Part shown: piece by piece, positions 1 to 64,000 of the stretch
How positions within the stretch are numbered: position 1 is the stretch's first letter
How the letters are laid out: the number at the start of each line of letters is the position of its first letter
Origin: a virus
Taxonomy: Duplodnaviria > Caudoviricetes
Strand: one strand, 5' to 3'
Virus record (IMG/VR): IMGVR_UViG_3300049988_000286
Coordinates: 64,001 to 128,000 of that record
Length of the DNA: 64,000 nucleotides
Notes under the pieces: generated by a model
Databases searched by the model: none
Told to the model about the DNA's origin: nothing
The model's input: only the letters and a program-made list of their open reading frames with translations
Made by a program: the position numbers and the translations under genes

Positions 1-162
1 GCCATTGCATCGCTGGCGCGTAATCTCTGGGCGTGTAGGCGGACTCTCGCTCGATATGCCAGCGTATCGCGGCCATCAGATCATTGATCGCGTCCGCTGC
101 GGGATGTTCCAAAGCGGTGTGGATATCGTCGCACAGCGTAAGATCGATGATCGACAGATCGC

Positions 163-987
163 TCACAAGGTGATCAACTCGTGGGGCTGGAAGGGTGTGT
201 AGCGCTGCTTGGGTTGCCCCTCCCCCAGACGAGAGCGCTCATATTTGTCAAACTCACACATGACGTTCTGCATGTCCTGCGCGTGGAAGGGCTCCGACAC
301 CGAGTCATTCACCGCCTCACGAAGCTGGGTCAAGCACGCGTGCCACTCCGGCTCACGCCACGAAGCCTCTACGGGACGATTGAACACTCGATTGAGCCCT
401 CGACGGCTACCCGGTCCAGAACCCGCCCACGTCCACCAGTCGCTCGCCCCGGCGAGCACGGGTGTGTACTTCATATCGGCGACGACTTGCGCGGTAGTGA
501 AGCTTCCCGCCCCATAGCTGGCGTGTAGGCGTGAAAAAAATGCCGCGAGGGTGTCGCCCTCACGCGGTGCGATCTCTTCTCTACGCTCCCACATGGGCGT
601 GAGGAGACGCTGATCAAGGAAGTCGGCTTTGTTGCCGCGCCAATTCGGCGTCGCGATCATGTAGGCGGGATTGTAGAGTTTCTCCCCCGCCGACGCGCGC
701 GTCTTCATCAAGGTAACGAAACGCTCGCGATCCCACGGCACCGGGTAGCCCAAGGCTTCCATGGTGGGGATGTGGTTGGTTGCCATCCTCGCAACCGCCA
801 TCGCGAACCAGAGATGGGGATCATCTGCGTGCGGGTTGCGCCAATGATCCGCGATCCAGCGCGTTACCCGATCGTCCTCGCGGCGCATGTTGCAAAATCG
901 GTATTGGCGAATGATCGGGTCAGTGGCCACGCCGGTGCGGGCTAGTTCTCGGGCGGCGATGAAGGCAAGGACATCAAGGGTTCTCAT
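163..987 (-). CDS. aGPT-Pplase / 5-hmdU DNA kinase helical-domain family protein (thymine hypermodification)
   Basis: Motifs YRFCNMRREDDRVTRWI, GSFTTAQVVADM, GPGSRRGLNR and QNVMCEFDKYER, typical of the HhH-like aGPT-Pplase family. Confidence 0.75.
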   Translation of the reverse strand: MRTLDVLAFIAARELARTGVATDPIIRQYRFCNMRREDDRVTRWIADHWRNPHADDPHLWFAMAVARMATNHIPTMEALGYPVPWDRERFVTLMKTRASAGEKLYNPAYMIATPNWRGNKADFLDQRLLTPMWERREEIAPREGDTLAAFFSRLHASYGAGSFTTAQVVADMKYTPVLAGASDWWTWAGSGPGSRRGLNRVFNRPVEASWREPEWHACLTQLREAVNDSVSEPFHAQDMQNVMCEFDKYERSRLGEGQPKQRYTPFQPHELITL

Positions 988-1195
988 CCCCGGATATTAG
1001 CGTGATGGCCCCCGCTCCGCGATATTCATCACTCGCCCTTGAGCATCCCGATCAACTCGGGCCGTGTGAAGTTTCGTCCCTTGAACGCGAGCAGTTTCCC
1101 GATCTCGCGGGCGATGCCTACCTGAATGCCGTTCACCACCACTTTGAACTCGGTCGTGGGACCAGTCCTTGACCGCCGGACCAAGCGAACGCTCA

Positions 1196-1567
1196 TCATC
1201 GTTGCACGCTATTGCGACGATCTTCGACCAGCGCCAATGCTTGGCCGACCTCGGGTGTCACACCGTGCGCGATCAGCGACTGAATGCCACGAGAGACCAC
1301 GCCGTTGGGCGGACCATCAAGGGCCAGTCCGCCCCACTCGCACGCCATCGCGAGCGCGGTACGGAGACAATCGATCTCCGTCATCGTCTCGCCCTCTGCG
1401 CCCAGCACGTTGTCGTTGATCATCTGATGGATCGCCATCGAGGCAGCGCGCGTCTCCAACTCGATGCCGAGTTCCTCCATTGGGGAGGGATGGAGACGCG
1501 CATTGATCCGGATGCGCATGGAGTCGAGATGCTGCTGAATGGCCCGTAGTGTGGCGGGCTGGCTCAC
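1196..1567 (-). CDS. hypothetical protein
   Basis: ORF with ATGA overlap to upstream gene. Confidence 0.6.
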   Translation of the reverse strand: MSQPATLRAIQQHLDSMRIRINARLHPSPMEELGIELETRAASMAIHQMINDNVLGAEGETMTEIDCLRTALAMACEWGGLALDGPPNGVVSRGIQSLIAHGVTPEVGQALALVEDRRNSVQR

Positions 1568-1932
1568 GCCTCGTCTTCTTGCAGCGCCCGCAGCACGTCG
1601 GCGAGATCGCGCTCGTAAGTGTCCTCGACCTGCACGCGCGAGCCATAGGCAAGCGGCGAGCGATTGCCATCCGGGTCGAGGTAGAAGAGAGCGGTGGCAC
1701 GGAATGAGAGTGGCTGACTGTCCTCCTCGTCATCACCGAAACGCTCCGTGATGATATGGTCGCGCAGTGACGCGGCATTCCACGGCCGATCGCCATCGAG
1801 CACCGGCATGGTGATCTGACCGATGTTGCGTGCCGTGTCCCCAGCGTGCATGAGCACCTCGTCGATCTCGACGATGATACTTCCCTCGCGCTTCTGTGCG
1901 AGCAACTCGAAGTCAATGTCAGTCTTCATCAT
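1564..1932 (-). CDS. hypothetical protein
   Basis: Start MMKTDIDF after GAGGAG RBS. Confidence 0.65.
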   Translation of the reverse strand: MMKTDIDFELLAQKREGSIIVEIDEVLMHAGDTARNIGQITMPVLDGDRPWNAASLRDHIITERFGDDEEDSQPLSFRATALFYLDPDGNRSPLAYGSRVQVEDTYERDLADVLRALQEDEA

Positions 1933-1987
1933 TGGTGTTCTCCTCACCCCGGCGATATACGAACTTTCGCGAGGGGTCAAGGACGAA

Positions 1988-2386
1988 CTATGGCCACTCC
2001 GTGAGATCAACGTAGAGGACAGGATTGTTGGTCAGGATCGCGGCGATGATGTGGTGGTTACCGTCGATGATGTCGATGCCGTCAAGGACGACGATGCGCT
2101 CGCGATCATAGGCCTTGGCCTTCTTTGCCACGATGGCCTTTTGCGCCTTGGAGGCATCTCGCTGATACGCGTCCCAGAGTGTCAGATCGCCCCGGCGTGC
2201 CATGACACGCTCCTTTGCCTCCTCGGCAGTCATCGTCTCGACGGTAAGGGGATCGTCCCAATTCATCGGCGGACACGCGTGCGCGAGAGCCTCGCGCTCG
2301 TCCATCAATTCGTCAGAGTCATAGAGGTCGGTGATGAGCACCGTCTCGCCCACCGCATGTTCGATCAGGTTGATGAGGTAGCGCAT
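1988..2386 (-). CDS. ParB/Srx-like domain protein with MRxxIxLxE leader
   Basis: N-terminus MRYLINLIE; C-terminal IIDGNHHIIAA resembles the ParB-N DGHHR motif. Confidence 0.65.
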   Translation of the reverse strand: MRYLINLIEHAVGETVLITDLYDSDELMDEREALAHACPPMNWDDPLTVETMTAEEAKERVMARRGDLTLWDAYQRDASKAQKAIVAKKAKAYDRERIVVLDGIDIIDGNHHIIAAILTNNPVLYVDLTEWP

Positions 2387-2913
2387 CATGCCCTCCGCAT
2401 TGTCGTGTCGAAGGGTTGCGCCACTGAGGTGTCATCGACATCGAAATCGGGGAGGAGATCGACTCGCTTGACCATCACCGATGCGCCGGGATTGACCTTG
2501 ATCTCGTGCTCCCACGGCACTGCGAGGTTCTGCAAGATCGTGCGCGGCATATCGATATCGTGGGGATCGATGGTAGCGGTCAGGCGGTAGAGGCCGCAAT
2601 CCTCTCCCGCCGTGTCCCAGCCCGTCAGCGCATGAAGATTGATATTCAGATCGTGGCACCAGAACGTGCCGAGCGGGCCGGACAGGTACTTGGAAAGCTG
2701 GTTGGGGCGGAGGAGGACGTAGCGGTAGATGATCGGCGTCTGCATCTTGGTGTCGATCATGGCTTTCATCGCCGCTACATGCTCGTCGGTGATCTCGAAA
2801 TCGTTGCCATCTTCGTCATAACCGTGTCCCGCCGCCGCGTCGGTGTCGTGGGGGACCATCTTCTTCACCGCGTCGGCGAGACTATCCTCGAACAAATCAA
2901 TCCATTGTCGCAT
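2386..2913 (-). CDS. ADP-ribosyltransferase-like protein with MRxxIxLxE leader
   Basis: MRQWIDLFE; IYRYV...GTFWCHD...WEHEI resembles the R-S/T-ExE ART scaffold; TAAATA 4 nt upstream. Confidence 0.5.
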   Translation of the reverse strand: MRQWIDLFEDSLADAVKKMVPHDTDAAAGHGYDEDGNDFEITDEHVAAMKAMIDTKMQTPIIYRYVLLRPNQLSKYLSGPLGTFWCHDLNINLHALTGWDTAGEDCGLYRLTATIDPHDIDMPRTILQNLAVPWEHEIKVNPGASVMVKRVDLLPDFDVDDTSVAQPFDTTMRRA

Positions 2914-2917
2914 CAAC

Positions 2918-2923
2918 TATTTA
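2918..2923 (-). promoter_or_regulatory. TAAATA late-promoter motif
   Basis: TAAATA-N4-ATG. Confidence 0.7.
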
Positions 2924-3115
2924 GGGACGATCCATCTGCCCCTCGCGGAATACGACAACGGAGAAGAGGATCGCGGGAACCCACGTCCAAAATGAATTCT
3001 CTGCCACGCCCCAGCGCACGAGAGACTTGCTCATCATGTTCGCGAGGAAGCTATAGAGGAGGGCGTTGGCGAGAACGTGACCGAACGGCCCCCACGCGAC
3101 GATGCGGGCGATCAC
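2921..3115 (-). CDS. small membrane protein
   Basis: Two hydrophobic stretches; ATGA overlap. Confidence 0.6.
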   Translation of the reverse strand: MIARIVAWGPFGHVLANALLYSFLANMMSKSLVRWGVAENSFWTWVPAILFSVVVFREGQMDRP

Positions 3116-3333
3116 TTCTGCTCACCCACCACGATGGCGACAGGCCCCATGAACTCGCCCTTCGCGTTCACCACCGCGACATAATCGCGATCCTTGAACG
3201 AGATGGTCTTGAGCCCTTCCTTCGCACGACTGACGCGCTCGATGACATCTTCCTCGATAGTCACCGTACCCACGCCGTCCTCGGGCTCGCTGCTGTGCAG
3301 GGTGCGCACTGACGCACCAACGATGTAGCGCAT
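3112..3333 (-). CDS. hypothetical protein
   Basis: MRYIVGAS start overlapping the upstream stop (TGATG). Confidence 0.6.
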   Translation of the reverse strand: MRYIVGASVRTLHSSEPEDGVGTVTIEEDVIERVSRAKEGLKTISFKDRDYVAVVNAKGEFMGPVAIVVGEQK

Positions 3334-3677
3334 CACTCGTCCCCCAGATGCGAGATCGTTCGCGAGGCGAAATAGGCCGCTTCCTCGGCGACGGGGACGA
3401 CCACCGCTTCCGGGTAGTAGCGCTGGAGCATGATCTCGCGTGGGTTGGTCATCGCCGGGAATTCCGTCGCGAGTGCCCGCCACGCCTCGGTGGCCTCGAT
3501 CGCCGCGTAGCTCTCCTCCAAGGACATGGAGTGGCGCACCATCACGGGTTCGCGTGCCTTGTCGAGCAGCGCGTTGATACGGTCGACGTGGATGTCTGCC
3601 GCCGCATCGGTGAGGCTGTGAAGGAGGACGAGCGACTTGGTTTCGCCGTCGTCGAAGTCATAGACGATCTTGTTCAC
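3333..3677 (-). CDS. hypothetical protein
   Basis: GTG start after AAGGAG. Confidence 0.6.
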   Translation of the reverse strand: MNKIVYDFDDGETKSLVLLHSLTDAAADIHVDRINALLDKAREPVMVRHSMSLEESYAAIEATEAWRALATEFPAMTNPREIMLQRYYPEAVVVPVAEEAAYFASRTISHLGDE

Positions 3678-3720
3678 GATAATCTCCTTGTGCGCCCTTT
3701 GCACTAAAGGCAGAGTTCGG

Positions 3721-3876
3721 TCAAGGATTGTTTTCTTCGATGCGCTTTCGTTCCAGATAAGCGCGTGCCGCCTTTGCGGAAGCGGATTGATCGGGACCAG
3801 CCCGTGCCCGCATTGCGGCAAGCTGTTCGTCCCAGTATCGGGAACGCTCTGCATCGGTGGTCCACCGGCGGCTCAT
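3721..3876 (-). CDS. hypothetical protein
   Basis: MSRRWTT start overlapping the upstream TGA. Confidence 0.5.
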   Translation of the reverse strand: MSRRWTTDAERSRYWDEQLAAMRARAGPDQSASAKAARAYLERKRIEENNP

Positions 3877-4130
3877 CAGTAGAACCACACCCGATGGAGT
3901 GCGAGTTGCTCCTCCCAATCGCGGTTGAGATCGTAGACCTCTTGCACTCGCTGCATTGAGTGGGTGGCGTGGTACACTTCGACTTCTCTGCGCAACACCT
4001 CACCACCCTCCCGACGATAGACGGGATAGTCGCTGTAGTCGAAGCGGTCGCAGACCACCATCATATGGGTGAAACCATCTGCGGCTCCGTCTTCGAGCCA
4101 CTGCCGGATCATGTGTTGAGTAGCAGCCAT
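3876..4130 (-). CDS. conserved phage hypothetical protein
   Basis: THMMVVCDRFDYSDYPVY-type sequence recalled from phage genomes. Confidence 0.65.
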   Translation of the reverse strand: MAATQHMIRQWLEDGAADGFTHMMVVCDRFDYSDYPVYRREGGEVLRREVEVYHATHSMQRVQEVYDLNRDWEEQLALHRVWFY

Positions 4131-4171
4131 GAGGCTTGGTGATGGTTGCGGGGGATGGTGTCAAGATTTGT

Positions 4172-4259
4172 TGGTTCTCCCCCGAGGACTCGAACCTCCA
4201 TCCCTTACGAGAGCCCACGATTCAGAGCCGTGTCGCCTTACCAGTTAGCGGAGGGGAGA
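4172..4259 (-). tRNA. tRNA-Gln(CUG) with long variable arm
   Basis: Acceptor TCTCCCC/GGGGAGA, anticodon stem CACGG/TCGTG with loop CT-CTG-AA, T-loop TTCGAGT, encoded CCA, 16-nt variable region. Confidence 0.85.
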
Positions 4260-4268
4260 ATATGTGAT

Positions 4269-4342
4269 TGGATCGGGCGACAGGGATCGAACCTGTATTG
4301 TGAAGGCCAAAACTTCATGTCCTGCCATTAGACGACGCCCGA
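4269..4342 (-). tRNA. tRNA-Gln(UUG)
   Basis: Acceptor TCGGGCG/CGCCCGA (U1-A72), stem TGAAG/CTTCA with loop TT-TTG-GC, T-arm ACAGG-TTCGATC-CCTGT, CCA. Confidence 0.92.
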
Positions 4343-4477
4343 GCACAGGCGTCCGCGCGGACGCCGCTTCAGCGTTGCTGTCGTTGGGCCTCGAAGGGCA
4401 GCAGGGCGTGTGAATTGGTCACGAGTTATTTATCTCACAGTGTGCGCGGCGTTGTCAACAATCTTTTTCAACCACGA

Positions 4478-4483
4478 TAAATA
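4478..4483 (+). promoter_or_regulatory. TAAATA late-promoter motif
   Basis: TAAATA-N5-ATG. Confidence 0.7.
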
Positions 4484-4488
4484 TCGCC

Positions 4489-4920
4489 ATGCGCGATCTC
4501 ATCAACCTATTCGAAGACCAGCAGTGGCCAGCCACCATCTCGGGTGACGATCTCGCCCTGCATGTGCAAGAATTGCATCACACTCCCGAGGATTTCATCG
4601 ACGGTGACATCGAGAACAACATCGCTTCGTTTGGGGTCTATAACTTGCGCACTATTCCAATCACGGACATACGGCGCGGTATGTACACGATCTACGACGA
4701 TCTCGTGGGCGAGTATGCGGCAGTGACCACCCAAGCACCACCCGTGATCGTTGATCCCAGTCATGGATTGGTCATCGATGGTAATCATCGTGTCGAAGCA
4801 GCGGTGGCGAGAGGCGAGACGGAAATTCTCGCCTACGTGGGTGACCCAGAGACCTACTCCTACATCAGCAACGATGAGGATGAGGATGAGGATGACGAGT
4901 ACCGACCGAAGGGCTGGTAA
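4489..4920 (+). CDS. ParB/Srx-like domain protein with MRxxIxLxE leader
   Basis: MRDLINLFE; PPVIVD...VIDGNHRVEAA; acidic tail. Confidence 0.75.
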   Translation: MRDLINLFEDQQWPATISGDDLALHVQELHHTPEDFIDGDIENNIASFGVYNLRTIPITDIRRGMYTIYDDLVGEYAAVTTQAPPVIVDPSHGLVIDGNHRVEAAVARGETEILAYVGDPETYSYISNDEDEDEDDEYRPKGW

Positions 4921-4922
4921 GG

Positions 4923-5057
4923 TTAAGGACGATACCCCTCAAGATAGGGACCACGACAACCGCTCACCCGCTTCATGAACGAGATGCACTCCTCCCATGT
5001 GCCGATGAAAAACACGCGATCGTCGCGGACCGATCCCAGCACCTGATACCGCTGCAT
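4923..5057 (-). CDS. small hypothetical protein (below ORF-track cutoff)
   Basis: 44 aa, in a chain of TGATG-overlapping minus-strand genes. Confidence 0.45.
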   Translation of the reverse strand: MQRYQVLGSVRDDRVFFIGTWEECISFMKRVSGCRGPYLEGYRP

Positions 5058-5197
5058 CAGAAATCGCCCCAATTGTCGTCTTTGCGTTTCTCGACCTTCT
5101 TGGGCTTCTTCGCCTTACATACATCGGTGTCGTAGACGTTCTGTCCACATGCGAGACAGACTTCGGTATATTGTTGGATGGGTCCAAGATGGGCCAT
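5057..5197 (-). CDS. small Cys-containing protein
   Basis: CLACG...C; TGATG overlaps. Confidence 0.5.
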   Translation of the reverse strand: MAHLGPIQQYTEVCLACGQNVYDTDVCKAKKPKKVEKRKDDNWGDF

Positions 5198-5397
5198 CAG
5201 GCGCTCCGCCGTTCGAAGAGACAGCACACCACGATGCCGCCCATGTAGCCGGTATTGGCGATCGAGACGTTGACAAGTTCCACCGGCGATCGACCTAGCG
5301 AGTCGCTGTGACCTGCCGTCACCTCTGCGCAAAGCTTCTCCACCACGGTATCGATTTCACCCGGTGTACACGACTTGGAGCGTGTGAAGCGGTTCAT
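5197..5397 (-). CDS. hypothetical protein
   Basis: TGATG overlap. Confidence 0.5.
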   Translation of the reverse strand: MNRFTRSKSCTPGEIDTVVEKLCAEVTAGHSDSLGRSPVELVNVSIANTGYMGGIVVCCLFERRSA

Positions 5398-5651
5398 CAC
5401 GCAAACCTCAACTTGAACAATTCGGCATCTTCGAGGGTCCGGAAGGCGAAAACCCATTCATATCCAGAGAAGACATCGGGATCGGGTGCTCCCCAATCGT
5501 CACCGAAGGTTTCATGGAGCCAACCCATCACCTCATCCTGCCGGTCGAGCCAATGCTCGCTCACGGCATTGAAGGCGATTGTCCGCGCATCGATGGTGAC
5601 TTCCCAAGGATGGTCGTTACGCGCGATTGTGATCGGAAGGCCTAAAGACAT
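5397..5651 (-). CDS. DAxLF small-protein family member
   Basis: WLHETFG...FRTLEDAELFKLRF. Confidence 0.7.
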   Translation of the reverse strand: MSLGLPITIARNDHPWEVTIDARTIAFNAVSEHWLDRQDEVMGWLHETFGDDWGAPDPDVFSGYEWVFAFRTLEDAELFKLRFA

Positions 5652-5678
5652 GGAGGCGTGCTACCACCCCCATATCAG

Positions 5679-5963
5679 TTAGGCAATTTCTTCCCGCAGG
5701 AGTCGATCGAGATAGTTCTGGAAGCTATCGGCGAGGACGCTCCAGACCCAGTAGTGCTCTCCCAGCCGAGCATCGCTCGCCCCCATGGTGGCACGCATCT
5801 GCGTCTCGCGCTCGTAGTTGTGCCCCTCCTCGTTGTCGTAATTGCCGTGATAGGCGGTCTCGCGATGAACCCCGTAGGCCTTGACGAGATCGCGCGGCTT
5901 GATCTTCATCACGCCATAGTAGGTGTTCTGCTTGAGATAGCGCTTTGCGAGGTCGAGATACAT
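5679..5963 (-). CDS. hypothetical protein
   Basis: MYLDLAKR start just after the upstream stop. Confidence 0.6.
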   Translation of the reverse strand: MYLDLAKRYLKQNTYYGVMKIKPRDLVKAYGVHRETAYHGNYDNEEGHNYERETQMRATMGASDARLGEHYWVWSVLADSFQNYLDRLLREEIA

Positions 5964-5964
5964 A

Positions 5965-6153
5965 TCACTGCGCCCACTGGCGCGCGAGCGAGTCGCGCTG
6001 CTGCCGAAGGTGGAAGAGGAAGTTGCTCGCCTCCACTTCACCAGCATCCAAGCGGGCGAGACCCTCGAAGACGAAGCGCAGCGTTTCCGCCGCATCCTTG
6101 ATCTGGCGGATGGTGAGGGTCTCGGGATTGAACGGGATCGGGTTGGTGGCCAT
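5965..6153 (-). CDS. hypothetical protein
   Basis: ATG after AAAGGAAG. Confidence 0.6.
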   Translation of the reverse strand: MATNPIPFNPETLTIRQIKDAAETLRFVFEGLARLDAGEVEASNFLFHLRQQRDSLARQWAQ

Positions 6154-6210
6154 CAGGGCTTCCTTTCGCCCCAGACCTACACCGAACTACTCTACTCGTC
6201 AAATCAATAT

Positions 6211-6339
6211 TGTCGCGAACCGGACTCGACACCGGCTGTTCGGTTTCGTCTTACTCAACCCTCGCGGGTTGGTCGGGGATCGAACCCGTTACAAACCTAC
6301 CAACTGACGTACGGGCGTGTCCTTCCACGCTGCCGCGAC
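6211..6339 (-). ncRNA. 129-nt tRNA-like RNA with expanded core and two T-arm-like hairpins
   Basis: Acceptor GTCGCGG/TCGCGAC, D-like GCGTG-GAAGGA-CACGC, terminal GCCGG-TGTCGAGT-CCGGT, internal CGGG-TTCGATC-CCCG; no encoded CCA. Confidence 0.6.
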
Positions 6340-6345
6340 GCCCTC

Positions 6346-6374
6346 GTAGTAGCGCTATGCGATATTGTCGTCAA
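6346..6374 (-). promoter_or_regulatory. sigma70-like promoter for the tRNA-like RNA
   Basis: TTGACG-N17-TACTAC; predicted +1 near 6339. Confidence 0.6.
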
Positions 6375-6399
6375 CGGTTTATTGCTCTACTTCGATGGG

Positions 6400-6627
6400 A
6401 TGAACCGAACGCCTTTCCGTATCGAGACGCAAGAACTGACCCGTTGGTCGGGCGAGCGGCTTGAGTTGAAAGAACCCTATGGCTCTTGGTGCAGGGACAA
6501 CATTGGCGGCATAGGGTTCGAGATTTGGTTCTGTCACGATTGGAACCGGCTCCGCACAACCCTTTATCTCGCCTCCGAGGAAGACCTGACCCTGTTCCGA
6601 ATTCGCTTTCCCGAGGTTGCAGAATGA
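6400..6627 (+). CDS. DAxLF family member
   Basis: WCRDNIG...LASEEDLTLFRIRF. Confidence 0.7.
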   Translation: MNRTPFRIETQELTRWSGERLELKEPYGSWCRDNIGGIGFEIWFCHDWNRLRTTLYLASEEDLTLFRIRFPEVAE

Positions 6628-6893
6628 TCATCCCTTATAGTGAGGCAACGCTGATCCTCTTCCAGTTCACGAAAGAAAAATCGGGCTTCTACGCGTTCGC
6701 GCTCGCGAGCAAAGCGAAGGAGTGGTGTAAAGCTTCACTGGGCTATGAGCCCGATTTGTCAGAATGCGACGCGGATGACGGGGGTTGCATCACCTTTCGT
6801 GATCAGCATGACGCCGACCTTTTCCGCTTCGCTTTCGCGGAGCACATCATCAGGGTTGAAGATAGTTCGCCGATGTGCGAAGACGAGGAATGA
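6624..6893 (+). CDS. DAxLF family member
   Basis: WCKASLG...FRDQHDADLFRFAF. Confidence 0.7.
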   Translation: MIIPYSEATLILFQFTKEKSGFYAFALASKAKEWCKASLGYEPDLSECDADDGGCITFRDQHDADLFRFAFAEHIIRVEDSSPMCEDEE

Positions 6894-7126
6894 CCCACGG
6901 CCTCGACTGCACGCGATCCGCCTTCGTGGTGCATCTCTTCCACTCCATCGACGATCCCGTCCCCGCCGTGGTGCCCCGCTCCGGTCTCGCGGAGTGGGCG
7001 ATGGAGCAATTTGGCTACATCCCCACGGGCGAGGTGATCCAAGGTCGCCCGCACCTCATCTTCCGTTTCGCCGAAGACGCGACGCTGTTCCGCCTTCATT
7101 TCGCACACCTCTGGGGACGAGAGTGA
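6890..7126 (+). CDS. DAxLF family member
   Basis: WAMEQFG...FRFAEDATLFRLHF. Confidence 0.7.
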   Translation: MTHGLDCTRSAFVVHLFHSIDDPVPAVVPRSGLAEWAMEQFGYIPTGEVIQGRPHLIFRFAEDATLFRLHFAHLWGRE

Positions 7127-7404
7127 TCAGGATCGAGTTCAACTTCGTGCGTGGCCTCACTGGCTATCGCAGCGACCGCGATAGTCCATGGGGGTTGCTC
7201 CACTCGGTGGAGGATTGGTGCCAAGAGGTGCTCGGCTATCTACCGCAACTCTCCCGCAGTCAGGAGAACAATACGGCAGACGGTCGCTCACTCTCCTACT
7301 ATCTCTCGTGCTCGTTCCACGACGAGACCGATGCATGGTTGTTCTACCTCAACTACCGCGCGAATTTCATGCAAGCGCTCCACTTCGAGACCGAATACGC
7401 TTGA
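7123..7404 (+). CDS. DAxLF family member
   Basis: WCQEVLG...FHDETDAWLFYLNY. Confidence 0.7.
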   Translation: MIRIEFNFVRGLTGYRSDRDSPWGLLHSVEDWCQEVLGYLPQLSRSQENNTADGRSLSYYLSCSFHDETDAWLFYLNYRANFMQALHFETEYA

Positions 7405-7436
7405 TCAATTGAGTAGTTCGGTGTAGAGGGCGAATC

Positions 7437-8156
7437 ATGTCTCGCTTCTACAGCCCTTGGGAAATTGAACGACTTGGCGAAGCCATCGGCAATTGGTCGA
7501 TTGGCAACACGTCGCTCTACGATCGCATCGACGCCCTTGAGAAGGCGCGGGATGATTCGAGTGAGTATGACGATCGCCTGTTCACGATCGGGCGTCCGTT
7601 CCGCGATGGCGGCGAATACATGTACGAGGTAGTGGCCACCCCGCTGTTCGATTACATGCTGGAGGGAGCGGGCTTCGACATCTGGTGGGATTGTCAGCGG
7701 ATGGACTATTCCCTCAATGCGACGCTGAAGGACGGGGAGCGGGCACTGGAACGCCTGATGATCCGGGACGCAACGGCGCGCAAGATGGAGGAAAACATCA
7801 CCGAGTGGCGCATCTATTGGCCCAAGAGCAAACGCGTCGTCGAATTCCAGCAGCGCTTCTCTGCGTGGCTGGAAGCGCTTGTTCCCACGCCTCTGACTGG
7901 GCTAGGCGCGGCTGGTACCTTCTGCACAAAGGAGCACGCGCTCTCCGTTCTTCGCGGGGAGACGAACACGATCATCGAAGCACCGGAGTGCAGTGAGTTC
8001 CAGCGTGAACAACTCCTCTCGCTGCTATCACAATACGGGGGCTATTGGCCCAATGATGCTGCGCTTGATGACATGCACACCTGCATGACCCTCGACATGA
8101 TCGAGCGCGAACGCGTCCATGATCGCGGGCGAGTCTCTTATAGGAAAGTCCTCTGA
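7437..8156 (+). CDS. hypothetical protein
   Basis: 239-aa ORF with RBS; TGATG overlap to next gene. Confidence 0.7.
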   Translation: MSRFYSPWEIERLGEAIGNWSIGNTSLYDRIDALEKARDDSSEYDDRLFTIGRPFRDGGEYMYEVVATPLFDYMLEGAGFDIWWDCQRMDYSLNATLKDGERALERLMIRDATARKMEENITEWRIYWPKSKRVVEFQQRFSAWLEALVPTPLTGLGAAGTFCTKEHALSVLRGETNTIIEAPECSEFQREQLLSLLSQYGGYWPNDAALDDMHTCMTLDMIERERVHDRGRVSYRKVL

Positions 8157-9367
8157 TGCCACGGATCACTGCATGGAAGAGCACGGAGACGGGCACGATC
8201 TTCGAGCACGAGAGCGACTACCGCGCTCATCTCGACGGCCTCGCCAAGATCAAGGAAACGGAGGCACGGCACCGCGACGCGCTGGTAAAGGCAGACGAGG
8301 CGCTGGCGTCTCTCTACCTGTGTCGTTCTCACGGCGAAATCGCGGCATGGCTGATCGAGAACAGTGACGCCTTTATCGAAGCGCAAATCGCGCGGGGACA
8401 CTTTCGTGAGTGGCGAGGGCCGCGCCGTAAGAAGCTGCGCTTCACCGAGGTGACCTTCGAACAGATACGCTGGGAAGGCGACCTCTCAAATTCACACTCG
8501 AATCCCATGGGGCGAGTATCAAACTGGGGTGGATGCCTCCCCGAAGCACCGCGTTCCTATCCCGGCTGGTCGTCGAGAATACGGTTTCGGCTCAATCGAG
8601 AGATCGATACCTTCAGTTCTGATCTCTTTCGCGGCACTGGTATCCATCCCGGCACCGGCGGAAGCGGGGATTACGATTGCAAGCTGTTCGCCGACGACTT
8701 CCCCGCCATGCGGGCGTGGGAGAATCGTGCTAATCCGCGACTGCGGCAGCGCAAGAACGGCGCTGTCATTGTTGACGAGCGAACCGTCGCGATCTCGGAG
8801 ATCATCTCCTCACCGTCATCGAGAGATGGGATAATGGTTCGTCGCGGCGACCTCTTCATCCCGATTGAGAAGTCGGATCGTCCTCTCCCCTCCACGATCG
8901 ACCAGTGGCTCCGCGACCACGTGGGTTGGGACGACAACCATGAGACAGATCATGACCGCTTCATCTACGATCGCGGACCAACGGGTCCAGCGGTGCCGAT
9001 CGGTGACCTTCCCGGTCCGCGTCGGCGCTACTCCTACGACGCCGAGCGACAAACCATTTTCTTCCACGACATCCGCGATGCTCGGAAGTTCAGGGCAGTG
9101 TTTGGCAACCTTATCAACAACGCGCGGCTAATCAACTACCGGCATGGGGACGAAACCGCGCGCGCTTTTCTGCTCTCACATCAGGACGTGGCTTACCATT
9201 CCGTCTGTTCGATTTGGGGTGAGACCGATCTCGGTCATGACCGCACAGGGCACTGGAACCTCTTCCGCGACGAGCAGGAGCGGCTGATGTTCCAGATCGT
9301 TCGTCCCGAAGCGGTGTTCTTTTACGCGGCCGATCTCGATATTGCACAACGGGGCACAGGTGTGTAA
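8156..9367 (+). CDS. hypothetical multidomain protein
   Basis: 403-aa ORF; internal WLRDHVG...FFHDIRDARKFRAVF resembles the DAxLF domain. Confidence 0.7.
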   Translation: MPRITAWKSTETGTIFEHESDYRAHLDGLAKIKETEARHRDALVKADEALASLYLCRSHGEIAAWLIENSDAFIEAQIARGHFREWRGPRRKKLRFTEVTFEQIRWEGDLSNSHSNPMGRVSNWGGCLPEAPRSYPGWSSRIRFRLNREIDTFSSDLFRGTGIHPGTGGSGDYDCKLFADDFPAMRAWENRANPRLRQRKNGAVIVDERTVAISEIISSPSSRDGIMVRRGDLFIPIEKSDRPLPSTIDQWLRDHVGWDDNHETDHDRFIYDRGPTGPAVPIGDLPGPRRRYSYDAERQTIFFHDIRDARKFRAVFGNLINNARLINYRHGDETARAFLLSHQDVAYHSVCSIWGETDLGHDRTGHWNLFRDEQERLMFQIVRPEAVFFYAADLDIAQRGTGV

Positions 9368-9516
9368 GGTCGCGGCCTGATGTTCTCTATAACTGGGGAG
9401 GGTGTCATGTGAAGGTTGTTTGGGGCTTATTACAGTCCATCTAACGGCTGGTGTAATGGCCAGTCTATCGACCGTGGGAGGTGGTGACCCACCAGTAGTA
9501 ATATTGTATGCACCAT

Positions 9517-9536
9517 GGGGGCGGGGAACCGCCCCC
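9517..9536. terminator. GC-rich hairpin directly before a TAAATA motif
   Basis: GGGGGCGG-GGAA-CCGCCCCC. Confidence 0.5.
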
Positions 9537-9546
9537 TAAATAGTAC

Positions 9547-9628
9547 GGGCTAGTATCGCCGCCGTTTTCTAAACGGTCGTTAAAAGCGTAATTGGAGTAT
9601 GCGGGTTCGAGTCCTGCCTAGCCCGCCA
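9547..9628 (+). tRNA. D-armless tRNA-like RNA, anticodon UCU
   Basis: Acceptor GGGCTAG/CTAGCCC, G73, CCA; T-arm GCGGG-TTCGAGT-CCTGC; stem GCCGT/ACGGT with loop TT-TCT-AA; only 7 nt where the D arm should be; TAAATA 4 nt upstream. Confidence 0.6.
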
Positions 9629-9629
9629 T

Positions 9630-10079
9630 CTATCGACAGCGTTTCAGAATCCTGATCGTAAACGCGCCGCCGCCGTGCTTCTCCACGCAGGAGTGAACGC
9701 GCGGCAGACCTTCCATCCATCGCTCAAATTCACGCCTGATCTGGCCCGACTTGCCGGTGATAATCGTCATCGACTTCCGGCCAGAATTCTCCACGAAGTC
9801 GATCGAGGCCCGGTAGGCATCAGTGACGGTGAGGCCATGTAGATCGAGCGTGGAGGGCGATACTGGCAGGGGGATGGGTGCGTGAGGCTTTTGGAGAAAA
9901 CGGCTCGCGACCGGGCGCTCCGCCAGCGCTTTGGTGATCTGGGCATCAAGGGCCAGCGTCTCTGTAAATTGCGCACGAAGTTCCCCCTCCGTCAGGGGTC
10001 GAACCTGTTCAGCGCTGCTACGCTCCAGAGGCTTTACAGTTTGCTTGACCGCCGCCCACCATTGATCGCCTCTGTTCAT
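9630..10079 (-). CDS. Smr domain endonuclease
   Basis: TLDLHGLT...IITGKSG...HGGGAFTIRI Smr signature. Confidence 0.85.
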   Translation of the reverse strand: MNRGDQWWAAVKQTVKPLERSSAEQVRPLTEGELRAQFTETLALDAQITKALAERPVASRFLQKPHAPIPLPVSPSTLDLHGLTVTDAYRASIDFVENSGRKSMTIITGKSGQIRREFERWMEGLPRVHSCVEKHGGGAFTIRILKRCR

Positions 10080-10558
10080 CAGCGATAGAATACATGACCA
10101 CCGATACGGTAGCCAGTTCTTTTGAGCCGACGTGAGCAGAAACTCAACGCGCCACGGCTCGCATCATCACTCGAAGCCATCACGGCGGTGGCGACGCCGA
10201 TCGCGGTGGTCCACATCGATGCCGTTCTCGGCAGCACCGGCGTGGTGCCACGCAGGAACGAGAATTGCCCGCGCTGGAACAGTACCGCGCAAATGGTGGT
10301 GGGGTAGCGGGGGGAGCGGGTTCGATTCACGAGGACGTGCCCAACGGCGCGCTGACCTTCGATCGGCTCACCACGAGCCTCGAAATAAATCGCCAAGGCG
10401 AGACAGGCTGCTTCGCGACGGTTGGCTTCTGGAACTTGCTGCAAGGACGAATGGGGGAGTAGACCGTCGATCCAAGCTGGCACCGCATGTGCGGGCGAGA
10501 TAGCGAAAAATAACACCAATACGACTAATAGTAGCTTTCTGAAAAACAAACCCAACAC
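10079..10558 (-). CDS. cell wall hydrolase, SleB/Hydrolase_2 family
   Basis: Signal/TM segment; CLALAIYFEARGE...GQ.AV..V..NR...YP.TIC.V..Q..QFSF. Confidence 0.9.
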   Translation of the reverse strand: MLGLFFRKLLLVVLVLFFAISPAHAVPAWIDGLLPHSSLQQVPEANRREAACLALAIYFEARGEPIEGQRAVGHVLVNRTRSPRYPTTICAVLFQRGQFSFLRGTTPVLPRTASMWTTAIGVATAVMASSDDASRGALSFCSRRLKRTGYRIGGHVFYR

Positions 10559-10769
10559 CTATGAGTAGTTGAGGGGATATTTAATCAAATGTTACAACAA
10601 TTTGGAACAAAATGTCGTCGAACCGTTACTCTAACGGGGCGAGTTGAGGGAACTATGTAATGATTTGAATATTGCAGCCGGGGCTGGGGCTCGTTCATAA
10701 GGGTTTGCGGGACAGAGGTCTGCATCTCGATCTCCCCCGTCCTATCAGAGATGCTTATAAGAGACTTGT

Positions 10770-11042
10770 ATGCGCAAGAACGAGAACATCGATAACTTCC
10801 GACAGTGGCTCGTCGCCCTGCCGGTCAACTACAAGCCGAGCCTCAAGGTCAACGGCAACGGCTATTCGACCGCCGTAGTGGTCGTGGACTTCGGAACCCC
10901 GAAGGAGGGCGTTCGTCTCACCAGTGAGCAGAATAGCGAGCTTGGTGCCCGGATGAAGGAACTCACCACGACGCTGACCGGTCGTCGCAGTGTCCGCGTC
11001 GGCTATGACAACAACGCGGGTGTTTACTGGACGAGCATCTAA
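10770..11042 (+). CDS. hypothetical protein
   Basis: ORF followed by a terminator. Confidence 0.65.
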   Translation: MRKNENIDNFRQWLVALPVNYKPSLKVNGNGYSTAVVVVDFGTPKEGVRLTSEQNSELGARMKELTTTLTGRRSVRVGYDNNAGVYWTSI

Positions 11043-11047
11043 CGACT

Positions 11048-11072
11048 TGGGGGGCTGCGTGCCCCCCATTTT
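11048..11072 (+). terminator. rho-independent terminator
   Basis: TGGGGGGC/GCCCCCCA stem plus T tract, between convergent genes. Confidence 0.7.
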
Positions 11073-11529
11073 ATTTCAACTCTTCGATTGTATGACCATC
11101 AGCGGTCTGATGCTTTTCTGTCCGATGCGTGAGGCGCAACATCGTGGCATCCACGTCGGAGAGACCAAGGATGCGCAACATTCCTCCCTGTAGGAGGAAG
11201 CGTGTTGTCTCCGCGAAAACGAAGTTGATATGACCGAGGCTCACCTCGCCGCCGTTGAGGTAGAAGACGCTTGGAGTTTCGTATCGGCTGTTGATCAACA
11301 ATGCGCGCTCACTATCCGCCTCTAGTGCGGTGAGATCACCCAAATCACCGCTCTGTTTGAACTCACCTCCCGGTGGAATGACTGCACAACGTGCATTGAT
11401 GACAGCGAGGTCGGCATCTTGTCCGAAACTCTCCGGTGGTTCACCCTCGACGAACGCGAGGAGCGCCTTGATCTCGGGAACCGAGATTTCCGTGCCATCC
11501 TCGACTTGTAGGTGCAACACAGCAGTCAT
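11071..11529 (-). CDS. hypothetical protein
   Basis: ORF in overlapping operon. Confidence 0.6.
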   Translation of the reverse strand: MTAVLHLQVEDGTEISVPEIKALLAFVEGEPPESFGQDADLAVINARCAVIPPGGEFKQSGDLGDLTALEADSERALLINSRYETPSVFYLNGGEVSLGHINFVFAETTRFLLQGGMLRILGLSDVDATMLRLTHRTEKHQTADGHTIEELK

Positions 11530-11861
11530 TGAGAAATCCTCATCAGCATAGCGTCAGTTTCGGTAAGCCCATAGATGTTAATCTGTTCACCGCTGGGATC
11601 GAGTGATAGCGTGGCGGTGCGGGACAGGGGCACCTCGATCTTATTGATCGTGATATCTCCATCATCGAATGTGAGGATGACGAGACACTTCCCCTTGGCG
11701 GTTATCGCCATCATTGATCCGGTGGTCACACCGATATAGCCGCGAGATTGTAGACCATCGATGGTTTGGGCGTTCGCGCTATCGGCGGTGAGCCGGGGGA
11801 AGAGGTCGAGCAGGGCTGTGACAGGCACCGCCTTGTCGGGCATAATCTCGAATTCCCACAT
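11526..11861 (-). CDS. DAxLF-like hypothetical protein
   Basis: C-terminal LTETDAMLMRI. Confidence 0.55.
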   Translation of the reverse strand: MWEFEIMPDKAVPVTALLDLFPRLTADSANAQTIDGLQSRGYIGVTTGSMMAITAKGKCLVILTFDDGDITINKIEVPLSRTATLSLDPSGEQINIYGLTETDAMLMRISQ

Positions 11862-12109
11862 CAGCTATGATCTCCACTCTTACCCCAGCGTAGCACCAAG
11901 AGATCGAGATCACCAGCGTCGGTGAGATTGACTATGATGCGCTCGTTGAAGAGGTAGGTGATCTCGAATCCATCTTGGAGATTTTCGTTGCACCATAGGC
12001 GCAGTTCCGCCATGAACTCACGGGCAGTTACCTCGCGGTTTGTCCAGCCACGAGCCCAATACCGCCGGGGTGGTTCGTATTTGAAGATGGTGGTGTAAAT
12101 CATAGGCAT
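11861..12109 (-). CDS. DAxLF family member
   Basis: WCNENL...LTDAGDLDLLVLRW. Confidence 0.65.
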   Translation of the reverse strand: MPMIYTTIFKYEPPRRYWARGWTNREVTAREFMAELRLWCNENLQDGFEITYLFNERIIVNLTDAGDLDLLVLRWGKSGDHS

Positions 12110-12318
12110 GGCGCACCAAAGCGCATGACGAGAAGATCGAAATCATCCTCGTCGCGAAGGACCACGACGGTGCGACCTTGAGTCCAGCAGCCTTGAGTGA
12201 TCTCCCACCCGCATTGAAGATTAGCGCGGCACCAATCCCGAACACCCCGAGCCCCCTCCGGCACCCGATATTCCTTCGGCCGTCCGGAGAGCACTTGGTA
12301 ATCCACACCTGCGATCAC
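12100..12318 (-). CDS. DAxLF family member
   Basis: WCRANL...LRDEDDFDLLVMRF. Confidence 0.65.
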   Translation of the reverse strand: MIAGVDYQVLSGRPKEYRVPEGARGVRDWCRANLQCGWEITQGCWTQGRTVVVLRDEDDFDLLVMRFGAPCL

Positions 12319-13694
12319 AGCTTGGCTTTCTTCAATGCGTCGAGTTCATCCAAGTAGATGTCGCGACGGCGCTCCGGATCAGCCATAATGGCACTGTATT
12401 CGACCACCCGCGCCTCGATCTCCGCGATCTTGGTCTCCACCTCGGCTTCGAACGCCTTGGTCCAACGATAGGTGGGCAGCGATACGGCGCGGTCGATCTG
12501 GCTATCATCGGTCAGAAGCTTTGCTTTCTTGCCGACCGCGACGACATCCACTTCGACGGCGGCGCGATCCGCGAAGGTGCCAAGCTTCTTGGTGAACCCG
12601 GCGCGGAACAATGCCCGCAGCAACTTCCAGTAGATGAGATCACGATTAGCCTCATCGAGAAGGCGAGCGTAGCGCTTCTCATACCACCCGAGCCGCCATT
12701 CGGCGAAATCGCGGATCAGCGCCACGGCGTTGTCGTAGGTGCCGATGTTCTCGCACGCCCAGTCCACGACGGTGATGCGCTCGGTGACCTTCTCGCGTAG
12801 CTTCAGAAAATCGACTGCCTGACGCTCCGACCAGCCCTTGACCGTGCCACGCTTCATCTGAATCTCGACATCGATCGTATCGGCGGAACCGTCGAGGAAA
12901 TTGATGATCTCGTCGCGTTCCTCCATCTGGATCAGTCGCTTCTTGAAATCTTCAAGCGAGCATCCCGGCGGTAGTTCTGTGACCCGTAGCGTCGAGGTGT
13001 TCTCCACGGTGACCCGGCCGGTGAACTCATACTGGGAATCACCCAAGGCAGTGACGGTGATCGCATAATTGTTATACTCGGGCCGGGGCTCGGCAATCTT
13101 CTTCGTGCCACGGAGCGCCGCCTGTGTTGCAGCAATCAGGTCGGGGAGGGCACGGGGCAGGATTTTGGTCGAGAATCCTACCGCTACACCCTCGACGCCG
13201 TTGAGGAGCACGACCGGGATGAGGGGCAGGAAGTGGATGGGGAGGACGTTCGAGCCGTCGTAGTTCTCCGTTTCGGGGACGAGGGCGAGATCGTTGTAGA
13301 GGAAGGCCTCTCCCGCTTTGCTTCGCCGCACTTCCGTGTAGCGGGGTGCCCCGATACCATCCGGGATGGCGCGCGAGCCGAACTGCCCCAGTCCCTCGAT
13401 CAGGGGGACGTTGTTCTTATACGGGGCGCACAGGTAGCCCACTGCGTTACCCGACGAGGCGTCGCCGTGCACGTAGAGGCGTTCCGCCGCCATCAAACCG
13501 GTGAGACCGATCGTTTTGGTCTTCTCGGCTTTGTTGCGGAGCAGCCACAGGGCGATACGCTGAACAGGCTTGAGACCATCCCCGACATGGGGGATGGCGC
13601 GCTGCATGGCGACGTAGATCGCATATTCGCGCGAACCCTTGAGGAGGAACTCCGAAGGGGTCTGCGGGATCGGTGCTTTGTTCTTCATCGCCAT
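12315..13694 (-). CDS. type II DNA topoisomerase, GyrA/ParC-like subunit (T4 gp52-like)
   Basis: RAIPHVGDGLKPVQR, YVHGDAS, GQFGSR, APRYTE; no GyrA C-terminal pinwheel. Confidence 0.95.
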   Translation of the reverse strand: MAMKNKAPIPQTPSEFLLKGSREYAIYVAMQRAIPHVGDGLKPVQRIALWLLRNKAEKTKTIGLTGLMAAERLYVHGDASSGNAVGYLCAPYKNNVPLIEGLGQFGSRAIPDGIGAPRYTEVRRSKAGEAFLYNDLALVPETENYDGSNVLPIHFLPLIPVVLLNGVEGVAVGFSTKILPRALPDLIAATQAALRGTKKIAEPRPEYNNYAITVTALGDSQYEFTGRVTVENTSTLRVTELPPGCSLEDFKKRLIQMEERDEIINFLDGSADTIDVEIQMKRGTVKGWSERQAVDFLKLREKVTERITVVDWACENIGTYDNAVALIRDFAEWRLGWYEKRYARLLDEANRDLIYWKLLRALFRAGFTKKLGTFADRAAVEVDVVAVGKKAKLLTDDSQIDRAVSLPTYRWTKAFEAEVETKIAEIEARVVEYSAIMADPERRRDIYLDELDALKKAKL

Positions 13695-13695
13695 C

Positions 13696-15573
13696 TTAAA
13701 TCCCCATCCACTTCTTACGGTCATCGGCTCGGCTTGCATTAAAGAGAAGGTCGAGCGCCTCCTTGAGTTTGCCGTCCTCGACGATCGGGGTCAGCTTCGG
13801 ATCGGCCAGAGCATTGACCCAATCGGGCTTCTTCAACGCCGCCAAGCCTTTCGCGCGGGTGATCTCCCACCCCTTCATCTCCTGTTGATCAAATGTCTGA
13901 TAATCATCCTTGTACCAGTATCGCCGCTGCTTCCCCTTCGATGCAATAATCAACGGAGTGTCGAAGACGTAGATGAAGGGATCACTGGGGTCGAACAATT
14001 CCGGCCATAGCTGGTAGAAGAAATTCACCAAGAGGCTTGTAATATCTTTGCCGTCTTCGTCAGCGTCGCACGTGATATAGATTTTACCGTAGCGGAGTTT
14101 CGACCTTACGGCGCGCTCGCCACAACTCAAACCCACTGATCGCATGATCTGCAACAAGGCTTCGTTGGACGCGATCGTCTTCAGCGATGACTTGCTGGGA
14201 TGGCAGTTCAGCACCTTACCCCGGAGCGGCAGGGCACCATGGAGGTTCTTGTCACGCGCCTCGATAAAGCCAGAAATCGCCGAATCACCCTCCGCGAGCA
14301 ACAATACGGCGTTGCGACGCACGAGACCGATCGAATCGATGAGCTTCTCGACCTTCTGCTTGCGGCCCGCCTTGTTGATCTTTGCCAACTCGCTGGCATC
14401 CTTCTTCATGGTGCGCTCTTCGCACCGGGTGAAGATGGCCGCGATCCAATCGGGGTGACGCTTGATCAAGTCCTTGTAGAAATCTGGGTTTTCGAGGTGG
14501 CGCTTCATCACCGAAGCGACTTCCTCGTTGATCAGACGAGTCTTCGACTGCGAATCAAAGTTTGGAGCCGTCATATTGGTGATGTTGTAGATAAACATGC
14601 CATCTTGGATGTCAGAACGATTCGGCGCAAGCTTGCGCTTCTTCGCCTCTCGCTCCAGCCCACCTAGCATCCCCGCGTAGAAGAGACGCCGGAAGGCATC
14701 GACGTGAACGCCACCATTGAACACTGGGATGTTGTTGACGAGCGAGTGGATGTGTTCGACACCCTCGTTCCCGTAGGTGATCCAGAATTTGCTCCGCAGC
14801 GTGCCTTCGTTGATCTCAACACAGATGGGCTTCCGGCCGGGAAAGAGCGTCTGCTCCTGCCGGGGCTTGACCTTGATCTGCTCGCCGTTGTAGAAAATCT
14901 TCAAGGCAGGATTGCAGATCGCGATCTCGGTTACGCGCGACCGCACAAAGTCCTCCGGCAAGATGCGCGACTTAAAGACTTCGTTACTGGGCAGGAACTC
15001 GATCTTGGTTCCCGTCTTGTCGCTCTTCACCTCGGTGATCTTGGGTTTGGCGATGTCGATCTGTTTACTGCCCGGCATTCCCTCCCGGTACGTCTGGGTA
15101 AACTTCTTACCGTCGCGATGAATCTCGACCTTGAACCATTCGGCAGTGATAGAGACAGCCGATGATCCGATGCCGTTGACACCCGCGACTTCACCACGCT
15201 CATCGAAGTTGCGACCGGCGCGAGGCTCGGTCAGCACCATGGTGGCGAGATACTGGTTGTGGGCCTTGTCGAACTCGATCGGGATGCCGCGTCCATTATC
15301 AGCGACAGTGAAGATCAGCTTCTCTGCATCGAAGCCGACATCGATCCGGCTACCGTGGCCGTGGCCAACTATCTCATCAAGGGCGTTGTCGATGATTTCG
15401 CGCAAACAGGTGAAGAGAGCGGGGGTCCAAGTCACCTCAACAACACGAGGCTGAATGTCCTCGCTGTAGAGAACGATTGATTGAACGTGGGGTTCGATCG
15501 AGCCGAGATACATGTTCGTGCGAAGACGAATGTGCTCGTAATCGGTCTTTTTCTTAATTCCGTGGGTGGTCAT
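13696..15573 (-). CDS. type II DNA topoisomerase, ATPase/TOPRIM subunit (T4 gp39+60-like)
   Basis: EHIRLRTNMYLGS, EIIDNALDE, DNGRGIP, G.NG.G, AEGDSA, PLRGKVLN, DADEDG, KGLAAL. Confidence 0.95.
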   Translation of the reverse strand: MTTHGIKKKTDYEHIRLRTNMYLGSIEPHVQSIVLYSEDIQPRVVEVTWTPALFTCLREIIDNALDEIVGHGHGSRIDVGFDAEKLIFTVADNGRGIPIEFDKAHNQYLATMVLTEPRAGRNFDERGEVAGVNGIGSSAVSITAEWFKVEIHRDGKKFTQTYREGMPGSKQIDIAKPKITEVKSDKTGTKIEFLPSNEVFKSRILPEDFVRSRVTEIAICNPALKIFYNGEQIKVKPRQEQTLFPGRKPICVEINEGTLRSKFWITYGNEGVEHIHSLVNNIPVFNGGVHVDAFRRLFYAGMLGGLEREAKKRKLAPNRSDIQDGMFIYNITNMTAPNFDSQSKTRLINEEVASVMKRHLENPDFYKDLIKRHPDWIAAIFTRCEERTMKKDASELAKINKAGRKQKVEKLIDSIGLVRRNAVLLLAEGDSAISGFIEARDKNLHGALPLRGKVLNCHPSKSSLKTIASNEALLQIMRSVGLSCGERAVRSKLRYGKIYITCDADEDGKDITSLLVNFFYQLWPELFDPSDPFIYVFDTPLIIASKGKQRRYWYKDDYQTFDQQEMKGWEITRAKGLAALKKPDWVNALADPKLTPIVEDGKLKEALDLLFNASRADDRKKWMGI

Positions 15574-15655
15574 ACTTCCTTTCATTACCGCGTAGAGTTC
15601 CCCGCGCGCAATATACTTGATCGATGGCCGTATATAGTCCGGAGATTGATTTGGC

Positions 15656-15683
15656 TTGACTCCGAACTGCGGCGTGGTAAGAA
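15656..15683 (+). promoter_or_regulatory. sigma70-like promoter
   Basis: TTGACT-N16-TAAGAA, 7 nt before ATG 15691. Confidence 0.4.
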
Positions 15684-15690
15684 CGCTGCT

Positions 15691-16095
15691 ATGGGTATCG
15701 CGCCGATCATCAACCGCAACACATGGTTCCCCAGCTTCTTCTGGTGGCTTCCGGCTGACGCCGTTCTGGTTGAGGAAGCGGAGCAGTTGCTCGTCAATTC
15801 CGAGCCATGGCTGTGTATGAACCCCGATGTCTGCTTCTACATGCGGGGGCTGCAATGGTGGGAGGTCAAGCGCCGCGCCAAGCGATTGGGTGATCGGATG
15901 GTGGCCGTCGTCAGTGACTTGGCGTATAAGGACGCGGCTCGTTACAGCGACATCAAGCAGATCATCGAGCGTTCACCAGTGCCGGTCCGCGTGCACCTTC
16001 GCTACACAGTAGGGCGTAGCACGCTTGCCGCCGACGCTGCCTTCATCGAGTTCATCGACGCCGCTGATGCGACACTGTTCAGGCTCGCGCTATGA
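15691..16095 (+). CDS. DAxLF family member
   Basis: C-terminal FIDAADATLFRLAL. Confidence 0.65.
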   Translation: MGIAPIINRNTWFPSFFWWLPADAVLVEEAEQLLVNSEPWLCMNPDVCFYMRGLQWWEVKRRAKRLGDRMVAVVSDLAYKDAARYSDIKQIIERSPVPVRVHLRYTVGRSTLAADAAFIEFIDAADATLFRLAL

Positions 16096-16388
16096 TCGAC
16101 AACCAGACTTTGGAGCGCCTCGTCGATGAGATGACCGGCGGCACTTTCGACCCACTATCGTACCAGACGGTATTGGATCATCCCACGCTGCCTTTGCGGC
16201 TCCGGGCTGGTTCACCGATTGCGGATCGCTGGTCGGAGCGTACCGAATGTGTGCTATCGGGTAGCGGGTGGCGGTATAGCTTTCGTGCTATCAAGACCTT
16301 CAACGTGTTTGAACAGGATAATGTTAACCTAACCGGCAATTATGCGCGTTTTGAGGAAGACATGACCTTGGTGACGCTATGCCTCTGA
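16092..16388 (+). CDS. DAxLF-like hypothetical protein
   Basis: FEEDMTLVTLCL; ATGA overlap. Confidence 0.6.
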   Translation: MIDNQTLERLVDEMTGGTFDPLSYQTVLDHPTLPLRLRAGSPIADRWSERTECVLSGSGWRYSFRAIKTFNVFEQDNVNLTGNYARFEEDMTLVTLCL

Positions 16389-16702
16389 ACCTTGGTCTTG
16401 ATCGTGACACGCTGCTGCGCGTCGTTGACCATCTCTTGGGCTGTGAGATGGCTACCCGCTTTGGTCGGCCAACCCAGCCCATGATCGCGGTGACGCTTAC
16501 GAAGAAGAGTGAGAAGGTCCGCCGCCTCGTCGATGGAAAGACGCTGACCCAGTGTTGCTGGCTCAACGGCAAGGGATGGTCGTTGTCCTTTGTTCGACGC
16601 AACCACAATGGCCGATATACGATCGACTGGAACTATAACCTCATGGGCGATGAAGAGGCGTTCAACGCTGATTGGCTCATGCTCACCTTGGCGCTCCGAT
16701 GA
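16379..16702 (+). CDS. DAxLF-like hypothetical protein
   Basis: FNADWLMLTLAL; similar in layout to the preceding gene. Confidence 0.6.
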   Translation: MPLNLGLDRDTLLRVVDHLLGCEMATRFGRPTQPMIAVTLTKKSEKVRRLVDGKTLTQCCWLNGKGWSLSFVRRNHNGRYTIDWNYNLMGDEEAFNADWLMLTLALR

Positions 16703-16980
16703 AATACTCTGCGCCGAAGTTCAACTTCCACGATCCGATTACCGCTGCGCAAATCCGTCACTACACCTCTGTGTCTTATCGCGGGCTGCGCGACGAAATC
16801 CAACATTGGGGCGAGGCGGATCGTTTCGTGGAATTGGAGCGCTGCTATACCCCCGAGACGGTGCGAAAGATCATCACTCGGTCGCCGGTCAATGTGCGCG
16901 CTCATATCACCAGAGAGCATCCCACCTTGCTGGAATTCCAAGACGTGAACGACCGAGACATTTTTCTTCTTGCCAGATAG
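16699..16980 (+). CDS. DAxLF family member
   Basis: FQDVNDRDIFLLAR; similar to 15691 gene (SP V.VR.H). Confidence 0.65.
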   Translation: MKYSAPKFNFHDPITAAQIRHYTSVSYRGLRDEIQHWGEADRFVELERCYTPETVRKIITRSPVNVRAHITREHPTLLEFQDVNDRDIFLLAR

Positions 16981-17018
16981 CCGCTAATCAATTATACGGC
17001 GGGTCAAGGAGAACACTG

Positions 17019-17234
17019 ATGTCGCTCGAAGCCCTGATCAAGAAGCACCGCCCGGCAATCGACGCCATGACCGATGGCAGCGACATCACCGATACCGTCT
17101 ACGACGACTTCTACGACTATTACCTCAATGCTGGCGCGATCCCCTACGGGACCGCGAAGGCTCGCGACGGCGATCCCTATTGGTGGGTGGCCGCTCGCAT
17201 CCTCGAAGACGCCAAGAAGGAAACGCTGTTTTGA
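17019..17234 (+). CDS. conserved phage hypothetical protein
   Basis: PYGTAKARDGDPYWW motif; AAGGAG RBS. Confidence 0.7.
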   Translation: MSLEALIKKHRPAIDAMTDGSDITDTVYDDFYDYYLNAGAIPYGTAKARDGDPYWWVAARILEDAKKETLF

Positions 17235-17512
17235 TCACCGATCGCGTCGCCAAGCAGATTGAGCGCTCGAAGCAGATTCGGCGTGAACTCGCCCAGCCCC
17301 GTGCGACCAATAACGAGGTCGAGACGCTACGGGCGACGCTCGCCGACCTCGGTCAGCGTCAGGCGGAGCGTGAGCGTATCATGCTTGGTACGATCGGGGA
17401 GCGCGACACCGAGATCAACCGTCTGCTGCGCAACCTGCGTGTCATCCGCCACCACGGCGACGAGAAGATCGCCGAGATGGCGCAGCGCGCGCTCGACGGT
17501 GACCGCCTCTAG
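17231..17512 (+). CDS. coiled-coil hypothetical protein
   Basis: TTGA overlap; heptad-like composition. Confidence 0.55.
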   Translation: MITDRVAKQIERSKQIRRELAQPRATNNEVETLRATLADLGQRQAERERIMLGTIGERDTEINRLLRNLRVIRHHGDEKIAEMAQRALDGDRL

Positions 17513-18663
17513 TATTTCGAATGCGCCATCTCCTGTAGGCGGTATTCGAACTCCTGATAGCGATCGAACGAGGCTCGGAAACGGGCCTCGTCTCGCGCCA
17601 TGGCGCGGTAATCGATCGTGGGTCCGGAAAGGACTTTGCGCGACCGGTACCCCACCACATTCTCCTCATCGCCATATTGGAAGCCGGGGAGGTCGTACTC
17701 TGCTGGCTCTACCCAGATATCGGCCTTCTCCTCCTTCGCGATCGTGAACGCGAGGGCGAGCATGAACGCGGCCAGCTTGGGGTTCTCTGCCCCAAATTGC
17801 TTGATGCGTCCCACGGGACCGTCACGGGTGTCGTGGACGTAGCAATAGACGAAGCCCTTGATCATCCGGTCGGCGAACATCGCGTGCTTCTCGCTATCAA
17901 CGATGTGGGCGAGCTTGCGATCATAGAGGATGAAGGAGCCACCGTCGTCGTGGAATAGGAGCCATGACGCGGGATCACGACTTGCGAGATCGACCTCATC
18001 CCGCTTCGGGCGATGCTGGGGCTTCGCTGACACGACGATCGCCTTTGCTCGTTCGGTGGTGATCGTCCCGGCACGGACGAGTTTCGAGTAGAGGCCGGAG
18101 GCGAGGGCGTCGCGAACAAACTCGCGGTGAACACGCATGAAATTGCGCGCACCGCCGGGAGTGAAGCCACCGCTAGTTTTACCGGGCTCCAACGTTCGCG
18201 CTGCCTTACCGATCACGGTGCCGAGACCAAACTGTCGATACTCCTTGGCGACCATGATGAGCACGCAGCCCCATTCATCTTGTGCCGATGCCACGCGCGT
18301 GTCGCCTTCAAAGATCGACAGTGTAAATTCTTCGGGTTGGAAACCCAACCTTTTCACCTCTTCGTCAGAGTAAAACTGCACCTCACCGTCGATGCGGATC
18401 AATTCCTTGTCGGCATCCCGCATTGCATAATCGCAACGCCGTGTCTTGACCATGAGGTCGAACGCGATGCCGTTGACCTTGAAGCGCCGGACATGCCTAT
18501 ATGCTGCACGCTTGTCACCCTCGTATTGGTTAAGATCGGTCAGTGTGACATTGTAGGCTTGTTCGCCGTGCCATTTGTCGTTCTCATTACAGAGGTGAAG
18601 GTATTCGCTACTGGTGAGTAGCGCGGGGTTGATTTCGTTCGGATTCCAAGGACGCGGTAGCAT
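17509..18663 (-). CDS. GNAT-like acetyltransferase domain protein
   Basis: VAKEYRQFGLGTVI (motif A) and GGFTPGG..NF; TAAATA-N4-ATG. Confidence 0.6.
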   Translation of the reverse strand: MLPRPWNPNEINPALLTSSEYLHLCNENDKWHGEQAYNVTLTDLNQYEGDKRAAYRHVRRFKVNGIAFDLMVKTRRCDYAMRDADKELIRIDGEVQFYSDEEVKRLGFQPEEFTLSIFEGDTRVASAQDEWGCVLIMVAKEYRQFGLGTVIGKAARTLEPGKTSGGFTPGGARNFMRVHREFVRDALASGLYSKLVRAGTITTERAKAIVVSAKPQHRPKRDEVDLASRDPASWLLFHDDGGSFILYDRKLAHIVDSEKHAMFADRMIKGFVYCYVHDTRDGPVGRIKQFGAENPKLAAFMLALAFTIAKEEKADIWVEPAEYDLPGFQYGDEENVVGYRSRKVLSGPTIDYRAMARDEARFRASFDRYQEFEYRLQEMAHSKY

Positions 18664-18667
18664 TGAG

Positions 18668-18683
18668 TATTTATGGATAAATA
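18668..18683. promoter_or_regulatory. back-to-back divergent TAAATA motifs
   Basis: TATTTA-TGGA-TAAATA between divergent genes. Confidence 0.7.
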
Positions 18684-18708
18684 CTTCAACTATCTCCAAG
18701 GAGTCATC

Positions 18709-19251
18709 ATGCTTTACGACATCACCATCGCGGGTATTGGTGGCACCGCCCCCAGCGATGGTTTCATCGACCCAAAAACCGTTTACGCCTACATGGAGGC
18801 GAACAAAACCGACCTCCCCACCAGCTACGCCAATGCTCTCGCGAAGTCGCGCGCAAATGTGCGCAACCGCGACGTGATGGCCTCGATCCAGACCTACTCC
18901 CAGATGGAGATCAAGTCAGTGACCGCGACCGGTTCACCCTCTGCGAGCACGCCGCCGTCGAGCATCATCATCCGGGTATCAGTGAACGATGTCGCCGATG
19001 TAGTGACGCGTGACGAGAACAACGCTGGTGCTCTACTGACCGGCGACGCGGCGGTGAAGCGCATCATCGCTCGCGCGTTGGTCAAGTCGATGATCGGCGT
19101 GATGGACATCTTCGACCCGACGAAGACCACCGCCCCCGGTAATGCCACCCCGGCGATCCGCACCGGAACGCGTTTTAATACTGAAACTACTGGCGCGCTT
19201 TATGCTAATCTCGCCACCGCTGGCAGCAGCGTCACTATCACCGCTGTATAA
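18709..19251 (+). CDS. probable virion structural protein
   Basis: Ala/Thr-rich, strongly biased codons, behind TAAATA with AAGGAG RBS. Confidence 0.5.
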   Translation: MLYDITIAGIGGTAPSDGFIDPKTVYAYMEANKTDLPTSYANALAKSRANVRNRDVMASIQTYSQMEIKSVTATGSPSASTPPSSIIIRVSVNDVADVVTRDENNAGALLTGDAAVKRIIARALVKSMIGVMDIFDPTKTTAPGNATPAIRTGTRFNTETTGALYANLATAGSSVTITAV

Positions 19252-19267
19252 GGAGAACACCGAAGAA

Positions 19268-19672
19268 ATGTCCCACCTTAATCATCTTCATCTGCTCGTC
19301 ACCGCTTGGGTGGATAACCCTCCGATGACTGCCGACGCGGGAACCGACTGGCTGCGTGAACTTGTCGATATTATCGATATGCAGATTTTGATGGATGCCA
19401 CGGCGATCTTCTGTGAAGACCTTGGTAACGAAGGCGTGACCGGTATCGTCGGTCTCACCACCTCGCACGCGAGTTTCCATAGCTGGCACGACGCCCCGCG
19501 CCCATTTATTTCGTTCGATCTTTACTCATGTCGCCATTTCGCGGTGGAGAAGGTATTCGAGCATCTCGCCAAGTGGGGGCTGATGAAGTGCAACTACGTG
19601 CTTATCGATCGAGACCCGAGCCACGCGACGATGCAAATCATCGATCAGGGCATCTTTACTCCCGAAGCTTGA
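19268..19672 (+). CDS. speD: S-adenosylmethionine decarboxylase proenzyme
   Basis: HLHLLV...GVTGIVGLTTSHASFHSW...FDLYSC. Confidence 0.85.
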   Translation: MSHLNHLHLLVTAWVDNPPMTADAGTDWLRELVDIIDMQILMDATAIFCEDLGNEGVTGIVGLTTSHASFHSWHDAPRPFISFDLYSCRHFAVEKVFEHLAKWGLMKCNYVLIDRDPSHATMQIIDQGIFTPEA

Positions 19673-19681
19673 TAACGAGAA

Positions 19682-20131
19682 ATGCGCAAATTTATCAATC
19701 TGATCGAAGAGGCTAGAGCGATCCCCAGTGAGGTTGTGGATCGCATCTTGTCCGATCACCGCGCCAAGCGTGGCGTGAAAGTACCTGCGTCGGCGCGCTT
19801 GTGGCGCGGCGAGAGCGAGGAGTCGGGTTCTGGCATGGCCACCTACGGCCTCGGAACCTACTTCACCTGCGACCGCAAGTACGCGGCTCGGTACGGCACC
19901 GTGCGTGAAGTTCAACGCTCTATGCTCCCCTATAATTGCCTCCGCTTCGATACCATCAACGACTTCGAGATTTGGTATCAGACTGCCTTCAAGCTGATGG
20001 GCTACAATGACAATCGTGATGTATGGAAAGATTTCCACGGGATGGATGATTTCATTCGACATATCGATATGTCCGTTGACGGTCTTCAAATAGGCAAAGG
20101 CAAAGATGCCATGTTTGTGCTTTATCCGTAA
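19682..20131 (+). CDS. ADP-ribosyltransferase-like protein with MRxxIxLxE leader
   Basis: MRKFINLIEE; LWRGE...GLGTYFTCDRKYAARYG. Confidence 0.55.
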   Translation: MRKFINLIEEARAIPSEVVDRILSDHRAKRGVKVPASARLWRGESEESGSGMATYGLGTYFTCDRKYAARYGTVREVQRSMLPYNCLRFDTINDFEIWYQTAFKLMGYNDNRDVWKDFHGMDDFIRHIDMSVDGLQIGKGKDAMFVLYP

Positions 20132-20198
20132 AGTTCAGAGATAAATACCTAGACGCACATAATGCGTTGGCAAAGCACAACATATAGAGGCAAAGCAT

Positions 20199-21260
20199 AT
20201 GAAACTAATCACAGGCATTGCGACGCTTGTCGTCGCCATTTTAATTTCCGTCATCGCGGGCTATTTCTCCATCGTGGGTCTCGCGGCATTGTTCGCGGCT
20301 CGCGCCCTCCCCGTCATCGTCATGGGATCGGTCCTCGAAATCGGCAAACTCGTCGCAGCGACGTGGCTCAAGTTCAACTGGGCTGATCGCGGCGTTGCGT
20401 GGCCCCACAAGGGCTACCTCCTTCTTGCCACGCTCGTCCTGATGATCATCACCTCCTTGGGCATCTTCGGCTTCCTGTCGGCGGGACACCTCGAACAGAA
20501 TGCCCCACTGGCGGGTCTATCGATCCAAGCGCAGCAGTACCAAACGCGTCTTGACCAAACCATGGCGACGAACCGTCGTATCGAGCAGCGGCTGGGGCAG
20601 ATCGACACCAACATCAACGCCTTCCTGACCAGCGGAGCGGCCTCGAAGGGCTTGCGGGCGAGCGAGACGTTGAAGCGCGAACGCGCCGACTTGCAGACGC
20701 AGATGGATGCCAACAACGCGCAGATAAACGATCTCAATACCAAACTGGCACCATTGAAGCAGCAGAGCACCGAAGTTGAGGCCAAGCTTGGCCCGGTCAA
20801 ATATCTCGCTAGCGCGGCGGGCTATGACGATCCCGAAGTTGCCGTGCGTCTCGTCATCCTCCTGATCATGATCGCGTTCGACCCCCTCGCGGTGGTGCTC
20901 ATGATCTCCGGCTTGATCTCGCTCCGCCAGTGGCGCGACGAGCGAGTTGTTGAAGCCGAGGTCGTCCCTACGGAGCCGGTAGCGCCGATCGTTGAGCAAC
21001 CCCTCGCCGCCGAGATAACGCCAGAGCCTGAACCCGAGCCCATCCCGGCGACGATTATTGCCGCTCACCCGACCGTCGAGTTATTGATGCACGGCGGCGG
21101 TGTCGTGACGGCACCCCATGAGGAAATCGATGTCAGGACGCTCCTCATCGATCTCATGGAGGAGCATCCCGAGATCGTTACCGAGTTCATCGCAGCCGTG
21201 AAGGAAACGGAACTCGACGCGCGCTCTACCACCAACACGACGGGAGGAACGATTGACTAA
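20199..21260 (+). CDS. membrane-anchored coiled-coil protein
   Basis: Three N-terminal TM helices, long coiled coil, fourth TM; TAAATA at 20142. Confidence 0.75.
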   Translation: MKLITGIATLVVAILISVIAGYFSIVGLAALFAARALPVIVMGSVLEIGKLVAATWLKFNWADRGVAWPHKGYLLLATLVLMIITSLGIFGFLSAGHLEQNAPLAGLSIQAQQYQTRLDQTMATNRRIEQRLGQIDTNINAFLTSGAASKGLRASETLKRERADLQTQMDANNAQINDLNTKLAPLKQQSTEVEAKLGPVKYLASAAGYDDPEVAVRLVILLIMIAFDPLAVVLMISGLISLRQWRDERVVEAEVVPTEPVAPIVEQPLAAEITPEPEPEPIPATIIAAHPTVELLMHGGGVVTAPHEEIDVRTLLIDLMEEHPEIVTEFIAAVKETELDARSTTNTTGGTID

Positions 21261-21573
21261 TTACGCGGAAGTCAGAGAGAGCAACAGGGTCACAGCAGAG
21301 GAGTTGCTCACCCGCATCCCCGCTGTGATCACAGGGTCGAATGCGCGAACATGCCCGGAGAACCTCCGGTGGCTGCTCAATCGCGTCATCGAGAAGATAG
21401 ACACCTACCCCTTGGACAAGATCGGCCGCTGGATCGGTTTCGTCCAAGGGGTGCTCGCCATGTCGGACAATCTGGACGTGGATGCCGAGCGAGACCGCAC
21501 GCGCGCGAGGATGCAAGCCGCGTATCTCGCCACTGGTCAAGAAGTTCCCGAAACGGCTGAAATGCCACAGTAA
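21253..21573 (+). CDS. hypothetical protein
   Basis: RBS GGAGG; DKIGRWIGFVQGVL motif. Confidence 0.65.
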   Translation: MTNYAEVRESNRVTAEELLTRIPAVITGSNARTCPENLRWLLNRVIEKIDTYPLDKIGRWIGFVQGVLAMSDNLDVDAERDRTRARMQAAYLATGQEVPETAEMPQ

Positions 21574-21632
21574 TATTGCGCCCCGGATACCTGACGCGTC
21601 ATTATGTCTAAATATATCTGACACTCCCACGC

Positions 21633-22901
21633 ATGAGGTATCCGGTGGAAGCTAACCAAGAGTATAAATGCACATTCTGCGGCTTGCACAAAAATCAAGT
21701 CGATGTCCTCATTCGCGGTGAGGAAAACTCTCATGGCTTCATCTGTAATACTTGCGTCGATAAGTGCTACGATCTCGTCCACGGTGACGAAGATGCCTCC
21801 GAGGAGGAAACCGATGCGGTAACAGTCGAGGAGGCTCCGGCCGAGGAGCCTGAAAAGTCCCCGACCCCCGTGGCAATCAAGCAGTATCTGGACCAATACG
21901 TCGTGGGTCAGGAAACGGCAAAGATCACCGTTTCTGTCGCCGCGTACAACCACTACAAGCGCGTCACCAACCCCGATCCGCTCGCGGTTGAGATCGATAA
22001 ATCGAATATCCTGCTAATCGGCCCCACCGGCTGCGGCAAGACCCTCATCGCGCAGTCGCTGGCTCGTTACCTCGATGTGCCATGGGTCATGGCTGATGCC
22101 ACCTCTCTGACCGAAGCGGGCTATGTCGGCGAGGATGTGGAATCGATTATTGGACGCCTTCTCGCTGCCGCTGACTACAATGTCGGTATGGCGGAGCGCG
22201 GCATCGTCTTCCTCGACGAGATCGATAAGAAGAAGGCCAGCCGATCAGCCAGTTCGCAGCGCGATGTGTCGGGCGAGGGTGTGCAGCAAGCACTCCTCAA
22301 GCTGATCGAGGGCACGGAGATGATGGTGTCCCCGCCGGGCAAGAAGAACGCCGAGCGAGTAAAGATCAACACGAAGAACATCCTCTTCATCGTCTCCGGG
22401 GCTTTCGTGGGTCTCGATAAGCTGATCAAGAAAGAGAAGCGCGCAATCGGATTTGGTCTTGGTGTCGAGGCGGCAGCGACTTCGACAATGATCAGCGAGC
22501 ACTTGGTAGAGTTTGGTCTCATCCCCGAGTTGGTTGGTCGTCTGCCCGTCGTTGGTATCTTGGAGGAGTTGAACGAGGATCAACTCTATCATGTGCTGAC
22601 CGAGCCCCGCAACGCGATCACCAAGCAGTTCCGCGCGATGTTTAACCTCGATGGTGTCGATCTCGAATTCACCGACGAGGGGCTGCGCAGCCTTGCCCGC
22701 AAGGCGATTGCCAACAAGACGGGTGCGCGCGGTCTCCGAGGCCTGATCGAAGGCGCTCTCCTTACTACGCAGTATAATCTTCCCGACATGCGCGACATCG
22801 GGGTTGAAGTAGTAATCGTCAACGATGAAGTATTCACCGATGGGAAGCAGCCCACTGTGCGTTTTCGCAAAGAAGATATTGAAGCACAGCAGAGTGTGTG
22901 A
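21633..22901 (+). CDS. clpX: ATP-dependent Clp protease ATP-binding subunit ClpX
   Basis: C4 Zn finger, GPTGCGKT, EAGYVGEDVE, RDVSGEGVQQALLK, IGF loop, GARGLR. Confidence 0.97.
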   Translation: MRYPVEANQEYKCTFCGLHKNQVDVLIRGEENSHGFICNTCVDKCYDLVHGDEDASEEETDAVTVEEAPAEEPEKSPTPVAIKQYLDQYVVGQETAKITVSVAAYNHYKRVTNPDPLAVEIDKSNILLIGPTGCGKTLIAQSLARYLDVPWVMADATSLTEAGYVGEDVESIIGRLLAAADYNVGMAERGIVFLDEIDKKKASRSASSQRDVSGEGVQQALLKLIEGTEMMVSPPGKKNAERVKINTKNILFIVSGAFVGLDKLIKKEKRAIGFGLGVEAAATSTMISEHLVEFGLIPELVGRLPVVGILEELNEDQLYHVLTEPRNAITKQFRAMFNLDGVDLEFTDEGLRSLARKAIANKTGARGLRGLIEGALLTTQYNLPDMRDIGVEVVIVNDEVFTDGKQPTVRFRKEDIEAQQSV

Positions 22902-22932
22902 GAATATTCAGCACCACTAAAGGAATATAGTA

Positions 22933-23169
22933 GTGTCGAATAAGCATTTTAAGTCGTCGTTCGAAGGCAAGAAGGGCCTTACGGTTGAGGTCAGGAACGG
23001 AAACGTCGAAGGGGCGGTGCGGTTGCTGTCTCGTCGTCTCAAGCAGGAGGGCATCATGCGCGAGCTTCGTGCGCGCTCCTTCTACGAGAAGCCGAGCACC
23101 AAGAAGCGCCGGAAGCACGCAGAAGCGGTTTCGCGCTGGCGCAAGCAGCTAGCGAAGGACGACCGCTAA
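22933..23169 (+). CDS. rpsU: 30S ribosomal protein bS21
   Basis: VEVRNGNVEGA.R.L.R...EGIMRELR.R.FYEKPS.KKRRK. Confidence 0.92.
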   Translation: MSNKHFKSSFEGKKGLTVEVRNGNVEGAVRLLSRRLKQEGIMRELRARSFYEKPSTKKRRKHAEAVSRWRKQLAKDDR

Positions 23170-23185
23170 AATATTGCAAACAGGG

Positions 23186-23218
23186 TGAGGCTGGGGTAAA
23201 ACCCGGCCTCATTCTTTT
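23186..23218 (+). terminator. rho-independent terminator
   Basis: TGAGGCTGGG/CCCGGCCTCA plus TTCTTTT. Confidence 0.65.
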
Positions 23219-23228
23219 GGAGCGCCGT

Positions 23229-23525
23229 GTGGCCGACACTCTCACCGACGAGAAAACCGATCTCAATCTCGATTTCCCCTCCCTGTGGGGAGCGAAGTTC
23301 TTCAACGACGACTACACCCCCATGGAATTCGTTATCCTCGTCCTCCATCAGGAATTTCGGCTCGATCTCGCGGCGGCGGAAGCGGTTATGATCAAGGTCC
23401 ATGAGGAGGGCAGCGCCGTGGTAGGGTCGTACACCAAGGATGTCGCACAGACGAAGGTCATGACCGTGCAGTCACAGGCACGGCACATGGGCCATCCCCT
23501 CCAACTCGAAGCGGTGTCGGTATGA
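23229..23525 (+). CDS. clpS: Clp protease adaptor ClpS
   Basis: FNDDYTPMEFV..VL...F...A..VM.KVH.EG.AVVG.Y..DVA.TK. Confidence 0.95.
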   Translation: MADTLTDEKTDLNLDFPSLWGAKFFNDDYTPMEFVILVLHQEFRLDLAAAEAVMIKVHEEGSAVVGSYTKDVAQTKVMTVQSQARHMGHPLQLEAVSV

Positions 23526-23722
23526 ACACGATGAAGGTGTGGCTCCTCGTCGTCTTTGGTGTCGTGACATGTGGAGAATACTGTGAGGATACTCGTCGCC
23601 CGATGATCGTCATCGACAATCTGGCTTCACGGGAGCAGTGTATTGCCCTCGGCACTCGCCTCGCTGGCAAGACCACCAATGGTTCCTACGACTGCACTGG
23701 CTTAAGCAAGGTCAAGCAGTAA
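23522..23722 (+). CDS. small secreted Cys-containing protein
   Basis: Hydrophobic N-terminus, four Cys. Confidence 0.55.
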   Translation: MNTMKVWLLVVFGVVTCGEYCEDTRRPMIVIDNLASREQCIALGTRLAGKTTNGSYDCTGLSKVKQ

Positions 23723-23760
23723 ACTGCGAACATAAATAATGCATCTCTTGAGGTGCATTT

Positions 23761-24075
23761 ATGTCTAGGCCGAAACCAACCGTTATTCTTTCCCACTCCG
23801 TTCCCTTTACGGGAAAGACGGAGCAGGTCTTGGCTGCAACCGCCATCTACGCGGTGTTCTACGATGGTCGGCCCATCAACGTGAAGAGCACCCTGCCCAA
23901 TCTCGGTATCCCGCAAACCAAATATCGCAAAAGCAGCTTCTCCAATAGCGGCCATGCCTTCAACCTCGCCGAGCGTCTCAACACGATGTTCGCCACCACT
24001 TTATTCAGCGTGGTGCGCCTCACTGCCGGTGAGGTGATGGTCGAGGGCGACGAAGGTGACGAGGATGGCCTTTGA
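23761..24075 (+). CDS. conserved phage hypothetical protein
   Basis: MSRPKP...AIYAVFYDG.PIN...KY.K.SFSN.GHA.NLA..LN; TAAATA at 23733. Confidence 0.75.
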   Translation: MSRPKPTVILSHSVPFTGKTEQVLAATAIYAVFYDGRPINVKSTLPNLGIPQTKYRKSSFSNSGHAFNLAERLNTMFATTLFSVVRLTAGEVMVEGDEGDEDGL

Positions 24076-24454
24076 TCGCACCCGCTTCGTCGCAGGACTA
24101 CGTGCCCTTGATCCTGATCAAAACGCCAAAGCATTAAAATGGCTCGTGCGCCTCACCGACGATGAAGTAGTCGCACAGCTTTTCCGGAACGCGCGCGGTG
24201 ATGCGAAGTCCGGACGAGGCAAACTCCTCTCTACGAAGGGCAGGAAATTCCTCAAGCAGGTGTACAACCATTGGGAGGTAACGCTTGATCACGCGATGAC
24301 GGCGCGACAACAACTTCGTTTCGCGCGGGCGTGCCGCCTCCCTTACCACTACACAGAGGTGTCGCTACTCACCTTCGAGGAAGACGTGGGCGTGTGGCTG
24401 TCCCTTATACAGGGCGATATCGATCTGATGGACAATGTGCTGCCGGAATATTGA
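24065..24454 (+). CDS. hypothetical protein
   Basis: Overlapping ORF. Confidence 0.65.
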   Translation: MAFDRTRFVAGLRALDPDQNAKALKWLVRLTDDEVVAQLFRNARGDAKSGRGKLLSTKGRKFLKQVYNHWEVTLDHAMTARQQLRFARACRLPYHYTEVSLLTFEEDVGVWLSLIQGDIDLMDNVLPEY

Positions 24455-24555
24455 TCACCGAGTAGATTTTTTTGTTGACCCGGCCGGGGATGGTATGAGA
24501 GAGAGGCGTTGCGGATGGGAAAACCCGGCGCGCCTATCAACTCGGAGTATCGAAG

Positions 24556-25965
24556 ATGTCGGACACCACCAGCGTTTCCCCCACCCAGTTGCGGCCGAAG
24601 TCGGTTCGTAACGTCGTTCGTCTCATGACGACCACCTATCTCGCGACCTTCATCTGGGGGTCGCCGGGCATTTCCAAGTCGGCCGTCGCCAAGCAGATCG
24701 CCACCGAGCAGGGTATCGCCTTCGTCGATGTCCGCCTGTCGATGATGGCTCCCACCGACGTGTCGGGAATGCCCTACCGTATCGAGGAGAACGGCGAGAC
24801 GGTCGGCGTCGGCTTCACGCCGCCGAAGATTCTGCCGCGCAATCTCGCGCTGCGCAAGACCAAGACGATCGAGGCAATGCCGACCTTCGTCTCGTTCGAA
24901 GCGAGCAACCCCTTGGGTTCGAACGACATCCGCTACGTCACCGATGTCAAGATCGAGGTCAAGGCGATCAACCGTCCCGGCACTGCGCCGGAAGACATGC
25001 TCACCGCCGAGATCGTCGAGCAGAGCCTCACCGACTTCACGGTGGCGCTCGTCAACGCCAAGGGCGAGTATTCGTCGGGTCAGGTCTTCTACCACATCAC
25101 CGGCGACGCCAAGGCGCTGGTCGCGTTCGAGGAACTCAACTCGGCTCCGCTCGCCACGCAGCAAGCCGCCTACCAGTTCATCCTCGATCGTCGCGTCGGC
25201 GAATACATCGTTCCCGATGGTGTCCGCCTGATCGCGATGGGCAACCGCCAGACCGACAAGGGCCTGACCTTCACCATGCCGTCGCCGCTGGCGAACCGTT
25301 TCGACCATATCGAGATGGTGGTCAACTTCGACGACTGGCAGGAGTGGGCGATCGGCGCAATGGTGCACCCGCATGTCATCGGCTACCTGACCGACAACGC
25401 GATCGACCTCGACCAGTTCAACGCCCAGAACGCCTCGCGGGGCTTCGCGACGCCGCGTTCGTGGACGGCGGTCTCGACCATCCTGCAAGCGCAGGAAGCG
25501 GCGGGCGAGGACAGGAAGCTGTCGCCGAAGGAACTCCTTGCGGTGATCTGCGGCGCGATCGGCGACGGCACCGGGGTGAAGTTCAACACCTTCCGCAAGC
25601 TGATCGACAAGCTGCCGTCGATCGCCGACATCATGGCGGGGCGCGTCACCACGCTGCCCAAGGAGGACGGGGAGAACCCCGCGCTCGCTTACTCGCTCAC
25701 CGTTTCGCTGTGCTACGCGCTGCGGATGGAGAACGATCGCCTCGATGCGGAGGGCAAGTCGGTCGCCGACACCGGTGCGGAGCGCGAGGCGTGGTATAAG
25801 GGGTTCAACAACATCCTCGACTTCTGGATGAAGAACTTCGCGCCGGAGGTTCAGGTCATGGGGATGCGCACCATCCTGACCATCCACAAGCTGCCCGTGA
25901 AGAATCGTGCGAAGCTGCCCAGCCTCATCACCTTCACGAAGCTGAACAGCGATCTGATCCGCTAA
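24556..25965 (+). CDS. MoxR/dynein-related AAA+ ATPase with a ~90-aa insertion
   Basis: WGSPGISKS Walker A, FEELNSAP Walker B, AMGNR, LANRF. Confidence 0.9.
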   Translation: MSDTTSVSPTQLRPKSVRNVVRLMTTTYLATFIWGSPGISKSAVAKQIATEQGIAFVDVRLSMMAPTDVSGMPYRIEENGETVGVGFTPPKILPRNLALRKTKTIEAMPTFVSFEASNPLGSNDIRYVTDVKIEVKAINRPGTAPEDMLTAEIVEQSLTDFTVALVNAKGEYSSGQVFYHITGDAKALVAFEELNSAPLATQQAAYQFILDRRVGEYIVPDGVRLIAMGNRQTDKGLTFTMPSPLANRFDHIEMVVNFDDWQEWAIGAMVHPHVIGYLTDNAIDLDQFNAQNASRGFATPRSWTAVSTILQAQEAAGEDRKLSPKELLAVICGAIGDGTGVKFNTFRKLIDKLPSIADIMAGRVTTLPKEDGENPALAYSLTVSLCYALRMENDRLDAEGKSVADTGAEREAWYKGFNNILDFWMKNFAPEVQVMGMRTILTIHKLPVKNRAKLPSLITFTKLNSDLIR

Positions 25966-25988
25966 CCGAGGTCTCCGAGGAGAAGACT

Positions 25989-26022
25989 GGGTGTCGAAGT
26001 CATGGCTTCGGCACCCTTTTTT
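25989..26022 (+). terminator. rho-independent terminator
   Basis: GGGTGTCGAAG/CTTCGGCACCC plus T6. Confidence 0.75.
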
Positions 26023-26076
26023 CTTGACCCTAGCCACCAGTGTGGCATACAGGGGTGACTATTAGAGAGGTCGTAT

Positions 26077-27432
26077 ATGAACGCGCTAAAGATTCTCGAA
26101 GACGCCCGCACCAAGATGGCCATGTCGGTCACGACACCGACGAACCTGATGAGCACGAAATCGCTCGAAGAGATGCGGACCAAGATCGCCCGCGACATCA
26201 CGCGTGCGCGCATCCAGCTTCTCCTCACCCAGCCGTTCTTCGGCAACATGGCGATGAGCCTTCAGGTGATCCTGACCGATCAGGAAAAGCACGGCTGGTG
26301 CAACACCGCCGCCACCGATGGCAAGCGCCTCTACATGAACATCTTCTTCATCTCGAAGCTGACGTTCGACGAACTCCTGTTCGTCGTCGCCCACGAGGTG
26401 CTCCACGTCGTGTTCGACCACCTGTCGCGTCGGCAGGGTCGCGATCCCGAATACTACAACATGGCGGCTGATTACGTCATCAACTACATCTTGGTGAAGA
26501 ACAAGATCGGCACCATGCCGCCGGTCGGCCTGTTCAGCGAGACGTACAACGACTCCTACAATTCGGAGCAGGTGTACGAGATGCTGAAAAAGGATGAGGT
26601 CGAGATCGAGATGCCCCTCGATCAGCACCTCGACGCCGCCGGTGGCGCGGACGGCAACACCGATGGCGACGGCAAGCAGAAGGGCTCGGGCAAGGGTTCG
26701 ATCAAGGTTCGCGTCAAGGGCAACGGCGACGGTCCCCCGGTCCTCTCCGACGAGGAGTTGGAGGAAATTCGCGCCGAAGTGCTCGCCCGCACCATTCAGG
26801 CGGTTCAGGCCGCTGACGCGCAGGAGAGCGCTGGCTGCGTTCCGGCTGGCGTGCGCCGGATGATCGCCGAGTTGACCGAACCCAAGCTGGACTGGCGCTC
26901 GATGCTCGACGCCACGATCCGGTCCCAGATCAAGTGCGACTACACCTTCACGCAGCTTGCCCGCGTGGAGATCGGTGGCGGCTTCATCTTCCCGGCGGAG
27001 GATGACGATTATGTCGCCGAGGCGGACATCAAGATCGACACCTCGGGCTCGATGGGCGAGGAGTTGCTGCGCGAGATCATGTCCGAGATCAAGGGGATCA
27101 TGACGACGTTCGGGCAGTTCAAGCTGCGCGTCTCGTGCTTCGACGCCAAGGCGTACACGATCCACAACTTCACCGAGCAGAACATCGACGAGATCGACGA
27201 CTTCAAGCTGGAAGGCGGCGGCGGCACCCTGTTCGGCTGCTTCTGGGAGCAGTTGAAGGAGGAGGCGATCATCCCGGAGCGTCTCGTCGTGTTCACCGAT
27301 GGTTACCCCTGCGACTCGTGGGGCGATGGCTTCGAGAACTACTGTGAGACCCTTTGGGTCGTCCATGGTGGCTCGAAGACAAAAGCGCCGTGGGGGACGA
27401 CGGTGTTCTACGAGGACATGCATAAGAATTGA
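26077..27432 (+). CDS. metallopeptidase-like (HExxH) plus vWA domain protein (DUF2201-like)
   Basis: TAATDG, AHEVLH, AAD..IN; IDTSGSM MIDAS, GGGGT, VFTDGY. Confidence 0.9.
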   Translation: MNALKILEDARTKMAMSVTTPTNLMSTKSLEEMRTKIARDITRARIQLLLTQPFFGNMAMSLQVILTDQEKHGWCNTAATDGKRLYMNIFFISKLTFDELLFVVAHEVLHVVFDHLSRRQGRDPEYYNMAADYVINYILVKNKIGTMPPVGLFSETYNDSYNSEQVYEMLKKDEVEIEMPLDQHLDAAGGADGNTDGDGKQKGSGKGSIKVRVKGNGDGPPVLSDEELEEIRAEVLARTIQAVQAADAQESAGCVPAGVRRMIAELTEPKLDWRSMLDATIRSQIKCDYTFTQLARVEIGGGFIFPAEDDDYVAEADIKIDTSGSMGEELLREIMSEIKGIMTTFGQFKLRVSCFDAKAYTIHNFTEQNIDEIDDFKLEGGGGTLFGCFWEQLKEEAIIPERLVVFTDGYPCDSWGDGFENYCETLWVVHGGSKTKAPWGTTVFYEDMHKN

Positions 27433-27434
27433 TT

Positions 27435-28181
27435 TTAGCAGGGAGGGTGGTTGCTGTGACCATCCTCCCATTTTGTATGAACACAGTAGCCGCGCGAACG
27501 CAGCAGACGCTCTCGTTCAAGGGTTCGAACATACAACTCGCCCATCGTCTTCTTGGCTTGCGGGTTGAAGAAATCGGGGCGATACATTCGCGGATTGCCG
27601 TGCCAGTAGTTGCCGTAGAACTCATAAACAGTTGAGCCGTCATCGCTCATACCATCGACATACAGCCGCTTGCCGTCGATAGAGATACAGACTTCACGCC
27701 GAGCGATGCCAAGACCGTCTAGCCATTCCGTAGCCGCTTTGCTGTGTCGATGCTGGCGCGTTGTGTTGCGCTCTCTGCTGCCCGTTCGCGCGACGAGGGT
27801 GGCTGTTGCCTTGCCAGCGGCACCCGGAACCTTGTTGGGATTATCAACGCCGTATCTTGCCTTGAGGGTTTCCACACCACGTGCTCGAACGTCATGCCGC
27901 TCGAATCCTGTAGCAACTCCATAATTGCGCAGGTGAGTAGCCGCTGCCTTGGCTCTCCCCGCATTGAACTTCGCTACCTTCTCATCAGAGATGTCTGCGT
28001 TGAAGAGATGCAAGGGGTTGGTAGCACCATAACGAGCTAAATTCTCTCTGCCTCTGCGAGCAATAACTTCTGGGCAACTCAAGTGGTGATCAGCACACTG
28101 CCATCGACCGTCCTTTAACTTTCGGCTCTTTGGTTTGAAAAACACTGCCGGTCTACCGCATCCATGTTCACATTCTTGCAT
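27435..28181 (-). mobile_element. putative freestanding (homing-type) endonuclease gene
   Basis: N-terminal CxxxC/C..H..C, YG..NP repeats, C-terminal VDG...YEFYGNYWHG Vsr-like nuclease; antisense insertion with atypical composition. Confidence 0.6.
27441..27474 (+). terminator. rho-independent terminator after the vWA gene
   Basis: GGGAGGGTGGT/ACCATCCTCCC plus ATTTT. Confidence 0.6.
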
Positions 28182-28255
28182 AGTTCCATCATGCCCTCTC
28201 CCCACCCGTGATTTCAATATTGCGAGCACCACGACCAGCCTCGTAAGATCATCTC

Positions 28256-28519
28256 ATGATCATCGATCAGGCCCGCTTCCGAAAGTTCTCGATTTCGACC
28301 GAGCCTTTGGTCGCCAGCCTGTCCGCTAATCAACCGGCTTTCTGGCCGCTCGATTGGGAGATCGTCAGCGTGGCACCTACCAGTGCCGAGGACGACCTCT
28401 ACGAGCGTGTTTACCAGAACAGCGCGGGGCCGGTCTCGTTCGCGACCTGTCATACTGGCGATGTCCTGATCGCGTTCAGCGATCCCACCGATGCGCTGAT
28501 GTTCAAAGTATCTGTTTAG
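28256..28519 (+). CDS. DAxLF family member
   Basis: FSDPTDALMFKVSV. Confidence 0.65.
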   Translation: MIIDQARFRKFSISTEPLVASLSANQPAFWPLDWEIVSVAPTSAEDDLYERVYQNSAGPVSFATCHTGDVLIAFSDPTDALMFKVSV

Positions 28520-28531
28520 AGGAAAGTATCG

Positions 28532-29131
28532 ATGACAATGAATCTGATCCCGATGGTGGTTGAACAGGATGGGCGCGGAGAGCGTTCCTACGACCTGATG
28601 TCGCGTCTCCAGAAGGAGCGTATCATCTTCCTCAACGGCCCCGTGGATGATCACATGGCCCATATCGCCACGATGCAGCTTCTATACCTCGACAGCATCG
28701 CGGACACCAAGAAGCCCGAACCGATCAATATCTACATCAACTCCCCCGGCGGCAGCGTCTTGGCCGGGCTGGCTATCGCCGACACCATGGCGAGCGTGTC
28801 GTCCCCTATTGCCACCACCGCAATGGGCATGGCGATGTCGATGGGCGCTTATCTCCTCTCCTGTGGTGATCCCGGTATGCGCTCGGCTACCGAGGGTGTG
28901 CGCATCATGTGCCATCAGGTGTCAAGCGGCACGCGGGGCACAGCGGCGGATATGAAGATCAGCATGGCGGAGACTCTCTACCTCGATGAGTATCTGGCCG
29001 CGCGTCTGGCGAAGAATTGCGGCAAGTCCATCGAGCAGTATCGCCGCGATACCGATCGTGATTTCTACATGAGCGCTGCCGAGGGCGTAGAGTACGGGAT
29101 CATCGACCACGTAATCAAAAACAAGCGTTAA
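28532..29131 (+). CDS. clpP: ATP-dependent Clp protease proteolytic subunit ClpP
   Basis: [37 protein letters not shown] (Ser), IMCHQ (His), DRD. Confidence 0.97.
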
Positions 29132-29139
29132 GGAGCAAG

Positions 29140-29460
29140 ATGGAAAACAATTACGAGACACTCTCGCGAAAGCACTTCGAACTCACACAGGCGATCAAAA
29201 AGGTCCGCGACTATGCCCATAAGAGCATCGATGCTCTGCTGCGGGGCGAGGAGGTCAAGGAGTGGATCGAGGCCGATACTCTTCGTGCCCTTGGGGAACG
29301 TGAAGTGAAGCTGAAGGCCGAGATGGTCGCAGCAGCGCCGGTGACCAATGAACTGGTCGGGTTCGAGCCCACCACGGTCCCGGAGATCGATCACACCACC
29401 AACATCGTCACGTTCTCGAAGGTGGTTGACGAAGCACTACGAGCCGCACAGAAGGGTTGA
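29140..29460 (+). CDS. hypothetical protein
   Basis: AAGGAG RBS. Confidence 0.7.
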   Translation: MENNYETLSRKHFELTQAIKKVRDYAHKSIDALLRGEEVKEWIEADTLRALGEREVKLKAEMVAAAPVTNELVGFEPTTVPEIDHTTNIVTFSKVVDEALRAAQKG

Positions 29461-29504
29461 CCGAACTATGTCATTGTGCTAGGCGCTCTGTTCGGAGACC
29501 TAGC

Positions 29505-29684
29505 ATGAAGATCACTCGAACCTACCAGCGCCGCAACGGCGAGCCGTTTACCGTCGAGGTCATGATCGATCCCGACAAGATCGCCGACGCGATGGCGCAC
29601 CGCATGGCTCGTCAGGGCGTATCTCGCGCTACTGCCTCCAACGGGGGTATCACGGCGGAGGTGCGGGAGAGCGCGTCGGTTTGA
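29505..29684 (+). CDS. hypothetical protein
   Basis: GGAG RBS. Confidence 0.55.
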   Translation: MKITRTYQRRNGEPFTVEVMIDPDKIADAMAHRMARQGVSRATASNGGITAEVRESASV

Positions 29685-29744
29685 CAATCACCCGAGCATC
29701 CTTCATGGTAGTGGTTCCATGGAGGTGCTCGGGCTAAATATCCG

Positions 29745-29984
29745 ATGGACTACCAATGCGGCAATCCATCTCCCCAGCTTTTTGCGATTTGGGTGTCAAA
29801 CACCCATTTCATGCTCCCCCTCGCCATAGAATCATGGTGCTTGACCAACTGCGACGGTGACTGGCATCTCGATGCTCGTGCTAACCGTGCCGCTGTCAGC
29901 TTCGCGCTCGACGAGGACGCCACGATGTTCCGCTTGAGCCCATTTCAGCGACATATCCGGAACATCGCATACCTATGCGCTTGA
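29745..29984 (+). CDS. DAxLF family member
   Basis: WCLTNC.GDW...FALDEDATMFRL; TAAATA-N4-ATG. Confidence 0.7.
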   Translation: MDYQCGNPSPQLFAIWVSNTHFMLPLAIESWCLTNCDGDWHLDARANRAAVSFALDEDATMFRLSPFQRHIRNIAYLCA

Positions 29985-30014
29985 CATAAATGCATATTCT
30001 GTCATGAACGCATT

Positions 30015-30266
30015 ATGGTTCCCGACCTTCCCGTAAACGATTATCTCTCCGTGGCGGAGCAGCCACGTAGCGTCATCGTGGGTGATCGCCAGTTCCAGAC
30101 CGACGCCACCACGATAGCGCAAACCTATCCAGTGATCGATCTAGCAACGGTGGTGGGTGTTCGCATCACCTCGCTGTTCTGGGCCGATGCCGGTCTCGCC
30201 CTTGAGTTTCAATCTAACGAAGACCGAGCATTGTACAGTCTGGCCTACGAGGGTGTTCGCGACTGA
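30015..30266 (+). CDS. DAxLF family member
   Basis: FQSNEDRALYSLAY. Confidence 0.6.
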   Translation: MVPDLPVNDYLSVAEQPRSVIVGDRQFQTDATTIAQTYPVIDLATVVGVRITSLFWADAGLALEFQSNEDRALYSLAYEGVRD

Positions 30267-30277
30267 CTAAATAGTGG

Positions 30278-30559
30278 GTGGAAGTTAACACCTACCTTTA
30301 TGTCATCGCAGCTTCCGAGAGCGGCCCCGTCAAGATCGGTTACAGTGCTGTTCCGGAGAAACGCGTCAGGCAATTACAGACGGGGCATCCCCAGCCCCTC
30401 GCACTCTTCTACCAGCAGGGCACCGATCTCGCATCGGCGAAACTGATTGAGCGTTTGGTCCATCGCACCATCGGCTACCTGCGAAGTCACGGCGAATGGT
30501 TTGACCTCACGGTCGAGGATGCGATAGCGGAAGTGCAAGTCGGACTGATGTCTGCGTAA
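30278..30559 (+). CDS. GIY-YIG / T5orf172-like nuclease domain protein
   Basis: YLYVI...VKIGYS..PE.R..QLQTG.P...E..VH...GEWF; TAAATA-N4-GTG. Confidence 0.85.
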   Translation: MEVNTYLYVIAASESGPVKIGYSAVPEKRVRQLQTGHPQPLALFYQQGTDLASAKLIERLVHRTIGYLRSHGEWFDLTVEDAIAEVQVGLMSA

Positions 30560-30577
30560 GCCGACACTGGAGTCGGA

Positions 30578-30991
30578 ATGTGGGTTAAGCAACGAACTAC
30601 CCCAGACTTGTTCATGAAGGATTGGGTTCTGCGATTTCCGTTCGGGCACAAGATGGATACCCATGATTGCGGTCGGGTGATCCAAATCGGAGGAGGAACT
30701 GTTCATTTAGATTTCGGTGACCGGCAATTTGAATTTTGCAAAACGGATATCGTGTTTGGTATCCACTCGGTTACCGGGAAGGAAAGCTTCATCACCGTTG
30801 CGGCGGGAAGGTTCATCTCGGAATATCAGAGCAATCCAACCGGGTTGTCGATGCCGGGTAGCGACCCTGAACTCGACGCCATGGTTGCGATTCTCGATCG
30901 TATTATCGAGGATTCAAATGAAGCTTCAAAGCAACGCCCAGCCCGTCGAGGTAATCGGCGCAGTTTCGGGAAAGACAGCGTTCACGGTTAA
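30578..30991 (+). CDS. hypothetical protein
   Basis: GGAG RBS; overlaps the rIIA start. Confidence 0.55.
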   Translation: MWVKQRTTPDLFMKDWVLRFPFGHKMDTHDCGRVIQIGGGTVHLDFGDRQFEFCKTDIVFGIHSVTGKESFITVAAGRFISEYQSNPTGLSMPGSDPELDAMVAILDRIIEDSNEASKQRPARRGNRRSFGKDSVHG

Positions 30992-32909
30992 GCCAACGGC
31001 GAAAGCCTTTGCGGTTTTGTCGTCGAAGTTGTACAAGAATAAGATCGCCGCTATCGTGCGGGAGATTAGCTGCAACGCCTATGATGCCCATATCGCAGCA
31101 GGGACACCGAACCTCCCCTTCGAGGTTCATCTCCCCACGATCTTGGAACCGTGGTTTTCAGTCCGGGATTTCGGTCCCGGATTGTCCCACCAGCAGACCA
31201 CCACGATCTTCACCACCTTCTTCGAATCCACGAAGGAGGACAGCAACGATTACATCGGCGCGCTCGGGTTGGGGTCGAAGTCGCCGTTCAGCTACGTGGA
31301 CAGCTTTGCGGTCTATAGCCACCACAACGGCGTGCGGCGCTCCTACGAGTGCTACCTCGAACACGGCATCCCCCAGCTATCCGTGAAAGCCGAAACGCCG
31401 ACCAACGGCGAGAGCGGCATCGAGGTGAGCCTCGCGGTTCAGCCGGAGGATTTCTACCTCTTCCAGCAGGAAGCAGCGTCGATCTATCGCTGGTTCCGGG
31501 TTCGCCCCGTGATCTTCGGCCAGACAATCGATATTCAGGACTGGATCGAGCCCGAGGGCTGCGGCTGGTCACGCCAGCCACGCTGCCCCAGCGACTATTC
31601 CGCCAGCGCAATCATGGGACAGGTCCGTTATCCCATCGACTCGCACGCGCTGTCATCGGATGTGCGGTGGATGCACAACAACAACATGGTGTTCCACTTC
31701 GACATCGGCGATCTCGACATTCAGGCAGGACGGGAGGAACTCTCCTACGACAAAGCCACTATTGCCGCTTTGGAGGCACGGGTGAGGGAAACTCGTGCCG
31801 AGATCGAAGCCGGTTACGCGGAACTCTTCCGTGACTGTAAGAACATCGTGGACGCGAGCCTGATCGTGCGCGCCAACCCCTCGCCGATGCACAACGTCAT
31901 CGTCCCTACCTTCGGGGGCACGCAGGTGCGGGTCGATTATCTCCAGCGCTGCTTCGACTCCAATGCCTATGGGGGACGAGCGGAAAGCTTCGGCACCCTT
32001 CCCGGCAAGGCGGTCGCCGATGATATCACCCTCGTTCTGATGAACGTCGATCGCAAGACCGCGATGCGGCGCTGGAACATCTGGCGTGCAGAGAACCAAG
32101 ACCTAAACGGTTACCGGGTGATCGTCACGCCGGGTCAGGAGGACGAATATCTCGAACGCGTCGGCGACATCGCGCACGTGCTACTCTCGGATACCCCCTT
32201 GCCCACCCGCAAGGCGAAGATGCGCCTTCTCGGGGAGGAGCCTCGCTCCGTGCGCGACCGTCCCGAGCAGACCATCGATCTCAATACCGGCGGGTATTAT
32301 CTTGTCACCCGCAATCTGCGGGTCATCCATCCCAGCATCGAAGATGAACACCTCAACGATGCCGACCTCGCCGGTTTGCAGCAGCGGCTACTCAAGAGCG
32401 ATATCCCGGATGCAGACAAGATCGTCCTCGTGCCATGGTCGCGGCGACGGGAACTCGGCGACGGCTGGACCGATGCCGCGACGGTGATCGGTGCCGACTA
32501 TGAGAAGCAGAAAGGAAGCGCGGCGTTCGCCGACATGTTGGAAGCAGCGCGGACATACCGGGCCTTCACAGCGGCGATGTTCAATCAGGGGGTTTGTTTC
32601 ACCAGCCTCGCCCGTATCGCCCGCCATTGCGACGATGGCCCGGTGAGCGCCTTCGTGGCGGAGCGTGAGCGGTGTCGCAACGCCAGTGTCGAGGGAGCAC
32701 CGTGGGAGATCGTTCAGCGAGTCTTCGATACCAACGCCACACAGGACATGGGTGAACGGCTTTCGCTGCAATGGGGCGAGCTATGCCGTCAGTTCCCGAT
32801 GTTGATTGATTTGGTCAAACACCGGCATCGCTACGAGACAGTTGGAAATATTGTCGCCGAAGACGCCGCCCTGTATGTTAACGCGAAGCAAAAAGTATTG
32901 ACTGTATAA
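30918..32909 (+). CDS. rIIA: rIIA-like protein (GHKL/Hsp90-like ATPase N-terminus)
   Basis: LSSKLYKNKI.AIVREI.CNA.DAH, VRD.G.GL, STK..SND.IG.LGLGSKSPF.Y. Confidence 0.9.
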   Translation: MKLQSNAQPVEVIGAVSGKTAFTVKPTAKAFAVLSSKLYKNKIAAIVREISCNAYDAHIAAGTPNLPFEVHLPTILEPWFSVRDFGPGLSHQQTTTIFTTFFESTKEDSNDYIGALGLGSKSPFSYVDSFAVYSHHNGVRRSYECYLEHGIPQLSVKAETPTNGESGIEVSLAVQPEDFYLFQQEAASIYRWFRVRPVIFGQTIDIQDWIEPEGCGWSRQPRCPSDYSASAIMGQVRYPIDSHALSSDVRWMHNNNMVFHFDIGDLDIQAGREELSYDKATIAALEARVRETRAEIEAGYAELFRDCKNIVDASLIVRANPSPMHNVIVPTFGGTQVRVDYLQRCFDSNAYGGRAESFGTLPGKAVADDITLVLMNVDRKTAMRRWNIWRAENQDLNGYRVIVTPGQEDEYLERVGDIAHVLLSDTPLPTRKAKMRLLGEEPRSVRDRPEQTIDLNTGGYYLVTRNLRVIHPSIEDEHLNDADLAGLQQRLLKSDIPDADKIVLVPWSRRRELGDGWTDAATVIGADYEKQKGSAAFADMLEAARTYRAFTAAMFNQGVCFTSLARIARHCDDGPVSAFVAERERCRNASVEGAPWEIVQRVFDTNATQDMGERLSLQWGELCRQFPMLIDLVKHRHRYETVGNIVAEDAALYVNAKQKVLTV

Positions 32910-32922
32910 AAGGACTCTATCC

Positions 32923-34137
32923 ATGGTACCATTTTCAGGGATGATCACCCACGATGGGACGATCACCTTCACCCATAGCGACGGACGCATTCACAGCGTC
33001 TTGACTACTCACTCGCAGTACGGGCGTGTCAAGGATTTGCTCCGCTCGATGGCGGGCCAGCCCGATGACTCACCGATCCGCGACCAGTTGCTCGAACTCG
33101 CCCAGCCCGCGCGGCTGATCACGCGATCGACGCGTGGCCTCGTCACGGTCGAGAACAACCAAGTCCTTTATCGAGGTGTGCCGGTCCGCAACGTCGTGGC
33201 GGAACGCATCCTTTGGATGATCGGCGACGGCTTCGACGCTGCCCCCATGCTGGCCTTCTTGGAGAACGTGAAGGAGAACAGCAGCAACCGGGCGGTGGAG
33301 GAACTCTACCGCTTCATGGAAGCCGCGAAGATGGGGATTACCCGCGACGGTATGATCCTCGCCTATAAGCGCATTCGTGGCGACTACCGAGACATCTACA
33401 CCGGCGAGATGGACAACAGCGTCGGGGTCACCGTCGAAATGCCCCGCAACGAGGTCAACGACAATCCGAACGAGACATGCTCGAACGGGCTGCATGTCTG
33501 CTCGATGTCCTACCTGCCCCACTACGGCGCGGGGCCGGGCAACCGTGTGGTGATCTGCCGCATCCATCCCCGCGATGTTGTTTCGGTGCCGATCGATTAC
33601 GCGAACGCGAAGATGCGCGTGTGCCGCTACACGGTCATCGAGGAAGTGACCGACCAGATGCAGGACGTGCTGGCCTCGAAGCCGGTGTTCGAGCATGAGG
33701 AAGACGCAGACGAGGCGCAGTGGTCATGGGGCGACGATGACGAGGAACTCACCGAGATCGAGATTGATGACACGGATGAGATCGATGGGATCGCCGAGTT
33801 CTTCGGAGACGATGAAGAGCTTGAAGAGGCTGAAGAGCTTGAACAGGTTCTAGAGGTTGACAATAGCGCAGCCCCCACGGAGGTAAAAACGCCGATCCTC
33901 GACTTCACCGCCTTGGTAGCGCGAGTGACCCAAGTTGTTCTAGATTGTGCGAAGGATCAGCTAAAGGTCGAGCGCATCGATCCCAACCATGTGCTGCTCG
34001 ATCTCGGCGCTGACGATCTCGATGTAATCGAATTGGTCATGCTGGTAGAAGACGTGCTTAATGTCGAACTCGGCGATGAATGGGATGCCGACAAGACTGC
34101 CAATCACATCATCGACGCGGTATTGCAGCAGATGTAA
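32923..34137 (+). CDS. rIIB: rIIB-like protein with acidic linker and C-terminal ACP-like domain
   Basis: LYRF...IT.DG..LAYK, PRNEV.DNP..TCS.GLHVC, P.DVVSVP.DY...KMRVC.Y; then DLGADDLDVIELVM. Confidence 0.88.
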   Translation: MVPFSGMITHDGTITFTHSDGRIHSVLTTHSQYGRVKDLLRSMAGQPDDSPIRDQLLELAQPARLITRSTRGLVTVENNQVLYRGVPVRNVVAERILWMIGDGFDAAPMLAFLENVKENSSNRAVEELYRFMEAAKMGITRDGMILAYKRIRGDYRDIYTGEMDNSVGVTVEMPRNEVNDNPNETCSNGLHVCSMSYLPHYGAGPGNRVVICRIHPRDVVSVPIDYANAKMRVCRYTVIEEVTDQMQDVLASKPVFEHEEDADEAQWSWGDDDEELTEIEIDDTDEIDGIAEFFGDDEELEEAEELEQVLEVDNSAAPTEVKTPILDFTALVARVTQVVLDCAKDQLKVERIDPNHVLLDLGADDLDVIELVMLVEDVLNVELGDEWDADKTANHIIDAVLQQM

Positions 34138-34143
34138 TGGGAC

Positions 34144-34171
34144 GGGGGAGCGGACGGCCCGCTCCCCCTTT
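34144..34171. terminator. terminator between convergent genes
   Basis: GGGGGAGCGG/CCGCTCCCCC plus TTT. Confidence 0.7.
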
Positions 34172-35303
34172 ACACACCAAGCATGTCGGTTTTGCCCAGT
34201 GTGTAATCCGATTCGATCCAGCGGCGGCGCGCATCCTTCATCCAGCGGCCGATCTCGACACCGGTGATGCCGCGCTCGATCAGTTCATTGCCCGAGACCG
34301 GGAAAGCAGGTGCCTCCCACGTCTCGATAAAGCGTCGGGTCAGGTCATCACCCCGCGTGGCGAGCAGCGCCGTGATGATCTCCACCGGGATACCTTCTAC
34401 GATATCGCGCTTCGCATCTCCGATCCCATATGGGGTCAAGAGTTTACCGACGATGAACGCGGCGGTCTTCTGCTCGACTTTGCTCCACTTCCACCGCTGA
34501 CCCAGCGCGAGCACCTCCTCACCACCATAGACAGCCATCAGCGCGGCGGGATTGCGTGAAGTCAGCCGAGCCTTGTCGAGAGCCGAGATGTCACCCTCCG
34601 GTAGACCAATCACGCGGCCCACGCCCGAGATGTGGATGAGTTTCAGCACCCTGTCAGCGTTCGGTCCCGCGATGATCTTCGAAATCTCCGCCCAGACACG
34701 CTCGACGCTGATCTGACGCAGATTGGGAGCCGCACGGGTGATCGCCCGCATCGCATCATAATCATTCAGGGGATCACCGAAGCGACCGTAGAAGCGGAAC
34801 CAGCGCAGCGCGCGAAGGTAATCCTCCGCGAGTCGCTCATCGGCATCGCCGACAAAGCGCACCCGTCCCGCTTCTACATCCGCGACACCACCGTGGGGAT
34901 CGAACATCGTGCCATCGAGCGCCATCGCGATGGCGTTCATGGTCAGGTCACGACGCCGCAGATCGTCACGCAGATCAAGGGTGTACTCGACGGTTGCGTG
35001 CCGACCATCGGTCTCGCGATCGATACGGTAGGTAGTGATCTCGTAGGGGATGCGATCGATCACGACAGTGATGGTGCCGTGGGCGAGCCCCGTCGCAACA
35101 TAGTTGTAGCCATGCTGCTCGTAGAGGGCGATCTGCTGATCCGGCGTCGCCGATGTGGTGAGATCGATGTCCTTGGGCGTGATGCCCAGAATGGAATCAC
35201 GTACGCAACCCCCGACAAGCCAAAGCTCGTATCCGGCTTCGACAAACCGCGCGTGCAGTTCATCAATTTCGGGCGGGAGGTTGAGAATATTGCGGTGGCT
35301 CAT
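34170..35303 (-). CDS. cca: CCA-adding tRNA nucleotidyltransferase (class II)
   Basis: LVGGCVRD...DIDLTT, EITTYR, RRDLTMNA, FVGD..ER..EDYLR.LR..RF. Confidence 0.93.
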   Translation of the reverse strand: MSHRNILNLPPEIDELHARFVEAGYELWLVGGCVRDSILGITPKDIDLTTSATPDQQIALYEQHGYNYVATGLAHGTITVVIDRIPYEITTYRIDRETDGRHATVEYTLDLRDDLRRRDLTMNAIAMALDGTMFDPHGGVADVEAGRVRFVGDADERLAEDYLRALRWFRFYGRFGDPLNDYDAMRAITRAAPNLRQISVERVWAEISKIIAGPNADRVLKLIHISGVGRVIGLPEGDISALDKARLTSRNPAALMAVYGGEEVLALGQRWKWSKVEQKTAAFIVGKLLTPYGIGDAKRDIVEGIPVEIITALLATRGDDLTRRFIETWEAPAFPVSGNELIERGITGVEIGRWMKDARRRWIESDYTLGKTDMLGV

Positions 35304-35347
35304 ACGGGTCTCTTACAGTCAAGCATCGAACTTGTCTAGAGATTTTT

Positions 35348-35962
35348 ATGCCCAAGAAGAAGACCCTCGCCTTCGATCGTAAAACTCGCCGTGCCCTCAA
35401 GGCATTCGTGCGCCCCCGCGCGCAAGATTGTGCGGATGAAAAGCCAATGCCAACCAAGACGAAGAAGCGTGTAAATTTCGGTAAGACAACCGCCGGAGCC
35501 AATTCAGCTACCAGCTATGAGCAAATCCTCTTGCCGCGTATCACCACGGACATCCTCGTCCACCCCTATGATACCCAGACCTTCGGGCACATGCACCTTA
35601 CGGTCTTCGCGCATCTATTCCCAAAGATCGACTACATTTTTGTGACGCGGCGCACAAAGGAGATCAGCAATGGCTATGAGGAGTCCTTGCAGCAGCTTGG
35701 CTTCTTCTCCGCGCGCGACTACGACACTTTCACGGATTGGCTAGAGGGATATCTGAAGAAATTCGGCCCGTGTACCGGTCATGCCTACCCGCCACCGATT
35801 GACGGTCACTACCCCTTCCATGCTCCGAGCAAGCCGCACAAGAGCTACGAGGAAGAGTGGCTGTGGATCATCGACAATTGCGCCGGTGAGGTCCGTCACG
35901 GTTCGAACCTCTGGCTGTTCGCCGACGAGGACGATGCTTGCCTATTCGAGTTGTGGAAGTGA
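35348..35962 (+). CDS. hypothetical protein with C-terminal DAxLF domain
   Basis: WIIDNCAG...FADEDDACLFELW. Confidence 0.7.
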   Translation: MPKKKTLAFDRKTRRALKAFVRPRAQDCADEKPMPTKTKKRVNFGKTTAGANSATSYEQILLPRITTDILVHPYDTQTFGHMHLTVFAHLFPKIDYIFVTRRTKEISNGYEESLQQLGFFSARDYDTFTDWLEGYLKKFGPCTGHAYPPPIDGHYPFHAPSKPHKSYEEEWLWIIDNCAGEVRHGSNLWLFADEDDACLFELWK

Positions 35963-36453
35963 AGCCGGGGCTAGGGGCAGGTAGACGATCCTGCACGATG
36001 CTCATCGGACCGCCCGCGAGTGGAAAATCGACTTGGCGTGCGCGCGATACTACCAACGCAATCGTGATTAGTGGCGACGACATGATTGAGGAAGAGTGTC
36101 GGCGAACAGGGCTCACCTATGCGGAGGTCTTCCCCACGGTGTGCTTCAAGACACAGAAGCGTGCCCTGCATGAGCATTTCCAAGATGCGATCTTCAATCA
36201 CCGCAACATCATCATTGACCGTACCAATCTGACGATCAAGTCTCGGCGAAGCTTTCTCGCTTCGCTGCCACGCAGCTATGAGCGTATCGCGATTGTGTTC
36301 ACTGTCACGCCCTCGGTGTTGTTTGAACGATTGGAGCGACGCGGACAAGAGACTGGCAAGATCATCCCGCGCGAGGTAGTCGAGGACATGATGGCTCGAC
36401 TACAACCCCCAACGCGGGATGAGTTCGACACTATTGTAGAACTGAAAGACTAA
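35959..36453 (+). CDS. AAA_33 polynucleotide-kinase-like P-loop kinase
   Basis: GPPASGKSTW, IS.DD, IIDRTNL...R. Confidence 0.85.
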   Translation: MKPGLGAGRRSCTMLIGPPASGKSTWRARDTTNAIVISGDDMIEEECRRTGLTYAEVFPTVCFKTQKRALHEHFQDAIFNHRNIIIDRTNLTIKSRRSFLASLPRSYERIAIVFTVTPSVLFERLERRGQETGKIIPREVVEDMMARLQPPTRDEFDTIVELKD

Positions 36454-36462
36454 CGCCCTCGG

Positions 36463-36609
36463 TTAAGTGGCGATCTGTTCCTTCAACGCTAGCTTCTTCT
36501 TCTTGAGGGTTCGGATAAGCATCTCATCAGGCATGGGTCGCATCTCCTCTGCGCGAATTTCTTCATCGATCTTCGCGTGGCGATCGGCGAGGCTCGACTG
36601 TGATGCCAT
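36463..36609 (-). CDS. DUF465/YdcH-like small coiled-coil protein (not in ORF track)
   Basis: MASQSSLADRHAKIDEEIRAEEMRPMPDEMLIRTLKKKKLALKEQI. Confidence 0.75.
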   Translation of the reverse strand: MASQSSLADRHAKIDEEIRAEEMRPMPDEMLIRTLKKKKLALKEQIAT

Positions 36610-36710
36610 TGGTTGTCATCCCTTCCATGTCAGACCCGGTGTGGGCGAGATCGGGATATCTCGCCCACCCAGTGATGCAAAGATGCCTTGCATCATTTCC
36701 GAACTCTGCT

Positions 36711-38231
36711 ATGTCGATGGTGTCATATCAGGGGTTCGCGATGTACTACGGTATCAAAATCGATTCAACGATCTACGTCACCGCCGCGACCGATCTGGCG
36801 GTCTTCCAAGAGATCGAGATCGATATCACCGATGGTGTGATCCGGGCCGAGCCCTGCGACATGGTGGAGATGTTCACGGAGCCGCTCCTCAAGGACTTCA
36901 CCCTCGCGCCCTTCGTCATCGAGTGCGCCACCGGCACGGTGGCTGATGCGGTCGCGTCGTCGAAAATGATCGCGATTCAATCACCGAGCGAAGCCCGCAA
37001 TACGCAGGACCACATGATGGAACTCGCGCGCCTCAAGGCCGAGTTCGATCAGCCCAAGGATCGCCGCACGCTCGCCGAAATCCATGGCTTCGACGACAAC
37101 GCGGACTGGGACAAACGCTCGGATGCCGAGAAGGAGGCGAGCCGCAAGCAGGACGAGAAGATGCGCGAGGTTCGTGCGGCGGGCGGTCTCACCAGCGGCA
37201 GCTTCGAGAGCACCGATACCGAGAACCTGAAAATCCACGGTGTCTCCACGGTTATCGATGCCGACAAGAACATCGTCTCGGCGTCGGTGAATGCGAGCAA
37301 GAACACCATGTCGCTCTATCGCCTGACCGTCGAGGGCGATGCCGTCGATTTCAACGCGATCTTCGACGACATCGGTCTGCCCGAGAATCGCGTCAAGGAA
37401 CAGGAAGCCAACCACGCGGTGATCAAGCTGCATGATCACCAGATCGAGCGGCTGACCGAGACGCTGGAACGCTTCCGGATGGTCTTCACGATTAACAAGG
37501 TCGGGGAAGGCGAGGAGGAGAGCGACGAGGGTGATCTCATCACCGGTCACGAGAACGTCAATGTCTTCTGGTCGGTTCAGATCGATCACCAGACCGTCTC
37601 CAAGGTGTCGCCGATCCTTCTCGCGGCCGGGCTGGATCAGAACCTCGTGGTGCTGATGCGCAATGCGGGACCGGGCTGCTGGTACGCTTTTCTGCGCGAG
37701 AGCGATGCCAAGGACGCCGCCGGGGCGCTCAAGGACGCCGGGATCGCGTCCGAGATCATTGCCGTCAACCGGCGTGGACAATCGATTTTCTCCGGCACTG
37801 GTGCGGGTGCGCGGATCGTCGATCGCCACGTCGAGGATGTCGTGGAGCCGCGTCCGTGGAACGATCGCGCCCATGAGATCGACGCGATGACCGACGAGCA
37901 GAAGGCGGAGTTGATGAAGGGGGTGAAGACCTCGGAGTTCATCGTCACCGTCGAGAGCACGCCGCGCTACAAGGCGCTGGTGCGCGTCCAGCCGGAAAGC
38001 TATTTCCGCGCGCATGATGCCTTGTGGGAGGCTCCCCTCCATATCGACAAGATGGTGGCGGAGCATGTCCTCAAGCCGATCGAGGGGGCGATCAACGCCT
38101 ATTCGTGCTCGGCTTTCGACGCCCAGTTGCTCAAGGACAATCTGATGCGCTGGGGGTTCATCGACTCGCTGTTGCTCCGGATGCACTTCAACGACCTTGA
38201 GTCGGAGATGAAGGCGGAGTTGTACTCCTGA
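36711..38231 (+). CDS. large hypothetical protein
   Basis: Long ORF with strong codon bias. Confidence 0.75.
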   Translation: MSMVSYQGFAMYYGIKIDSTIYVTAATDLAVFQEIEIDITDGVIRAEPCDMVEMFTEPLLKDFTLAPFVIECATGTVADAVASSKMIAIQSPSEARNTQDHMMELARLKAEFDQPKDRRTLAEIHGFDDNADWDKRSDAEKEASRKQDEKMREVRAAGGLTSGSFESTDTENLKIHGVSTVIDADKNIVSASVNASKNTMSLYRLTVEGDAVDFNAIFDDIGLPENRVKEQEANHAVIKLHDHQIERLTETLERFRMVFTINKVGEGEEESDEGDLITGHENVNVFWSVQIDHQTVSKVSPILLAAGLDQNLVVLMRNAGPGCWYAFLRESDAKDAAGALKDAGIASEIIAVNRRGQSIFSGTGAGARIVDRHVEDVVEPRPWNDRAHEIDAMTDEQKAELMKGVKTSEFIVTVESTPRYKALVRVQPESYFRAHDALWEAPLHIDKMVAEHVLKPIEGAINAYSCSAFDAQLLKDNLMRWGFIDSLLLRMHFNDLESEMKAELYS

Positions 38232-38237
38232 CTTTGT

Positions 38238-38314
38238 GCTCGTGTGGCTGAAATGGGAATGGCTACGGACACTAAATCCGTAAGATGTGGGTTCGATCCC
38301 CACGGCGAGCGCCA
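38238..38314 (+). tRNA. tRNA with anticodon CUA (amber suppressor-type)
   Basis: GCTCGTG/GGCGAGC acceptor (one mismatch), ACGGA-CACTAAA-TCCGT, GTGGG-TTCGATC-CCCAC, G73, CCA. Confidence 0.8.
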
Positions 38315-38506
38315 ATGAATCAAGCAGAGAGCATAGCAGAGGTGAGAGGCGGTTGGATGATCTACTTCCGACTGCCGATCACCACTACCGAACCATTGAA
38401 CGACTGGCTGGCCGAGAACATCAAGGACGCCTTCGATGTCCGCTACGGCGCTGTCATGTTCAAGTCCAAGGAAGACGCGTCGCTGTGCTACCTGCGATGG
38501 AGGTGA
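38315..38506 (+). CDS. DAxLF family member
   Basis: WLAENI...FKSKEDASLCYLRW. Confidence 0.7.
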   Translation: MNQAESIAEVRGGWMIYFRLPITTTEPLNDWLAENIKDAFDVRYGAVMFKSKEDASLCYLRWR

Positions 38507-38703
38507 GGGCCGATCGCGTTGTAGATTTGAGACCAGCACATGAGGGCTGGTTCGTCTTCTTCTCCGGCCCCTTTTACGAGCAGCGGAATCAGATCATTGG
38601 ATGGTTGTGGGCCAACATCGAGGGGAAGTTTTCAGGCCGCATCCTCGGAGTTTGGTTCGAGAATGAGGACGAGGCGCGTCTTTGCTTTCTACGGTGGGCG
38701 TGA
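38503..38703 (+). CDS. DAxLF family member
   Basis: WLWANIEG...FENEDEARLCFLRW. Confidence 0.7.
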   Translation: MRADRVVDLRPAHEGWFVFFSGPFYEQRNQIIGWLWANIEGKFSGRILGVWFENEDEARLCFLRWA

Positions 38704-38948
38704 TATCGCGGAACCCACGGAGCAGATGCCGCTCCCCGGTATTCCAGACAATGACCAAGACGCGTGCTACCTCGGTGCACCCCGAGCACGGTAAGTGGGT
38801 GGTGGAATTCGATCGGTGGATGTGGGACGACGATCCCATTCATACATGGTGTCGCACCGGCAGTGTTTATGCGGTCAAGACAATGAGCCGCGCTGTTGTA
38901 TTCGATGATGAGGAGGACGCCCGGATATGCTTTCTCCGATGGGTGTAA
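38700..38948 (+). CDS. DAxLF family member
   Basis: FDDEEDARICFLRW. Confidence 0.7.
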   Translation: MISRNPRSRCRSPVFQTMTKTRATSVHPEHGKWVVEFDRWMWDDDPIHTWCRTGSVYAVKTMSRAVVFDDEEDARICFLRWV

Positions 38949-39148
38949 GGCGCGCCACCTCGATGCTTGAACTCGACGGCTTCTGGCGCGTCTACTTTCC
39001 CTCCTACGCGCTGGGGGGTGGTGAGGCGCGATCAATCACCTTCCGGTGGTGCCGAGATCATGCCCATGGGAAGTTCGTGGTCAAACGCTCGCACATCAGG
39101 TTCACTGTAGAGGAAGATGCGCTACTGTGCTGGCTGGCCTTTCGCTAA
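38939..39148 (+). CDS. DAxLF family member
   Basis: WCRDHA.G...FTVEEDALLCWLAF. Confidence 0.7.
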   Translation: MGVRRATSMLELDGFWRVYFPSYALGGGEARSITFRWCRDHAHGKFVVKRSHIRFTVEEDALLCWLAFR

Positions 39149-39330
39149 ACCGCGCCAAGCACCGCCGTGGGCGCGCTGTCGAGTTTGAAAAAGCGTTCAC
39201 CGTTCACGAACGACGCTTCGTTCAGGATTGGCTCGAAAACAATTCACAGGGGCGGGGCAACGTCCTCACCCGGCGCGTGCTGCTCGATGATGAGAACGAC
39301 GCCGTGGCATTCTTTATCGCGGCGGCGTGA
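39127..39330 (+). CDS. DAxLF family member (start uncertain)
   Basis: WLENNS.G...LDDENDAVAFFIA. Confidence 0.6.
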   Translation: MLAGLSLNRAKHRRGRAVEFEKAFTVHERRFVQDWLENNSQGRGNVLTRRVLLDDENDAVAFFIAAA

Positions 39331-39729
39331 TCAGGCGGCGAGCGCTTCCTCGATCCGAGGGAAGAGCGCCATGTATTCGGTGCAGAACCGCGACCACTCC
39401 GGGGTCATGTCCGACATGGCGAGATGGAGGTTGCGATCGTGGATGAGCCAGCGAATCACCAACACGGGAACAAGCCGTTCGTCCAGCCGCTCTAAAATCT
39501 CGCGGGTGGGTGCCTGAAGGCCTCGGCACAGACGCTCCGATAGCTGGGGCTGTAACTGCCGCGCGTCCTCGGCGGAGATGCTGGTGGGGTATTCCTCAAG
39601 GAGGAATTGCAGCAGGTTGTTGAAGGTAGTCGTCACTGCGGCACGCAGATTGATCGAGGTGCCCAGCGCACCGGCATCGATGCGCGAAAGCGTATCGACC
39701 TTCGACAGAAGGATTTCGGTCCGGTCCAT
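39331..39729 (-). CDS. hypothetical protein
   Basis: MDRTEILL ORF converging on the family cluster. Confidence 0.6.
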   Translation of the reverse strand: MDRTEILLSKVDTLSRIDAGALGTSINLRAAVTTTFNNLLQFLLEEYPTSISAEDARQLQPQLSERLCRGLQAPTREILERLDERLVPVLVIRWLIHDRNLHLAMSDMTPEWSRFCTEYMALFPRIEEALAA

Positions 39730-39824
39730 GGCAGCGGCCCCCGTAGCGTTTCGTTTCACTAGCATAAGCCGCCATAACCGACAAGCACCGAAACGGTTGC
39801 ATCGTGTGTGGACATAAATAGCAG

Positions 39825-40492
39825 GATTTAATTTTGACACGAATCGATTCGGGATTCTACAACAGGACTCATAATACTCATGGCGTTATCGGGAGTCGCC
39901 ACCCCAACAACCCCAATGGACTTTGTAGGTGGCAGAGATGTCGCCGTGTTCCGGGCAGGGAAGCGGAGAGTAGCCGACCGGGAAGTGTTGCCGGGTAACA
40001 AGAGACACTAGAAAGAGGAGAGCCATGTCTTACTGACAACTCTCCGTGTTTGTCCAGTCAAGAACCATGCGGCTGGCAAACAAGCTTCTCCACACGAGAT
40101 AACCGTCGAGACCCGAAAGGGTCTGGGAAGGGCAGTAATGCAGGGTCACGGGCGACCACCTGCTAGGCTATAGACGCCGAAGCTGCTAGCGTGGCCATCA
40201 GAGACTCATAGGAATGATGTGCCTTCCCCCCGCTGGGTAGTTTGTCAGATCGATGATCTGTGCGCGTATTTCGCGAGCAAGCTAGTCAGCGGGGGGATAA
40301 AGTTCATCTCGATCTATAGGAATGATATTCATTTCTGTAAGCCATTATTAGCGAATTATCCCCGATAACGAGTGAGCCCGCGAACGAGTGAAGGGGTAAT
40401 TCAGGAGAGTGCCGTGGCACTCTCCTCCCAGTCAAGGTCTACAACACCTTGCAGGAACTACGGCAGACTAGACGGCGGATCGTTAATCCGAC
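39825..40492. ncRNA. candidate large structured non-coding RNA
   Basis: No credible ORF; several helices (AGACCC-GAAA-GGGTCT; CCCCCCGCTG...CAGCGGGGGG; GGAGAGTGCC/GGCACTCTCC); TAAATA at 39815. Confidence 0.4.
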
Positions 40493-40514
40493 GCCATATT
40501 GATTTTGGAAGACA

Positions 40515-40904
40515 TCAGATCAGGTCTGCTGCCGTGACATGTATAGGGACGGCGGACGCGATAGAGCCTATAATTTCAAGGCTCGCCTTCCAAGACTTAT
40601 CGCTGTCGGCCCACTCGGCGTGGACCTGTGTCTCACGCTTTCCTAACGCCCGAAAGACCACAGGCTCCTCGATACCGGGCATGTCGGGGATCGGCGAAAG
40701 GATGCGGGCGAGAGGGAGAGCAAAGGTGATATAATCGTCACCGTTGTCTTCGATATTCTCGGCATAATAATCGCTGACTTCTTCTATAGCCCAATAACTG
40801 GTCGGGTTAATGCCATCCCGAAGAATTGCTTCGAGGTTCTGTTTCGGGGTGACATGGTAAAGCACTTGTGACGCGCTCTCCACGAGTTTGATCCAATTTC
40901 GCAT
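40515..40904 (-). CDS. ART/Tpt1-like domain protein with MRxxIxLxE leader
   Basis: MRNWIKLVE; LYHVT...NL..IL..GI...Y...A; TAAATA-N5-ATG. Confidence 0.6.
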   Translation of the reverse strand: MRNWIKLVESASQVLYHVTPKQNLEAILRDGINPTSYWAIEEVSDYYAENIEDNGDDYITFALPLARILSPIPDMPGIEEPVVFRALGKRETQVHAEWADSDKSWKASLEIIGSIASAVPIHVTAADLI

Positions 40905-40967
40905 CCCCCTATTTAGGGGCGCGCCCCGCCAAACGGTGGGAGATCGAACGAACGCTTGCCGCGACTG

Positions 40968-41813
40968 TCATAGGAGGTGGTAGACCCGATAACCCCACGA
41001 CATCCCCAGCGTGAACATCGTCATATCCTCCCGAGACAGGAGAACCATGTTGCCCTCGATGTGGTATCTCTCCACTCCGAGTTCCTTGAGCAGCTTGGGG
41101 ATTTGATTCTTGAGTACCTGTGCGCCTCGTGCCGACGACGCGAACGCACCCGCGACTGGCGTTGGGATCACTTCAACTACCGCCCGGTAGGGATGGAGGT
41201 CATCGGACTTGATCCGGTTAGCCAATCCCCTGAACGCCGTCATGCGCCGACCCTTCATCTTCGACGGTCCGCTCAATTTCGCCATCAGATCGATGGTGGT
41301 GAGCCATTCCGGATGTGGGGTGATGGTCTCTACGACAGTGCCATCGAGATCGACCACGACGATCCGCACCACCGGCATCGGCCGCTTGGAATACTGGCGA
41401 AAATTGATGCGGATAATGTTCTGCTCCGCGCCAACGAGATTGGTGTGATGCAGCGCTCCATTGAAGTCACGCTCACTCCAGAAGCGCGTTGGTTGGGTCT
41501 CGTTAGTGCCCCACCAGAGCAATCCCTCCTCGTTCTCGACATAGTATTCGTGCGCAACCTCTCCGGCATCGAGCAGAGTGGCGTCGTGCAACTGCGAGGC
41601 ATCGACGAAGAGGTCCGCGTCCTTGAAACGCTTGCGCCGGGCACGCAGCCTTCCTTCCTCACGCCCAATGATCTTGATGCCGATCGTCCCCGATCCACGG
41701 CGAGGATAAGGGAGATGAACTTCGGTCCCGGCTGGCACGACGTGCGTCCCGGATGTCACTGCTGAATTGAGGAGCCAAGTCGAACCCTTGGTGAAACGAC
41801 GAATATCAATCAT
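40968..41813 (-). CDS. hypothetical protein
   Basis: 281-aa ORF; ends with LLSREDMTMFTL (DAxLF-like). Confidence 0.7.
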   Translation of the reverse strand: MIDIRRFTKGSTWLLNSAVTSGTHVVPAGTEVHLPYPRRGSGTIGIKIIGREEGRLRARRKRFKDADLFVDASQLHDATLLDAGEVAHEYYVENEEGLLWWGTNETQPTRFWSERDFNGALHHTNLVGAEQNIIRINFRQYSKRPMPVVRIVVVDLDGTVVETITPHPEWLTTIDLMAKLSGPSKMKGRRMTAFRGLANRIKSDDLHPYRAVVEVIPTPVAGAFASSARGAQVLKNQIPKLLKELGVERYHIEGNMVLLSREDMTMFTLGMSWGYRVYHLL

Positions 41814-42072
41814 CAGCGATTTCCAGCTTTACGCGGCGGGCATGAGAGTAGGTGGTGGACAGTCGGAAGATCGCACGGTTGGCCTCAACCTCTTCCTTGG
41901 TCTCGCCGCGATAGATCACCATGTCCATCGAGGCGATTATGGCGACCCGGCACCATATGAGTTCTCGGGGGTGATCTGCGCACAGATTGTGAAAAATGTC
42001 GGCGGTATGGTGGCGATCTTCGTCCAGCATCTCTGTGGCGCGGCTAACCGCTACGGCATAATAATCATCCAT
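41806..42072 (-). CDS. hypothetical protein
   Basis: Overlapping ORF. Confidence 0.6.
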   Translation of the reverse strand: MDDYYAVAVSRATEMLDEDRHHTADIFHNLCADHPRELIWCRVAIIASMDMVIYRGETKEEVEANRAIFRLSTTYSHARRVKLEIADD

Positions 42073-42334
42073 AGGCGATACTGGCTTCGCTCACGGCGGT
42101 ATATTGGTTCGCGAGACGGAACATGGTGCGGAGGTATTCGTGTTCCTCGGTCGGGGAACCGTAGGCTACCAATGTTTTGTCACTGCTGGATGAGAGTTGA
42201 CAGATCAAGCATGCATGGGTGCGGTCAATCACGACTAGGTTGTCGAAGAGATCGAACGAGCAAACCTCCGACAGTAGTTGGGCGGGATGCTTGAACGATA
42301 ACCCGATGACGACGGTGGAGACAGGGTTAGTCAT
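42065..42334 (-). CDS. hypothetical protein
   Basis: GGAG RBS just after the tRNA. Confidence 0.6.
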   Translation of the reverse strand: MTNPVSTVVIGLSFKHPAQLLSEVCSFDLFDNLVVIDRTHACLICQLSSSSDKTLVAYGSPTEEHEYLRTMFRLANQYTAVSEASIAYG

Positions 42335-42350
42335 GTCGTCTCCAAAAGGG

Positions 42351-42425
42351 TGGTGGGAATACTCGGATTCGAACCGAGGACACACGGTTTTAGGGACCGC
42401 TGTTCTACCGCTGAACTATACTCCC
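42351..42425 (-). tRNA. tRNA with anticodon CUA (amber suppressor-type, Trp-like anticodon arm)
   Basis: GGGAGTA/TATTCCC, GTTC-AGCGGTA-GAAC, GCGGT-CCCTAAA-ACCGT, CTCGG-TTCGAAT-CCGAG, A73, CCA. Confidence 0.85.
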
Positions 42426-42434
42426 GATGTTGCC

Positions 42435-42515
42435 GAACTATCGCAAGAGATTCGGTTGGTCAAGAGATTTCTCGACATAGTTCGACTTGACCGAGAAAGC
42501 GATCTCGACTATCCT
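42435..42515. promoter_or_regulatory. divergent sigma70-like promoters
   Basis: Minus strand TTGACC-N17-TAGTTC (tRNA); plus strand TTGACC-N17-TATCCT (HD gene, 7 nt before ATG). Confidence 0.55.
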
Positions 42516-42522
42516 GACAAAC

Positions 42523-43005
42523 ATGGAAATCGAAACTCCCTCTTACTGGGTCGCGGTTGGCGCGCACGGTGCGCAGCCCTACGCTGATGGCACGCACGTC
42601 GATGTCCATCTGCGGGCAGTGGTGGAGATACTCGTCAGCTTCAACTTCTGCGCACAGTTCTGGATCGACGCTGGGTGGCTCCACGACACCGATGAGGATA
42701 CCGCCTTCAAGGTAGCGCAGACCCGTCTGCGTTTCGGCGACATGACGGCCGACCTCGTATGGGCGGTCACGGGCGTGGGCGACAATCGTCGCGAGCGCAA
42801 TGCATCCATCTACGAGAAGATCGCCGCCTTTCCGCGCGCCGCCATTCTCAAGACCGCCGACCGGATCGCCAACCTGCGGTCCTCGAAGGTCCACGCACCG
42901 TCGCTGTTCCGCATGTACCAGAAGGAGGCCTCGACCTTCGTCCCGGCGGTGCGCGATCACATCCCAGAGGAGATGCTTGCGGCCTTGATGGAAGCCCATC
43001 AGTGA
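42523..43005 (+). CDS. HD-domain hydrolase, RelA/SpoT (small alarmone hydrolase/Mesh1)-like
   Basis: AH..Q.Y..G.....H...V, AGWLHDT.EDT, V.AVT, K.ADRIAN. Confidence 0.85.
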   Translation: MEIETPSYWVAVGAHGAQPYADGTHVDVHLRAVVEILVSFNFCAQFWIDAGWLHDTDEDTAFKVAQTRLRFGDMTADLVWAVTGVGDNRRERNASIYEKIAAFPRAAILKTADRIANLRSSKVHAPSLFRMYQKEASTFVPAVRDHIPEEMLAALMEAHQ

Positions 43006-43259
43006 ATGTTCACTGGTTGGTAGTTGTCCGCCCCAAGCCATTCTTCGAATGGACTCGTGCTAGCGGTATTCCCGTCATCTACTACTATATGGGGATAGAA
43101 GGCAGGTGGGTGTATCGCTCTTCAGCCAATTATCTCAAAGACACCACGACCAACCGCATGTATTGGATGAGCCCAGCACGACTTAACGTGATCATCCGAG
43201 AGCGAGACGCAGAGATCGTTAGTCTCTATCTCGCGATGTCGGGATGGCCGCAGCCTTAG
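43002..43259 (+). CDS. hypothetical protein (RERDA variant of DAxLF)
   Basis: GTGA overlap; IRERDAEIVSLYL. Confidence 0.55.
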   Translation: MNVHWLVVVRPKPFFEWTRASGIPVIYYYMGIEGRWVYRSSANYLKDTTTNRMYWMSPARLNVIIRERDAEIVSLYLAMSGWPQP

Positions 43260-43393
43260 CGGAAGAAATACCAGTCTTCGGGCGACATCGAGAGATCGAC
43301 GGGGATTGACCACAGGGCACGCACACCCAGACCCAGCACCACTCCAGCCACCAAGGCGGCACTCCACAAACCTGTTTTCATACTTCCCTCCAT
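43256..43393 (-). CDS. small membrane protein
   Basis: Single TM segment. Confidence 0.45.
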   Translation of the reverse strand: MEGSMKTGLWSAALVAGVVLGLGVRALWSIPVDLSMSPEDWYFFR

Positions 43394-43454
43394 GGAGGTA
43401 TTTATGAGCAAAAACAGGCCTGTGGCAAGAATGCGATGAACCGTTTGGCGCAAA

Positions 43455-43715
43455 TTATAATCGAAGACCCAACGCAGCCATCCGCTGATCGATCTCCGCG
43501 ATGGCTTCCCGGCAGCGCTCGTTATTGGGCTCGAACGCCTCGTCCCAATCCTCGACCGGAAACTTGGAACATTCGGCCGCGACGATCTCGGCACGCAAGG
43601 TGGCGTTCTTGTCGAGTTCCTGCTGGGCGAACCGTCGCATATGGCGGAACGACGTTGCGTCATCGAAGCCCTCGGGCAAGGAGGCGACCCAATCGCGGGG
43701 ATGAAGGTAGGCCAT
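43455..43715 (-). CDS. hypothetical protein
   Basis: AAAGGA RBS. Confidence 0.6.
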   Translation of the reverse strand: MAYLHPRDWVASLPEGFDDATSFRHMRRFAQQELDKNATLRAEIVAAECSKFPVEDWDEAFEPNNERCREAIAEIDQRMAALGLRL

Positions 43716-43768
43716 AGTTCGATCCTTTCGCCCCTCCTTTACCGGGATCGAACTATGGCGTCAATCAA

Positions 43769-44305
43769 TTATGCGGCCTTTGACTTCGGACGCAACTCCG
43801 CGACGCCACCTTCGGTGATGGTCAGTGCCACGCCGCGAAAGCGCAACATTCCCCGCGTCGAGCCCTCTTCGAGTTCTCGGGTGGAAAAGCCCATCTGCGC
43901 ATCGATGTGCGGGCAATAATACGACTTGCCGTTCGCCTTGACGGTCCAGCGCGGCATGAAGGGAAAGGTATTACTCACCACGTTGTAGTGGACATCGACC
44001 GTCCGCGCCTCCACCGCGAGGGGGAAGAGCGCTGTCTGTTCGCGCATCTGGGCGTGCATGGCCCGGATACGGTCGCGCAAGACCTTGGCCTCCCCCAAGA
44101 GCGTCATGAGTTTGCGGGCGTCGGCGCGCTGGTAAGCCAATGCTTTCTGTTTGGTGGGGTCACCACTACGCTGCGCGGCCTTCACCTCCAACTTCCTACG
44201 GCGGATGTCGGCGCTGATATGCTGATAGACGGTCTTCCATGTCTTTCTCCAAGCCTTGTAGCCTTCGCGATCGGTGAACTGGGGTTTGAGAGCATAAACG
44301 GACAT
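43769..44305 (-). CDS. hypothetical protein
   Basis: N-terminus similar to the 44502-44759 protein. Confidence 0.7.
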   Translation of the reverse strand: MSVYALKPQFTDREGYKAWRKTWKTVYQHISADIRRRKLEVKAAQRSGDPTKQKALAYQRADARKLMTLLGEAKVLRDRIRAMHAQMREQTALFPLAVEARTVDVHYNVVSNTFPFMPRWTVKANGKSYYCPHIDAQMGFSTRELEEGSTRGMLRFRGVALTITEGGVAELRPKSKAA

Positions 44306-44505
44306 CAGATATTCCCTTGATAATGATCATTGATGAATTGGTAGACGAGCGTGTGACCGCAGTCACAGAGATCATCCGCTCGTCTTCCGAAATGAGTGCG
44401 GGGACGGTTGATCTCGCACGATACGGCGTGATCCATATTCGCAACAAAGCAGCGCGCGGCCTGAACACGATCTTTGCGCTCCTCCCGCGCTCGCTCCTCG
44501 GTCAT
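44305..44505 (-). CDS. hypothetical protein
   Basis: Start/stop overlaps on both sides. Confidence 0.55.
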   Translation of the reverse strand: MTEERAREERKDRVQAARCFVANMDHAVSCEINRPRTHFGRRADDLCDCGHTLVYQFINDHYQGNI

Positions 44506-44759
44506 GCCGCCACCTTGGCGTCACGCTCGGCCTCCCACTGATGCTGCGCCTCGACGCGAGCCTCGACGAGTTCCGCGAGCATGTGGCGCGCATCCCGGCG
44601 CAGATACTCGCGAGTCATCTGGAGGCGACCCTGCTCCGGCTGCGCGGCGGTTTTCATCTTTGCCTTGGTGTCGCGGATGGTCTGGCTCAACTCCTTGTAG
44701 GCGAGCTTCCAGTTGCGGCGGTAGGCGAGATAGGTGGTGCGGTCGTTGAAAGCGTTCAT
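44502..44759 (-). CDS. hypothetical protein
   Basis: GAGGA RBS. Confidence 0.7.
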   Translation of the reverse strand: MNAFNDRTTYLAYRRNWKLAYKELSQTIRDTKAKMKTAAQPEQGRLQMTREYLRRDARHMLAELVEARVEAQHQWEAERDAKVAA

Positions 44760-44892
44760 GATTGATTTCCTCGTAGTTGTTGATTGACGAAAGAGATGAT
44801 CAACGGATCATCGGTCAGGGACTTGATTTTCTCCAAAGCTTTTCGCCAGCTTTCTGCACGGTGCCAAAGCTCAAAGCCCGTGCGCTGCAACT

Positions 44893-45144
44893 GTGTTATC
44901 CGGTCATTGCTGCTCTCCATTATCGCCACCGAAGTTCAAACAAGGTGAAGTCGTGATCTCGCAGGTAAATCGCCTTGTCATTCTTACAGGCAAACTCCAC
45001 CCCGTTCGCCAAACACCATTCAAGGTATTCGGCGAAGCTGTGCTTCGACCATGGTTCTTTACGAGTCGCGATCTCGTGGAAGGTGCCCCAGAGATCGACG
45101 AGATAGCCTTTCGTCCGAAAGTGGACGGTCTAACGGCCGGGTAG
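44893..45144 (+). CDS. hypothetical protein (start uncertain)
   Basis: Fills the gap between other genes. Confidence 0.4.
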   Translation: MLSGHCCSPLSPPKFKQGEVVISQVNRLVILTGKLHPVRQTPFKVFGEAVLRPWFFTSRDLVEGAPEIDEIAFRPKVDGLTAG

Positions 45145-45152
45145 GATCAACT

Positions 45153-45569
45153 TCATAATTCGAGTCCTCCAAATCTGATCTTGAACAAGATGATATCCAT
45201 CTCCTGTTCCATCATGATCCCCTGTGAGTAAGAGCAGCCGCCCTCGCTCCAGTTGACGCGACGGAACTCACCGATGGCATTCTCGGCGAGCCATTCATCG
45301 ATGGCGAGATAGGCGGGATAGCCGCACATGATGCGGATGAGCGCCCAACCCGTGGGCGTCTGCATTTTCATCTTACGGAGACAGGGTTTGTCTTCGTAGA
45401 GTTTTTCGTCTTCGGCGAAGAAGGCATCGTGGCCTCCCTCGTTTGAGGTAAGCATGATGTTCTCCAAACGCGAAAAAGCCACCACGGCCCGATCGCTCGG
45501 AACCATGATGGCTTTATTGATATACGGAATAGTCGCCGAGATCGCGGGAGCGATCTGCGCAATCGACAC
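45153..45569 (-). CDS. DAxLF family member
   Basis: WLAENAIG...MEQEMDIILFKIRF. Confidence 0.65.
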   Translation of the reverse strand: MSIAQIAPAISATIPYINKAIMVPSDRAVVAFSRLENIMLTSNEGGHDAFFAEDEKLYEDKPCLRKMKMQTPTGWALIRIMCGYPAYLAIDEWLAENAIGEFRRVNWSEGGCSYSQGIMMEQEMDIILFKIRFGGLEL

Positions 45570-45679
45570 GTTGCCCGCCGTGCGGGTCAGGGTCTGGATC
45601 GAGGGGGCGAGCTACGTCATGGGTTGTTTATGAGGCCTTGTTCGGGTTTCGTCAATAGAAAAGTTCGCTGATGATGAAT

Positions 45680-45913
45680 TTAGTCGCCGCCACCGCAGCC
45701 ACCATCACCACCTCCGCCTCCACCATCGCCGCAGCTTCCGCCGCCACCATCATTGGAGCCGCCACCACCATCGCTGACGAAGGACCAGAAGGAACCACCG
45801 TCGTCGCGGTAGCTGCTGCTGGATGAGTAACCTCGCGAGGAGGAGGTTGAACGACCCCTATGGTCGTTTCGGCTGGACCCTGCGCCCAGCCACTTTTTGA
45901 TGCTCTTGATCAT
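45680..45913 (-). CDS. Gly/Ser-rich small protein
   Basis: GGAG RBS; ends DGGGGS.CGDGG.GGGD. Confidence 0.6.
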   Translation of the reverse strand: MIKSIKKWLGAGSSRNDHRGRSTSSSRGYSSSSSYRDDGGSFWSFVSDGGGGSNDGGGGSCGDGGGGGGDGGCGGGD

Positions 45914-45954
45914 ATCTCCGATATACCACCATGGTGATGGGGTATCAAATAGAA

Positions 45955-46641
45955 TCAGCGTCGAACCAAAAACTCTTTGCAGTTGAGCGAATTGGTCAAC
46001 CACACGATCCTATCTCGATCGATCTCCTCGTTGAGCACCTTACCGCGCCGCCGCGTTTCTTCGTTGCGCTCGATCAAGTCATCGTTCCAAGAGGTGATCT
46101 CATCCCTGATATCGTCGCCATCGGTGATGAAGTTACGATGGCGGTCATAGATGTTGTAGTACTGGGGTGCTGATTTGTTCTTGACGTAATGCCGCCCCAT
46201 ATAGGTAGTGTAGCCGATGCGATCATAGGCATCGACGAGACGATCTATCTCTTTGTCGGTCAGGATGTCGCGAAAGTATGATTCGAAACCCGGCCCATGG
46301 TTGCGCCAACCTGCGAAACCTTCCGCTACGCGACGATCACTGGTCCATGAATTCAAGACACCGGTCTTCCAGCCCTCATAGCCGGTATCGAGCGCGAGAC
46401 CCCGGTAGAGGGTCACCACAACAGGAAGGCGAGCCCGCACGGGAGCGAACGCTGCATCGATCTCCTGCCAGACAGCATCTTGAGCGATGAAATGCTTTTC
46501 GAGAGCGCCTCCCGTCCAGTTTGCGGCTTCCCACTGCTGAATGGCGCGCTGCGCATCAGAGCCGAGTGTCGCCTTCGCACGCTTCGCCAAGGCGAAAACA
46601 TCACTCGGCGTGGCGCGCTCAAAGAGATCACAGGCACGCAT
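45955..46641 (-). CDS. ADP-ribosyltransferase-like protein with short leader
   Basis: MRACDLFE; TLYRGL...SWTSD..VA..FA...KEFLV. Confidence 0.65.
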   Translation of the reverse strand: MRACDLFERATPSDVFALAKRAKATLGSDAQRAIQQWEAANWTGGALEKHFIAQDAVWQEIDAAFAPVRARLPVVVTLYRGLALDTGYEGWKTGVLNSWTSDRRVAEGFAGWRNHGPGFESYFRDILTDKEIDRLVDAYDRIGYTTYMGRHYVKNKSAPQYYNIYDRHRNFITDGDDIRDEITSWNDDLIERNEETRRRGKVLNEEIDRDRIVWLTNSLNCKEFLVRR

Positions 46642-47084
46642 CAGCGAGGCACTACACGGTAGACGAGGCGCAACTTGGCGCGATTGGCTCCAAGGGTGTT
46701 GTGCCAGTCGCCATCCCGGAAGGAGATGGCGTGACCCTGCCGCTGCGCGTGAATGGATGCGTAGAGGTGCACGTCGGGATCGTTCTCGCGCAACCACACG
46801 GCGCTCTGGTTGACGGTCATGCCGCCGGGACGGATATGGGGATGGCACCACGGCATCTTGTAATAGCCATCAAGACGGTAGCCGAGTTGCGTGAAGATTT
46901 GGCTGGTCTGGATGGGAGTCAGGCCATTCCGACCAAAGAAGGGTTTGGCCACTTCCCAGACTTCATTCCAAGTCCTGCCAGTCAAGTTGGAGACAGCGAT
47001 AATCGCGCACGAGCCGATGTCGCGGGCTTGTTCGGGAGAGAAGGTGCCGCGAGTGCTGGCCTCGAAGAGGTCATGTAGGAGCAT
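46641..47084 (-). CDS. papain-like (C39-type) peptidase fold protein with short leader
   Basis: MLLHDLFE; SCAIIAVS.LTG...GHA....DG.W.NT. Confidence 0.5.
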   Translation of the reverse strand: MLLHDLFEASTRGTFSPEQARDIGSCAIIAVSNLTGRTWNEVWEVAKPFFGRNGLTPIQTSQIFTQLGYRLDGYYKMPWCHPHIRPGGMTVNQSAVWLRENDPDVHLYASIHAQRQGHAISFRDGDWHNTLGANRAKLRLVYRVVPR

Positions 47085-47089
47085 AGGCC

Positions 47090-47105
47090 TATTTAGGCCT
47101 AAATA
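47090..47105. promoter_or_regulatory. perfect palindrome made of two divergent TAAATA motifs
   Basis: TATTTAGGCCTAAATA; ATGs 5 and 4 nt away. Confidence 0.75.
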
Positions 47106-47109
47106 CTCG

Positions 47110-47718
47110 ATGAGAGAGTTGATCGATTTGATGGAAGACGGCGCACGCGACGACGTTCGCGCATTTTCACGAGACTTCAACGATCCCGCGATCGACCAGC
47201 GTGTTCAGCAGCAAGCCGCCCGCAAGAACCCCAAGTGGAAGAAGAGCCTCACCGCGCTCATGACCAAGCACGGCTTCAGCCTGATTGGCGCGGGGATCAA
47301 TGGCGCAGTGTTCCAAAACGCCGCCTACCCCTTTGTCCTCAAGGTCTATCGCAACGATCGCACCTACGATGAGTGGCTGCATTTTGCCCGCACGAACCGC
47401 GCCAATTCCTTGGTGCCACGGATCAAGGGGCAGCCGCGCCGCCTCAACGGCATCTTCTCCGTAGTGCGCCTCGAACTCCTTCAATCGTGCAATGTCGCGC
47501 TCGCCAACAAACTCGTGGACGAGATTCAAGAAGATATGGTGAGTTATGAGCGCGTGGCGGATTCCGAGAACCCAGATCGCCGTGCTGTTGCAAACTTCCT
47601 CCGAGATTGGGAACCCGCCTTTGACCTCTCGGCCCACAATGTCATGCAGCGTCCGAACGGCGAGATGGTGATCGTCGATCCCCTCTACCTCGAACCCGGC
47701 CGCGAGATCGACTGGTAG
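47110..47718 (+). CDS. protein-kinase-like protein with MRxxIxLxE leader
   Basis: MRELIDLME; IGAGINGAVF, VLKVY, DLSAHNVM, IVDP. Confidence 0.8.
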   Translation: MRELIDLMEDGARDDVRAFSRDFNDPAIDQRVQQQAARKNPKWKKSLTALMTKHGFSLIGAGINGAVFQNAAYPFVLKVYRNDRTYDEWLHFARTNRANSLVPRIKGQPRRLNGIFSVVRLELLQSCNVALANKLVDEIQEDMVSYERVADSENPDRRAVANFLRDWEPAFDLSAHNVMQRPNGEMVIVDPLYLEPGREIDW

Positions 47719-47749
47719 AAACAATTTGCAATCGGGCTTCTCCCCCGCG

Positions 47750-47757
47750 TATAAATA
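47750..47757 (+). promoter_or_regulatory. TATAAATA (full T4-type late-promoter consensus)
   Basis: Exact match upstream of the vWA operon. Confidence 0.65.
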
Positions 47758-47838
47758 TCTGGTAGGCCCACAAGTGGTGGAGTGCTTAGAGCACCATGGA
47801 TCAGGCGATCCGGGCAAAGCCTACAAGAGGAGAAGCGA

Positions 47839-48465
47839 ATGACTGCTACCCAGCAGCCAGACCACGCGCGCGACACCGCCGTGGTTGAGAATACAGATGT
47901 CACCTTTATCGAGTTCGTCCTCGACGAGACGGGCTCGATGCAGAGTTGCTACGACGCGACCCTGATCGGCTACGACGATTTCGTAGCAGAGCAACGCAAA
48001 CAGATTGGCGCGTGCTACCTCACCTTATCGAAGTTCGATTCGATGGGTATCCGAACCCCCTACGAGAATCTCCCGATCGAGATGGTCACACCGCTGACCT
48101 TTGAGCCCGGCCAGATGACCAACCTCTACGACACGATCGAGGTGCGCCTCGCTGCCGCCTTGGGGGCGTTCACTACCGGCAAGGCACTCTTCGTCATCAT
48201 GACCGATGGCGCGGACAACCAGAGCCGACCCGACGCGATCGATCGGGCACGAGACCTCATCATCCGTGCACAGGATAGCGGCATGGCAGTGCTCTTCCTC
48301 GGACCCACCGATTCGGCCCTCAATGTGGGCAAGCGTCTCGGCGTCCATGATGGCAACATCAAGTCGTTTCATACGACGAAGATGCGCGAGACCATGCGAG
48401 ATGTCTCCACCGCGACCAAGGCATTCCGCGCCGGAACAGCCGACAACACCAATCTGTTCGCTTGA
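47839..48465 (+). CDS. vWA domain protein
   Basis: FVLDETGSM, T.LYD.I, IMTDGADN.S. Confidence 0.9.
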   Translation: MTATQQPDHARDTAVVENTDVTFIEFVLDETGSMQSCYDATLIGYDDFVAEQRKQIGACYLTLSKFDSMGIRTPYENLPIEMVTPLTFEPGQMTNLYDTIEVRLAAALGAFTTGKALFVIMTDGADNQSRPDAIDRARDLIIRAQDSGMAVLFLGPTDSALNVGKRLGVHDGNIKSFHTTKMRETMRDVSTATKAFRAGTADNTNLFA

Positions 48466-48475
48466 GGTAATTGAA

Positions 48476-49345
48476 ATGCAGACCAACAATGTAGAAATGA
48501 CCGTGATCATTCACGGCAAGCCCGGCAGCGATGTCAAGTCTAACATCGCGCGTGAGTTCACGTCGCCGCAGGATCGTCAGAATTACATCGAGGGTCGTCC
48601 CGGCTCCGAGTTCTCGATCCGTCTCAAGAACCACAATCCCTACCGCGTCCTCGTCATGCTGGCCGTGGACGGTCTGTCGGTCCTTGATGGCAAGGCCGCT
48701 GGCGCGAAGTCGCCCGGCTACGTCCTTGAGGCCAACGACAGCTTGGATGTTCCGGGCTGGGTAGTCGATGGCTCCACCGCCGCGAAGTTCTTCTTCGCCG
48801 CACAGGAGAAGGGCTACAGCGCCGCCGTGGGGCAGGGTGTGGAGAACACCGGTGTGATCGCCGTTCAGGCGTTCCGGGAGAAGAATGCGCGGGTCGATCT
48901 CGCGAACCGGGGTACCAGCTTCCGTGGCTTCGCTCGCGGCGCTGGTGGGCAGTCGGTCGGCGGCAGCATGGTGAAGGGCATGGCCGCGAGCCGGGGAATG
49001 TCGGACGCGTTCGGAGGATCGGCTTCGCTGTCGTCGTTCGGCGCAACTTCGTTCAACGATAGCAGCGATTTCGTGTCCGCGTCGGCGTGCATGTCCATGG
49101 ATGCAGATCAGGGTAGCACGGAGGAGCAGAAGCTCTCAACGGGCTTCGGTGACGCCACCGACTTCAAGACCACCAAGACCGAGTTTCAGCGCGGCGATCT
49201 CCTCGCCGCGATGGTCCTGTGGTACCGCGACGAGCGCGGCCTTCGCAATGTCGGGATCGATGTCAATCGTCCGATCGAGCGTCGCGCCAATCCCTTTCCC
49301 GCCGACAGCACCGGCTGTGCGGTGCCGGAAGGCTGGAGCCGATAA
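48476..49345 (+). CDS. conserved hypothetical protein (vWA-associated)
   Basis: IEG..GSEFSIRL.N....R......VDGL.V.DG...GV IAVQAF.E. Confidence 0.75.
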   Translation: MQTNNVEMTVIIHGKPGSDVKSNIAREFTSPQDRQNYIEGRPGSEFSIRLKNHNPYRVLVMLAVDGLSVLDGKAAGAKSPGYVLEANDSLDVPGWVVDGSTAAKFFFAAQEKGYSAAVGQGVENTGVIAVQAFREKNARVDLANRGTSFRGFARGAGGQSVGGSMVKGMAASRGMSDAFGGSASLSSFGATSFNDSSDFVSASACMSMDADQGSTEEQKLSTGFGDATDFKTTKTEFQRGDLLAAMVLWYRDERGLRNVGIDVNRPIERRANPFPADSTGCAVPEGWSR

Positions 49346-49348
49346 AGG

Positions 49349-49379
49349 AATGGGGAGGTTTCGGCCTCCCCATTTTTTT
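49349..49379 (+). terminator. rho-independent terminator
   Basis: AATGGGGAGG/CCTCCCCATT plus T tract. Confidence 0.8.
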
Positions 49380-49402
49380 ACGAGGCGAGCGATAAATACT
49401 CG

Positions 49403-49936
49403 ATGAGGATATTCGAGCTATCGCGCCCCGACGTTCAAGAAGATGTTGCCCCAATCCTCGCGCGCGGCGGCTGGTCGATATATGGCGAAGGATATTACGC
49501 GCAAGTTTATGGTAGGGATGACAAAGATTACGTCTTGAAGGTCTTCGATTACCGAGATCGCGGCTACGCCGAGTTCCTCAAGCTTGTTGCCACCAACGCC
49601 AATCCGCACTTTCCAAAGATCATCGGTAAGCCGATCAAGATAACCTCGGGGTATTGGGCCGTCCGGATGGAGAAGCTCACGCCAGCGCCAGAGGCACTTC
49701 AAATCGGCATCTATCTCTCAACTCGCGATAATGGACCCAACCCGCGAAACTCACTCCAGATAGCAGCGCACGAACAGATCATGGAGTTGTTCGAGAGCCA
49801 GCCGTTGTTGAAGGATGCACTCGACTTGATAATCGACAACATCCTTCACAACAGTAGCATCGGGGCAGACCTCCACAAGGAAAACGTCATGAAGCGCTCC
49901 GATGGCACTCTGGTGATAATCGATCCGGTAAACTGA
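49403..49936 (+). CDS. protein-kinase-like protein with short leader
   Basis: MRIFEL; GEGYYAQVY, VLKVF, DLHKENVM, IIDP; TAAATA-N4-ATG. Confidence 0.8.
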   Translation: MRIFELSRPDVQEDVAPILARGGWSIYGEGYYAQVYGRDDKDYVLKVFDYRDRGYAEFLKLVATNANPHFPKIIGKPIKITSGYWAVRMEKLTPAPEALQIGIYLSTRDNGPNPRNSLQIAAHEQIMELFESQPLLKDALDLIIDNILHNSSIGADLHKENVMKRSDGTLVIIDPVN

Positions 49937-49948
49937 AACAGTTTCGCT

Positions 49949-50212
49949 TCACAGCCTTTCGATCAGGCCCTCTCTGATCATGTTGACCTCGCGGGTGGTC
50001 TCCTTGATCGCCTCATCGCTGACCACCGCACCGTTTTCACTTCGCGCCTCCCTCCCGATGCGGAAGGCACCTTCACGCCCGACTCCTCGGAACATGATGT
50101 CGAAGTAGATGCTCGCTATGCCAGCATCACCGGCTCGGTAAATCCTCGTCACGCCGCAGATTTGGTCGCGCTCAACAAGGCTCCCATCGACTTCGATGAA
50201 ACGCTCAAACAT
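49949..50212 (-). CDS. hypothetical protein
   Basis: AAAGGA RBS. Confidence 0.6.
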   Translation of the reverse strand: MFERFIEVDGSLVERDQICGVTRIYRAGDAGIASIYFDIMFRGVGREGAFRIGREARSENGAVVSDEAIKETTREVNMIREGLIERL

Positions 50213-50272
50213 TGCGATCCTTTCCCAATGAGCAGTGCCCTACTAGGGGCGGTCATTTGATTCCCTAATCCT

Positions 50273-50485
50273 CTAGGATAGTTCGCTACTCTGCGCAAGG
50301 GATTTGGTTGGAACCGGGAGTTCCTCACCCCGAAAGCACCTCGCGGCCTCGCTGGGATCGATCTCTCCCTTGCATTTCTGACACGTCGCGGACCCATCGG
50401 GATTGCGACGCCAGACATGCATCCGCTGACCTCGCGTTCGCGGTCCCTTGCATTCGAAGTACCAGAGGGGCAACATCTCACCCAT
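50273..50485 (-). CDS. small Cys-containing protein
   Basis: CQKC motif. Confidence 0.45.
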   Translation of the reverse strand: MGEMLPLWYFECKGPRTRGQRMHVWRRNPDGSATCQKCKGEIDPSEAARCFRGEELPVPTKSLAQSSELS

Positions 50486-50536
50486 ATCTCATAGTTCGCT
50501 CCTCGGATCAAGGCATCAGGGCGAACTAAATATCGG

Positions 50537-51124
50537 GTGAGTCATACCAACGATGTGCCGGGCCAGCCCCCGCGTAAACTCTCTGCCCGCAATCTCGCCG
50601 GATCGAGCGCAGACCGTCCCAAAGAGGATTTCTACCCAACTCCGCCCGAAGCCGTCCTTGCCCTTTTGGCAGAAGAGACCTTCGAGGGATCGATCTGGGA
50701 AAACAGTTGCGGGGATGGTGCGATCTGTCGGGTGCTCGAAGAGGCCGGATACCGCGATATCATCGCGACTGACCTCATCGATCGCGGTTACGGTGAAGCC
50801 CCGCACGACTTCCTCACCTCGACGCTAACCGCAGACAACGTGGTGATGAACCCGCCCTTCTCGATGGCGCAGCAATTCGTTGAGCTATCTCTTGCTCGCA
50901 CCACGGGTAAGGTAGCGATGTTGGGGAAGCTGGTTTTCCTAGAGGGTCAGAAGAGGAAGGCGTTCTTCACACAGACACCGCTGCGCACCGTCTATGTCTT
51001 CAGCAAGCGGGTCAACTTCTACCGCAATGGGGAGCGGGGTAATTACTCGACCTCCACGATGGCATTCGCGTGGTTCGTTTTCGAACATGGCTACACGGGT
51101 GAGCCGACGATCAAGTGGATATAG
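50537..51124 (+). CDS. DNA methyltransferase-like protein (N6-adenine/N4-cytosine type)
   Basis: DFYPTP, WENSCGDGAI, TDL, MNPPF; TAAATA-N4-GTG. Confidence 0.85.
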   Translation: MSHTNDVPGQPPRKLSARNLAGSSADRPKEDFYPTPPEAVLALLAEETFEGSIWENSCGDGAICRVLEEAGYRDIIATDLIDRGYGEAPHDFLTSTLTADNVVMNPPFSMAQQFVELSLARTTGKVAMLGKLVFLEGQKRKAFFTQTPLRTVYVFSKRVNFYRNGERGNYSTSTMAFAWFVFEHGYTGEPTIKWI

Positions 51125-51136
51125 GTTAAATACTTG

Positions 51137-51727
51137 ATGAAGGATTGGATCAACCTCGTCGAGCGTGCCGCCAACGGTGACGCAAATATCCGCCACGCAG
51201 CGGAAATCCTCCACGCCCATATGGTGCACGGACGCGCGCAGGATTGGCAGTACGAGAAGCTGCTGACCCTCCTTCCCCGCCCCGCGCAGGGCGCGACCCT
51301 CTATCGTGCAGAGCCGATGCTCGTGGAGGATATCGAGCGTCTCGATCAGGGTATCCGCTCGCCGATCAAGTCGCACTTCTTCTCATGGACGAAGGACGCG
51401 TCTTCGCTCAAGACGATCGCAATCGAAGTCAAGATGAATGCCCACACACTTCGCGATACGGGCAAACCGTTCAAGATCGTAGTGATCAAGAAGAACTTCC
51501 CCGCAGAGCAGATCGTCGTCGATCTGAACCAATTCCGACACAACTACCCCGATTCATTGACCCCGGATATGATGCGCGACCTAGCTATCCATTTCAACGA
51601 AGAGGAAGTCCTCGTCCTTGAGCGCGATCGTGTCATGAACCGACAGAACACGGTGGTGCTCAAGGATTCGATGACCAACCGGATCAAGGCCATGTTGGGT
51701 ATGAGTAACTCGGCGGTTAATGTCTAA
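51137..51727 (+). CDS. ADP-ribosyltransferase-like protein with MRxxIxLxE leader
   Basis: MKDWINLVE; TLYRAE...FSWTKD...NEEEVLV. Confidence 0.65.
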   Translation: MKDWINLVERAANGDANIRHAAEILHAHMVHGRAQDWQYEKLLTLLPRPAQGATLYRAEPMLVEDIERLDQGIRSPIKSHFFSWTKDASSLKTIAIEVKMNAHTLRDTGKPFKIVVIKKNFPAEQIVVDLNQFRHNYPDSLTPDMMRDLAIHFNEEEVLVLERDRVMNRQNTVVLKDSMTNRIKAMLGMSNSAVNV

Positions 51728-51750
51728 TTGGTCAATCGTCTAAATAGGTG

Positions 51751-52890
51751 ATGCGAGACATTATCGATATCATCACGGAAGCGGCACTGACAGAAGGTGG
51801 CGTGGAGAAGATTTCTATTCGGAACGGGATGCCGTTTTCTGTTTATCAGAATCCCAGCCGAGCAGTCGTGGTCAATATGGGACCATCGATGGAGTTTCGT
51901 GGCGTTATCGCCGACGACGATCTCTATATCTGGGACGCCTTCGACGGAACACATGACGATGTTGCCCAAGAATTGATAATCGATTGGCAGATCGAGTTCA
52001 AAGTCAAGGATAACAAGGTTGATAACGAGGAGGCCTTGGCGCATCGTCGCTTTCGACGTGCATTCGGTGATGGCATCGAGGCTGTGCTTGAGGAAATGCC
52101 CATCCAGTCCATCACGCGGCTCGGCGACTGGGACAAGTCATCGTCGTTCCGCGACGGTAAGGATCGCAAACTCCTGACATCGGAGAAGGCCATTCAGAAG
52201 ATGAAGGCGATGTGGAAATACCCCGATGAGGTAGATTACAACATCCTGCTGATCAACAACGCGGAGGCGAACCGCCACACCGAAGTGGGCGTCGTTCCTC
52301 GCGATAAACTTGCCAGCATGTTCCCGAAAACGATTTCCGCGATCGAGCCGCTGCTCCGCGACGATCAGGTCAACATCATCTTCACGAACAACAAGGGGGC
52401 GGCGCGCGTTCCCCTCACCGGCTGGGTAATGGCTCACCGCTTCGGTCACGCCATGCAGCGCTTCGGCACCAGCTACTATTTCGATGAGGCGGTCAAGGAG
52501 TTGGACAAAGCATTGGGTGAACTGATGGTCCACTACGGCGCTCGCCCGAACGACAAGGCGACGTTCCGCCGACCCTCCGCGCTCAACTCCACCAATTCGC
52601 GTGGTCTCCTCCATGCTCTGTGCACCTTCCGATCCGCGCGCGAGAAGAAATTGCGCAACTCGATGGAAGCCGTGCACGAATTGTTTGCCCAATACATCTT
52701 CACCGGTCGGATCAAATTCAACCCCATCCCCCGCCATTACCAGTATGGAGCGGTCAACTACACGTTCCGGGGCGATGAGGAGGATTATGAAGCGGAACAT
52801 GATCTCTTTGCCGATACCGTGATCTACAATCTCGAAAATTATTTCGAGACCGCGATCCACAACGTTGTCGGAAAAGTGCTGGTGATGTAA
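51751..52890 (+). CDS. hypothetical protein with MRxxIxIxxE leader
   Basis: MRDIIDIITE; W..AHRFGHA; TAAATA-N4-ATG. Confidence 0.75.
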   Translation: MRDIIDIITEAALTEGGVEKISIRNGMPFSVYQNPSRAVVVNMGPSMEFRGVIADDDLYIWDAFDGTHDDVAQELIIDWQIEFKVKDNKVDNEEALAHRRFRRAFGDGIEAVLEEMPIQSITRLGDWDKSSSFRDGKDRKLLTSEKAIQKMKAMWKYPDEVDYNILLINNAEANRHTEVGVVPRDKLASMFPKTISAIEPLLRDDQVNIIFTNNKGAARVPLTGWVMAHRFGHAMQRFGTSYYFDEAVKELDKALGELMVHYGARPNDKATFRRPSALNSTNSRGLLHALCTFRSAREKKLRNSMEAVHELFAQYIFTGRIKFNPIPRHYQYGAVNYTFRGDEEDYEAEHDLFADTVIYNLENYFETAIHNVVGKVLVM

Positions 52891-52899
52891 AGCCGGGGG

Positions 52900-53433
52900 A
52901 TGATCCCTGAACGCTTCCGCAAAGCCATCTACGAGCGCCACATCGCAGAGATGCAGATAGCGGAAGCGCGAGCCATCTACGAATCGACGATCTTCTCGCC
53001 CGAGCAGATCATCGACGAACTGCCCCGCGCGAAGTCGAGCCACATGTTCCTCATCCTCGATCAGCCACCCGATCGGAACAGGATCAAGCACGAGTTAACC
53101 AAAGAGATGATTAAGCGGATGCGTGAGCCATTCGCCAGAGCGGGCCTTCTACAAATCTGCCGTCCACGGCAGCGCACCGATGAGGAATGGGTGATTGAAG
53201 CCCGAGAGACTGAACTCTACTACCGTGCCACCAAGGCGGCAGAACAGGGCCTGTGGTGGGACGGCAGAGCCCAAACGCCTCATCACCCCTCGACGGTAAA
53301 GTGGTGGCGCGAGTACCTCGCGAGCGAACGCATCAGTCTCATGAAGATTCAAAAACTAGAGCGCAACGATCTCACTCAACCGTGCTTCGACGGCCTCGAC
53401 GTTGATGTCACCATGGCACGATTAAGGTTATAA
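52900..53433 (+). CDS. hypothetical protein
   Basis: 177-aa ORF. Confidence 0.6.
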   Translation: MIPERFRKAIYERHIAEMQIAEARAIYESTIFSPEQIIDELPRAKSSHMFLILDQPPDRNRIKHELTKEMIKRMREPFARAGLLQICRPRQRTDEEWVIEARETELYYRATKAAEQGLWWDGRAQTPHHPSTVKWWREYLASERISLMKIQKLERNDLTQPCFDGLDVDVTMARLRL

Positions 53434-53568
53434 ATCCGTGTTCGCATACGGTTAAGCCAATGTAAGGAATTTCTCTTGACCATGGAACCATTCCCGTTAT
53501 TAACAGCCACGCACCAAGCGACGCGGGGTTCCCAGCGTGGCTGATGGTTCAATTCGGGGAAGAGACAC

Positions 53569-54075
53569 ATGAGGATGAGGATTTTGCTGGTGGGCGCAGC
53601 CGCGCTCGCCATGCCCGCGCTGGCGTCGGCGCAGACGCTCGGTGAAGAGGGCAGCTTCCAGTTTCGCAATCCGGCGGAGCGCAGCGTCGCGCTATCGATC
53701 GCGCAGACCATCGAGGCCAAGCAGGGCGGTCAGTTCGAGGCAGGTTTCGGCGGCTTCGGCGGCACCGGTGCGGGTTCGGGCGCGGGTGGTTCGGCGGCGA
53801 ACACCAACAACCTGTTCCAGTTCATCGATCAGTCGCAGATCACCAACAACTGCACGTCGAGCGGCGGCGTCGGCTCGCCGATGTCGTGCGGGGGTGGCGG
53901 CTCCAACACCGTGTCGGGCACCAATCTGACGAGTTCGGGTAACTCGAACAAGTCGGATACGACGCTCACGGGCAACACCGTCACCAATGCCAACAACACG
54001 GCGAACAACACGCTGAACCGTGGCGACGGCAACAACAACACGTCGACCACGACGACGAACACGGGTGGCCGCTAA
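53569..54075 (+). CDS. secreted Gly/Asn/Thr-rich HfaA/curlin-like protein
   Basis: Sec signal ending ASA-Q; low-complexity N/G/T/S C-terminus; directly upstream of the CsgG/HfaB gene. Confidence 0.55.
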   Translation: MRMRILLVGAAALAMPALASAQTLGEEGSFQFRNPAERSVALSIAQTIEAKQGGQFEAGFGGFGGTGAGSGAGGSAANTNNLFQFIDQSQITNNCTSSGGVGSPMSCGGGGSNTVSGTNLTSSGNSNKSDTTLTGNTVTNANNTANNTLNRGDGNNNTSTTTTNTGGR

Positions 54076-54076
54076 C

Positions 54077-54994
54077 ATGGCGCGCCTTTCTGCCATCATG
54101 GCCCTCGCCGCCATGCTCGCCCCGAGTGTCGCTGTGGCGCAGGATCAGCCGATCTCGCTCAAGCTGGGATCAGCGCCGACCAACAATATCTCGCCGATGC
54201 AACTGGGCATCCAGTGCGTGCGGACGCGCCTCGACCAGCAGTCGAAGACGATGCGCTTCTCGGTCGGCGAGGTCCGTGACTATACGGGCAAATTCTCGAA
54301 CGAGGCCAGCGAGGGCGGTTTCCGCATCACGCAGGGCGGCACCCTGATGGTCATCTCGGCGCTCGGCCAGCTTGGTCAGCACGTCGATCTCGTGGAGCGT
54401 TACGACACCCGTATCGCCGAACAGGAGATCGCGCTGGCGCGCAACCAACTCGTGCAGGATCAGGGAGCCGGTGGAGCGATCCTCCGTCCCCTGACTGCGG
54501 GACAGTATTACGGCTCTGACTACTACATCGTCGGGGGCGTGACGGAAGCGAATTACTCCATCAGCAGCGGTGGCGCGGAAGTCCGTGTCATGGGTGTCGG
54601 TGGTGGTGCTCGCTACTATTCGATGAACGTCGCCGCCGACCTTCGGCTCGTCGATGCCCGAACCCTTCGGGTGATCAAGACGGTCTCGGTCCAGAAGCAG
54701 TTCGTCGGACACGAGGTCAAGGGCGATACTTTCCGATTCTTCGGAACGACGCTCATTGACATTAATGCCGGGAAGAAGAAGAACGAGCCCCTCCAGCTTG
54801 GTGTTCGCGCCACGCTCGAATACGGCACGCTCGATCTCATTTCGGCGGCGTTCGGGCAGGAATTCACTCCCTGTCAGGCACATGCCGACTACGGGTACAC
54901 GGCTGGGGTTCAGCAGCGTCTCGTGAAGGCTAGTCGGGGAGGGGCGACACAACTCGCGGCCTTCGCTGCTGGGTCGGCCAAGACCACGAAGTAA
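54077..54994 (+). CDS. hfaB: CsgG/HfaB family outer-membrane secretion pore
   Basis: VGEVRDYTGK, ITQGGTLMVISAL, VERYD, I.GGVTE.NY.I.SGG, VAADLRLVD..T, EPLQLGVR. Confidence 0.88.
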   Translation: MARLSAIMALAAMLAPSVAVAQDQPISLKLGSAPTNNISPMQLGIQCVRTRLDQQSKTMRFSVGEVRDYTGKFSNEASEGGFRITQGGTLMVISALGQLGQHVDLVERYDTRIAEQEIALARNQLVQDQGAGGAILRPLTAGQYYGSDYYIVGGVTEANYSISSGGAEVRVMGVGGGARYYSMNVAADLRLVDARTLRVIKTVSVQKQFVGHEVKGDTFRFFGTTLIDINAGKKKNEPLQLGVRATLEYGTLDLISAAFGQEFTPCQAHADYGYTAGVQQRLVKASRGGATQLAAFAAGSAKTTK

Positions 54995-55056
54995 GTGGCG
55001 ACACCGTTACAGGTCAGGTATGGTGCTTGACTTGGATTTAATTACAGGGAATTTCA

Positions 55057-56484
55057 ATGCGTAATCTTCTTCTCGGCGCTTCGGCGCTGATCGCAATCGC
55101 GGTTGCGGGTTCGGCTTCGGCGCAGAACATCTCGGTCCAGAGCAATCAGACCAACAACGCTACTGTCACCGCGAACACCGAGCTTCGCAACATCGAAGTC
55201 GGCACTCGTCCCACCACCACGACTTTCGTCGGCGGCAACCTGACCGGCACCGCGCTCGCGGTCGGCAACCTGATCCAGACTTCGGCTCCCATCGGTCAGG
55301 GCTTCTCGGAGGCTGCATCGAACAACGGCGGTGTCCTGTCGCCGCAGAACAACAGCGGCACGATCACTGCCAACGTCGGTTTCGGCTCCGGCGTCACTGC
55401 TGGCGTGACCAACGTAGCGGCCACCGCAATCGCCAACAACGCCCTTCTGTCGGGTGTGCAGGTACAGAACGCGGGTAGCCGTGTTGACGGCCAGTTCAAC
55501 AACGGTGCGGTCACGGCGAACACCACGCTCACCGGCGGTGGTTACAATGTCGGTAACCTGACTGCTGGATCGCTGGCGATCGGCAACAACTTCGTCGCAA
55601 CGGGTTCGGGTGCAGTCTACCTCGGCGCTGGTGCTGGCACCAACGGCGGTGCCCTCACCCAGACGAATCAGGCGGCGATCTCCGCTAACACGGTGTTCGT
55701 CAACGGCGGCAACTCGGGCGCTCTCGTCGCCAATGCCAATGCCATCGGTAACGCGTTCTCGCCGTCTGCCCCGGTGGTCAGCGTCGCAGTCACCCAGAAC
55801 AACAGCGGTCCGCAGAACGCCTACCTCGATGTGAAGCAGGGTTCGCAGTCCCTGAACGCTTCGGGTTCGGCAGTCGGCAACCTCATCGCGCCGACCGGTG
55901 GTTCGTTCAACGGGGTCAACCTCGTCCAGAGCAACTCGGCGGGTCAGACCTCGACGGTCACGGTGGGCAACACGCTTGCGGTGTTCAACGGCGGCAACAC
56001 CAACGTTAATTCGCTGGCTGTCGGCAACGCGATCCAGATTTCGCAGACCGGCGCTGTCGGGCTGGCAACCGGTTCGCAGACGAACACCGGGCCGCAGTCG
56101 GCGAGCGTCTCCGTTCCCGGTGGTGCAAGCTTCACGGGCGGGTCGGCCTTCGCTTCACAGGCGTTCGGTAACCTGATCGCGGTGAACACCGGTTCGACCT
56201 TCGGATCGGGCATTCCGCAGAACAATGCGGCGACTGTGACGGCATCCACGCGTATCGATACCGGTGCGTTCGGCCCCAGCACCACCGCCTCGTCGTTCGC
56301 GGCTGGCAACATCCTTCAGGTTCAGGCCGGTGGATCGGTTGAGGGCATCAACGGTTCTGCTAACCAGCTTAACACCGGGGCGATCAATTCGCTCACCTCG
56401 GTCACCGGTGGCCTGTTTGCGGGTAACCTCGCGGCATCGTCGCAGTCGATCGGTAACGTGACCAGCGTCACGATCGGCCGCTAA
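55057..56484 (+). CDS. secreted HfaD/curlin-like repeat protein
   Basis: Signal peptide plus nine ~45-50 aa repeats, each with QxNx(A/G) and (A/S)xAxGN. Confidence 0.7.
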   Translation: MRNLLLGASALIAIAVAGSASAQNISVQSNQTNNATVTANTELRNIEVGTRPTTTTFVGGNLTGTALAVGNLIQTSAPIGQGFSEAASNNGGVLSPQNNSGTITANVGFGSGVTAGVTNVAATAIANNALLSGVQVQNAGSRVDGQFNNGAVTANTTLTGGGYNVGNLTAGSLAIGNNFVATGSGAVYLGAGAGTNGGALTQTNQAAISANTVFVNGGNSGALVANANAIGNAFSPSAPVVSVAVTQNNSGPQNAYLDVKQGSQSLNASGSAVGNLIAPTGGSFNGVNLVQSNSAGQTSTVTVGNTLAVFNGGNTNVNSLAVGNAIQISQTGAVGLATGSQTNTGPQSASVSVPGGASFTGGSAFASQAFGNLIAVNTGSTFGSGIPQNNAATVTASTRIDTGAFGPSTTASSFAAGNILQVQAGGSVEGINGSANQLNTGAINSLTSVTGGLFAGNLAASSQSIGNVTSVTIGR

Positions 56485-56512
56485 CCCTCGCCCACACGGG
56501 CTAGGACCAAGG

Positions 56513-56545
56513 AGAGGGATCGGACCAACATCCGGTCCCTCTTTT
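56513..56545 (+). terminator. rho-independent terminator
   Basis: GAGGGATCGGA/TCCGGTCCCTC plus TTTT. Confidence 0.7.
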
Positions 56546-56556
56546 ACCAAGGAAAA

Positions 56557-56955
56557 GTGATGCTCCTGATCGCCCTGATGTTGCAAGCCACTGCTGTCGG
56601 CGAGACCGTCTCCCCCACGGTGGTGCGGGTCCGCGAAGTGCATCGAGTGGGTCAGCGCCTCACGGTCGATTACGAGATCGAGAATCGTTCAAAGACCCGC
56701 ATCCCGGTGCCGGTGCCTCCCGTGACGATCACCGACCCGGCGGGACGAAGCCTTCCCGTGGGGAAGCCCAGTGAGGGTGATGCTCCCAAGAGCGTCAAGA
56801 CCGAGATCGAACCCGGCCTCACGGTCGGTCAGTCGGTCTCCGTTGATCTCGGGCAGAACATCACCGCGACCGTCTATGGCATGAACCCGAAGACCTACAA
56901 CGAATCCACATGGTATTTCGTCGTCGGTGGGGACCGGGTGCCCTTCAGTTTCTAA
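56557..56955 (+). CDS. secreted Ig-like beta-sandwich protein (possible assembly accessory)
   Basis: Signal peptide; TVDYEIEN.S...ITDPAG...EI.PG.T. Confidence 0.55.
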   Translation: MMLLIALMLQATAVGETVSPTVVRVREVHRVGQRLTVDYEIENRSKTRIPVPVPPVTITDPAGRSLPVGKPSEGDAPKSVKTEIEPGLTVGQSVSVDLGQNITATVYGMNPKTYNESTWYFVVGGDRVPFSF

Positions 56956-57018
56956 TACGCGCCCACGGGCGTGTTAGAGACCGTCAAGTCTCTTCCCCAA
57001 TAGGTGCGACGGTCTTGG

Positions 57019-57046
57019 AAGAGCCGGAGGAGACTCCGGCTCTTTT
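57019..57046. terminator. bidirectional terminator
   Basis: AAGAGCCGGAG/CTCCGGCTCTT plus TT, between convergent genes. Confidence 0.7.
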
Positions 57047-57050
57047 CGTG

Positions 57051-57359
57051 TCAGACAAAAATGATCTTCATCGGGGCCGCGAGCCTCGCCGCCTTGTCGG
57101 CACGCTCCTGCGCGGTGATCTCGTTCAGGGACACGTAGCCCTTCTCGCGGAGGATCACGCCGGGCGCTTTCTTGGCATCGATCGCGGCGAAATACTCCTC
57201 GACCGTGAAGTTGGCGATCAGGAACTTGACGAAGTGGCGCGCATTCGCGGCGGGGCGCATATACTTGAAGCGGCCGACGAAGCGGCGATCCGGACCATAG
57301 GTCACGTAGCGCTCCGAACCCGAACCCATGTCGAACATCTTGGCGTTGAACTTGGTCAT
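57051..57359 (-). CDS. hypothetical protein
   Basis: AAGGAG RBS. Confidence 0.75.
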   Translation of the reverse strand: MTKFNAKMFDMGSGSERYVTYGPDRRFVGRFKYMRPAANARHFVKFLIANFTVEEYFAAIDAKKAPGVILREKGYVSLNEITAQERADKAARLAAPMKIIFV

Positions 57360-57419
57360 GCGTGTTCTCCTTGAACACGCCTATACGCAGTTCGTCACCG
57401 CAGTGCAAGCACTAATTGA

Positions 57420-58238
57420 TTATCCCGAATAGCCGATCTTCGACAATACCGTATAGAGGCCGCGCATCGCTTTGTCGGTGGTGGGCTTGACCGTCGCGGC
57501 CATCCGGGGATTGTGATAGAAATAATTGATTTCCGTGTCCGCGCTCCGGATAAGGGGGAAGTCCTCGAAGCCATATCCGGCATTGCTGCCAGTCTTCATC
57601 TCGATCCAGATACCGAGACGCAGTGCTCGCCCCGATCCATGATTGACGTTCTGCAATCCCACTTCCTGCACGCTGTCCCGATATTCCTTCTTCCACAGGG
57701 TCATGAAGGGAGGACTACCATCCTTCTCAAGGATGGGGAGATCGCCGATGTGGGTCAGTGAGGCCAAGCGGTCGAATTGTTTCCAGCCGTGGAACTCATC
57801 CTCGGATGCCGGTGTGAGGCGCGTCTCGCGGGTGCGCCGCTTGCGCGCTGCCCAGAAGGCCTTGGCCTCGCTCGACTGCGCCTGTAGCGCGGCATCACCA
57901 ATCGAACCATCGGCGGGGTGGACGATGTAACCATGGGCTTCAAGGTGGTCGAGCATCGCGGTGTAGAGGCCGAACCTCTTAAATTGATCTTCCACCACCG
58001 ATTTATACGGCACGACGTTCATACCGTTTGCTCCCGCGATCTGCGGACCCTCCGGGATGACCAAGGTCTGCGCTACCTTCTCACGCGCGGGCCGGAAGAT
58101 GTTCTCTAAAGCGACGTAGGCTTCGCACAGCACGCCGCCGTGGGCGGGTCGATGGCTGATGTAGAAGACAGGGCCGCGCTCATCGTAGCGGCTATAGGCT
58201 TTGAGGGTGGATCGTTCTAGAAGCTGGGTGGCACGCAT
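57420..58238 (-). CDS. GNAT-like domain protein with short leader
   Basis: MRATQLLE; DQFKRFGLYTAM.D.L...QS.EAKAFW; TAAATA-N4-ATG. Confidence 0.55.
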   Translation of the reverse strand: MRATQLLERSTLKAYSRYDERGPVFYISHRPAHGGVLCEAYVALENIFRPAREKVAQTLVIPEGPQIAGANGMNVVPYKSVVEDQFKRFGLYTAMLDHLEAHGYIVHPADGSIGDAALQAQSSEAKAFWAARKRRTRETRLTPASEDEFHGWKQFDRLASLTHIGDLPILEKDGSPPFMTLWKKEYRDSVQEVGLQNVNHGSGRALRLGIWIEMKTGSNAGYGFEDFPLIRSADTEINYFYHNPRMAATVKPTTDKAMRGLYTVLSKIGYSG

Positions 58239-58245
58239 CGCATAT

Positions 58246-58521
58246 TTATTCGCGCCACCACAGCAAATGCTCGCCATCGAAATTGTCGCGGACGAGGACG
58301 AAGATGGGTTGCGAGGCGTCGCTACGGATGAAGTGCGTGACTTCGGTGGAGAGACGCTGGGGCGAGCAATTATCCAGACCGACAATCTCGTAGCCGGGAC
58401 CGAGTTGTAGCTGGATATTAGGCGCATGGGTGCTGCGCATCACGAGCGGTTTGCCTCCGAGGAGACGCGTGACCGTTTCCTTGATGTCAGAGGCGTCGCG
58501 AAGTAGTGCGAAGTCAATCAT
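58246..58521 (-). CDS. hypothetical protein
   Basis: ATGA overlap. Confidence 0.55.
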   Translation of the reverse strand: MIDFALLRDASDIKETVTRLLGGKPLVMRSTHAPNIQLQLGPGYEIVGLDNCSPQRLSTEVTHFIRSDASQPIFVLVRDNFDGEHLLWWRE

Positions 58522-59075
58522 CGCCATCGCAGGTAAAAGAGGTCGGCGTCGGTTTCGTTGACGAAGCCAACAAGCTTGATATCCGGGTCGCGCCCACTCC
58601 AACGGCTAGCGGTGACCTCGTAGAGGTCGCGCTCTACATTCTCGGCGAGCCAGTCAAGGACTTCCAGCGTGCCCTTGTCCAGACCCAGAGCGCACCACCA
58701 CGAATAATAGTGATGCTCGCCGATCTGGATTATAGTCTTGGTAGGGGGTGAGAGATAATCGCCGGTGATCATCAACGCATTACCGATACAGCGCACCAGC
58801 GTCCCCGCCGCTCCTGCTTCGTACTGGACGTAGACCTGACCTTCATCGGGTTCTTGGAAAACCACGCGACCACGCTGGCCAGCGCCGTTCATCACGGGCG
58901 CGCCAACGGGAAAGAGACCGTGGCGGGCCTCCCGTTTGTTCTCGTCCCGCTCTACCCCCTCATAGTCGAGCAACGAGGCATCGCGCCAATGCCCGCCGTC
59001 TCGCACCTGCATGACCATGACGGTGCGGCGGAAGAAACCGATCCTCCGCTCGACTGCGCGGCTCTCCAGCTTCAC
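58518..59075 (-). CDS. DAxLF domain protein with N-terminal SH3/KOW-like part
   Basis: WLAENVE...FVNETDADLFYLRWR. Confidence 0.65.
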   Translation of the reverse strand: MKLESRAVERRIGFFRRTVMVMQVRDGGHWRDASLLDYEGVERDENKREARHGLFPVGAPVMNGAGQRGRVVFQEPDEGQVYVQYEAGAAGTLVRCIGNALMITGDYLSPPTKTIIQIGEHHYYSWWCALGLDKGTLEVLDWLAENVERDLYEVTASRWSGRDPDIKLVGFVNETDADLFYLRWR

Positions 59076-59245
59076 GCCAGCGAACGCCGACACTCCGCCA
59101 TCGTCGGGAAGATGTCCCCGGCGTTGCGACTGCCCTTGGGCCAATACTGGAAACCGCCCTCGACGGTTTTGATGGTGCCCGCCATGCGGCGACCGATCTT
59201 GACGGTGGTGCCACGGAGACCATCGGTGAAGGTAATTGCGTCCAT
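59072..59245 (-). CDS. small hypothetical protein (not in ORF track)
   Basis: 57 aa, AAGGAG RBS, GTGA overlap. Confidence 0.65.
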   Translation of the reverse strand: MDAITFTDGLRGTTVKIGRRMAGTIKTVEGGFQYWPKGSRNAGDIFPTMAECRRSLA

Positions 59246-59289
59246 GTCTCTTCTCCTTGACCCTACCTATAAACGATTATATCGAACTG

Positions 59290-59493
59290 TCAAGCGAAAG
59301 GCCATGGGACGGGGAACGTAACGGTAACGACGATTGCCGCCGTGATGCACAGCACATTCACAACGATCGCGGCGAAGAGATTTTCCCTTTGCACGTCTCG
59401 GTCGCATTTCTTCCATGTCGCGTATGCAACTGCGACAAGAAAACAGTAGAAGGCGAGCAGCACTACCGCGCACGCCAGCCATGCGAAGATCAC
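59290..59493 (-). CDS. small membrane protein
   Basis: Two TM helices. Confidence 0.65.
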   Translation of the reverse strand: MIFAWLACAVVLLAFYCFLVAVAYATWKKCDRDVQRENLFAAIVVNVLCITAAIVVTVTFPVPWPFA

Positions 59494-60365
59494 ACCGCCA
59501 CCCGATCAAAGCCCTTGAGCGTCTCCGCCCGCACCCGCTCACCGAGATCGCGATCATGGAAGCGACGCATCGAGATCGTCCGGTGGTTTGCGAAAGGCAC
59601 CATGGGCATCGTAAAGCCATCGGCGATCCCGGCCTCGATCGCATCAAGGGCCTCGTCCTTCGTCCAGCTATAGATGCCGGAGGCGGGGTTGCGAACCTCC
59701 GTGGTGCGACCCACGGATTCCGCATAACCGGTCTCCTCCGCGATGCTGCTGAACACCAGCGGCTCACCGTGCGCCTCGCGCCAGACGTTGCCCCGCGACT
59801 CCAAGGTTAGCGATTCCAAACCGCGCGAGGTCGAGTAAGCGGATTGACCCGTCACCAGATCATACGCGGAGAGGTTGTAACAGTCGGCCTTCTGCGGACC
59901 CCAGCCACCATAACTGATGCCCTGAACGATAAAGTATTCCCGGCGCTCGCCCGCAACTGTGACGCGATCCCCTTCCCAGAACGGCGTGTCGGGGAGATCG
60001 CCGATTCGGACGGAATTGCGGAAATAATCACCGCGCGCAATCGTGCACTTGATCTCGTGATTGATCCACTCATCACGACGCTGCTGCTCGGTAATGGGAT
60101 CGGCGAAGTTGATGTAATTGTTCCAGCCCTGCACGTCCTCGTCCGCGCCATCGAAGCGCAAGATCGAGGTGCCGTCCTGTTCGTAGATGCCGGGCTCGCG
60201 GAATGCGCGACCCACGCCGGTGCGCGACTCATGGCGAATGAACCGCGTCTTGCCTACGATCGTGCCGACCGCACCATCGTCGGGGACACCTCGGCCATGC
60301 CAGCCACGCGTCTCCCGATCCATGTTGAAGACGATCCGGTCACCGATGCGAGCATTGTCGAGCAT
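59490..60365 (-). CDS. hypothetical protein (SH3-like repeats)
   Basis: AAGGAG RBS; IGDRI / EGDRVTV motifs. Confidence 0.7.
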   Translation of the reverse strand: MLDNARIGDRIVFNMDRETRGWHGRGVPDDGAVGTIVGKTRFIRHESRTGVGRAFREPGIYEQDGTSILRFDGADEDVQGWNNYINFADPITEQQRRDEWINHEIKCTIARGDYFRNSVRIGDLPDTPFWEGDRVTVAGERREYFIVQGISYGGWGPQKADCYNLSAYDLVTGQSAYSTSRGLESLTLESRGNVWREAHGEPLVFSSIAEETGYAESVGRTTEVRNPASGIYSWTKDEALDAIEAGIADGFTMPMVPFANHRTISMRRFHDRDLGERVRAETLKGFDRVAV

Positions 60366-60427
60366 GTTGATCTCCTTGCGCCGCCTATACGATTAATCAC
60401 CACGAACTGTCAACGCCTAAATATCGC

Positions 60428-61177
60428 ATGAGCGTATTCCAAGGACCGGGCCGGGGTGGCGCGGGCACACCGAGTAGTGGTGGCCCGGATGCTGTCGAGG
60501 GCATCAATCTCGACATGGAGGAAATGTCGCAGACCGAGCGGATGAACTACCTCACGGCTCGGCTGGGCAGCGCCGACATGGCAGCCGCCTACCTGCGATC
60601 CAGTGTTGGTGCTGATCCCGCCGTGGAGGGGGAGGCCGTGTCTGGAATTGATCAGACATCGAAGGTGGTGGGTTGTCAGGAATTCAACGACTCCACCCCA
60701 TTATCGACCCGCATCTCCAAACACTATAGTCTCGCGATGTTGAGCAGCAACACCGCTTACTCCCGCTACCCGATCGTCCCCCATTCCGGCTTGAGCAAGG
60801 CCGCGATCATGTGCAATCTCAAGCACCTCGCGGTCAATTCCCTCGATATGATCCGTGACTGGCATCCCGCCGCCAAAGTTGGCTCGGGATTCCGCTCCAA
60901 CTCCTCCACTGATCACGGCAAGGGAAGCGCTGCCGACCTCTACTTCTACAACAAGGGTTCGACGCAGCGGATGAACGTCAAGGGACTGGTTGAGGTAGCC
61001 CGGTATCTCATCCATGATCTCAAGGTGCCCTTTACCCAGATGCTCGTAGAGTCGAGTGGAAACGGCACGGGATGGATACATATCGCCAATCGTCGCGCGG
61101 GGAACAACTCCGCAATGCGGGTTGGCTATTCGCTCAACAACGGCGGCAGCTTCCATCCCGGTCTGCCCAAGCTTTGA
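60428..61177 (+). CDS. peptidase M15-like Zn cell-wall peptidase
   Basis: HFSL-like HYSLAML, SGFRS...S.H..G.AADL, WIHI; TAAATA-N4-ATG. Confidence 0.8.
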   Translation: MSVFQGPGRGGAGTPSSGGPDAVEGINLDMEEMSQTERMNYLTARLGSADMAAAYLRSSVGADPAVEGEAVSGIDQTSKVVGCQEFNDSTPLSTRISKHYSLAMLSSNTAYSRYPIVPHSGLSKAAIMCNLKHLAVNSLDMIRDWHPAAKVGSGFRSNSSTDHGKGSAADLYFYNKGSTQRMNVKGLVEVARYLIHDLKVPFTQMLVESSGNGTGWIHIANRRAGNNSAMRVGYSLNNGGSFHPGLPKL

Positions 61178-61189
61178 TCTAAATAGTCG

Positions 61190-61402
61190 ATGAGAAACTG
61201 GATTGATCTGATGAGCGAGAATGCCCTCACCCCCCATGATGTGATGTTTCGTCGGCATCAGCGTGAAGGTGCGGCCAAGCATCTAGCCGACTATGGCCAA
61301 CAGCTTACTCTCGACGACTTCATGAACATGCGCTACGGGCAGCCCGAAGATGAGGCGCAAGCCGACTACGATCACTTCGTGAGCACTGGTGAGATTCGTT
61401 AA
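61190..61402 (+). CDS. small protein with MRxxIxL leader
   Basis: MRNWIDLMSE; TAAATA-N4-ATG. Confidence 0.7.
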   Translation: MRNWIDLMSENALTPHDVMFRRHQREGAAKHLADYGQQLTLDDFMNMRYGQPEDEAQADYDHFVSTGEIR

Positions 61403-61405
61403 GCC

Positions 61406-61792
61406 ATGCTGCTACGAGACCTCATGGAACGCCGCGATACCACAACCGACTGGGGGTATTGGATCACACCGTTGGGTGCCTATTACCCCGTAGGTTCGCA
61501 CGGTCACGAAGCCTATATTCGCAAAGAAGAAGGTATGACCTCCGGTCAGGCGATGATCCGGGGCTGGGTCCGAGTGGTGACCGCCAACATGTTTCAGGTC
61601 GAGGCGTGCTTTGATCTCCTGTCATCGCGTGCCAAGGCGACGATGGTCCGGCTAGCCCGTCAGGGCGACTATCATCAGTTCGTCGCTGACGTTTATCGCG
61701 ATGACGGGCAGTATAGCGTCAACCGCTACGCGATCCTGCACGATTTTCTGCGCGGGATCGAGGCATTGTCTCACGCTAGCGAGACGGTCTGA
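61406..61792 (+). CDS. hypothetical protein with short leader
   Basis: MLLRDLME; YWITP.G...H...I...GWVRV. Confidence 0.7.
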   Translation: MLLRDLMERRDTTTDWGYWITPLGAYYPVGSHGHEAYIRKEEGMTSGQAMIRGWVRVVTANMFQVEACFDLLSSRAKATMVRLARQGDYHQFVADVYRDDGQYSVNRYAILHDFLRGIEALSHASETV

Positions 61793-62133
61793 TCCCTCCG
61801 CGCCACTCGCGCGTGATCATTGGGAATCTTGATCTCTTTGTCGCCGGGGTTGGCGCGGTGATAGGCGTGAATGGCATAACCATCGATGACCCATCCCTGC
61901 CGCTCAATCTCCGCCAAGACATCCAGCCCGCCATCATCGATGAGGATGAACCAGAGGGGGTTGCTGCCGTACCACTGCTCCGATAGCGGTGTGACGATGT
62001 AGCTGCCACCAGCGCGGTAAGTCTGGTCGCTGAAATTGTCGTTGAGCCACGCGAGGAACTCGGGCTTGCGATCGATCGACGGGTTGCCGGGAATGCGTTC
62101 AAAACATAGACGGATCATAGGAGGGCCTTTCAT
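61771..62133 (-). CDS. hypothetical protein (DAxLF-like N-terminal half)
   Basis: FLAWLNDNF. Confidence 0.5.
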   Translation of the reverse strand: MKGPPMIRLCFERIPGNPSIDRKPEFLAWLNDNFSDQTYRAGGSYIVTPLSEQWYGSNPLWFILIDDGGLDVLAEIERQGWVIDGYAIHAYHRANPGDKEIKIPNDHARVARRDQTVSLA

Positions 62134-62205
62134 AGACGGTCACCTTACTGGCTCGGTGGATCGAATCTCAACTTGTTTTTTCCGCGCGAACTGCTACACG
62201 GAGGT

Positions 62206-62493
62206 ATGGCGAAGAGCGTAGAGATCGAGGTTGAGAAGACGGGGCAGCAGGCCTGTGACCTCATGGCGTGGTGCCGCGAGAACTCCATACCCGCGCTGGT
62301 GTGCTGGCTTGAAATGGTCGGCGATGGTGAGAACTCGATCAAACAGAACCTCTTCATCGGAACGCGCAGCTACAAGGAGCGGGCGATGGCTCACGCGATG
62401 GCTCACGACGCGTTAGAGTATAAAGACCCGCTGATCTTTTTCATTCGAGTCCGTGAACGCGACGCGACCCTCTTCTCTCTGCGAGCGCTTTAA
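62206..62493 (+). CDS. DAxLF family member (tandem duplicate A)
   Basis: WCRENSIPALVC...RVRERDATLFSLRA. Confidence 0.7.
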   Translation: MAKSVEIEVEKTGQQACDLMAWCRENSIPALVCWLEMVGDGENSIKQNLFIGTRSYKERAMAHAMAHDALEYKDPLIFFIRVRERDATLFSLRAL

Positions 62494-62777
62494 TGATGAA
62501 GAACCGACAAATCGAATTGGAAAAGAGCCCGCTTGAAATGTGCGCTCTGATGCTGTGGTGTCGCGAAAACGGCATCCCGGCCCTTGTCTGTTTCGTTACC
62601 GTGACTACCCCTGACCTCGGTTACACGTGGAAGGATGTGAATAACTTTGTCGGCACACGAAAATATCTGGAAGCCGGGCACCTCCTAACTGATCCTTTGG
62701 AGGACAATCAATCGCACCCGTTCTTCGTGCGCGTCCGCGATCGTGACCGATCGCTCTTTCTGGTCCGCGCTCGCTAA
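62493..62777 (+). CDS. DAxLF family member (tandem duplicate B)
   Basis: WCRENGIPALVC...RVRDRDRSLFLVRA. Confidence 0.7.
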   Translation: MMKNRQIELEKSPLEMCALMLWCRENGIPALVCFVTVTTPDLGYTWKDVNNFVGTRKYLEAGHLLTDPLEDNQSHPFFVRVRDRDRSLFLVRAR

Positions 62778-62835
62778 TATGGCGGTGAGACCGCGCCGGG
62801 AGTATCATTGCCGTTCAACTATTTGAGGCTTTGAT

Positions 62836-63012
62836 ATGATCTCCACCCTTCTGACTGTCCTTATTGTCGTGCTCGTTGCGGCACTGATATGCTGGCTCCT
62901 CTTCCTTGGTGTTGATCGCACCGGCATCCCCTATCCCTTCAACGTCGTGGCCAAGGTAGTGGTATTCATCGCCGCGCTGGTTTTGACTGGACAATATTTC
63001 CACATCCTGTAA
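62836..63012 (+). CDS. small two-TM membrane protein
   Basis: 58 aa hydrophobic, IP.PF..V motif, GAGG RBS. Confidence 0.6.
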   Translation: MISTLLTVLIVVLVAALICWLLFLGVDRTGIPYPFNVVAKVVVFIAALVLTGQYFHIL

Positions 63013-63021
63013 GGCAAAGTG

Positions 63022-63390
63022 ATGAGCGACACCAAATACATCATGCGCCATGGCATCTTTGTCATCTTCTCGAAGTATCTCGGTGTCGAGCATCAGCAGA
63101 TGGCCCGCATGGTCTGGCGGGACGGTGAGGTCACCAGTGCGGGCTTCGCCCTTCATGGCTACGGCGAATTCCAGTGCTATGGTCGGAGCATCTCGACCGG
63201 GAAGCGCTCCGCCCCGGAGGATGAGGGCCTGATCGCCAAGGCGTTCGAGGACGGCAAGATGGTGATGTGCTACCTCGACATGCCGTCCGTTGACGGCTGG
63301 GTGGCGACTAACGATCCCTCGCTCTTCCCCGGAGCGACGCAGCGAGCCGCCACCGAGTCGCTCCTCCACGATCTCAAGATTTTCTCGTGA
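63022..63390 (+). CDS. hypothetical protein
   Basis: KYI...IF...V.H..M...SAGF...C.G.S.S. Confidence 0.7.
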   Translation: MSDTKYIMRHGIFVIFSKYLGVEHQQMARMVWRDGEVTSAGFALHGYGEFQCYGRSISTGKRSAPEDEGLIAKAFEDGKMVMCYLDMPSVDGWVATNDPSLFPGATQRAATESLLHDLKIFS

Positions 63391-63839
63391 TCGTCGCCCG
63401 CGCCGCGCCGGGGCGGCTCGTCAAGGCGAAGAAGCGTCCCTTCAACCTCGGCTTCGCAGTGGTGGAACTCGACAGCGGCGAGACGATCAAAGTCGAAGGG
63501 GTGAGATTCCCCCAAGACGAACACTATCACCGTCCGGAGGGATCGCGAGTTCATCTAGTCGATTCTGCCCGCAAGCACGCCTTCTTGGGTTATACGGGCA
63601 TCCTTTCGTTCAATTGGGCAAAGCGTCGCCTCTGCGTGCCAGCACCGCACTTCCACGTCGTCTCCGATCATAGCGAGCCGTTGCTCGGCACCATGCCGGA
63701 TGCGGTGAAGAACTACGGTAGTCGGTTTTGCACCATGGAATCGATCATCGAGGACGAGCACGACCTCATGCTGGTTCAACTCATCGTTGGTGAGACTCGC
63801 ACCAATTGGTCCAGCGAACTGTTGACAGGCTTGGAGTAA
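63387..63839 (+). CDS. hypothetical protein
   Basis: GTGA overlap; ends IEDEHDLMLVQL. Confidence 0.65.
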   Translation: MIVARAAPGRLVKAKKRPFNLGFAVVELDSGETIKVEGVRFPQDEHYHRPEGSRVHLVDSARKHAFLGYTGILSFNWAKRRLCVPAPHFHVVSDHSEPLLGTMPDAVKNYGSRFCTMESIIEDEHDLMLVQLIVGETRTNWSSELLTGLE

Positions 63840-63871
63840 TCAATTATTGGGTATCGCAGAGGAGATCACCC

Positions 63872-64000
63872 ATGGTTCGCATCGGCACCACCTTCAACTA
63901 CACCTACGCGGACAGCAAGCCCAAGTGGAAAGTCAAGAGCAAGCGCGGCGCGAGCACGTGGCAGTGCGAAGTCGTCGGTGGTGAGTGGCAGGGCGCGAAG
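63872..64000 (+). CDS. hypothetical protein (truncated by window end)
   Basis: GAGGAG RBS, open to the end of the window. Confidence 0.6.
   Translation, partial: MVRIGTTFNYTYADSKPKWKVKSKRGASTWQCEVVGGEWQGAK

What the first reader, a model, noticed from the sequence alone, without database searches (positions are those of the whole stretch)
39815..40492. ORF-free, helix-rich region of about 650 nt: candidate large ncRNA
Seen: by far the longest non-coding stretch in a gene-dense window. It begins just after a plus-strand TAAATA. It contains a GNRA-capped AGACCC-GAAA-GGGTCT, a long-range helix CCCCCCGCTG(G)GTAGTTTG...CAAGCTAGT-CAGCGGGGGG, a 10-bp GGAGAGTGCC/GGCACTCTCC hairpin, a repeated ATAGGAATGAT, and a GAGGAG-RBS mini-ORF (ATG TCT TAC TGA). 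Established: jumbo phages carry large structured RNAs (GOLLD, ROOL), often near tRNAs. Identity is unknown.
Basis: partly seen in the sequence, partly recalled or inferred. Interest (0 to 1): 0.6.

Follow-up and report, generated by a model that had tools for sequence, protein, structure and literature searches.

The report
New large phage RNA, twin hairpins
The gene-free gap holds a real gene for a folded non-coding RNA of about 565 bases from a family in no catalogue, kept in four diverged copies by this 500-kb phage and in single copies next to restriction-modification genes of Sphingomonas-type bacteria; its job is unknown, but it carries two hairpins that always evolve together.

Summary
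It matches no Rfam family. The 499,572-bp phage holds exactly four copies, 60-68% alike. I found ten further members: six in genomes of Sphingomonadaceae and other Alphaproteobacteria, one on a contig filed as viral, one on another assembled metagenome contig and two on short metagenome contigs.

On 12 members, 78 consensus base pairs are 90.8% paired, against 40-50% when the partners are slid. 46 pairs show compensatory changes. The 'RBS plus mini-ORF' is a covarying hairpin. An ORF that opens under TAG=Q exists in this copy only.

New here: two ~25-nt hairpin modules flank the C6/G6 hairpin and evolve in concert. They share 6-11 identical bases within each RNA but differ between RNAs, with no permutation out of 20,000 scoring as high. 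I found no complementary partner.

In six of eight bacterial-type loci the RNA lies near restriction-modification or DNA methyltransferase genes; three have a resolvase nearby. The phage has no resolvase, reverse transcriptase or CsrA.

Best reading: a trans-acting structured RNA of mobile-element conflict, with the twin hairpins setting its specificity. The function is not shown. This scan had already reported the sister copies in the same genome.

The parts
39834..39863 (+). Promoter-like upstream motif: TTGACA (39834-39839), 18-nt spacer holding the palindrome CGAATCGATTCG, then TACAAC (39858-39863)
   Evidence: The motif TTGACNCGANTC-N7-10-GATTCTA occurs exactly four times in the 499,572-bp genome, each time just upstream of one RNA copy and on its strand. 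It is also present upstream of metagenome members L028 and L030. The generic sigma-70 scan did not call it, because the second hexamer lacks the final T. That it is a promoter is inferred.
39868..40430 (+). The RNA gene, about 565 nt. The ends are approximate: the 5' end is placed about 7 nt after the -10-like hexamer, and the 3' end after the last conserved hairpin.
   Evidence: The profile HMM of the family aligns to window 39819-40427. Homology to the paralogues and to the bacterial members runs from the 5' helix to the terminal hairpin. No U-tract terminator follows.
39876..39971 (+). Closing helix of the 5' domain: ACTC (39876-39879) pairs with GAGT (39968-39971). It encloses a variable hairpin and the long conserved hairpin 39911-39960 (GATGGACTTTG...GCCGTGTTCCGGG).
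   Evidence: The helix changes on both sides between members: ACTC/GAGT, ATCC/GGAT, GTTC/GAAC, GCTC/GAGC (alignments). The inner hairpin is helices 2-4.
39977..39996 (+). Short conserved hairpin ACCGGG...TGTTGCCGGT
   Evidence: Helix 5, 89.7% paired. It is followed by the nearly invariant single strand CAAGAGACA (present in all but L028, L030 and L032).
40017..40045 (+). Two-step hairpin GGAGAG-CC-ATGTC...GACA-A-CTCTCC.
   Evidence: Helices 6 and 7. All 5 outer pairs have changes on both sides. The inner stem switches from TGTC/GACA to CGTG/CACG in L016 and L018, which removes the ATG.
40047..40084 (+). Hairpin GTGTTTGTCCAG...GCGGCTGGCAAACA with the conserved loop bases TCAAG...GCGGC
   Evidence: Helix 8: 12 pairs, 10 with changes on both sides, 91.6% paired.
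40109..40124 (+). GNRA-capped hairpin AGACCC-GAAA-GGGTCT, preceded by the invariant GATAACCGT
   Evidence: Sequence. Stem sequences differ between members while staying complementary: GAGATCG/CGATCT, GAGCCCC/GGGGCTC, GAACC/GGTTC.
40130..40189 (+). Nested helices GGGCAG...CTGCT and GCAGGGTC-ACGGGC-GACC-ACCTGC, with the conserved single strand GCTATAGACGCC
   Evidence: Helices 10 and 11, 97-99% paired, 8 of 14 pairs with changes on both sides.
40195..40219 (+). Twin module M1: CCATC-AGAGACTC-ATAGGAATGAT-G, a small hairpin CATC/GATG. The shared word X1 is 40208-40218.
   Evidence: See the full report.
40226..40296 (+). Long hairpin CCCCCCGCTGG...CAGCGGGGGG between the twin modules. The base of the stem is conserved, the tip varies in length and sequence, and the conserved ATAAAG follows.
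   Evidence: Helix 12: 16 pairs, 12 with changes on both sides.
40304..40327 (+). Twin module M2: TCATC-TCGATCT-ATAGGAATGAT-A. The shared word X2 is 40316-40326, 108 nt after X1.
   Evidence: In this copy only, X2 can also pair with TCATTTCTGTA just downstream.
40360..40396 (+). Hairpin CCCC...GGGG holding two AACGAGTGA repeats. A (G)AGTGA motif recurs at this place in most members.
   Evidence: Single-sequence folds and the alignment. Covariation was not quantified, because the alignment is poor here.
40403..40427 (+). Terminal hairpin AGGAGAGTGCC-GTG-GGCACTCTCCT with no U-run after it
   Evidence: A GC-rich hairpin of the form AGGAG-(GAGCG...CGCTC)-GA-CTCCT ends every member examined. It is not a canonical intrinsic terminator.

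Best explanation
SHOWN. Window ~39868-40430 (+ strand) is a gene for a ~565-nt non-coding RNA of a family absent from Rfam. It folds into at least 12 helices that are kept by compensatory changes. The phage keeps exactly four diverged copies, each behind the same private upstream motif. Single copies sit in mobile islands of Sphingomonadaceae and other Alphaproteobacteria, mostly beside restriction-modification or DNA methyltransferase genes.

INFERRED, roughly 0.5-0.6. The RNA is made from its own promoter and works in trans as a folded RNA (scaffold or catalyst), not as a leader of one particular gene. No neighbouring gene is shared among the phage copies, or between phage and bacteria.

INFERRED, roughly 0.3. 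Its specificity lies in two near-identical hairpin modules (M1, M2) that flank the long C6/G6 hairpin. They present the same 6-11 nt word twice, and that word differs from RNA to RNA. So they most likely engage two copies of one partner, or a symmetric dimer, that is not encoded in the RNA itself. The four phage versions would then be four specificities.

INFERRED, roughly 0.2. The bacterial copies sit in defence islands, and the phage lacks every protein found next to them. The phage copies may therefore act on a host-encoded partner as mimics or decoys. Known precedents are phage pseudo-ToxI RNA and RNA anti-CRISPRs.
For: RNA gene and fold:
- No Rfam match.
- Four copies found by BLAST and by profile HMM.
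- 12-member alignment A3: 78 pairs, 90.8% paired against 74.4% for shuffled and 40-50% for slid partners; 46 pairs with changes on both sides; covariation score 0.518 against 0.10-0.13.
- The many G-U pairs fit the + strand.

Not coding:
- The TAG=Q frame is open in copy A only.
- Indels between copies are not multiples of three.

Own transcription unit:
- The upstream motif occurs only at the four copies.
- The gene downstream of copy A is convergent.

Twin modules:
- The longest direct repeat in the 3' half falls in the same two alignment columns in 10 of 11 members.
- The same holds for L032, L035 and L036.
- Mean shared word is 8.9 nt within an RNA and 4.4 nt between RNAs; 0 of 20,000 permutations reach that.
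- L028 and L032, 71% alike, changed both modules in parallel.

Context:
- hsdM/hsdS follow the RNA in L016, L018 and L009.
- hsdR plus YgjP in L015.
- A D12 methylase in L035.
- A Dam-type methylase plus PADLOC PDC-S11 and PDC-S14 in L009.
- A resolvase within ~1.3 kb in L015, L009 and L032.
- No flanking protein is shared among the phage copies or with the bacterial loci.
Against: - No transcript data were available. The ends and the promoter are inferred, and the generic promoter and terminator scans call nothing.
- No partner for the twin word was found: not inside the RNA, not elsewhere in the phage genome, not in its 41 tRNAs above shuffled controls, and not above chance in four host genomes.
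- The concerted evolution could instead come from a copying process between the two modules, without any partner.
- A co-oriented ORF starts right after the RNA in copies C and D and in L015, L016, L017, L018 and L035, so a cis role is not excluded.
- The decoy idea rests on context only.
Confidence: 0.55

Rival explanations
1. Self-processing RNA. The conserved core is a ribozyme or intron-like machine that cuts, and perhaps rejoins, at the two identical modules. This releases or circularises the C6/G6 hairpin segment and leaves one hybrid module behind.
For: - Identical sequence at both junctions is what a cut-and-rejoin or copy-choice event needs.
- The long hairpin brings the two modules together (helix 12).
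- There are many invariant unpaired bases in a multi-helix core.
- No protein partner is conserved.
Against: - No match to any intron or self-cleaving ribozyme family in Rfam, even at E<=10.
- No internal guide complementary to the modules.
- None of the 14 members lacks the hairpin or has a single module.
Confidence: 0.1
2. Cis-acting leader. The RNA is a giant 5' untranslated sensor that controls the genes just downstream. In bacteria these are the methyltransferase or restriction operon.
For: - A co-oriented ORF begins within ~100 nt of the terminal hairpin in L015, L017, L016, L018, L035 and in phage copies C and D.
- No U-tract terminator follows the RNA.
- hsdM follows directly in L018.
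Against: - The downstream genes are unrelated to one another.
- Copy A, copy B, L009, L032 and L036 have convergent or distant neighbours.
- About 565 nt with 12 or more helices is far beyond known leaders.
- L016 and L018 have the same modules but HsdS proteins only 50% alike.
Confidence: 0.12
3. DNA-level element. The two co-evolving direct repeats are iteron-like or recombinase binding sites (origin, partition or resolution site), and the RNA fold is secondary.
For: - Repeats that are identical within a locus but differ between loci are how iterons behave.
- A resolvase lies within ~1.3 kb in L015, L009 and L032.
- The four copies are spread around the genome at 104, 257, 338 and 471 kb.
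Against: - Compensatory changes, including G-U pairs, across about 450 nt require selection on a single-stranded transcript.
- Cumulative GC skew is flat, with no turn at any copy.
- The phage has no resolvase, and no flanking gene is shared that could be the cognate binding protein.
- There are only two repeats per locus.
Confidence: 0.06
4. Template RNA for a reverse transcriptase that jumps between the two identical words, giving rolling-circle cDNA as in DRT2 defence systems.
For: Two identical short words bracket a ~66-141-nt unit whose ends are held together by a stem. The bacterial copies lie in defence islands.
Against: - No RVT_1 match anywhere in the phage, and no reverse transcriptase among the annotated neighbours in bacteria.
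- The unit length is a multiple of three in only 6 of 12 members.
- A stop-free concatemer exists in only 5 of 12 and is lost between close relatives L015 and L017.
Confidence: 0.03
5. Sponge for a CsrA/RsmA-type protein. The twin loops are two GGA sites for the two faces of a dimer.
For: Most modules show A(N)GGA in a small hairpin loop. L015 and L028 (ACAGGATG) resemble the published high-affinity CsrA site; that resemblance is from my own knowledge and was not tested here.
Against: - No CsrA gene in the phage or in five carrier genomes, while the control genomes ring.
- L016/L018, L030 and L036 have no GGA.
- A fixed protein would not make the flanking bases co-vary.
Confidence: 0.02
6. Protein-coding gene read with TAG as a sense codon. 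Two tRNA(CUA) genes flank it.
For: With TAG=Q, an ORF of 162 codons (39880-40368) opens. Suppressor-type tRNAs lie at 38238-38314 and 42351-42425.
Against: - The corresponding frame is closed in copies B, C and D and in all relatives, under the standard code, TAG=sense or TGA=sense.
- Indels are not in threes.
- Helices covary.
Confidence: 0.01

Closest known systems
ROOL and GOLLD RNAs (large 'ornate' RNAs of phages, prophages and bacteria; cryo-EM in 10.1101/2024.12.08.627333 = PMC12286853)
   Same: Several hundred nucleotides long, densely structured, carried by phages and other mobile DNA, a stand-alone gene, no known function and no obligatory protein neighbour.
   Different: No sequence or structure match: the Rfam models give nothing even at E<=10. 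It is shorter than ROOL and GOLLD as I recall their sizes (not checked here). It occurs as four diverged copies in one phage, lies beside restriction-modification genes in bacteria, and has twin co-evolving hairpins. Multimer formation is untested.
nutL/nutR boxB hairpins of lambdoid phages, and CRISPR repeats (RNA hairpins repeated within one genome that co-vary with their binding protein)
   Same: Two copies of a small hairpin that are alike within one genome but differ between relatives. That is the pattern of M1 and M2.
   Different: Here both copies lie in one RNA, 66-141 nt apart, around a fixed long hairpin. No N-like or Cas6-like cognate gene sits nearby. The comparison is from my own knowledge and was not tested.
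DRT2 defence ncRNA (template bracketed by two identical short motifs that allow template jumping)
   Same: Identical short words bracket a unit whose ends are brought together by a stem, in a defence-island context.
   Different: No reverse transcriptase in the phage or among the neighbours examined. No conserved endless reading frame in the concatenated unit.
Phage RNA mimics of host defence RNAs (pseudo-ToxI of phage TE; RNA anti-CRISPR solitary repeats)
   Same: A phage carries its own diverged copies of an RNA that in bacteria sits in defence loci.
   Different: Those mimics are short repeats of known systems. Here neither the host system nor its protein is known, so this is an analogy only.

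Membership tests
Any Rfam 15 family (including GOLLD, ROOL, OLE, raiA, HEARO, group I/II introns, RNase P, tmRNA, 6S) | Covariance-model score at or above the family's gathering threshold | tested here: not met
   cmscan of the whole window finds only four tRNAs. With permissive filters on 39600-40700, the only hit is a C/D snoRNA model at 15 bits against a threshold of 45, E=4.1.
This new family (four phage copies plus the Sphingomonadaceae/Alphaproteobacteria island and metagenome copies) | Conserved blocks in order: GATGGACTTTG, GCCGTGTTCCGGG, TAGCCGACCGGG, CAAGAGACA, GCTTC, GATAACCGT, GGGYRACCACC, GCTATARACGC | tested here: met
   All blocks are present in copy A. The family profile HMM gives E=9e-127 over window 39819-40427.
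This new family | Two like hairpin modules flanking a C-run/G-run long hairpin | tested here: met
   ATAGGAATGAT at 40208-40218 and 40316-40326, around 40226-40296. The arrangement is present in all 14 members.
Intrinsically terminated sRNA gene | GC-rich hairpin followed by a U-run | tested here: not met
   No terminator-like site in 39600-40700. The terminal hairpin is followed by CCCAGTCAAGG.
Type III toxin-antitoxin RNA (ToxI-like) | Tandem repeats directly upstream of a conserved endoribonuclease toxin gene | tested here: not met
   There are only two modules, 66-141 nt apart. The downstream genes are unrelated or convergent.
IS110-type bridge RNA or other recombinase guide RNA | Encoded beside its recombinase; loops complementary to donor and target DNA | tested here: not met
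   No resolvase in the phage. IS110-type and tyrosine recombinases were not searched in the phage; none was seen among the annotated neighbours. No match to the twin word or its complement elsewhere in the phage genome. A serine resolvase lies near three bacterial copies only.

The most novel reading that the evidence does not exclude
The twin hairpins are programmable address loops. One folded RNA presents the same guide twice and brings together two copies of a matching nucleic acid, or is cut and rejoined at the two sites by its own core. That would make it a new RNA-guided or self-processing device used in the conflict between phages and restriction-modification islands, and the phage's four versions would be four addresses.
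Probability: 0.12. Interest if true: 0.9.

Novelty: categorically new. Interest (0 to 1): 0.72.

Why it matters
Large, intricately folded bacterial and phage RNAs with no known job are few (OLE, GOLLD, ROOL, raiA). Each has opened new RNA biology once it was studied.

This one is a new family with three useful handles:
- It is kept four times over in a half-megabase phage.
- In bacteria it travels with restriction-modification genes.
- It has a built-in pair of co-evolving hairpins that looks like a specificity element, which gives a direct mutational test.

Two carriers are cultured strains (Sphingomonas sp. BK580 and Novosphingobium panipatense SM16), so the question can be taken to the bench.

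It is 'categorically new' as an RNA family, with no relative in Rfam. The general kind of thing, an ornate RNA on mobile DNA, has precedents.

Tried and rejected
Searches that gave nothing:
- blastn of copy A against phage and plasmid collections, and of four bacterial members against plasmids: no match.
- Several pattern scans gave only chance hits in coding DNA: L006, L007, L010-L014, L020-L023, L029.
- The 529-kb provirus behind L012 has no copy.

Partners for the twin word, all negative:
- Internal complement of 7 nt or more, or of 5 nt or more by alignment column.
- Column-wise covariation.
- A downstream competitor hairpin: significant in copy A only, Fisher chi2 26.3 on 28 df.
- The rest of the phage genome.
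- The other three copies and the 1.5-kb RNA region at 55-59.5 kb: no better than shuffled words.
- Phage tRNAs and tmRNA.
- Four host genomes.

Ideas rejected:
- Reading frame in the concatenated X1-to-X2 unit: not conserved.
- Reverse transcriptase, resolvase or CsrA in the phage: none. No CsrA in five carrier genomes.
- Pairing of the twin word with the 3' end of 16S rRNA. I considered this by eye and dropped it, because a fixed target cannot explain a word that varies between RNAs.
- Target-site duplication by a mobile hairpin. I dropped this because the duplicated part includes the module's 5' stem while its loop start has diverged, no empty site exists, and no other copies of the hairpin occur.
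- Origin of replication: flat GC skew.

Neighbouring genes: Pfam, PHROGs and NCBIfam gave no confident domain match for the phage neighbours or for the small bacterial neighbours.

Full report
WHAT IS THERE

The window is bases 64001-128000 of a 499,572-bp IMG/VR virus record. Between the minus-strand ORF 39334-39729 and the minus-strand ORF 40515-40904 lies a 785-bp stretch without a conserved reading frame.

- the GAAA-capped hairpin at 40109-40124;
- the C6/G6 long helix at 40226-40296;
- the 10-bp hairpin at 40404-40426;
- ATAGGAATGAT at 40208-40218 and 40316-40326;
- the GAGGAG...ATG TCT TAC TGA string at 40016-40036.

IT IS A REPEATED, CONSERVED ELEMENT

BLAST of the gap against its own genome finds three more copies, at 256.9, 338.3 and 470.7 kb, 69-73% identical over the matched core. 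A profile HMM of the family finds exactly these four and nothing else down to E=10. Over the full length the four are 60-68% identical, about as far from each other as from the bacterial members at 50-63%.

Exact-pattern scans of public collections, each confirmed with nhmmer, gave these further members:
- One IMG/VR contig, L008/L009. This 17.5-kb contig is also held as a metagenome contig (L025/L026), and matching copies lie on three other metagenome contigs.
- Four genomes: a Sphingomonadaceae MAG, Sphingomonas sp. BK580, an alphaproteobacterial MAG and Novosphingobium panipatense SM16.
- Two short metagenome contigs, L028 and L030.
- Three more genomes from samples of G002's order and family: L032, L035 and L036.

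About 1% of the 401 genomes sampled from G002's family carry it. Other pattern hits were chance matches in coding DNA.

IT IS AN RNA, NOT A PROTEIN GENE OR A PLAIN DNA SITE

Rfam gives nothing at gathering thresholds or at E<=10.

RNAalifold on the four phage copies already gave 108 pairs, 34 of them with compensatory change. On 12 members the consensus holds 78 pairs in 12 helices. Counting those pairs gives:
- 90.8% of cells paired, against 74.4% after shuffling the 3' letters (0 of 500 shuffles as high) and 40-50% with partners slid by 1-3 columns;
- 46 pairs with a change on both sides;
- covariation score 0.518, against 0.10-0.13 for slid partners.

Helices 8, 10, 11 and 12 are the best supported.

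A further 5' closing helix (ACTC 39876-39879 with GAGT 39968-39971) switches between ACTC/GAGT, ATCC/GGAT, GTTC/GAAC and GCTC/GAGC.

Its inner stem changes from TGTC/GACA to CGTG/CACG in L016 and L018, which destroys the ATG.

Two tRNA(CUA) genes flank the locus, so I tested recoding. With TAG=Q a 162-codon frame opens in copy A. No equivalent frame is open in copies B, C or D, or in any relative, under any of three codes. Indels between copies are not in threes.

Cumulative GC skew is flat over the whole genome, which gives no support to an origin.

TRANSCRIPTION UNIT (INFERRED)

Upstream of all four phage copies lies the motif TTGAC(A/C)CGA(A/C)TCG-N6-(G/C)GATTCTA. It occurs nowhere else in the genome, and it is also present upstream of L028 and L030. 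It reads as a perfect -35 hexamer (39834-39839) and, 18 nt later, TACAAC.

The bacterial members have different, AT-rich -10-like sequences at the same place. The generic scans call neither a promoter nor a terminator.

Every member ends in a GC-rich hairpin without a U-run. I place the RNA at about 39868-40430. The ends are not measured.

THE NEW OBSERVATION: TWIN MODULES THAT EVOLVE IN CONCERT

In each member, a ~25-nt module lies just before the C6/G6 hairpin (M1, window 40195-40219). A second one lies ~10-20 nt after it (M2, 40304-40327). Each module has a short 5' stem strand, a loop and a 3' stem strand.

- In 10 of 11 members the longest exact direct repeat in the 3' half falls in the same two alignment columns, with a different sequence each time: ATAGGAATGAT, AGGATGATG, ATGGGAAT, AAGGAAAG, AGGGAATGACC, ACAGGATGATG, AAGTGAGATG, ACAGGATGTGA.
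- L030, L032, L035 and L036 show the same arrangement with GTGTGA, ACGGAAA(T/C)GTGAA, ATGGGATG and TGGTGAT.
- The mean shared word is 8.9 nt within an RNA and 4.4 nt between M1 of one RNA and M2 of another. None of 20,000 permutations reaches the observed mean.
- The 5' stem strands co-vary between the two modules as well: CATC with CATC, CGTC with CGTC, and ACCAC (with TGGTG) in both modules of L036.
- L028 and L032, which are 71% identical, differ by the same substitution-plus-indel in both modules.

Something therefore keeps the two modules alike while letting the pair drift.

WHAT KEEPS THEM ALIKE?

I looked for a third sequence that both could pair with. All of these were negative:
- within the RNA;
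- just downstream, where only copy A has a hairpin partner and the family-wide Fisher chi2 is 26.3 on 28 df;
- elsewhere in the phage genome;
- in the other copies and in the phage's 1.5-kb RNA region;
- in its 41 tRNAs and its tmRNA;
- in four host genomes.

I then tested mechanisms that require two identical words:
- Template jumping by a reverse transcriptase: no RT in the phage, and no conserved endless frame in the concatenated unit.
- A serine recombinase site: no resolvase in the phage.
- A CsrA sponge: many loops read A(N)GGA, but three lineages lack GGA, and neither the phage nor five carrier genomes encode CsrA.

What remains:
- an outside partner, such as a nucleic acid from another replicon or a symmetric protein;
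- cutting and rejoining at the two sites;
- a copying process between the modules.

CONTEXT

The genes around the four phage copies have no confident Pfam or PHROGs match and are unrelated from copy to copy.

The eight bacterial-type loci look like this:

| Locus | Neighbours |
|---|---|
| L016, L018, L009 | hsdM and hsdS downstream on the RNA's strand (directly in L018, after one or more other ORFs in L016 and L009); HsdM about 90-92% identical across the three, HsdS only ~50% |
| L009 (also) | PADLOC candidates PDC-S11 and PDC-S14, and an HTH-Dam methylase |
| L015 | hsdR and a YgjP-like peptidase |
| L035 | a D12-class methylase |
| L015, L009, L032 | a resolvase within ~1.3 kb |
| L015, L017, L009 | a 146-149-aa protein of no known family next to the RNA |

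None of these proteins has a tblastn match in the phage. The RNA is therefore the only shared part. In bacteria it rides with restriction-modification cargo on islands that carry resolvase and candidate defence genes.

READING

The gene, the fold and the family are shown. That it acts in trans as a folded RNA is the simplest fit to the lack of any shared neighbour.

I read the twin modules as its specificity element. They would be two presentations of one word to a partner that comes in two copies. I read the four phage versions as four specificities, possibly aimed at host systems that use the island copies. These last steps are inference, at about 0.2-0.3 each.

The main rivals are a self-processing RNA that cuts at the two modules (0.10) and a cis leader of the downstream operon (0.12).

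RELATION TO EARLIER WORK OF THIS SCAN

Notes on the sister copies at 257, 338 and 471 kb had already reached 'new ~505-560-nt RNA, four copies, relatives on Sphingomonas-type restriction-modification islands, function unknown'.

I re-derived each of these points independently. I could not confirm the mention of plasmids: five blastn searches of PLSDB gave no match. Nor could I confirm 'related giant phages' beyond two short metagenome contigs that carry the phage-type promoter motif.

The twin-module co-evolution, the tests of its possible causes, and the rejection of the TAG-recoded ORF do not appear in the summaries of those notes that I could read.

Noticed in passing
window 38238-38314 (+) and 42351-42425 (-): Two tRNA genes with anticodon CUA (amber suppressor type; ARAGORN labels them Pyl) flank the RNA gene. 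They suggest that part of this phage's genes may read TAG as sense.
   Followed up: partly
window 39880-40368 (+): With TAG=Q, a 162-codon ORF opens across the RNA gene. It is not conserved in the three sister copies, so it is a trap for gene callers that use a recoded table.
   Followed up: yes
G000:C1:15556-15913 (outside the window): ARAGORN calls a permuted (two-piece, alphaproteobacterial type) tmRNA gene in the phage, besides 41 tRNA genes.
   Followed up: no
L009 (IMGVR_UViG_3300026142_000302), whole 17.5-kb contig: This contig is filed as viral, yet it carries hsdM (92% identical to that of Sphingomonas sp. BK580), hsdS, PADLOC candidates PDC-S11 and PDC-S14, an HTH-Dam methylase and a resolvase. 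It looks like a bacterial defence island or plasmid piece rather than a phage.
   Followed up: partly
L015:2552-3001 (+), L017:5345-5779 (-), L009:8063-8503 (+): A 146-149-aa protein with no Pfam, NCBIfam or PADLOC match lies next to the RNA in three loci (37-81% identical). It is directly downstream and co-oriented in two of them, so it is a candidate partner in bacteria. It has no tblastn match in the phage.
   Followed up: partly
window 39840-39851: The spacer of the promoter-like motif holds a perfect 12-nt palindrome, CGAATCGATTCG, in this copy only. The sister copies have CGACTCG plus unrelated bases.
   Followed up: no
window 40328-40338: In this copy only, TCATTTCTGTA right after M2 can pair with 10-11 nt of the twin word (p~0.01 against shuffles). 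Either module could therefore be sequestered. No equivalent exists in the other members.
   Followed up: yes

Follow-up and report, generated by a model that had tools for sequence, protein, structure and literature searches.

A phage-borne four-gene cassette pairing an HfaB-like CsgG-fold pore with an HfaD-family repeat protein, a candidate surface-export module of jumbo phages

The N-terminal peptide FQFRNP of E. coli CsgF docks in the barrel of the CsgG pore. In Caulobacter, the related pore HfaB is required for HfaA and HfaD to reach the cell surface, HfaD localises there in an HfaB-dependent manner and forms SDS-resistant multimers, and anchor mutants shed the holdfast (PMC6707917). CsgG-family pores are also encoded by phages, where they have puzzled marine phage researchers, the fibre genes being seemingly missing; the purpose of the phage CsgGF pair is treated as open, with “sibling capture”, uptake and lysis timing suggested, and for pelagimyophages and phage Melnitz a role as gated secretin or pinholin has been proposed (PMC9004378).

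We analysed a 64,000-nucleotide stretch of phage DNA (the window) from an IMG/VR virus record of 499,572 bp, whose sample origin is a leaf metagenome. The record carries T4-like genes (topoisomerase II subunits and rIIA/rIIB), in agreement with the initial annotation of the locus as phage-borne. The ORF list places four ORFs, all on the plus strand, at 53569-56955, the same coordinates as first assigned. The features of the locus are as follows.

ORF1, 53569-54075, plus strand: predicted small secreted G/T/N/S-rich protein of 168 aa, in the hfaA/csgF position directly 5′ of the pore gene
ORF2, 54077-54994 (longest frame 54020-54994, with GTG at 54020), plus strand: HfaB-like CsgG-fold predicted outer-membrane pore of 305 aa, counted from ATG 54077
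Weak hairpin, 55010-55034, plus strand: between the pore gene and ORF3, a consensus-scan match only, which may mean nothing, terminator-like sites being just as numerous here as in shuffled sequence
ORF3, 55057-56484, plus strand: predicted secreted HfaD-family repeat protein of 475 aa, modelled as a parallel beta-helix
Rho-independent terminator-like hairpin, 56510-56545, plus strand: 3′ of ORF3 and ahead of a U-run, with dG -35.4 kcal/mol and z -5.8
ORF4, 56557-56955, plus strand: conserved accessory protein of 132 aa with a hydrophobic N-terminus and a predicted Ig-like beta-sandwich

ORF2 is matched by Pfam CsgG (PF03783) at 63.2 bits against a cut-off of 20.8, placing it in the CsgG superfamily, and it aligns with residues 33-234 of the PDB sequence of E. 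coli CsgG at E 7e-14, over the CsgG core with its two transmembrane hairpins; phrog_20175 matches with 244 bits. Its best family is NCBIfam HfaB (NF037935) at 206.3 bits, whereas the equivalog cut-off of that model is 300 bits and true alphaproteobacterial HfaB proteins reach 363-416 bits. The proposal of an HfaB-like pore therefore stands at the level of the family, but ORF2 is not an HfaB equivalog, given this score, its place in a clade apart from canonical HfaB and its lack of a lipobox. The lipobox L-x-[GA]-C is present in every bacterial HfaB or HfaB-like copy compared, whereas the N-terminus of ORF2 (MARLSAIMALAAMLAPSVAVAQ followed by DQ) shows an SPase-I type signal, with AVAQ before the cleavage site and DQ after it, and no lipobox Cys. 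Goyal et al. in 2014 are said to have found that non-lipidated E. coli CsgG remains soluble in the periplasm, which makes the outer-membrane insertion of ORF2 uncertain. The likely start codon, ATG 54077, lies one base past the TAA of ORF1, which suggests that the two genes are translationally coupled.

ORF3, the candidate cargo, begins with the signal MRNLLLGASALIAIAVAGSASA followed by QN and carries nine repeats spaced 43-56 aa, the number first counted. The x(A/S)xGN motif is strict in eight cases and degenerate in one (AIANN, N127), and QxN occurs ten times; the QxN and GN positions are kept in most repeats across the family. Its HfaD-like character is supported by a precomputed match to Pfam HfaD (PF27277), on record for ORF3 and its relatives; NCBIfam HfaD (NF037936) gives 23.3 bits against a cut-off of 100. 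The beta-solenoid that had been expected is also what AlphaFold2 returns, namely a confident parallel beta-helix (pLDDT 85.9, pTM 0.87), along which the repeated Gln and Asn residues may stack into ladders. Clear beta-helix matches to this model came only from an exhaustive VIA-align search, in which the best match was CsgA 8c50, a CsgG-system subunit (Z 15.4, rmsd 9.0 Å), with beta-helical adhesins at Z 13-15 and tailspike and depolymerase beta-helices at Z 10-13. Foldseek against the PDB and AFDB clusters and an atlas shape search gave no significant or meaningful global match, and the ORF3 family profile found nothing among PDB sequences. A search of the genome with Curlin_rpt (PF07012) found nothing at E <= 1, ORF3 included; the likeness of ORF3 to curlin appears to be one of predicted fold only. 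Its resemblance to tailspikes would also suit a virion fibre or tail-associated beta-helix unrelated to the pore. This we find scarcely credible, since ORF3 has a Sec signal peptide and Pfam HfaD membership, virion assembly is cytoplasmic, and the gene always adjoins the pore, far from recognised structural genes and outside any PHROG structural family.

The cassette is not unique to the phage of the window. A three-gene form that has no ORF4, in the same order and with a terminator after it, is found in the Caulobacter phages CcrColossus (gp241-243) and CcrPW (gp250-252), in Brevundimonas phage Kabachok (GenBank loci 01660-01640) and at a further locus, L043, and the pore gene occurs in four more Brevundimonas phages. 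In CcrColossus, CcrPW and Kabachok the pore is 49-57% identical to ORF2, with ORF1 and ORF3 homologues in matching order, yet the repeat protein is shorter (309-355 aa versus 475 aa), and these three are siphophages (Dolichocephalovirinae), whereas the phage of the window is T4-like. Their existing annotations read lipoprotein or hypothetical, CsgG-like or “hfaB”, and hypothetical, respectively, and these genes are not taken up in the main text of the phiCbK genomics paper; the three loci are one lineage of the module, so far unrecognised. The four-gene form lies on two independent, phage-like metagenomic contigs (L042 and L044), which have the four cassette genes alone in common with this genome (pore 76-77% identical, others 38-56%). 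The view that a complete pore-plus-substrate cassette is unusual was thus overstated, and it is weakened further by pelagimyophage and Melnitz records in which curlin-associated repeat proteins are annotated directly 3′ of csgG.

In the pore phylogeny, the seven pores from phages or phage-like contigs group in a single clade (UFBoot 99 / SH-aLRT 95), which lies inside an “HfaB-like” group, apart from canonical Caulobacterales HfaB (100/99) and far from pelagiphage CsgG. An HfaD-family ORF3 homologue is co-conserved with the pore in 7/7 of these copies, and bacterial HfaB-like operons share the order of small protein, pore and repeat protein; the nearest bacterial relatives include Pseudoxanthomonas and Bosea. 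Across phages of two unrelated lineages the module retains 35-77% identity, implying long-term purifying selection.

Within its genome, the cassette differs in composition, with a GC content of 62-64.5% against a genome mean of 57.5% and GC3 values at the 87th-99th percentile, consistent with an acquired module. This GC content could also mark a passenger that plays no part in infection, whether a recent bacterial capture not yet purged or an assembly chimera, and in public runs, among which there were no RNA runs, the cassette borders are covered by short contigs only, with no single independent contig bridging them. We regard a passenger as very improbable, as all reading frames are intact, the monophyletic module recurs in several phages of two unrelated lineages, near-identical short contigs of both flanks and of the cassette occur in three further studies, and the cassette lies ~117 kb from the nearest end of the 500-kb contig. 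No GenBank phage gave a megablast match to the cassette region, an IMG/VR search with a flanking 380-aa gene returned no phage relatives, and we found no paper describing the cassette. PADLOC defence models match none of the four proteins. A T4-type late promoter sequence, TATAAAT at 53429, was dropped as a promoter candidate, since its four copies per 64 kb were equalled in 4/100 shuffles and it overlaps the upstream stop codon; a sigma-70 scan upstream of the cassette found nothing.

ORF1 is, like HfaA, a small secreted protein encoded directly 5′ of an HfaB-like pore gene, and its homologues occupy the same place in phages and bacteria. Its Sec-type N-terminus (MRMRILLVGAAALAMPALASA followed by QT, assigned by eye) precedes a mature protein rich in G (19%), T (15%), N (14%) and S (12%), laid out as FQFRNP, a short helix and a low-complexity tail in which two Cys residues (NNC...C) are conserved. 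ORF1 has no family in Pfam, NCBIfam or PHROG, nothing relevant among PDB sequences, and in the ESM Atlas a poor model (pLDDT 0.45) with no informative family. The suggestion that it is HfaA-like found no support: there is no NCBIfam match, the ORF1 family reaches 41% probability over 16 columns only when aligned by hhalign with nine true HfaA proteins, and the Caulobacterales HfaA core AIGNxLNVV..NTVIV.S.Q.N.G is absent. On sequence grounds, the ORF1 family is a separate small-protein family standing in HfaA's place beside HfaB-like pores outside Caulobacterales.

At its mature N-terminus ORF1 carries FQFRNP, a hexapeptide identical to that of E. coli CsgF. It occurs once across all six-frame ORFs of the genome, with a composition-based chance of ~1e-7, and the family consensus is (W/F)(Q/R/K)Fx(T/N)(P/S/A). 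The FGGxPxNG that comes next in CsgF is absent from ORF1, Pfam CsgF (PF10614) has no match at E <= 10 in ORF1, nine relatives or the six-frame genome, and hhalign of the ORF1 family against CsgF gives P 0.016 and a probability of about 3%. The N-terminus seems to resemble CsgF rather than curlin, and kinship with CsgF is best taken as a lead, not proven homology, there being no statistical support beyond the motif.

A CsgF-like N-terminus could serve as a plug or constriction, and the loss of the lipobox in three phage pore copies suggests altered pore behaviour. Both would suit a scheme in which the pore itself is the point, permeabilising the outer membrane, whether to time lysis or to let molecules in or out, with ORF1, ORF3 and ORF4 as gating or accessory proteins, much as the gated secretin or pinholin role proposed for pelagimyophage and Melnitz CsgGF. 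We consider such a function unlikely. A lysis pore gives little reason for a predicted secreted 475-aa HfaD-family beta-helix to be co-conserved with every phage or phage-like pore copy, lysis genes are not recognised beside the cassette in the ORF list or by Pfam, and the ORF2 lineage is unrelated to the pelagiphage CsgG clade.

The hairpin 3′ of ORF3 has counterparts behind the ORF3 homologues of CcrColossus (z -4.3) and L042 (z -4.1), with a weaker one in L044 (z -1.6). The description of the fourth protein as Ig-like and placed behind a terminator holds: the ORF4 model is an Ig-like beta-sandwich (pLDDT 72.6), whose top structural matches include YjhA and YcdA, with Z 9.0 to 3cfu, 8.7 to 4r4g and 8.5 to 4les. 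ORF4 is 41% identical to the gene after HfaD in L042, and the family alignment shows a conserved C-terminal motif, NESTWYFVVGGxRVPF(R/S)F. Of the four Sec signal peptides first claimed, those of ORF1-3 stand by eye, but that of ORF4 is only probable, its hydrophobic N-terminal stretch having no positive n-region. ORF4 has no family in Pfam, NCBIfam, PHROGs or PADLOC. It was rejected as CsgE, which is absent among its top structural matches, and as HfaE, whose conserved C-terminal motifs PHPASQV, CNERSLLR and DGGVG (10.1101/2022.07.20.500906) are absent in ORF4 and four relatives.

The cultured carriers of the module infect Caulobacter and Brevundimonas, holdfast-forming genera of the Caulobacterales. 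The phage proteins might therefore mix with or replace parts of a host Hfa-type anchor, so that the polar adhesin is shed or altered and the cell detaches and disperses, or the adsorption pole is blocked; a pore lacking lipidation might enter the host complex and poison it, and the shedding of holdfast by anchor mutants (PMC6707917) fits such interference. We hold it to be quite unlikely. The phage pores are distant from canonical Caulobacterales HfaB (about 206 versus 363-416 bits, in a separate clade), ORF1 is not HfaA, so it is not obvious that host and phage subunits could form mixed complexes, and among the nearest bacterial relatives are Pseudoxanthomonas and Bosea, which are not known as holdfast makers.

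With moderate confidence, we instead favour reading the cassette as a mobile accessory gene set (a “moron”) of jumbo phages. It would encode a self-contained export system of the Hfa/curli type (type VIII-like) and put a beta-helical adhesin or fibre on the surface of infected cells. All four products would enter the periplasm via Sec, and ORF2 would form a CsgG-fold outer-membrane channel. The main cargo would be ORF3, a 45-kDa HfaD-family beta-helix with predicted Gln/Asn ladders, which would come to lie on the infected cell's exterior, acting as adhesin or fibre subunit. ORF1, small and largely disordered, may dock in the pore in the manner of CsgF through FQFRNP and its helix, tying the cargo to the cell surface, and ORF4 may be an Ig-like helper in the periplasm or at the surface, its output lowered by the leaky terminator ahead of its gene. 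Because a pore and three exported partners are encoded, a fibre or adhesin of phage origin probably appears on infected cells, and the net effect would be remodelling of their surface through adhesion, aggregation or receptor masking.

More tentatively, jumbo phages of at least two unrelated lineages may keep their own lineage of a complete type VIII-like module, comprising pore, CsgF-like docking protein and beta-helical HfaD-type fibre, by which the dying host displays an adhesive or shielding fibre. If so, the fibre could, for example, hold infected cells near fresh hosts on leaves or in biofilms, or block further adsorption, which would explain the presence of CsgG-family pores in T4-like and other large phages. 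The cassette pairs a phage pore with a clear HfaD-family cargo candidate and two conserved partners, and the CsgF-like N-terminal peptide of the ORF1-type family points to a possible mechanistic link between curli and holdfast-anchor systems. C. crescentus is a model organism for which holdfast and adhesion assays are established; as the module occurs in cultivable Caulobacter and Brevundimonas phages, the question is directly testable there.

Compared with the HfaA-HfaB-HfaD system of C. crescentus, the cassette has the same order of small secreted protein, CsgG-like pore and large secreted repeat protein, as initially noted, and its small, probably secreted protein after the HfaD-family gene recalls Hirschia baltica, where hfaE follows hfaD (10.1101/2022.07.20.500906). 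It differs from the C. crescentus system in the score, clade and missing lipobox of its pore and in being phage-borne, and it permits no claim of a holdfast link. With curli it shares the CsgG fold of ORF2, a small gene directly 5′ of the pore that, like csgF, encodes FQFRNP, and a Q/N-rich predicted beta-solenoid as cargo candidate, whose best structural match is a CsgA. Unlike curli, however, its repeats span 43-56 aa rather than the ~22 aa of curlin, the CsgA superposition is poor (rmsd 9 Å), and the cassette has no CsgE-like gene and no Pfam CsgF or Curlin_rpt match. The modules of pelagimyophages (HTVC008M) and the Methylophilales phage Melnitz are likewise found in T4-like phages and combine a small CsgF-type gene, a CsgG-family pore and a repeat protein. 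Their pores are only 29-30% identical to ORF2 and are placed with E. coli CsgG as outgroup, whereas the cargo candidate of the cassette is of the HfaD family rather than a curlin-associated repeat protein; judged from their sequences, the two kinds of phage module are independent acquisitions.

The four contiguous genes that the initial annotation had described as an HfaA-HfaB-HfaD-like amyloid secretion cassette plus accessory are all present on the plus strand:

53569–54075 (+), ORF1, small secreted protein
54077–54994 (+), ORF2, HfaB-like pore of the CsgG fold
55057–56484 (+), ORF3, putative HfaD-family repeat protein
56557–56955 (+), ORF4, Ig-like accessory protein

The best-supported reading, which we moderately favor, is a self-contained Hfa/curli-type export module, in which the CsgG-fold channel would export the predicted HfaD-family β-helix onto the infected-cell surface, the small ORF1 protein would probably be taken along the same route, and ORF4 would act as an accessory. 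The TAA of ORF1 (54073–54075) is followed one base further on by an ATG at 54077, and because this ATG opens a Sec-type signal (MARLSAIMALAAMLAPSVAVAQ followed by DQ), it was taken as the start of ORF2 rather than the GTG at 54020; ORF1 and ORF2 are predicted to be translationally coupled. Both ORF1 and ORF3 carry classical signal peptides with AxA sites. ORF4 is probably exported, less certainly than ORF1 and ORF3 because its short hydrophobic N-terminus lacks positive charges. The ORF3–ORF4 gap holds a hairpin (ΔG −35.4 kcal/mol, z −5.8) with a U-run, and a hairpin 3′ of the HfaD-like gene is also found in the metagenomic contig L042 and in Caulobacter phage CcrColossus, and in weaker form in contig L044, which argues that ORF4 is probably expressed either more weakly, through read-through, or independently.

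ORF2 passes the Pfam CsgG cut-off (63 bits against 20.8), and its alignment to E. coli CsgG spans residues 33–234, both transmembrane hairpins included. Its best NCBIfam model is HfaB, at 206 bits and thus below the equivalog cut-off of 300. Across 401 sampled alphaproteobacterial genomes, scores against the HfaB model fall into two bands, with 14 genomes at 363–416 bits, the range of canonical HfaB, and another 16 or so at 130–234 bits, and the phage pores (206–235 bits) fall in the lower one. In an IQ-TREE phylogeny of 43 sequences, rooted on the E. coli and pelagiphage CsgG, seven pores, those of the window, CcrColossus, CcrPW (also a Caulobacter phage), Brevundimonas phage Kabachok and contigs L042, L043 and L044, form one clade (UFBoot 99/SH-aLRT 95). 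Its sister is a chromosomal copy from a Stellaceae metagenome-assembled genome (MAG) (98/96), the next branch holds Bosea, Pseudoxanthomonas and Rhizobiales, and canonical HfaB forms a clade apart (100/99). The tree argues that the phage pores represent a lineage of their own, and that the phages did not simply copy Caulobacter holdfast-anchor genes. CsgG reaches the outer membrane only if it is lipidated. The lipobox cysteine is kept in every bacterial copy examined and in L042, L044 and Kabachok; three of the seven phage-clade pores, those of the window (54077–54140), CcrColossus/CcrPW and L043, have an ordinary signal peptide without it. In view of the lipidation requirement, this lack of a lipobox is the strongest internal reason to doubt that the window pore assembles normally.

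ORF3 contains nine repeats of 43–56 amino acids. QxN and GN positions define them, and among twelve homologues many of these positions are invariant or nearly so. For ORF3 and its relatives the protein collection records Pfam PF27277, which a contig table names HfaD. Against the NCBIfam HfaD model, ORF3 scores weakly (23 bits, E 3e-5), as do its homologues in CcrColossus and Kabachok (24–31 bits). The family is small, with nine representatives among 1.84 billion in a single-sequence HMMER search. An AlphaFold2 model built from a 12-sequence alignment is confident and all-β (pLDDT 85.9, pTM 0.87). Foldseek returned no significant match to this model, and an exhaustive VIA-align search returned parallel β-helix or solenoid proteins only, in line with the β-solenoid anticipated for ORF3. 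The match to curli CsgA (8c50) reaches Z 15.4, yet with an rmsd of 9 Å, and the β-helical adhesins or secretion domains Fap2, HMW1, EtpA and HxuA and pectate-lyase-like folds score Z 13–15 with an rmsd of about 4 Å over 225–254 residues. No match to Curlin_rpt was found anywhere in the genome.

ORF1 belongs to no family in Pfam, NCBIfam or PHROG, and its Atlas model is poor. Clear homologues (42% identity to that of Kabachok) lie directly upstream of the pore in phages, metagenomic contigs and bacterial HfaB-like operons, and in all of them (W/F)(Q/R/K)Fx(T/N)(P/S/A) stands just past the signal peptide; they also share a short helix and a tail rich in G, S, N and T. True HfaA from nine canonical operons is dissimilar (AIGNxLNVV..NTVIV.S.Q.N.G), and an hhalign comparison with the ORF1 family matches 16 columns only, at 41% probability; the HfaA-like assignment of ORF1 in the initial annotation is not supported. 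HfaA is confined to Caulobacterales (10.1101/2022.07.20.500906, the HfaE preprint), which fits another protein occupying the pre-pore position outside that order. In E. coli K-12, csgF lies directly upstream of csgG, as ORF1 lies upstream of its pore. The mature N-terminus of ORF1 (QTLGEEGSFQFRNPAERS...) and that of E. coli CsgF (GTMTFQFRNPNFGG..., as annotated in K-12) share the exact hexapeptide FQFRNP, and pelagiphage CsgF has HEFKNP at the equivalent position. In the CsgG–CsgF structures (6si7, 6l7a) this part of CsgF sits within the pore barrel. A six-frame search of the ORFs in the 500-kb genome finds FQFRNP only once; judged by composition, the chance of meeting it within 30 residues is about 1e-7. 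A CsgF-like docking peptide at the ORF1 N-terminus is thus a tentative hypothesis, not family membership, because the FGGxPxNG that follows the hexapeptide in CsgF is absent from ORF1, Pfam CsgF does not match ORF1, and a profile–profile comparison aligns the motif in register without significance (P 0.016).

On L042 the gene immediately behind the HfaD-like one is a relative of ORF4 (41% identity); the arrangement recurs on contigs L044 and L045, and there are two more relatives. The family conserves a C-terminal motif, NESTWYFVVGGxRVPF(R/S)F, and shows no HfaE motifs. The ORF4 model is a β-sandwich resembling small secreted Bacillus lipoprotein domains (3cfu, 4r4g and 4les; Z 8.5–9.0, rmsd 2.4–2.9 Å). 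ORF4 is absent from the Stellaceae chromosomal operon; upstream of that operon lies a secreted GNxN/GNFN-repeat protein (L007:1022–1822 (+), on the MAG), possibly another repeat protein of a fibre or ice-binding-like kind.

The window covers bases 64001–128000 of a 499,572-bp IMG/VR virus record, which CheckV rates as complete, and it encodes T4-type topoisomerase II subunits, rIIA/rIIB and four tRNAs. Residues about 344–402 of the rIIB homologue (32923–34137 (+)), at its C-terminus, match acyl-carrier-protein PHROGs, and the gene may be an rIIB–ACP fusion. A 195-aa ORF at 50537–51124 (+), running in the cassette's direction, has an NPPF motif and the appearance of an N6-adenine DNA methyltransferase. 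The tRNA genes, called by ARAGORN, are as follows.

38238–38314 (+), 42351–42425 (−) and 4172–4342 (−), two tRNAs with anticodon CUA (amber-suppressor-like, labelled tRNA-Pyl) and two tRNA-Gln

Of 405 long ORFs in the genome, 66 end in TAG, the least used stop codon, against 192 in TGA and 147 in TAA.

The cassette has a GC content of 62–64.5% and a GC3 at the 87th–99th percentile, both above those of the genome, and the four cassette genes are the only genes that this genome has in common with L042 (69 kb) or L044 (6 kb). Together with the distribution among phages, these features point to a horizontally mobile accessory module. L042, possibly a phage contig, carries an MHYT-GGDEF-EAL gene two genes upstream of its cassette, and other genes nearby:

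L042:4415–6442 (−), 914–1354 (−) and 1–22 (−), c-di-GMP (MHYT-GGDEF-EAL), RF-1-domain, ClpP and two weak integrase-like genes

The phage record derives from a leaf metagenome, and near-identical short contigs, some of the flanks and some of the cassette, come from phyllosphere, wastewater and one further study; none of those from public runs bridges the cassette borders, and no RNA run containing the cassette stretch was found. Contigs X2 and X3, from two independent runs, match the window to 53060 and then diverge into one common alternative sequence; 53060–53428, just upstream of the cassette, is a variable stretch among related strains.

Such an export module might benefit the phage by making infected cells adhere or aggregate near new hosts, by masking receptors, by interfering with a host anchor or through a pore-centred role in lysis. 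For this phage the evidence does not support a specific holdfast link: ORF2 does not fall within the canonical HfaB clade, the small protein ORF1 is not HfaA, and some of the nearest bacterial relatives belong to genera that are not known to form holdfasts. The initial observation is confirmed and its interpretation stands in part.

In a tblastn search of 50,697 phage records, distant CsgG homologues (26–30% identity) came from Pelagibacter phage HTVC008M, from the Melnitz phages and from a single Salmonella phage fragment. The literature on pelagimyophages and Melnitz treats csgGF as a curli module that is incomplete and of unexplained purpose, for which uptake, "sibling capture" and lysis timing were suggested, the fibre genes being lacking (PMC9004378). 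Contrary to that paper, the GenBank records place genes annotated as "curlin-associated (repeat) protein" immediately behind csgF-csgG; the Melnitz-3 locus also holds a FecR-domain gene:

L047:1868–4972 (HTVC008M), csgF-csgG and curlin-associated genes
L051:1911–5597 (Melnitz-3), csgF-csgG and curlin-associated genes

The same search found HfaB-type pores (49–57% identity) in five jumbo siphophages of Brevundimonas and in CcrColossus and CcrPW. CcrColossus and CcrPW grow on C. crescentus, and Kabachok on B. pondensis. Nothing on the cassette appears in the main text of the phiCbK/CcrColossus genomics paper, and literature searches turned up no account of an hfa-like operon in a phage. ORF1- and ORF3-type genes flank the pore in CcrColossus (gp241–243), CcrPW and Kabachok, and a terminator follows; the annotations go no further than "putative lipoprotein" or hypothetical for the ORF1-type genes, "CsgG-like" or "hfaB" for the pores, and hypothetical for the ORF3-type genes. 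Published phage genomes already contain the cassette without its having been recognised, and the Caulobacter phage system permits it to be tested experimentally.
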